Source: Promethearchaeia archaeon
GTDB lineage: Archaea; Asgardarchaeota; Lokiarchaeia; Sigyniarchaeales; SOKP01
Length of the DNA: 13,566 nucleotides
Assembly (NCBI GenBank): GCA_046497275.1
Contig: JAWOFX010000129.1
Location: 1-13,566, forward strand
Direction: 5' to 3'
Shown in pieces: positions 1 to 13,566 of this stretch (positions within the stretch are counted from its first letter, which is position 1; every line of letters begins with the position of its first letter). The translations under genes and the position numbers were made by a program. The notes below the pieces were generated by a model that worked only from the letters and a program-made list of their open reading frames with translations, was not told the origin of the DNA and searched no databases.

Positions 1-108
1 CTTTTTTCTAAAATAAAACAAGATAGTAAAAATAACCTTTTAACTTCATTTGAGTCTTCACGTTTCGATAATTTTAAAGATTGGTATCATAATACTTATT
101 TAACATGA
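1..108 (+). CDS. Possible 3' end of an upstream gene, convergent with the wHTH-TPR gene (partial)
   Basis: Frame +1 is open from base 1 to TGA at 106-108 (LFSKIKQDSKNNLLTSFESSRFDNFKDWYHNTYLT*). It ends 18 nt before the stop of the minus-strand gene. No recognisable motif. Confidence 0.35.
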   Translation, partial: LFSKIKQDSKNNLLTSFESSRFDNFKDWYHNTYLT

Positions 109-126
109 GTCTACAAAAATCATATT

Positions 127-2040
127 TTAAATTTCAGAAAGAAAAAGATCTGCAATGGTTATCCATTTTGCTTGGAAATCAGAGTTAATGGAGCTTTTTT
201 CCACTAGTTCTTTCCCTTTTTTAAGATTTTTAATTGATAAATTATCATTCCCAAGGGCATTATAGCAAATACCTAGTTTAATATAAGACTGATAAATAAA
301 CCATTCGTCACTACACATAACAATTGCTTTCAAAAACTTTTTAATCGCTTCATCATATTCTTCAAAGTACATCAGGATCTCTCCATAATTATCGTAATAA
401 ATCCCTTTATCGGGATCATCATCAATAAGTGTTTGCATTATCTCTAAAGCTTCTTTCCTCCTGTTTAAATATTGGAGCCAATAGGCTTTATAGCTTAGGA
501 GATCATTATTATTTGAATATTTTTGGATTAAATTCTCAATAATTTTTAATCCTGCCTTAATATTTTTCTTTTTCTTAAGAATGGATGCCTTCTTCATTTT
601 AATGTTTATTTCTCTTTCGGGGAAAAGATCCAACATCTCATCTAATATTTTAATTATTTCATTATATTGATTATAATAGATTAAGATTTTAATTTTAGAT
701 TCATATAAATCGATGTTTTGCGGATTAAATTCAATTTTATTATCAATTTTTCTCACTTTTTCTTCGAATTGATCCGATAAGCCTTTACTCAGTTGCGAAT
801 TAAACGTCTCCGACATATTCTCCCAAATTAACCATTCCAGTTTATCAGAAGTCTCGTAAATATTTTTCAAATTCGGGTTTAATGAGATTTTATAAGCCAA
901 ATACTTAATATACTCTGGAAAAAATTCTTTTAATGATTTTTTAAAATCTTTATGAAATAAAGATTCACAAGCTTCCTCTAATAACCGATCTATCATCGAA
1001 TCATCAACAGAATCTAATAGCATATCTAATTTTTTCGAGTTAAGAATATTTAAATAAGCAATTTTATTAATATAGCTCTCTGTAAGAACTTGGAGTATCC
1101 GTTCTAATTTATTCTCTGTTAAAAAATAAAATATACCTCCAGAAGGACCATTCAATTTAAATAATTGATTTTGATATATTTTACCTTCAGACAATTCATC
1201 AATATAATAACTAAGAATCGTGGTTTTTATTTTGAATTTTTTGGAAAAATCTTCCTTTGATACAAAATTAGGATATCTATCAGGATGATTCAACGCAAGA
1301 AATAGAAGTATTTTATAAAATAGTTCTTCATCTTTTAGAACTTGGTTAACTCTCTCATATGGAAGATTTAAGATATAATTTATAAAATGGAACTGAATTT
1401 CTTTATCCCTAATTCTAAATTTATCAAAAAAATTAAGAATTCTTTGATTTCTTTCTTCAATAATTTTACCCTCCTCTTCTAAAATGGTTTGTCGGTCTAA
1501 ATTGTAATTGTGCAGCATTCTTGAATATTCTAATTTACCAGTTCCAGTTATCTTGTATTTGCCATTTTCTTTTATTATAAAACCCTCTTCGATTAATGGC
1601 TTTAAATTCTTCGATAATGAGGAAGTATTTATTGTTAACGGTTCTTTAAGAAAATCTGCTCTTTTACAGTAAGGGTTGTTATAGAGCATCCACAATATCC
1701 AATCAGAATAATTTCTTCCATTTTTTAGAATTAATTTAGGAGGATAATTTACCTTTCTTATATTTTTAGTTGCTCTCGATAATTCATAATATTTTTTTTT
1801 CCCTTTTGGATTAATTTTATAATTCCCTCTTGAGATTTTATCAATATATCCTTTATTCTTTAATTCTCTTAAATGTCTGGATAATGTACCAATAGGAATC
1901 TCGATTGGTTCTTCGGTAAAATAAGACCATTGACACACTTCATTATTATATAACATCCAGAGAATTATAAGATCATAATCTGGTTTTGTCTGTGTGGATG
2001 AATCATAGATTTCTTTTGGAGGATAATTTATAAGAACCAT
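127..2040 (-). CDS. Tandem winged helix-turn-helix + C-terminal TPR protein, putative transcriptional regulator (637 aa)
   Basis: Two clear internal repeats: aa 4-87 (INYPPK..IILWMLYNN..GTLSRHLRELKNKGYI..GNYKINPKG) and aa 97-176 (VNYPPK..WILWMLYNN..SSLSKNLKPLIEEGFI..GKYKITGTG), both with an HTH-plus-wing pattern. A degenerate third copy lies at about aa 225-305. TPR-like motifs in the last ~200 aa (e.g. YYDNYGEILMYFEEYDEAIKKFLKA). Confidence 0.8.
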   Translation of the reverse strand: MVLINYPPKEIYDSSTQTKPDYDLIILWMLYNNEVCQWSYFTEEPIEIPIGTLSRHLRELKNKGYIDKISRGNYKINPKGKKKYYELSRATKNIRKVNYPPKLILKNGRNYSDWILWMLYNNPYCKRADFLKEPLTINTSSLSKNLKPLIEEGFIIKENGKYKITGTGKLEYSRMLHNYNLDRQTILEEEGKIIEERNQRILNFFDKFRIRDKEIQFHFINYILNLPYERVNQVLKDEELFYKILLFLALNHPDRYPNFVSKEDFSKKFKIKTTILSYYIDELSEGKIYQNQLFKLNGPSGGIFYFLTENKLERILQVLTESYINKIAYLNILNSKKLDMLLDSVDDSMIDRLLEEACESLFHKDFKKSLKEFFPEYIKYLAYKISLNPNLKNIYETSDKLEWLIWENMSETFNSQLSKGLSDQFEEKVRKIDNKIEFNPQNIDLYESKIKILIYYNQYNEIIKILDEMLDLFPEREINIKMKKASILKKKKNIKAGLKIIENLIQKYSNNNDLLSYKAYWLQYLNRRKEALEIMQTLIDDDPDKGIYYDNYGEILMYFEEYDEAIKKFLKAIVMCSDEWFIYQSYIKLGICYNALGNDNLSIKNLKKGKELVEKSSINSDFQAKWITIADLFLSEI

Positions 2041-2112
2041 TCTGTTATCTTGGAAAAAATTTTATTATCTAACATATAGATCTGTATATTTTTTATTTAT
2101 ATCTTTTTTATA

Positions 2113-2151
2113 GAACTTCCACAAAACTTCGGAAGTTTCATGAAAGTTTCA
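2113..2151. promoter_or_regulatory. Symmetric multi-half-site operator-like element in the divergent intergenic region
   Basis: gAACTTCcacaaAACTTC-g-GAAGTTtcatgAAAGTTtca. Perfect 7-bp inverted repeat AAACTTC/GAAGTTT (2124-2130/2132-2138), plus outer half-sites at 2114-2119 and 2143-2148, each 11 bp from its inner site. The function is inferred. Confidence 0.55.
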
Positions 2152-2235
2152 CCTATTCATCTATAAAAGCAAGAGAGTACTGTTTTTTAATGAATAAAGT
2201 TTTTCAAAAAAACTCAAAATTAATCAAAAAATGAG

Positions 2236-5200
2236 TTGATAACAATTAAATATATAAAAAATAAAAAACGAAAATCAAGAATTATTCTAATTCTAATATC
2301 TTTCTTACTTCTCATGCCCATCTTTACCAGTCTTATTCAAGGAGAAACCAGTTTTATAACAAAAATAGAAGATTTTGAACGTGGTAATCTTAAAAACTCT
2401 CATATATATTATAGAGAGACTGAAGGGGGGGGTTATGATGTGTATGTGAATGGTGATTATGCTTACATAGCAGATGATTGGAAAGGACTAGCAATAATAG
2501 ATATCTCAGATCCGACCAACCCGGGAGCTCCCATTTACGAGGATATACCATCTGGTTGGGCTCAGGCTGTATATATAAGTGGAAATTATGCATATGTCGC
2601 ATATACCGGAATGACAAAAAATGGATTAGCGATTATTGATGTTTCCGATCCTGAACATCCAGTGTTAGTTGCTAATGTCGATACTGAATGTGCTTGGGAT
2701 GTATATGTAAGCGGCAACTACGCATATGTTGCGGATGATAATAATGGTTTAGCGATTATAGATATTTCTGATCCTACCATTCCAGTAAGTATTGCTAATA
2801 TAACAACATATGATGTGGCTAACGGAGTATTTATAAGCGGTAATTATGCATATGTTGCAGATGGAAATGCTGGTTTGACTGTAATTGATGTTTCTGATCC
2901 TACCAATCCGGGAATTGCGGCGAACGAAGATACGGACGGATACGCACAAGCTGTATATGTAAGCGGTAATGATGCCTTTATTGCTGATGGAAGTGCGGGA
3001 TTAGTATATATCAATGTGCAAAGTCCTACTAACCCAGGAACTCCATATTATGAGAATACTTACGGAGCTGTAGATGTTGTTATCAGCGGAGATTATGCAT
3101 ATACTGTTGATTTATATGGAATGGTTGTTTTTGATATACATTCTCCACCTTTTCCAAATGATATTGCTTATGAAGATATTGATGGATATACAAGAGGAAT
3201 ATGTATAGAAGGAAACTATGCTTATATTTCTGGCAGTGTAGGTTTAGCAGTGGTAGATATATCTAAAAACATAGACCCATTATTAATCAATAATGAAATA
3301 ACAATGGGAGAGGCAATACAAGTCTGCATTGATGGAAATTATGCTTTTATTGCAGATTATGACCAGGGTTTGACTGTGGTTAATATCTTTGATCCTACCC
3401 ATCCAGCAATAGTTGCTAATATAAATACAACGGATTATGCATGGGATGTGGATGTCGATGGAAATTATGCCTATGTAGCCTCTAGTTATTCGGGCTTAGC
3501 AATTATCGATATTAAATATCCAGACACGCCAGGAGCGCCAGTTTATTTAGATACAGATGGTTGTGCAAGAGCTGTAGACATAAGTGGTGATTATGCCTAT
3601 GTAGCGGATGGCTTGGAAGGCTTAAAGGTCATTGATATCAGTGACCCAACTATTCCCGTATTGGCTGGGCAGAAAGACACGGCTGGGTATGCAACTGATG
3701 TCAAGATAGATGGAGATTATGCCTATATGACCGTTGGTGCTGATGGGTTAGCAATCATCGATATCAAGAATCCAAACTCGCCAGGAGCACCAATTTACAT
3801 AGATCCGGTTTATTATGCTCATGGAGTAGACATCCGTGGTGATTTTGCTTATATAGCGGAACATAGTAATGTTCAAGGAGGCGTTTTAAACGTAATTGAT
3901 ATCTCCAATCCTCTTAGTCCCCTATTAGCCTCAAGAATAGGTACTCTTACATCAAGTGCATATAAAGTTTATGTGAGTGGTAATTATGCATATATTGCTA
4001 GCGAAGATAGGCTAACAGTAATAGATCTTAAATGGGATGGAACTGGATCGCATTATACGCATTCAGATACGATTAATGAGTGTATTGGAGTATATGTAGA
4101 GGGTGATTATGCGTATGTGGCTAGTCGTTCTGAAGGATTAGTGGTGGTTCAAATTAGAGAGAGAGCTGATCTGGATGATCCAATCATTACTGAAAACCCA
4201 AGTGACTTGCTTCTCGAATGTGGTTATACCGGAAAGATAATCGCATGGAGAGCAACTGATCTTAATCCTGATACCTATACTATTGAACTTCAAGGTTCCG
4301 GAAACGTAGCAGGCCCAACAGCGTGGTCTAGCGGAGTTGTAGTAACATATGATATTCCTAATGGATTAGGAGTAGGCACTTATACATACACAATCAATTT
4401 CACGGATACTAATGGTAATTTTGCAACTGATACAGTAGAAGTTACTGTTCAAGATACCGAAAATCCCGTGATTATAGATTCTCCAGACGATAAAATAGTT
4501 GGATTAGGATATTCTGGCGTGAATTTTCAATGGACGGCAACCGATGAAAATCCCTACAATTATACGATCGAACTTCAAGGTTCTGGAAATGTAGTAGATT
4601 CAACTGGATGGTCGAGCGGAATACCGATAGTTTATAATGTACCAGAGGGATTGGGATTGGGTGAATATTATTACACCATCAATTTCACTGATGATTATGG
4701 ACATTTTATCCCAGATACGGCAAAGTTAAGCGTCCAAGATATAAAAGATCCTGTAATTACAGATGCCCCGACAGATATAGCTGTTGAGCTAGGATATCCA
4801 GGTACCGTGAATTTACAATGGAATGCAACGGATGATAATCCTAATACCTATACTATTGAACTTCAAGGCTCTGGAAGCGTGGCAGGACCAACTGCGTGGT
4901 CTAGTGGGGTCGCAGTAAATTATGATATCCCAAACGGATTACCATTAGGAGAATATTATTATATAATCAATTATACGGACGATTATCAGAATTTTGTGAT
5001 TGACACTGTTAAATTCACTGTAGGTGATACAGTAGATCCTATAATTACTGATACTCCAGCAGATTATGAGTGTTTTATTGGATATGCAGATGTGTGTCTC
5101 TTTTGGATTGCCACCGATGCTCATCCCGCTACATTCACTGTTGAGCACCAAGGTCATGGTATCGTAGCAGGACCAACTCCCTGGGCGAGTGGAACTAATG

Positions 5201-5424
5201 TGAGTTATACAATCCCAGAAGAATTATCTGTAGGAGAACACTTTTTTACCATCAATTTTACTGATCTTGCTGGAAATTTTGCCACTGATACTGTAAAAAT
5301 TACTGTCAATGAGGAGAGTTCCGGTGAAGAAACTCCTGGTATTCCTTTTGGAAATTGGTTTTTGATTTCCATGACAATTTCCATTATTGGATTAGTGTTT
5401 ATTCAAAATAAAAGAAAAAAATAG
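2236..5424 (+). CDS. Large cell-surface protein: signal peptide, LVIVD-repeat beta-propellers, four Ig-like repeats, C-terminal sorting/anchor segment (1062 aa)
   Basis: Basic N-region (KYIKNKKRKSR) followed by a hydrophobic stretch; 14 repeats of type V.V.G.YAYVAD...GL.IIDISDP..P; four 95-96 aa beta-rich repeats; C-terminus PGIPFGNWFLISMTISIIGLVFIQNKRKK. Many N-x-S/T sequons (NIT, NTT, NFT, NYT, NAT, NVS). TTG start as annotated. Confidence 0.9.
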   Translation: MITIKYIKNKKRKSRIILILISFLLLMPIFTSLIQGETSFITKIEDFERGNLKNSHIYYRETEGGGYDVYVNGDYAYIADDWKGLAIIDISDPTNPGAPIYEDIPSGWAQAVYISGNYAYVAYTGMTKNGLAIIDVSDPEHPVLVANVDTECAWDVYVSGNYAYVADDNNGLAIIDISDPTIPVSIANITTYDVANGVFISGNYAYVADGNAGLTVIDVSDPTNPGIAANEDTDGYAQAVYVSGNDAFIADGSAGLVYINVQSPTNPGTPYYENTYGAVDVVISGDYAYTVDLYGMVVFDIHSPPFPNDIAYEDIDGYTRGICIEGNYAYISGSVGLAVVDISKNIDPLLINNEITMGEAIQVCIDGNYAFIADYDQGLTVVNIFDPTHPAIVANINTTDYAWDVDVDGNYAYVASSYSGLAIIDIKYPDTPGAPVYLDTDGCARAVDISGDYAYVADGLEGLKVIDISDPTIPVLAGQKDTAGYATDVKIDGDYAYMTVGADGLAIIDIKNPNSPGAPIYIDPVYYAHGVDIRGDFAYIAEHSNVQGGVLNVIDISNPLSPLLASRIGTLTSSAYKVYVSGNYAYIASEDRLTVIDLKWDGTGSHYTHSDTINECIGVYVEGDYAYVASRSEGLVVVQIRERADLDDPIITENPSDLLLECGYTGKIIAWRATDLNPDTYTIELQGSGNVAGPTAWSSGVVVTYDIPNGLGVGTYTYTINFTDTNGNFATDTVEVTVQDTENPVIIDSPDDKIVGLGYSGVNFQWTATDENPYNYTIELQGSGNVVDSTGWSSGIPIVYNVPEGLGLGEYYYTINFTDDYGHFIPDTAKLSVQDIKDPVITDAPTDIAVELGYPGTVNLQWNATDDNPNTYTIELQGSGSVAGPTAWSSGVAVNYDIPNGLPLGEYYYIINYTDDYQNFVIDTVKFTVGDTVDPIITDTPADYECFIGYADVCLFWIATDAHPATFTVEHQGHGIVAGPTPWASGTNVSYTIPEELSVGEHFFTINFTDLAGNFATDTVKITVNEESSGEETPGIPFGNWFLISMTISIIGLVFIQNKRKK
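2425..4167 (+). repeat. 14 LVIVD-type repeats (~41-47 aa each), probably two 7-bladed propellers
   Basis: Counted by eye from GGYDVYVNGDYAYIAD to ECIGVYVEGDYAYVAS. Repeats 7, 13 and 14 depart from the usual DP..P ending. The 2x7 fold is inferred from the count. Confidence 0.8.
4168..5310 (+). repeat. Four tandem Ig-like beta-sandwich repeats A-D (starts 4168, 4453, 4738, 5026)
   Basis: Consensus D..DP.I...P.D.....GY......W.ATD.NP..YTIE.QG.G.V.....W.SG..V.Y..P.GL..G.Y..TINFTD..GNF..DTV...V. Spacings are 285, 285 and 288 nt. Confidence 0.85.
5335..5421 (+). other. C-terminal protein-sorting signal (PGF-CTERM/Loki-CTERM-like)
   Basis: Short P/G/aromatic motif (PGIPFGNW), ~17 hydrophobic residues and a basic tail (NKRKK). 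This is the tripartite layout of archaeosortase-type substrates. The specific family assignment is from recall, not a search. Confidence 0.7.
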
Positions 5425-5432
5425 TCAAGATC

Positions 5433-5455
5433 TTTTTTTTTAATTTTCTTTTTTT
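5433..5455 (+). terminator. U-rich archaeal-type terminator after the surface-protein gene
   Basis: T9 run starting 9 nt after the stop, followed by more T runs; conserved in the duplicate copy. Confidence 0.6.
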
Positions 5456-5458
5456 CTC

Positions 5459-5503
5459 ATCTCAAAAATTATTAGTCCATATTTCAACTTTATATATAAG
5501 TAA
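5459..5503. promoter_or_regulatory. 45-nt conserved non-coding block with TATA-box-like TTTATATA
   Basis: ATCTCAAAAATTATTAGTCCATATTTCAACTTTATATATAAGTAA is identical to 8435-8479. It contains the palindrome TTATATATAA (5490-5499). Confidence 0.5.
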
Positions 5504-5630
5504 GTTTAATTTTAAAATAAGTCCAAAAAGTAATTGAAATAGATTTTTAATTTATAGCAATTTTTTTTAAGAAGGCGATATAAATAAAAGTATTTAGTAT
5601 TTTAGTAAAATTCAATATTTAACTCTAAAA

Positions 5631-7580
5631 ATGATATCAGAAACAATAAAACAAGCCAAAAACTTATTCGAGAACGGAAAGTTTGAGAAATCTTTAATCA
5701 TATTAGATAAAGTAGGGAATTTAGAAGATCTAAAGGATTCAGAAAAGCTTTCTTATAATCTTTTAAAAAGCTCTCTTTTTTTTAGATTCAGAAGGGATGA
5801 AGAGTGTCTTCGATATGCTGAAATCACATATCAACAAGCTCAAAATTTAAACCATAAAATGTTATCCATTGATGCTCTTCTCAATAAGTCGTGGGCTTTA
5901 TTTTGGTTTGGAGATTTCGAGCAAGCGAATATTTCAATCAAGACTGCTGAAAAAATTCTTAACAATCTAAAAAATATATCTGATTGTGATTATGAGAGGA
6001 GAAAAGCATTTATTTATTTTATCAAAGCTTGTAGGTCATGGTTTTTATCCGACTCCAAAGGATTAAAATATGCTAATAAAAGTCTGAAAATTCGTCAAAG
6101 GATTGGAAGAAAATATGAAATTGTAGAATCCTATAGTATTTTGAGTGGATTAATCACTCATTTTACTGATGATTTCGATAATGCTTTAGAGTTTTTAGAA
6201 AGATGTCATAAACTGGGTCTTGAAATCCATCATCCTTGGACAGAAACATTTGATCAAAAAAATTTTGGAGACATATATTACATAAAAGGTGATTTACATA
6301 GAGCTTTGAAGCATTATAAAAGAAGTACTAAGATTTTTGAAGAAAATAACAATTTAAATCCTATCCTCAGCACTTTTAGCGAGATTGGAAACGTATATAG
6401 AGAGATGGGGGATTTAACCGAATGTTGTAATTATCTTATCTATAGTTACGATATTTCAAAGAAAACTCAAAACTATTGGTTAAATAGTGAAATCATAACT
6501 AATATTATAGAAATTTTGGTTTTAAGAGGTAATATTAAAAAGGCTGAAATATATTTAAAAAAATTAGAAGGAATCTATAAAACGCATCCTAATAATAAGC
6601 GTTTTGAACATTCTTATCTTATTGCTAAAGCGCTTATATTAAAATTCAATCCTAGAATTAAATCTCAAGCCCAATCGCAAGAAATTTTCACAACTATTAT
6701 CAAAGATCAAACTCTTAAAAATGATTATTTGATAACTGCCTTATTAAATCAATGTGAATTGCTTTTACAAGAACTTGTTTTAACAAATAGAGATGAAATA
6801 ATTGAGGAAATAAATTCCTTAATTGAAATACTATTAGAGAGAACAAAAAATTTAAGATCATATTGGATTTTATCAGAGACTCTAGTTCTACAAGCAAAAG
6901 TAGCATTATTGACATTTAAATTGATAAAAGCAAGAAAATTACTTACAAAAGCACAATTCATAGCAGAAAAAAATGGTTTAAATCGCTTATCTGTAAAAAT
7001 TTCTCATGAACATGATGAGCTATTACAAAAGTTCAAAAAATGGCAACAATTAAAGGATTCAGAATCACCCATATCTGAACGAATCAAATTAACTAATTTA
7101 AGCGAACAAATCTCCAATTTGGTTCAAAAACGTAGAATAAGTATTTCCAAAATAGTCGAAGAAAGTCCGATTATGATCCTGATTTTTTCTGAAGGAGGTA
7201 ATCCAGTTTATTCACAGGTTTTTGCTGAAGAAAATTCTTTTAAATATCATCTTTTTGGAGGATTATTAACAACTTTGGATTATTTTATAAATGAAATCTT
7301 TTCTGAGGGTCTCGATAGGGCCATATTTGGAAAATATACACTATTAATTAATAAAATAAGTCCGTTTATTATCGTTTATATTTTTAAAGGAAAATCATAT
7401 TTGGCCTTACATAGGATCAAACATTTTTGCAAAACTATTCGGGATGAGGGATCAATCTGGGAAAATTTAATAGATCGCTATCATCAAAATAAACTCATTC
7501 ATCAAAATGATATTCCTTTACTTGATCTAATGATAAGTAAAATATTTATTGAAAAAAGTATTGTCTTAGAAAATTTTTAA
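5631..7580 (+). CDS. TPR-repeat protein with C-terminal longin-like domain, paralog 1 (649 aa)
   Basis: TPR motifs (FGDIYYIKGDLHRALKHYKRS; IGNVYREMGDLTECCNYL). The C-terminal ~140 aa (from ~7158) show a longin-like pattern: IMILIFSEGGNPVYSQVF (beta hairpin), LFGGLLTTLDYFINEIF (helix), three strands, then helices. Confidence 0.85.
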   Translation: MISETIKQAKNLFENGKFEKSLIILDKVGNLEDLKDSEKLSYNLLKSSLFFRFRRDEECLRYAEITYQQAQNLNHKMLSIDALLNKSWALFWFGDFEQANISIKTAEKILNNLKNISDCDYERRKAFIYFIKACRSWFLSDSKGLKYANKSLKIRQRIGRKYEIVESYSILSGLITHFTDDFDNALEFLERCHKLGLEIHHPWTETFDQKNFGDIYYIKGDLHRALKHYKRSTKIFEENNNLNPILSTFSEIGNVYREMGDLTECCNYLIYSYDISKKTQNYWLNSEIITNIIEILVLRGNIKKAEIYLKKLEGIYKTHPNNKRFEHSYLIAKALILKFNPRIKSQAQSQEIFTTIIKDQTLKNDYLITALLNQCELLLQELVLTNRDEIIEEINSLIEILLERTKNLRSYWILSETLVLQAKVALLTFKLIKARKLLTKAQFIAEKNGLNRLSVKISHEHDELLQKFKKWQQLKDSESPISERIKLTNLSEQISNLVQKRRISISKIVEESPIMILIFSEGGNPVYSQVFAEENSFKYHLFGGLLTTLDYFINEIFSEGLDRAIFGKYTLLINKISPFIIVYIFKGKSYLALHRIKHFCKTIRDEGSIWENLIDRYHQNKLIHQNDIPLLDLMISKIFIEKSIVLENF

Positions 7581-7676
7581 TATAGAAAGTATAAGTAGAA
7601 TATTATATGAACGGATTAGTTATTAGAAAGAATAAGCTAAATTAAAAAGTTTTGAAAAAGAGAGACAAAAAACTTT

Positions 7677-7748
7677 ATGAGTTCAACCAAAATATTAAGA
7701 GCAAATAAATTATTCGAGAATGGAAAATTTCAAGAATTCCCCAAGTGA
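7677..7748 (+). pseudogene. 5' remnant of a fourth TPR-longin paralog (MSSTKILRANKLFENGKFQE|FPK*)
   Basis: Not in the ORF track. Aligns without gaps to the 10598 protein N-terminus (MKSKQIVEAKQLFEEGKFEE) and matches the 5631 gene in DNA (ttattcgagaatggaaaattt vs ttattcgagaacggaaagttt). Homology stops at about 7736, where surface-gene sequence starts. Confidence 0.85.
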
Positions 7749-8394
7749 CCTGATTCTCGAATGTGGATATACTGGTGAAAATATCTCATGGACAGCAACT
7801 GATGATAATCCTAATACCTATACGATTGAACTTCAAGGTTCTGGAATCGTGGCAGGACCAACTGCGTGGTCTAGTGGGGTCGCAGTAAATTATGATATAC
7901 CTAACGGATTCCCATTAGGAGAATATTATTATATAATCAATTATACGGACGATTATCAGAATTTTGTGATTGACACTGTTAAATTCACTGTAGGTGATAC
8001 AGTAGATCCTATAATTACTGATGCTCCAGCAGATTATGAGTGTTTTATTGGATATGCAGATGTGTGTCTCTTTTGGATTGCCACCGATGCTCATCCCGCT
8101 ACATTTACTGTTGAGCATCAAGGTCATGGTATTGTAGCAGGACCAAATCCTTGGATAAGTGGAAATAATATGAGTTATACTCTTCCAGAAGGGTTATCAG
8201 TGGGAGAACACTTTTTTACCATCAATTTTACTGATCTTGCTGGAAATTTTGCCACTGACACAGTAAAAATAACAATTCAAGAAGAAAATGGTGTTGACCC
8301 TCCTTCATCTATTCCTTTCGGAAATTGGTTTTTAGTTTTTATGACAATTTCCATTATTGGAATAGTGTTTATTCAAAATAAAAGAAAAAAATAG
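7720..8394 (+). pseudogene. 5'-truncated paralog of the surface-protein gene: two Ig-like repeats plus C-terminal anchor; frame still open (224 aa)
   Basis: Homology to the 2236 gene starts abruptly at about 7740 (cccaagtgac = 4197-4206). No signal peptide and no LVIVD part. The ATG at 7720 is an out-of-frame ATG inside the TPR remnant. Confidence 0.8.
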
Positions 8395-8402
8395 TCATGA
8401 TC

Positions 8403-8434
8403 TTTTTTTTTAATTTTATTTTTTAATTTTTTTT
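8403..8434 (+). terminator. U-rich terminator after the truncated surface-gene copy
   Basis: T9 and further T runs at the same distance from the stop as in copy 1. Confidence 0.55.
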
Positions 8435-8479
8435 ATCTCAAAAATTATTAGTCCATATTTCAACTTTATATATAAGTAA
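8435..8479. promoter_or_regulatory. Second copy of the 45-nt conserved block with TTTATATA
   Basis: Identical to 5459-5503; flanking DNA differs. Confidence 0.5.
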
Positions 8480-8578
8480 ATTCAATTTTAAAATGACAAT
8501 AGAAATTAATCGAAGGAGATTTTTTAATAATAATTTTTAAACTAGGCGATATAAATTATTTCTAAAAAGTTAGAGCAA

Positions 8579-10483
8579 GTGAGGAATTTAATCAAGAAAG
8601 ATAAAAACCAAAGTGCTATCGTTATTTTAAACGAAATTGAAGAAAAGGAAGATCTAGAACAAACAGAATTACTAAACTTATATCATTATAAAGCAACTGC
8701 TTTTATCAGATTGGGAAATTATCCGGAAACATTAAAGTATGCCAAAAAAGCTTATCGTATTATTCGTAAAAAAGGACTAAGTTCTCAGCTACTTGAATCA
8801 TTAATAATGTTAGGCCACTCGTCAAGTTGGTTGGGAAATTTCGAAAAAGGGTATCAATATTTAAACGATTCGGAGCAGATACTAAATAAACTTGCTGATC
8901 TTTCAGAAAAAAGAAGAATAAAATACGAAGCAATGATATGTCTTAGTAAGAATTGTGGATATATGCAAAAAGGAAAAAATGAACGAATTTATCATTTAGC
9001 AATGAAAGTTTTGAATCTAAGTGAACAAATTGATGATAAATTTGTTTTAGCTGAATTATATTATCAATTAGCATCAATTTATACATTTTATAAAATTGAT
9101 GTAAAAAAAGCTATTAAATATTCACAAAGTTGCCAAAATCTTGCAGAAGAGCTTGAAAATAAAACTATAATCGCCTTAAATTTAGTAACTATGGGGTCCA
9201 TTTATATAATGATAGGCGATTTAGAAAAAGCATTTTTTTATCATAAAGAAGCACTGAAAAATACTGATATCTTTATGATTAGAATGTCAATTTTTAATAA
9301 TCTTTCTATGATTTATTGCCAAAAAGGAGAATTAAATAAAGCTTTAGAATCACTCGAAAAAGCTTTTAATATAGCTGATAACAATAAAGCTCCTTATATG
9401 ATGATCAGCATACTAACGAGTATTATTGAGGTCTTGGTTTTAAAAAATGAAGCAAAAATAGCAGAGAATCATTTAATAACACTTAAAGATATAGCAGAAA
9501 AAGAGAAAAGCAAACTTGCTGAAATATATGCTAATTTCTGTGAAGCTCTCATCTTGAAATCAAAGAAACGCATCCAAGATCACGCAAAAGCACAAAGAAT
9601 TTTTGAAGAAATAATCCAAAAAGAGGAGTATTACGGAGAGCTAACAATGAAAGCTCTTATAAATCTTTGTGATCTATTTATCGAAGAATTTAGATTGACC
9701 TCTGAATTAGAAGTATTAGAAGACCTAAATCAATTTTTAGAAAAATTATTAATTATCGCAGAAGAACTTAATTCTTTTTGGATCTTAGCTGAAACATATC
9801 TTTTGCAAGCTAAAATTGTTTTATTAAAGGGAGATTTGAAGGCTACAAGGAAAATACTAATTGATGCTCAACATGTTGCAGAAGAGCACGACCTTAAATT
9901 GTTATTGGGTAAAATATCATATGAGCACGATAAGATTTTGAAAAGTTTGAAGACTTGGGAATCTCTTATTGAAAATGAAGCACCCTTAAAAGAACGTATA
10001 GAATTAGCTGAGCTAGATGTGCATATCGAAAATATGCTTTTCAATCGTAAAAAGAGTCTTGAGATCTCTGAAGAAGAACCTGTAATCATTTTCATTATAA
10101 GCGAGGGTGGAAATCCTCTCTTTTCCCATTCATTTATTGAGAATTTAAAATATGAATCGCACCTCTTTGGAGGATTTTTAACCACGATTGATTTTTTTAT
10201 CAAAGAGATGTTTTCGGAAGGTTTAGACAGAGCAGTGTTTGGGGATTATACTCTACTCATGAAATCCATTTCACCTTTTTTCATAACATATGTGTTTAAA
10301 GGAGATTCTTACTATGCCTTACAAAGAATAGGATATTTTACTGAAAAAATACAAAAAAATACCATTATTTGGAATAATTTAAAAAAAAGATTCCAACAAA
10401 ATAGGTCACTCCGATTAGAAGATATTCCCTCATTTGATTTATTATTAAGATCAGTTTTTATTGAGAAAAATATTCCTTTATAA
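8579..10483 (+). CDS. TPR-repeat protein with C-terminal longin-like domain, paralog 2 (634 aa from GTG; frame extends 8 codons upstream to ATT at 8555)
   Basis: TPR motifs (MGSIYIMIGDLEKAFFYHKEA; LSMIYCQKGELNKALESLEKA). Longin-like C-terminus from ~10070 (VIIFIISEGGNPLFSHSF..HLFGGFLTTIDFFIKEMFSEGLDRAVFGDYTLLMK). Confidence 0.85.
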   Translation: MRNLIKKDKNQSAIVILNEIEEKEDLEQTELLNLYHYKATAFIRLGNYPETLKYAKKAYRIIRKKGLSSQLLESLIMLGHSSSWLGNFEKGYQYLNDSEQILNKLADLSEKRRIKYEAMICLSKNCGYMQKGKNERIYHLAMKVLNLSEQIDDKFVLAELYYQLASIYTFYKIDVKKAIKYSQSCQNLAEELENKTIIALNLVTMGSIYIMIGDLEKAFFYHKEALKNTDIFMIRMSIFNNLSMIYCQKGELNKALESLEKAFNIADNNKAPYMMISILTSIIEVLVLKNEAKIAENHLITLKDIAEKEKSKLAEIYANFCEALILKSKKRIQDHAKAQRIFEEIIQKEEYYGELTMKALINLCDLFIEEFRLTSELEVLEDLNQFLEKLLIIAEELNSFWILAETYLLQAKIVLLKGDLKATRKILIDAQHVAEEHDLKLLLGKISYEHDKILKSLKTWESLIENEAPLKERIELAELDVHIENMLFNRKKSLEISEEEPVIIFIISEGGNPLFSHSFIENLKYESHLFGGFLTTIDFFIKEMFSEGLDRAVFGDYTLLMKSISPFFITYVFKGDSYYALQRIGYFTEKIQKNTIIWNNLKKRFQQNRSLRLEDIPSFDLLLRSVFIEKNIPL

Positions 10484-10597
10484 GAGATTTAAAAAACAGA
10501 ATTGAAAGTGAAAAATTATATTATTTATTTGAATATAGAAAAATTAGTAATTTTATTTAATGAATTTTTTTAAAACATTAGTATCCAACAAATTTGT

Positions 10598-12547
10598 ATG
10601 AAATCTAAACAAATAGTAGAAGCCAAACAATTATTTGAGGAAGGAAAGTTCGAAGAAGTAATTACTTCATTAAATAAGATTAAAAAAATCCAAGATTTAA
10701 CGGACTTAGAAAAACTTACATATCACCTTCTAAAAAGTTCTGTTTTCATGAGATTTAGAATGGATAAAAAATGTCTTAAATATTCAAGTATTGCTTGTCG
10801 TGAAAGCCAGAAATTGGAGCAAAATCTTTTTTTAATCGATGCGATTCTAAATAAAGCTTGGGCTATTCTTTGGTTAGGCAATTGGAAAAAAGCTAATGAG
10901 TTAATTAAAAAAAGTGAGGATATTCTTAATTCTCTAACAAATTTAACTATGTTAGAATTCCAACGTAAGAAAGCATTTATTTTTTTCATGAAAGCTTCTT
11001 GTTATTGGTTTCATGCTAATCAAGATGGTTTGAATTATGCAGAAAGAAGTCTGGAAATACGAAAAAAGCTTGGCATAAAATTTGAAATAATTGAATCTTA
11101 CAGCATAGTCTGTGCGTATTATACTCATATAAAAGACGATTTGGATTATGTACTGAAAGTATTAGAAAAATCTCAAGCACTTGCAATTGAAATTAACCAT
11201 CCATGGGTATATACCTACAACTCTAAGAGTTTTGGAGATATTTATTATATGAAAGGGGATTTAAAAAAAGCATTAATGTATTATAAAAGAGGTGTTAATT
11301 ATTTTGAGGAATTAAACGATTTATATCCTGCTCTTATAACTATAAGCGAAATAGGTAATATTTATAGAGAAATGGGTGATATAAGTCAAAGCTGTGATTA
11401 TCTTAAATATAGTTATAGAATTGCTAAAAAAAATGGTAACAAATGGATAAAAAGTGAAGTGATTGCAAACTTAATAGAAGTTTTAATTATTAATGGAGAT
11501 ATTCAACCTGCTAAAATGCATTTGAAAGAATTAGAGGAAATTTACAAAGCATTACCCAATAACAAACGTATTGAACAAACTTACTTGCTTTCTAAAGCTC
11601 TTATTTTAAAATCAAATCTAAGATTTAAAAGTCAAGCAAAAGCACAAGAAATATTAAAGGATATTATTGATGAAGAAAAGATAAAAAATGAATATCTTAT
11701 AGTTGCGTTATTAAATTTATGCGATTTATTACTAGAAGAATTAGAAATTACTAATAATATGGAAATAATAGATGAAATAAATCAACTCATTAAGAAATTA
11801 ATAGAAATTACAGAAAATTTGAAGTCATATTGGACATTAAGTGAAACATTTGTATTACAAGCAAAAATATCGCTTCTAAAATTCGATTTAATGGATGCGA
11901 GAAGACTTCTAACACAAGCCCAAAAGATAGCTGAAAAATATCAAATGAATCGATTAGCTGCCAAAATTTCTTTCCAGCATGATGATTTACTTCAGAAATT
12001 GACTATGTGGAAAAAATTAAAGAATTCGGATTCTTCTTTAGCTGAACGCATGAAATTATCTGATTTAAAGACACAAATATCATCCATGATCCAAAAACGT
12101 AGAGATCAAATTCCATTAATAGAAGAGGAAAATCCAATAATCTTACTCATAAGCACAGAGGATGGGGATCCTATATTTTATCATTCCTTTATTCAAGAAG
12201 AAACAATCCCATCCCATCTAATTAGAGGATTCTTAACGAGTATTGATTTTTTCATAAGAGAAATGTTTTCTGAGGATCTTGACAGAGTTATGTTTGGAGA
12301 CTATACCTTAATAATGAAATCTATCAAACCATTCTTTATTGCTTATATATTTAAAGATAATTCTTATCACGCTCTTCGAAAATTGAATTATTTTATTAAG
12401 AATATAAAAAAAGATTATGAGATTTGGGAAGATCTAATAAAAAATTACCATATGAATAAAGAGATTCACATAAAAGGTAAACTCTTGCTTAAAGAAATCA
12501 TAAAAAAAACCTTTTTGGATAGAATCTCTATTTCAAATAATGGATAA
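10598..12547 (+). CDS. TPR-repeat protein with C-terminal longin-like domain, paralog 3 (649 aa)
   Basis: Same length as and colinear with the 5631 protein (roughly half of residues identical by eye, not computed). Longin-like domain from ~12122. Confidence 0.85.
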   Translation: MKSKQIVEAKQLFEEGKFEEVITSLNKIKKIQDLTDLEKLTYHLLKSSVFMRFRMDKKCLKYSSIACRESQKLEQNLFLIDAILNKAWAILWLGNWKKANELIKKSEDILNSLTNLTMLEFQRKKAFIFFMKASCYWFHANQDGLNYAERSLEIRKKLGIKFEIIESYSIVCAYYTHIKDDLDYVLKVLEKSQALAIEINHPWVYTYNSKSFGDIYYMKGDLKKALMYYKRGVNYFEELNDLYPALITISEIGNIYREMGDISQSCDYLKYSYRIAKKNGNKWIKSEVIANLIEVLIINGDIQPAKMHLKELEEIYKALPNNKRIEQTYLLSKALILKSNLRFKSQAKAQEILKDIIDEEKIKNEYLIVALLNLCDLLLEELEITNNMEIIDEINQLIKKLIEITENLKSYWTLSETFVLQAKISLLKFDLMDARRLLTQAQKIAEKYQMNRLAAKISFQHDDLLQKLTMWKKLKNSDSSLAERMKLSDLKTQISSMIQKRRDQIPLIEEENPIILLISTEDGDPIFYHSFIQEETIPSHLIRGFLTSIDFFIREMFSEDLDRVMFGDYTLIMKSIKPFFIAYIFKDNSYHALRKLNYFIKNIKKDYEIWEDLIKNYHMNKEIHIKGKLLLKEIIKKTFLDRISISNNG

Positions 12548-12635
12548 GTTTCTCTATTAAAAAATATTAAATTCTTTTTTAATTGAAACTAAAAGATTAT
12601 TTTCAACTAAAAATTTATATTACCTAAATTTTATT

Positions 12636-12643
12636 TTTATATA
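12636..12643 (+). promoter_or_regulatory. Candidate TATA box for the GTPase gene
   Basis: TTTATATA ends 38 nt before ATG 12681 but only 17 nt before TTG 12660, which favours the ATG start. The AT-rich background lowers specificity. Confidence 0.35.
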
Positions 12644-12659
12644 GTAATTTTACCATAAC

Positions 12660-13226
12660 TTGTTAGATCATAATGAAAAAATGTCTAGTTCAGAAGATTT
12701 TATTTTTAAGATAACTTTAATCGGAGATGGGGCAGTTGGAAAGACTTCCTTGATAAAAAGATATACTCATGGGACTTTTGAAAAAGATTATATTAAGACT
12801 ATAGGTGCCCAATTTTCAAGATATAACAAAAAAATCGAGGGAGATGAGGTAGAATTAATATTTTGGGATATAGCAGGCCAAGATTTCCTTTTTTTACACC
12901 CTTTATTCTATAAAGAAAGTAAAGCGTGTATAATTGTATTTAGCCTCGAAGAAAATGATTTGGGTAATGATAGTTTTAAACATATAAAAGATTGGTATAA
13001 AGAACTTAAAAAATATTGTGGAGTTATCCCAGTTGTTTTATTGGCAAATAAAGTGGATTTAATAGATGAAAGTAATTTAAATACTACTAAAATTCAAAAT
13101 ATTGTAGATAAATATAACCTGCTTGATTTTTACACAACTTCAGCCAAAACTGGACAAGGAGTTATAGATGCCTTCAATAATATTATAAATAAACTATATC
13201 TCGATAGTAAAGCCTTAAGTGGATAA
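12660..13226 (+). CDS. Rab-like small GTPase of the Ras superfamily (likely start ATG 12681)
   Basis: G1 GDGAVGKT, G2 YIKTIG, G3 WDIAGQ, G4 NKVD, G5 SAK. No C-terminal cysteine for prenylation. Confidence 0.95.
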   Translation: MLDHNEKMSSSEDFIFKITLIGDGAVGKTSLIKRYTHGTFEKDYIKTIGAQFSRYNKKIEGDEVELIFWDIAGQDFLFLHPLFYKESKACIIVFSLEENDLGNDSFKHIKDWYKELKKYCGVIPVVLLANKVDLIDESNLNTTKIQNIVDKYNLLDFYTTSAKTGQGVIDAFNNIINKLYLDSKALSG

Positions 13227-13321
13227 TAAAATCTTATTCCTTTTATTAAATTAATCTCTTAATCTAATTCTTAATAGATATCAATAAAAACTAATTTAAT
13301 TATTATTCAATTTGAATATGT

Positions 13322-13329
13322 TTTATATA
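13322..13329 (+). promoter_or_regulatory. Candidate TATA box for the deacetylase gene
   Basis: TTTATATA ends 35 nt before ATG 13364; a 7-bp inverted repeat TATTCAA-T-TTGAATA (13304-13318) lies just upstream. Confidence 0.3.
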
Positions 13330-13363
13330 GAGATTTATAAATAAAACAATTAAATCTATAATT

Positions 13364-13566
13364 ATGAAAATTATTATATTCGCTCCACACCCAGATGATG
13401 AGATCTTTGCTTGTGGAGGAAGCATACTGAAATGGCTTGAAAAAGATCATCAGATACATCTAATTTACGTTACAGATAATAGAGCTCTAATTGAATGGGG
13501 TATAAAAGAAAATCAATTACTTGAAGATTGTGCCCAAAAATATAGGAGTCTTTCTAAAGATGAAAT
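13364..13566 (+). CDS. PIG-L/LmbE family deacetylase (5' partial, runs off the window)
   Basis: Not in the ORF track. Translates as MKIIIFAPHPDDEIFACGGSILKWLEKDHQIHLIYVTD..., with the PHPDDE metal-binding signature. Confidence 0.9.
   Translation, partial: MKIIIFAPHPDDEIFACGGSILKWLEKDHQIHLIYVTDNRALIEWGIKENQLLEDCAQKYRSLSKDE

Follow-up and report, generated by a model that had tools for sequence, protein, structure and literature searches.

Asgard archaea encode dozens of Ras-superfamily GTPases, together with dozens of longin and roadblock proteins and, to our knowledge, hardly any of these GTPases has been matched to its regulator. In the cultured strain MK-D1, the gene layout generally does not disclose such GTPase/regulator pairs (Tran et al. 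2024, PMC10933270). In the contig of a Promethearchaeia archaeon analysed here, a tandem array of genes combining tetratricopeptide repeats (TPR) with a longin-like domain runs directly into a gene for a Rab-like GTPase, which raises the question of whether array and GTPase belong together and, if so, how they might work. The window (the whole stretch of DNA analysed) is 13,566 nucleotides long.

Gene content of the locus

A preliminary description of this DNA had listed three intact and one deleted TPR plus longin-like genes, co-oriented with a Rab-like GTPase gene and interleaved with surface-protein genes. This layout holds in each of its parts (Table 1), with three intact open reading frames, a real stub of a fourth gene, and one whole and one shortened surface-protein gene.

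Table 1. Features of the window, with strand and basis of assignment or remark.
Feature	Coordinates	Strand	Basis or remark
Double winged-helix + C-terminal TPR protein, 637 aa	127..2040	-	Pfam HTH_34, HVO_A0261_N, MarR, TPR
Surface protein, 1062 aa	2236..5424	+	Pfam LVIVD E 2e-122, Big_13
TPR-longin gene 1, 649 aa	5631..7580	+	ORF, alignment, models
Fourth TPR-longin gene, 20-codon stub	7677..7736	+	weak profile match to positions 1-20, translation, DNA alignment
224-aa ORF, copy of surface-protein gene 3' end	7720..8394	+	matches surface-protein residues 843-1062 at E 1e-127
TPR-longin gene 2, 634 aa, GTG start	8579..10483	+	divergent extra copy
TPR-longin gene 3, 649 aa	10598..12547	+	directly upstream of GTPase gene
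BRE/TATA-like promoter element	12607..12622	+	CTAAAAATTTATATTA, upstream of GTPase gene
Rab-like small GTPase, 181 aa from ATG 12681	12681..13226	+	Pfam Ras E 3e-39; ORF opens at TTG 12660
PIG-L family deacetylase gene, start only	13364..13566	+	Pfam PIG-L E 9e-10

Translation of the stub gives MSSTKILRANKLFENGKFQ, a match to the N-terminus of each TPR-longin gene, and the stub's DNA aligns with the starts of genes 1 and 3. Its 20 codons are followed by a deletion junction and then by sequence homologous to the 3' portion of the surface-protein gene (88% DNA identity between 4818-5585 and 7788-8556). The 224-aa open reading frame, which has no signal peptide, is probably a remnant. The PIG-L gene occupies the same position in a locus of the same genus (L088) and is a syntenic neighbour, which does not imply membership of the module.

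In the intact surface protein, an N-terminal signal or anchor (hydrophobic segment at residue 12) precedes 14 LVIVD repeats and Ig-like repeats, and at the C-terminus a hydrophobic helix (segment at residue 1036) is followed by a basic tail. In relatives, its slot is taken by another LVIVD protein (L086) or by a PPC/PKD protein (L088), and a gene for an exported or membrane protein usually lies between the regulator described below and the array. Of the suggested link to surface proteins, the recurrence of such genes in the module is therefore borne out, and a functional connection may go with it.

The gene for the double-winged-helix/TPR (wHTH/TPR) protein lies outside the segment 5631-13226, is transcribed divergently from the array and was absent from the preliminary description. 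Its homologs (E 1e-117 to 1e-266) adjoin TPR-longin/GTPase modules in 11 loci (L032, L037, L040, L041, L047, L049, L051, L079, L082, L127 and L129), and genes of the same length and Pfam content adjoin modules in four more (L083, L086, L088 and L090). The gene belongs to the module, and its product is probably the transcription regulator thereof. We also considered whether the wHTH/TPR and TPR-longin proteins are paralogs, an idea rejected for lack of any pairwise similarity between them.

Architecture and predicted fold of the TPR-longin proteins

The three TPR-longin proteins are the only members of their family in the 3.85-Mb genome and align end to end, two of them being 36% and 52% identical to gene 1. 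Each consists of MalT-like TPR repeats followed by ~140 C-terminal residues that match no Pfam family above threshold. Database labels for the family read only "tetratricopeptide repeat protein" or "hypothetical", so that the longin domain is hidden from annotation, and NCBIfam models gave generic TPR and small-GTPase matches and nothing further. In the full-length model of gene 1 (pLDDT 87), an all-helical TPR solenoid spans residues 1-475, its helices beginning at residue 2, followed by a flexible linker (476-510) and the longin domain (512-640, approximately nucleotides 7164-7550). Among solved structures, the best match to the TPR part is LGN (E 9e-8).

The proposed longin identity of the C-terminal domain is upheld by its model (residues 500-649, pLDDT 80), in which the elements follow the order strand-strand-helix-strand-strand-strand-helix-helix (E13-21, E26-31, H36-59, E64-67, E70-77, E80-87, H91-119, H130-141); the full-length model gives an identical order. 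Longin domains took all of the first 32 places among solved structures in an all-against-all structural search (Z 8.4-12.4, 112-137 residues aligned), among them synbindin (Z 12.4), TRAPPC1 (12.0), AP2 sigma (12.0), VAMP7, Sec22, sedlin, SRX and Mon1/Ccz1 (Z 8.4-9.2). Roadblock chains aligned over only 85-101 residues in that search (Z 7.1-8.4). Foldseek recovered these longins too, interspersed with Roadblock/LAMTOR and MglB chains. At the sequence level, the domain matched no curated longin family above cut-off, and a longin profile run against the sequences of solved structures found chance-level matches only. The sole recurrent Pfam signal is PF19036, the first longin domain of Mon1/Fuzzy/HPS1, which appears in 13 of 45 members but stays sub-threshold (16.6 bits where the cut-off is 26.1; E 0.0095). 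On the strength of the models, the C-terminal ~140 residues thus have a longin fold.

The variable TPRs postulated in the preliminary description are found in one comparison and not in the other: for genes 1 and 2, identity is 30% over the TPR part against 55% over the longin part, but for genes 1 and 3 the values are 54% and 45%, respectively. Gene 2 is the divergent copy, with ~30% identity to the other paralogs in the TPR part and 47-55% in the longin part. The TPR part can therefore, as far as the first pair indicates, diverge much faster than the longin part, whereas the second pair is a poor fit to a simple picture of constant output and variable input. Gene 1 is the ortholog of the first gene in the same-genus locus L088 (54% identity) and gene 3 that of the second (62%). 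Conserved A/B/C subunit positions within arrays were considered and rejected, the paralogs grouping by lineage in the tree; the three are a recent lineage-specific expansion and not conserved distinct subunits. Hetero-dimers of paralogs, as suggested earlier, are not required, because related loci (L086, L129, L032) have a single TPR-longin gene.

Linkage to one GTPase clade

In five genomes, 10 TPR-longin arrays end directly in a co-oriented GTPase gene. Starting from the GTPase side, we surveyed the 30 best-scoring clade members in other genomes, 29 of which were testable: in 22 a longin domain ends 91-417 bp upstream on the same strand (the usual gap from the end of the TPR-longin gene being ~130 bp), and seven have no upstream TPR-longin gene. 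When placed in a tree together with all 46 Ras-like GTPases of this genome, the array-linked GTPases group in a single clade (SH-aLRT 100, stem 0.93), which holds no other member of the 46. Set against a background of ~48 Ras-family matches in 3.85 Mb, the link between TPR-longin genes and this GTPase is conserved, specific and far above what the abundance of both families would lead one to expect, so that the suspected association of neighbours is substantiated by the survey. Looking from the other side, 40 of the 61 TPR-longin genes surveyed lie outside GTPase-linked arrays, and solo genes occur in a Thor-labelled locus (L085) and in L089 and L091; since most TPR-longin genes are not linked to the GTPase, the family as a whole has functions without it.

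The module was found in one Lokiarchaeial family only. Within the genus, one relative (G274) has all three components, namely TPR-longin, GTPase and wHTH/TPR genes, and two others (G277 and G278, 92-95% complete) yielded neither a TPR-longin nor a wHTH/TPR gene and contain only a paralogous GTPase in a different context. In the closed genomes G143, G138 and G135 of the sister family f3, and in the genome G130 of family f2, the nearest GTPases (222-270 bits) are not beside TPR-longin or wHTH/TPR genes; since the module was not found in the closed f3 genomes, cultured relatives from that family may not carry it.

The GTPase itself belongs to the Ras superfamily, and among solved structures its closest relatives are Rabs without exception (Rab23, E 6e-30; the best 58 listed are Rab or Ypt1 chains). 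The G1-G5 motifs GDGxVGKT, T40, WDIAGQ, NKVD and TSAK are invariant in 19 orthologs, and from these motifs the enzyme looks active. Its C-terminus reads ...LDSKALSG, and a C-terminal cysteine (prenylation motif) is absent from all 19 orthologs, for which reason we call it Rab-like and not a Rab. The promoter element in front of the gene has one mismatch to an element beginning GCTAAAATTTTATATTA, which most related loci carry at a fixed distance (~72 nt) in front of the GTPase ATG. Because the GTPase has its own conserved promoter, co-transcription with the TPR-longin genes is not implied; the element has no other recognisable copy in the window or genome, so that no shared operator for the module was found. 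Contigs of 150-300 nt from salt-lake metatranscriptome libraries (two studies) match all three paralogs, the regulator and the surface gene at 99-100% identity, and the GTPase is matched by one piece at 97%. Such libraries can hold DNA, no contig bridges 12548-12680 and the contigs carry no end or strand information, so that neither transcription nor co-transcription is established.

Candidate mechanisms and known systems

We lean towards reading the region as one copy of a conserved accessory module, with a longin-docked GTPase as the likeliest mechanism. Its core consists of one to five TPR-longin genes (each encoding a ~475-residue TPR superhelix that a floppy linker joins to the C-terminal longin domain), a single Rab-like GTPase that has its own promoter and comes from a dedicated clade, and the divergently transcribed wHTH/TPR protein as probable transcription regulator. 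The conserved longin domain would dock the cognate GTPase, in the manner of the TRAPP, Mon1-Ccz1 and SRX-SRbeta longins, and either control its nucleotide state or read it out. The TPR superhelix would bind a peptide or protein ligand; in the fast-diverging gene 2, at least, this is the part that varies. Several paralogs could in this way feed different inputs or clients into one GTPase switch.

Physical binding of the longin domain to the GTPase is suggested by complex models of two longin domains with the GTPase. In three runs, which share at least 88% of contacts (partner pLDDT at least 83), the longin-GTPase complex reached an ipSAE of 0.59, which is 0.58 above the controls (the best of them at 0.01) and passes the mark, but which the tool grades as "weak support". 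Of 80 solved complexes, 58 attain that mark, as do 2 of 110 mismatched pairs, and at values up to 0.60 only seven of the 80 solved complexes passed, as did both passing mismatches. Additionally, since longin-Rab complexes have already been solved, the passing score may stem from those known structures.

As to the activity of a docked longin, an exchange-factor-type platform is conceivable but less likely than not, and a GAP appears distinctly improbable. The best fold matches include non-catalytic longins (sigma-adaptins, SNAREs), which counts against a regulator and suits an effector or adaptor, an alternative that we hold to be rather doubtful. In that case, the longin domain would bind the GTP-form of the GTPase in the style of SRX-SRbeta or adaptor-Arf1 and recruit a client held by the TPR part, with each paralog serving the one switch as a different effector. 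In favour of this, the full-length fold matches take in SRX domains (Z 8.3-9.5), the TPR part is similar to scaffolds that bind peptides (LGN/Pins and RapI, for example), and several partners per GTPase suit multiple effectors as well as multiple exchange factors. Nevertheless, the sub-threshold PF19036 match, which is the sole sequence-level signal, is to the catalytic first longin of the Mon1/Fuzzy/HPS1 exchange factors.

It is unlikely that array and GTPase are merely co-regulated neighbours without contact, brought together by the shared wHTH/TPR regulator or by a common cell-envelope process, with the longin domain dimerising or binding other partners and the GTPase regulated by something else. 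As noted by Tran et al. (PMC10933270), Asgard GTPase genes as a rule do not share an operon with genes for longin or roadblock proteins. Like the GTPase's own promoter and the many family members living without this GTPase, this would be in keeping with such a situation. However, the tight ~130 bp spacing recurs in 22 of 29 loci, the GTPase clade is essentially confined to TPR-longin loci, TPR-longin and regulator genes are both missing where the paralogous GTPase alone is left (G277, G278), and the complex scores above its controls, if only at the grade given above.

A diversifying sensor or conflict system, with TPR arrays acting like the sensor arms of STAND NTPases on a GTPase switch in trans, and with tandem amplification, remnants and variable exported proteins reflecting an arms race or surface variation, is very improbable: the MalT-like repeats, the lineage-specific expansions, the stub and truncated surface gene in the array and the patchy presence within one genus would fit, but PADLOC defence models gave no meaningful match beyond generic TPR/winged-helix similarity, a Pfam search of the module turned up no effector domain such as an NTPase or nuclease, and the window's open reading frames include no mobile-element genes.

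The longin-docked module could also be given a wider role, although we judge this full version to be improbable. The locus would then encode a multi-input, Asgard-specific Rab-type switch of the cell envelope, in which the TPR part of each paralog recognises a different client or signal, a Mon1/TRAPP-like longin acts on the one cognate GTPase, and the switch governs how the surface, secreted or membrane proteins encoded alongside are exported, placed or turned over, with the wHTH/TPR protein tying in transcription. If true, it would represent a prokaryotic forerunner of cargo-specific Rab regulation without internal membranes.

We did not find a description of a TPR-longin/GTPase module in the literature searched. 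One pair is singled out here by gene order, by the dedicated clade of its GTPase and by the module's loss from two relatives of the same genus, and the same evidence points to a probable regulator and to candidate clients. The pair allows a direct biochemical test of whether an archaeal longin binds or switches a Rab-like GTPase, and in which direction, and the answer bears on when the longin-Rab logic of eukaryotic trafficking originated.

Among known systems, STAND NTPases carry a P-loop NTPase (NB-ARC/AAA) N-terminal to the TPR, whereas TPR-longin proteins match no NTPase family. LGN/Pins offers an analogy only, with a peptide-binding TPR superhelix joined to a module that engages G-proteins (GoLoco motifs); the G-protein-binding part is not homologous and the G-protein class differs. 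The longin GAPs FLCN-FNIP, GATOR1 NPRL2/3 and C9orf72-SMCR8 carry a GP motif where the loop leading into the second strand ends (PMC12290439). At the corresponding site, the TPR-longin consensus reads S-E-G-G-x-P-x-F-S (G invariant, P mostly conserved one residue further), that is G-x-P instead of GP, and the DENN part is missing. Such GAPs also have a catalytic arginine finger beside their GP motif, and the TPR-longin family has an invariant arginine (R563 of gene 1) 40 residues beyond its G-x-P. Fold matches to NPRL, SEA-complex and Lst4 chains are weaker (Z 7.5-7.8).

Mon1-Ccz1, Fuzzy-Inturned and HPS1-HPS4 likewise pair longins with a Rab-type GTPase. However, the Mon1-Ccz1 type has three consecutive longins per subunit and is an obligate heterodimer, whereas the TPR-longin protein has one longin, C-terminal to its TPR solenoid, needs no second distinct subunit (as the single-copy loci indicate), and matches these tri-longin exchange factors in sequence only below the Pfam cut-off. 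In eukaryotes, a TRAPP longin pair forms a Rab1-binding platform. The TRAPP core longins (TRAPPC1/Bet5, TRAPPC4/synbindin/Trs23, sedlin) give the closest structural matches (Z 10.4-12.4, 120-128 residues), but show no detectable sequence similarity; the module's longin is fused to TPR repeats, and no TRAPPC3/Bet3-like gene was found in the module. Closest in gene order are MglA-MglB and the Asgard operon of a LAMTOR1-like protein, a Rab-like GTPase and a DENN protein (Liu et al., bioRxiv 10.1101/2020.10.19.343400), where, as here, a Ras-superfamily GTPase gene stands beside a Roadblock/longin-superfamily gene, so that gene order gives the pairing. Unlike the Roadblock of the MglB type, in which an N-terminal helix comes first, the TPR-longin domain opens with a pair of strands and closes with two to three helices, and the module differs from such pairs in having a TPR-fused longin amplified in arrays, a wHTH/TPR regulator and a different GTPase clade.

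Gene content and history of the array

The window is an entire contig (13.6 kb) from a genome of 3.85 Mb with 30% G+C and 98.9% completeness, in which the only copies of the TPR-longin genes (coding for an N-terminal TPR solenoid and a C-terminal longin domain) are the three present in the window.

Features of the contig
Feature	Position	Strand
wHTH/TPR protein, 637 aa: two winged-helix domains, C-terminal TPR repeats	127-2040	minus
LVIVD-repeat/Ig-like surface protein, 1062 aa	2236-5424	plus
TPR-longin gene 1, 649 aa	5631-7580	plus
224-aa ORF, copy of the surface gene's 3' end	7720-8394	plus
TPR-longin gene 2, 634 aa	8579-10483	plus
TPR-longin gene 3, 649 aa	10598-12547	plus
Ras-superfamily GTPase	12681-13226	plus
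PIG-L gene, start only	13364-13566	plus

Paralogs 2 and 3 align end-to-end with gene 1, at 36% and 52% identity respectively. Additionally, nucleotides 7677-7736 encode the N-terminal 20 residues of another TPR-longin protein, followed by the surface-gene fragment, and the DNA at 4818-5585 is 88% identical to that at 7788-8556. The preliminary description had counted three intact genes and a deleted one, and the three full paralogs and this stub agree with that count. In the family tree the three paralogs are each other's nearest relatives, and the same-genus locus L088 has two such genes, the counterparts of gene 1 (54% identity) and gene 3 (62%). Judged from sequence, gene 2 is a divergent extra copy, ~30% identical to any relative in its TPR part and 47-55% in its longin part. 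The divergence of gene 2, taken with the stub and the shortened surface gene, indicates a duplication of the surface-gene/TPR-longin unit, later followed by a deletion.

The similarity among the paralogs is a mosaic: in the TPR part gene 1 is closer to gene 3 (54%) than to gene 2 (30%), and in the longin part closer to gene 2 (55%) than to gene 3 (45%). Upstream of genes 1 and 2 the DNA shows 88% identity, against 36% for the genes themselves. This mosaic, and the similarity of the upstream regions, suggest recombination or gene conversion inside the array. Both surface-protein copies finish (at 5340-5424 and 8310-8394) with I-P-F-G-N-W-F, a hydrophobic helix and the basic tail NKRKK, a three-part layout reminiscent of archaeosortase-type C-terminal sorting signals, such as PGF-CTERM.

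Fold of the C-terminal domain

Pfam finds only TPR repeats in these proteins, with no family assigned to the C-terminal domain, for which the preliminary description had proposed a longin-like fold. Residues 500-649 were modelled based on 45 homologs (pLDDT 80), giving the element order strand-strand-helix-strand-strand-strand-helix-helix, and the model was compared with 48,161 representative solved chains. The top 32 structural matches are all longin domains, with 112-137 residues aligned, including synbindin (Z 12.4), TRAPPC1 (12.0) and AP2 sigma (12.0), as well as VAMP7, Sec22, sedlin, SRX and Mon1/Ccz1 (Z 8.4-9.2). Roadblock proteins (MglB, MglC, LAMTOR and an Asgard roadblock) score no more than Z 7.1-8.4, with 85-101 residues aligned. 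A Foldseek search (E ~5e-4 to 8e-3) recovers these longins again, mixed with Roadblock/LAMTOR and MglB chains. According to the model, the proposed fold thus holds, and the C-terminal domain is a longin domain. The sole recurrent sequence signal is PF19036 (the first longin domain of Mon1/Fuzzy/HPS1), sub-threshold in 13 of the 45 members (best E 0.0095), and a feature-based atlas search points the same way, as a lead. In the full-length model (pLDDT 87), a TPR solenoid (1-475), similar to the peptide-binding superhelices of LGN/Pins, RapI and MalT domain III, is joined by a low-confidence linker (476-510) to the longin domain (512-640).

Some 75 full-length relatives (about 650 aa each) were found, annotated just as "tetratricopeptide repeat protein" or "hypothetical" and, where the source is named, all from Asgard MAGs. 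The longin profile matches 1157 representative clusters; in the 150 of them that were listed, the longin is nearly always C-terminal in a 600-700-aa protein. Of 400 genomes in the phylum, 349 match at E <=1e-5, and several families have strong matches as well as tandem arrays, which contain as many as five genes. A three-sequence longin profile gives weak matches (E 3e-4 to 5e-3) on four other contigs of this genome (C85:9661-13344, C99:279-1031, C44:84758-86056 and C153:3729-4142), which may be distant longin relatives; the first is a 152-aa ORF adjoining a 1036-aa TPR protein.

The associated GTPase and its neighbours

With ~48 Ras-family matches in this genome, a lone GTPase neighbour is weak evidence of a link. 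Nevertheless, among 52 loci surveyed in five related genomes, 10 arrays have a co-oriented GTPase of ~185 aa directly at their end, and when the array-linked GTPases are placed in a tree with this genome's full set of 46 Ras-like GTPases, they form a single clade (SH-aLRT 100, stem length 0.93) containing no further GTPase of the genome. Strong matches to a profile of this clade are limited to three families of one order (130/134, 1/1 and 13/14 genomes), with none in 250 genomes elsewhere. Of the 30 best-scoring loci, 29 were testable, and in 22 of these the GTPase is preceded on its own strand by a longin domain whose end lies 91-417 bp away, typically ~130 bp (133 bp in the window). The surveyed genomes are mutually related, so that the counts overstate independence. 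The linkage is present across several genera. The same-genus genome G274 contains each of the three components, arranged as in the window and with the PIG-L gene; in two others (G277 and G278) neither the TPR-longin nor the wHTH/TPR gene was found, and their GTPase is only a paralog (255-280 bits versus 312-317) in another gene context. The neighbourhood survey thus places the association, proposed originally from the window, beyond chance, and the link between TPR-longin proteins and the clade GTPase is, on this comparative evidence, specific and conserved.

The association is not universal: 40 of 61 surveyed TPR-longin genes lie outside GTPase-linked arrays, solo genes occur (in the Thor-labelled locus L085, and in L089 and L091), and the nearest GTPase in a sister family with closed genomes does not adjoin TPR-longin genes.

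Several GTPase variants were observed. At L033:11506-12180 and L051:10329-10955 the clade GTPase is followed by another Ras-like GTPase (208-224 aa), unrelated to it, which groups in the tree with the C109 GTPase of this genome (29761-30357). In loci L131 and L133-L136 (G275-G278, G149), a GTPase paralogous to the clade (249-279 bits against its profile) belongs to a different conserved set of four genes: GTPase, ~100-aa gene, ~160-aa gene and second GTPase of ~170 aa. At L132 (G149:C1, about 475151-478300), the gene immediately upstream of a clade-like GTPase (297 bits) encodes an 838-aa protein whose only longin-profile match is weak (E 2e-5); this protein may represent a divergent partner family.

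Homologs of the wHTH/TPR protein, a putative transcription regulator, flank the arrays in nearly all GTPase-linked loci (E 1e-117 to 1e-266), mostly divergently, and Hermodarchaeota-labelled MAGs (submitter label) have a gene of equal length and Pfam families at this position. The slot separating the regulator from the array is usually filled by an exported or membrane protein gene: an LVIVD protein in the window and L086, a PPC/PKD protein in L088 and, in two other genera, a conserved 130-aa four-helix membrane protein and a 210-236-aa signal-peptide protein, neither of which has a counterpart in the window, where the large LVIVD surface protein is found instead. Such small proteins are encoded at L037:4506-5861, L040:6752-8073, L047:8693-10654, L051:4407-4799 and L082:3262-3657 and 5952-6584; the 130-aa protein, with four hydrophobic helices, begins MTEIKKLTKI. 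The PIG-L family deacetylase gene follows the GTPase in the window and in L088 (12640-13323) and was not seen in modules of other genera. A B12-binding radical-SAM gene adjoins TPR-longin genes at L083:8550-10787 and L085:3173-4435, in MAGs labelled by their submitters Hermodarchaeota and Thorarchaeota.

The clade GTPase has its own upstream BRE/TATA-like element at a fixed distance (12607-12622 in the window, with one mismatch), and therefore the co-oriented genes do not necessarily form one transcript; metatranscriptome contigs match all the genes, establishing neither transcription nor co-transcription.

Possible mechanism and known systems

The preliminary description suggested that the paralogs may hetero-dimerise through their longin domains to regulate the GTPase. 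Hetero-dimers are not required, since single-copy loci exist. For the predicted complex of two longin domains and the GTPase, ipSAE is 0.59 in all three runs (best control 0.01), which share at least 88% of contacts with partner pLDDT of at least 83; the tool rates this as "weak support". Of 80 solved complexes, 58 attain the mark used, as do 2 of 110 mismatches; at ipSAE <=0.60, only 7 of those 80 passed, plus both passing mismatches. Moreover, longin-Rab complexes have already been solved, so the pass may reflect likeness instead of binding.

In the mechanism that we propose, the TPR-longin proteins would act as partners dedicated to the clade GTPase, which would dock on the longin domain; the TPR superhelix would bind a ligand or client. 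Both the Mon1/Fuzzy-type signal and the TRAPP-like fold point towards a possible exchange-factor platform, and SRX-like effector binding is equally compatible. The family also has a conserved G-G-x-P ahead of the second strand and an invariant arginine, which recall the longin GAPs (PMC12290439).

In the literature searched, we found no description of a TPR-longin family or of the GTPase dedicated to it. That longin and roadblock proteins serve as platforms for small GTPases is well established, and both are known to be numerous in Asgard archaea. GTPase genes there have been reported to lie generally outside operons with longin or roadblock genes (Tran et al. 2024, PMC10933270); an operon of LAMTOR1-like, Rab-like and DENN genes has been predicted by Liu et al. 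(bioRxiv 10.1101/2020.10.19.343400).

Follow-up and report, generated by a model that had tools for sequence, protein, structure and literature searches.

A probable recombination scar between TPR-longin and surface-protein genes at an Asgard GTPase locus

Displaced gene remnants in described systems and the locus compared

Orphan 3' fragments occur downstream of rhs and cdiA genes, and silent-cassette antigenic variation is known from the pilE/pilS genes of Neisseria and from vlsE of Borrelia. For the T6SS effector-immunity arrays of Vibrio cholerae, displaced remnants and sequential displacement were described (PMC5361080). Homology-facilitated illegitimate recombination, whereby one end is homologous and the other one illegitimate, is, as outlined in PMC3240628, an established way in which bacteria integrate foreign DNA, and for the Asgard archaea the longin and GTPase families were reported (10.1101/2020.10.19.343400).

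The stretch of DNA analysed here, referred to as the window, is an entire contig of 13,566 bp belonging to a MAG of 3.85 Mb in 188 contigs (G000), whose homologues carry the database names Promethearchaeota or Lokiarchaeota. For comparison, one genome of the same genus (G002) and five genomes of another genus (G129, G154, G122, G136 and G158) are referred to throughout. The window encodes an HTH-TPR regulator (127-2040, minus strand), followed on the plus strand by an intact surface gene, designated S (2236-5424; Pfam LVIVD, E 2e-122, and Big_13). S comprises a signal peptide, an LVIVD double propeller, four Ig repeats (A starting at 4174, B at 4462, C at 4747 and D at 5035), a linker and a tail which is named merely a C-terminal membrane anchor, as no NCBIfam match for a sortase-type (PGF-CTERM) anchor was obtained. 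Further downstream, likewise on the plus strand, reside the TPR-longin genes T5631 (5631-7580; Pfam TPR_12 and TPR_MalT), T8579 (8558-10483; first canonical start GTG 8579) and T10598 (10598-12547), and as the last gene of the module a Ras/Rab-like small GTPase (12660-13226; Pfam Ras, E 3e-39). Two remnants are located between T5631 and T8579, one of a fourth TPR-longin gene (Xc) and one of a second, truncated surface gene (S').

The nearest known analogues of this arrangement appear to be the orphan 3' fragments that remain when alleles are displaced at rhs and cdiA and at the effector loci of T6SS. As in these systems, an incoming allele would have displaced a 5' part, while the start-less 3' fragment stays just downstream and shares with the new full-length gene a homologous stretch, through which it can recombine. 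Unlike in these systems, the fragment consists of a surface Ig-stalk/anchor module rather than of a toxin tip with its immunity gene, there is one remnant, the host is an archaeon, a regulator-type gene (TPR-longin) was truncated at the same joint, and recombination into S is putative. The locus also resembles pilE/pilS and vlsE in that a presumably promoter-less, 5'-truncated copy is found near a surface gene and mosaic identity tracts are present. It differs from them, however, by its single cassette, by the lack of a known initiating sequence and of any sign of programmed switching, and by a conversion which most simply ran from S into the remnant and hence in the opposite direction; a truncated copy beside its homologue was found, but multiple cassettes or, in the loci examined, a recurrence in relatives were not. 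With the Asgard module of TPR-longin protein, Rab-like GTPase and HTH-TPR regulator the locus shares the TPR repeats, the longin-like C-terminus and the Ras-family GTPase directly downstream. Unlike in the usual module, the TPR-longin gene is tripled, a fourth copy is destroyed and the module is interleaved with a variable surface-gene slot. Each of the three intact copies combines a TPR array and a longin-fold C-terminus with an adjoining small GTPase, whereas the stub keeps the N-terminal 20 codons only.

The join at 7737-7740

According to the original prediction, 20 codons homologous to TPR-longin N-termini run straight into DNA of Ig repeat A, which was confirmed by alignments on either side of 7737-7740. 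The Xc remnant (7677-7737, plus strand) comprises the start codon and 20 codons of X type and, when aligned with T5631 ATG to ATG, is 70% identical to it over 61 nt. The distance is the same to both intact X-type starts, T5631 and T10598 (42/60 nt), and blastn inside the window matched the stub to TPR-longin starts with E values of 0.001 and 0.004. In a six-frame translation of the whole 3.85-Mb genome, the motif A[KN]xLFExGxF was found at three sites only, these being the starts of T5631 and T10598 and the Xc stub. On the other side, homology to Ig repeat A sets in at 7740 with the exact 10-mer CCCAAGTGAC, whereby the repeat is entered at its codon 8, and 7741-7803 share 52/63 identities with Ig repeat A of S. 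As the TPR-longin match ends at 7737 and the repeat homology starts at 7740, the breakpoint of the illegitimate join lies within 7737-7740 (plus strand), where the homology switches abruptly. Inspection of the breakpoint for microhomology, as had been proposed, gave at most 1-3 nt, and neither hairpins nor repeats were found at or near it. An EcoRI site (GAATTC, 7734-7739) overlaps the breakpoint, which is probably a coincidence; the window holds 4 such sites in total as compared to 7.7 expected by chance.

At the join, the Ig frame is shifted by +1 relative to the TPR-longin frame and therefore no fusion protein is encoded; the frame across the join (MSSTKILRANKLFENGKFQE followed by FPK) comprises 23 codons and extends from ATG 7677 to the TGA at 7746-7748 (7677-7748, plus strand). 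The 224-aa ORF which is annotated by NCBI (S'c; 7720-8394, plus strand) starts with 7 codons which are frame-shifted or stem from the junction, followed by two Ig repeats, the linker and the anchor. Its ATG at 7720 is made up of the Asn codon AAT and the G of the next codon, read in the +1 frame of the TPR-longin remnant, while the counterpart of this Asn codon in T5631 is AAC, hence giving no ATG. S' has lost its signal peptide, the two propellers and, from Ig repeat A, the initial 7 codons, and the TPR and longin body of Xc is missing at the scar. The ORF had been proposed to be a by-product of the junction, and both its fortuitous ATG and the absence of a signal peptide support this; judged by its sequence, it is a pseudogene remnant and no gene in its own right. 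A conserved intact gene of this arrangement, which had been named as the finding contrary to the prediction, was absent from 61 relatives and, near-identical strains aside, from the protein database, where the short matches turned out to be contig-end truncations or proteins bearing a signal peptide of their own. As a separate observation, four database ORFs of ~210-220 aa (P0012, P0017, P0018 and P0021) comprise two Ig repeats and the anchor and have a common start point, xExGYTG, within the repeat; they may represent gene-caller artefacts, truncations at contig ends or additional remnants. Taken together, homologies to two different intact genes, an abrupt switch between them, the loss of essential parts, a disrupted frame and an arrangement which is unconserved as an intact gene in relatives characterize a pseudogene scar, and that the join is a genuine recombination scar is considered highly probable (roughly 0.85).

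The window being a whole short contig of a 188-contig MAG, an assembly chimera of two strains or of non-adjacent loci was considered. In its favour, S and S' share identical runs of 109 nt, and a sister assembly takes another path. No k-mer is common to both sides at 7737-7740, however, so that a de Bruijn graph would have had nothing to mis-join; both sides place in the same genus, and no orphan remainder of either gene, be it an Xc body or an S-like propeller, was found elsewhere in the genome. Moreover, the junction ORF is found on a second NCBI contig of different size (10,706 bp), known at the protein level, where a single residue differs and the N-terminus stems from the same junction. 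A chimera is hence regarded as quite improbable. The other path is seen in a third contig (8,970 bp) without a separate 224-aa ORF, which encodes P0045, a protein whose residues 1-913 are those of S and which continues with the S' tail. Its crossover lies inside the 109-nt identical run (7914-8022), and the identity to S' holds from that run onward. T8579 is carried by three contigs in all and T5631 by two. The P0045 contig represents either a 2,970-bp deletion haplotype, by which the canonical order is restored, or loop-skipping by the assembler, and both the hybrid first repeat of S' described below and the S/S' chimera could be assembly effects.

Ancestry of the surface-gene remnant, the TPR-longin genes and their slot

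Comparison with S and with the S gene of G129 revealed S' to be a mosaic. Its repeat-A-like segment (7740-7800, plus strand) matches repeat A of the G000 S gene at 52/63 positions and that of G129 S likewise, the pairwise identities among S', S and G129 S being 52, 52 and 53 of 63. The following repeat-C-like block (Block 1; 7801-8106, plus strand) shows a dS of 0.078 versus S, includes the 109-nt identical run and looks like a recent gene-conversion tract with flow from S into S'. As the switch from repeat A to repeat C at ~7801 coincides with the left end of this main tract, one out-of-register conversion can explain the two missing repeats. Old divergence was found in Block 2 (8107-8346, plus strand), where dS amounts to 0.56 versus S and to 0.56 versus G129 S, with 0.87 between S and G129 S. 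Here, the nucleotide identity of S' is 83-86% to the S genes of other genera versus 80.5% to S, and the linker of S' represents the family consensus while that of S is derived. The anchor, the stop codon and a 162-bp 3' flank (8347-8556, plus strand) are common to S' and S, the homology stopping at the start of the Y-type gene; the first ~70 nt of this region are 86% and the remainder 69% identical, with three indels, and S' returns to near identity with S up to ~8460. Outside the converted tracts, roughly equal distances separate S, S' and G129 S, and the S' branch carries 8 synonymous and 10 non-synonymous changes, as compared to a neutral expectation of 1:3.5 (P=0.03). From the constraint on its own branch and the equal distances it follows that S' spent most of its history as a functional surface gene evolving on its own, which later was probably overwritten patchwise by conversion from S. 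Since the stub and S' each represent a third lineage and no fresh copies of window genes, a complete Xc and a complete S' must once have existed.

It may be asked whether the 224-aa ORF is maintained, be it as a small two-Ig membrane protein or as a silent donor cassette for S. Its 224 codons are intact and without indel, as compared to three indels in the 162-nt flank, dN/dS on the S' branch is below 1, conversion tracts and the exact S(1-913)/S' chimera of another assembly exist, and natural short two-Ig members occur in the family. However, the natural short member in G048 possesses a signal peptide whereas this ORF has none, its start is a frame-shifted accident missing from T5631, the cassette is a single one, and no relative holds a fusion of a TPR-longin start to Ig repeats. 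Low dN/dS, in turn, can predate the truncation, and an intact frame is what is expected of a young remnant: 4.1% of the single changes in the ORF create a stop codon, the probability of encountering no stop being 0.58 at 2% neutral divergence, and the open frame is thus compatible with a young remnant. Being 5'-truncated, without start context, and located 2.3 kb downstream of S, the remnant is likely promoter-less and unexpressed, and its maintenance is considered unlikely.

The TPR-longin genes were assigned to two clades, X and Y, in a maximum-likelihood tree with 100/100 support each. T5631, T10598, Ta and Tb of G002, the X gene of G122 and the T gene of G022 constitute the X clade, in which T10598 and G002 Tb are sisters (99/99 support), while the Y clade unites T8579 with its orthologues of G129, G154, G122, G136 and G158, to which it is 54-64% identical. 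In line with this, T5631 is 35% identical to T8579 and 52% to T10598. For the C-terminal 169 residues, the AF2 model (pLDDT 70.5) shows the order strand-strand-helix-strand-strand-strand-helix-helix, and Foldseek matched it to the longin domains of AP sigma, zeta-COP, Mon1-Ccz1, TRAPP and Sec22b (E 3e-4 to 1e-2, TM 0.5-0.6); going by this model, the longin label holds at fold level. The idea of T5631 being an X/Y chimera, which was based on its 3' end and spacer resembling those of T8579, was dismissed, as the DIPxLD...IFxEK tail predates the split of the two clades.

A number of further observations were made on these genes. The Y-type N-terminus IISxELEE/ISKKLEQ is conserved and follows right after an in-frame stop and the GGGG/GGCGATAT motif, with no ATG, GTG or TTG at hand (window 8545-8580; L080, L081, L079); in T8579 it starts ahead of GTG 8579, and in G129 and G136 the first canonical start of the Y gene is located ~40 codons further downstream. 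This suggests ATT or ATC as the start codon of Y-type genes. In G122, the longin domain of the X gene (L078 8104-10056) resembles the Y-type longin of the same genus, and the three longin domains of G000 are unusually alike (62-68%), which hints at conversion or co-evolution among adjacent TPR-longin paralogues serving one GTPase. Tandem arrays of six or more TPR-longin genes are found in some genomes of the family (G025:C33, G020:C3), and at E <=0.001 the TPR-longin family matched 13,793 representatives.

Gene order in relatives allowed the slot to be traced. In G002, the order is regulator, an unrelated surface protein, Ta, Tb and GTPase, with neither a remnant nor a T8579-type gene. The five genomes of the other genus show the order regulator, S-family gene, in part a second surface gene (G122, G136 and G158), Y gene, in part an X gene, and GTPase. 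Window positions 7765-10346 align with the S-spacer-Y region of G129 in one colinear blastn alignment (74%), and, given this and the shared order, S' occupies the ancestral surface-gene slot directly upstream of T8579; the pairing of T5631 with the stub mirrors the Ta-Tb adjacency of G002. In other genomes the slot is filled by unrelated surface genes. S itself and its counterpart in G129 are 84.7% identical at the nucleotide level over a stretch which opens 14 nt ahead of the start codon and closes 30 nt past the stop (window 2222-5455, L080), and this similarity drops sharply at the gene ends, the neighbouring regulator being 65% identical. Between G000 and G129, dS is 0.42 for S, 1.33 for the Y gene, 1.75 for the GTPase and 3.8 for the regulator. 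The low dS of S relative to its flanks, together with the sharp ends, argues for a horizontal exchange of a gene-sized surface cassette, and on this comparative basis the surface gene is taken to be a cassette which is exchanged between genera.

Downstream of S, a second and older junction (J1) is located at ~5598. The 3' flank of S is homologous to the spacer between S' and T8579 up to its end at 5563-5597 (plus strand), which holds AGGCGATATAAAT, a ribosome-binding-like motif preceding Y-type genes; this motif is kept after S up to ~5597, where divergence begins, suggesting that a Y gene once followed S. Beyond ~5597, ~33 nt are weakly like the region upstream of G002 Ta, with TAAAATTCA in common.

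Routes to the join and what the locus means

The original prediction assumed a deletion of several kb in situ, which removed most of a fourth TPR-longin gene and the front of a second surface gene out of an ancestral array with the unit surface, TPR, TPR present twice. The truncation of both genes at an illegitimate join held; the in-situ deletion is indistinguishable from a one-sided integration. The duplicated unit did not stand, as T5631 and T8579, at 35% identity, belong to different clades, T5631 is closer to T10598, and S' is not sister to S. A single recent partial tandem duplication, reaching from the interior of S to codon 20 of a downstream X gene, fares no better, even though the two halves are colinear in outline (3' part of S, spacer, TPR-longin gene, spacer, X-type start). 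It would give rise to equally young sister copies, whereas T5631 and T8579 derive from ancient separate clades, S' is not nearest to S outside the converted tracts, the stub is merely 70% identical to the T10598 start, and T5631 has no Y-derived 3' end. Paired paralogues which are closest to each other and of similar age were thus not found, and on the grounds of paralogue identities and the tree simple tandem duplication was rejected as extremely improbable.

The join is best explained as a product of surface-cassette turnover at a conserved Asgard locus, which comprises an HTH-TPR regulator, a surface gene, one or more TPR-longin genes and a Rab-like GTPase. The DNA missing at the join amounts to ~4 kb, composed of ~1.9 kb from Xc, a spacer and 1.96 kb from S'. 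At about even odds, it was lost upon the one-sided import of S-T5631-Xc, which was joined illegitimately to the resident S'. The resident locus would have had the order regulator, S', spacer, T8579, T10598 and GTPase, and the donor, a related lineage, the order regulator, S, Xa (T5631) and Xc. At the left end, a homologous crossover would have taken place in the regulator gene or in the 5' part of the surface gene, and at the right end codon 20 of Xc would have been joined non-homologously to codon 8 of Ig repeat A of S'. By this, an intact S and T5631 would have been gained at the expense of the remaining Xc (~1.9 kb) and of the first ~1.96 kb of S'. The S' remnant may still recombine with the upstream S, whereby a conversion tract covering 7801-8106 would have made the A/C hybrid first repeat. 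Import is preferred because it requires fewer events, because both parental orders occur in relatives and because horizontal exchange of S was shown directly. The route is reconstructed from arrangements in more distant relatives, a donor or recipient with exactly these alleles not having been found among them, and due to the older junction at ~5598 in the left module more events took place than the minimal model needs. To our knowledge, no case of homology-facilitated illegitimate recombination is known from Asgard archaea. With the system outlined in PMC3240628 for transformable bacteria and E. coli conjugation, the proposed import would share the one-step additive integration, the little or no microhomology and the loss of resident sequence at the joint; it differs from what is outlined there in being archaeal and in that the process is deduced from its product alone.

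As an alternative to import, a deletion of ~4 kb in a two-cassette array, reaching from codon 21 of Xc to codon 8 of repeat A of S', predicts the same junction anatomy and is mechanically simple. The order proposed to have preceded it is regulator, S, T5631, complete Xc, complete S', T8579, T10598 and GTPase. Multi-cassette slots do exist (G122, G136, G158), as do six TPR-longin genes in a row (G025), yet the proposed order itself is absent from 61 relatives, from 135 genomes of the family and from one metagenome scan, a prior additive integration and hence at least one more event is required, and a version with strict duplicate units fails on the 35% identity of T5631 and T8579 and their different clades. 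In-situ deletion in a two-cassette array is hence put forward tentatively and at less than even odds; in a longer array it is nearly as likely as import. The synteny check that had been proposed did not yield the undeleted allele in any of these sets. In the metagenome scan, a Y orthologue with 64% identity was the only find in the search for this allele or an intact Xc, a search with the N-terminal region for intact Xc returned only the cluster of T5631 itself, and among the best 150 representatives (1.84 billion proteins) no N-terminus is nearer to the stub than those of T5631 and T10598. Comparable remnants beside TPR-longin genes were not found in the loci examined, G000 having one remnant only.

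Going beyond the import of S-T5631-Xc itself, the locus might represent a surface-gene replacement caught half-way, in which the 3' remnant acts as an orphan cassette. By recombining with S, it would swap the membrane-proximal Ig repeat, the linker and the anchor, delete the imported TPR-longin gene and restore the canonical order, with the 13.6-kb and P0045 forms coexisting; the S/S' chimera P0045 would then correspond to a main gene capturing the orphan tip in rhs/cdiA. This is a doubtful proposal, but if true it would be the first rhs/cdiA-like orphan-module dynamic for an Asgard archaeon, located at a TPR-longin/Rab-like GTPase slot.

A scar next to a gene remnant is an ordinary kind of object in an interesting place. 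As an immediate consequence, the 224-aa ORF of NCBI is to be read as a pseudogene fragment and the counts for this genome are corrected to three intact TPR-longin genes plus one stub and to one intact surface gene plus one remnant. A conserved Asgard module of regulator, TPR-longin protein and Rab-like GTPase is physically tied to a surface-gene slot which is exchanged between genera, and this hints at a joint function of surface protein and GTPase module. The slot is reshuffled via illegitimate recombination, conversion and probably deletion, which provides a concrete and testable view of how Asgard cell-surface proteins diversify.
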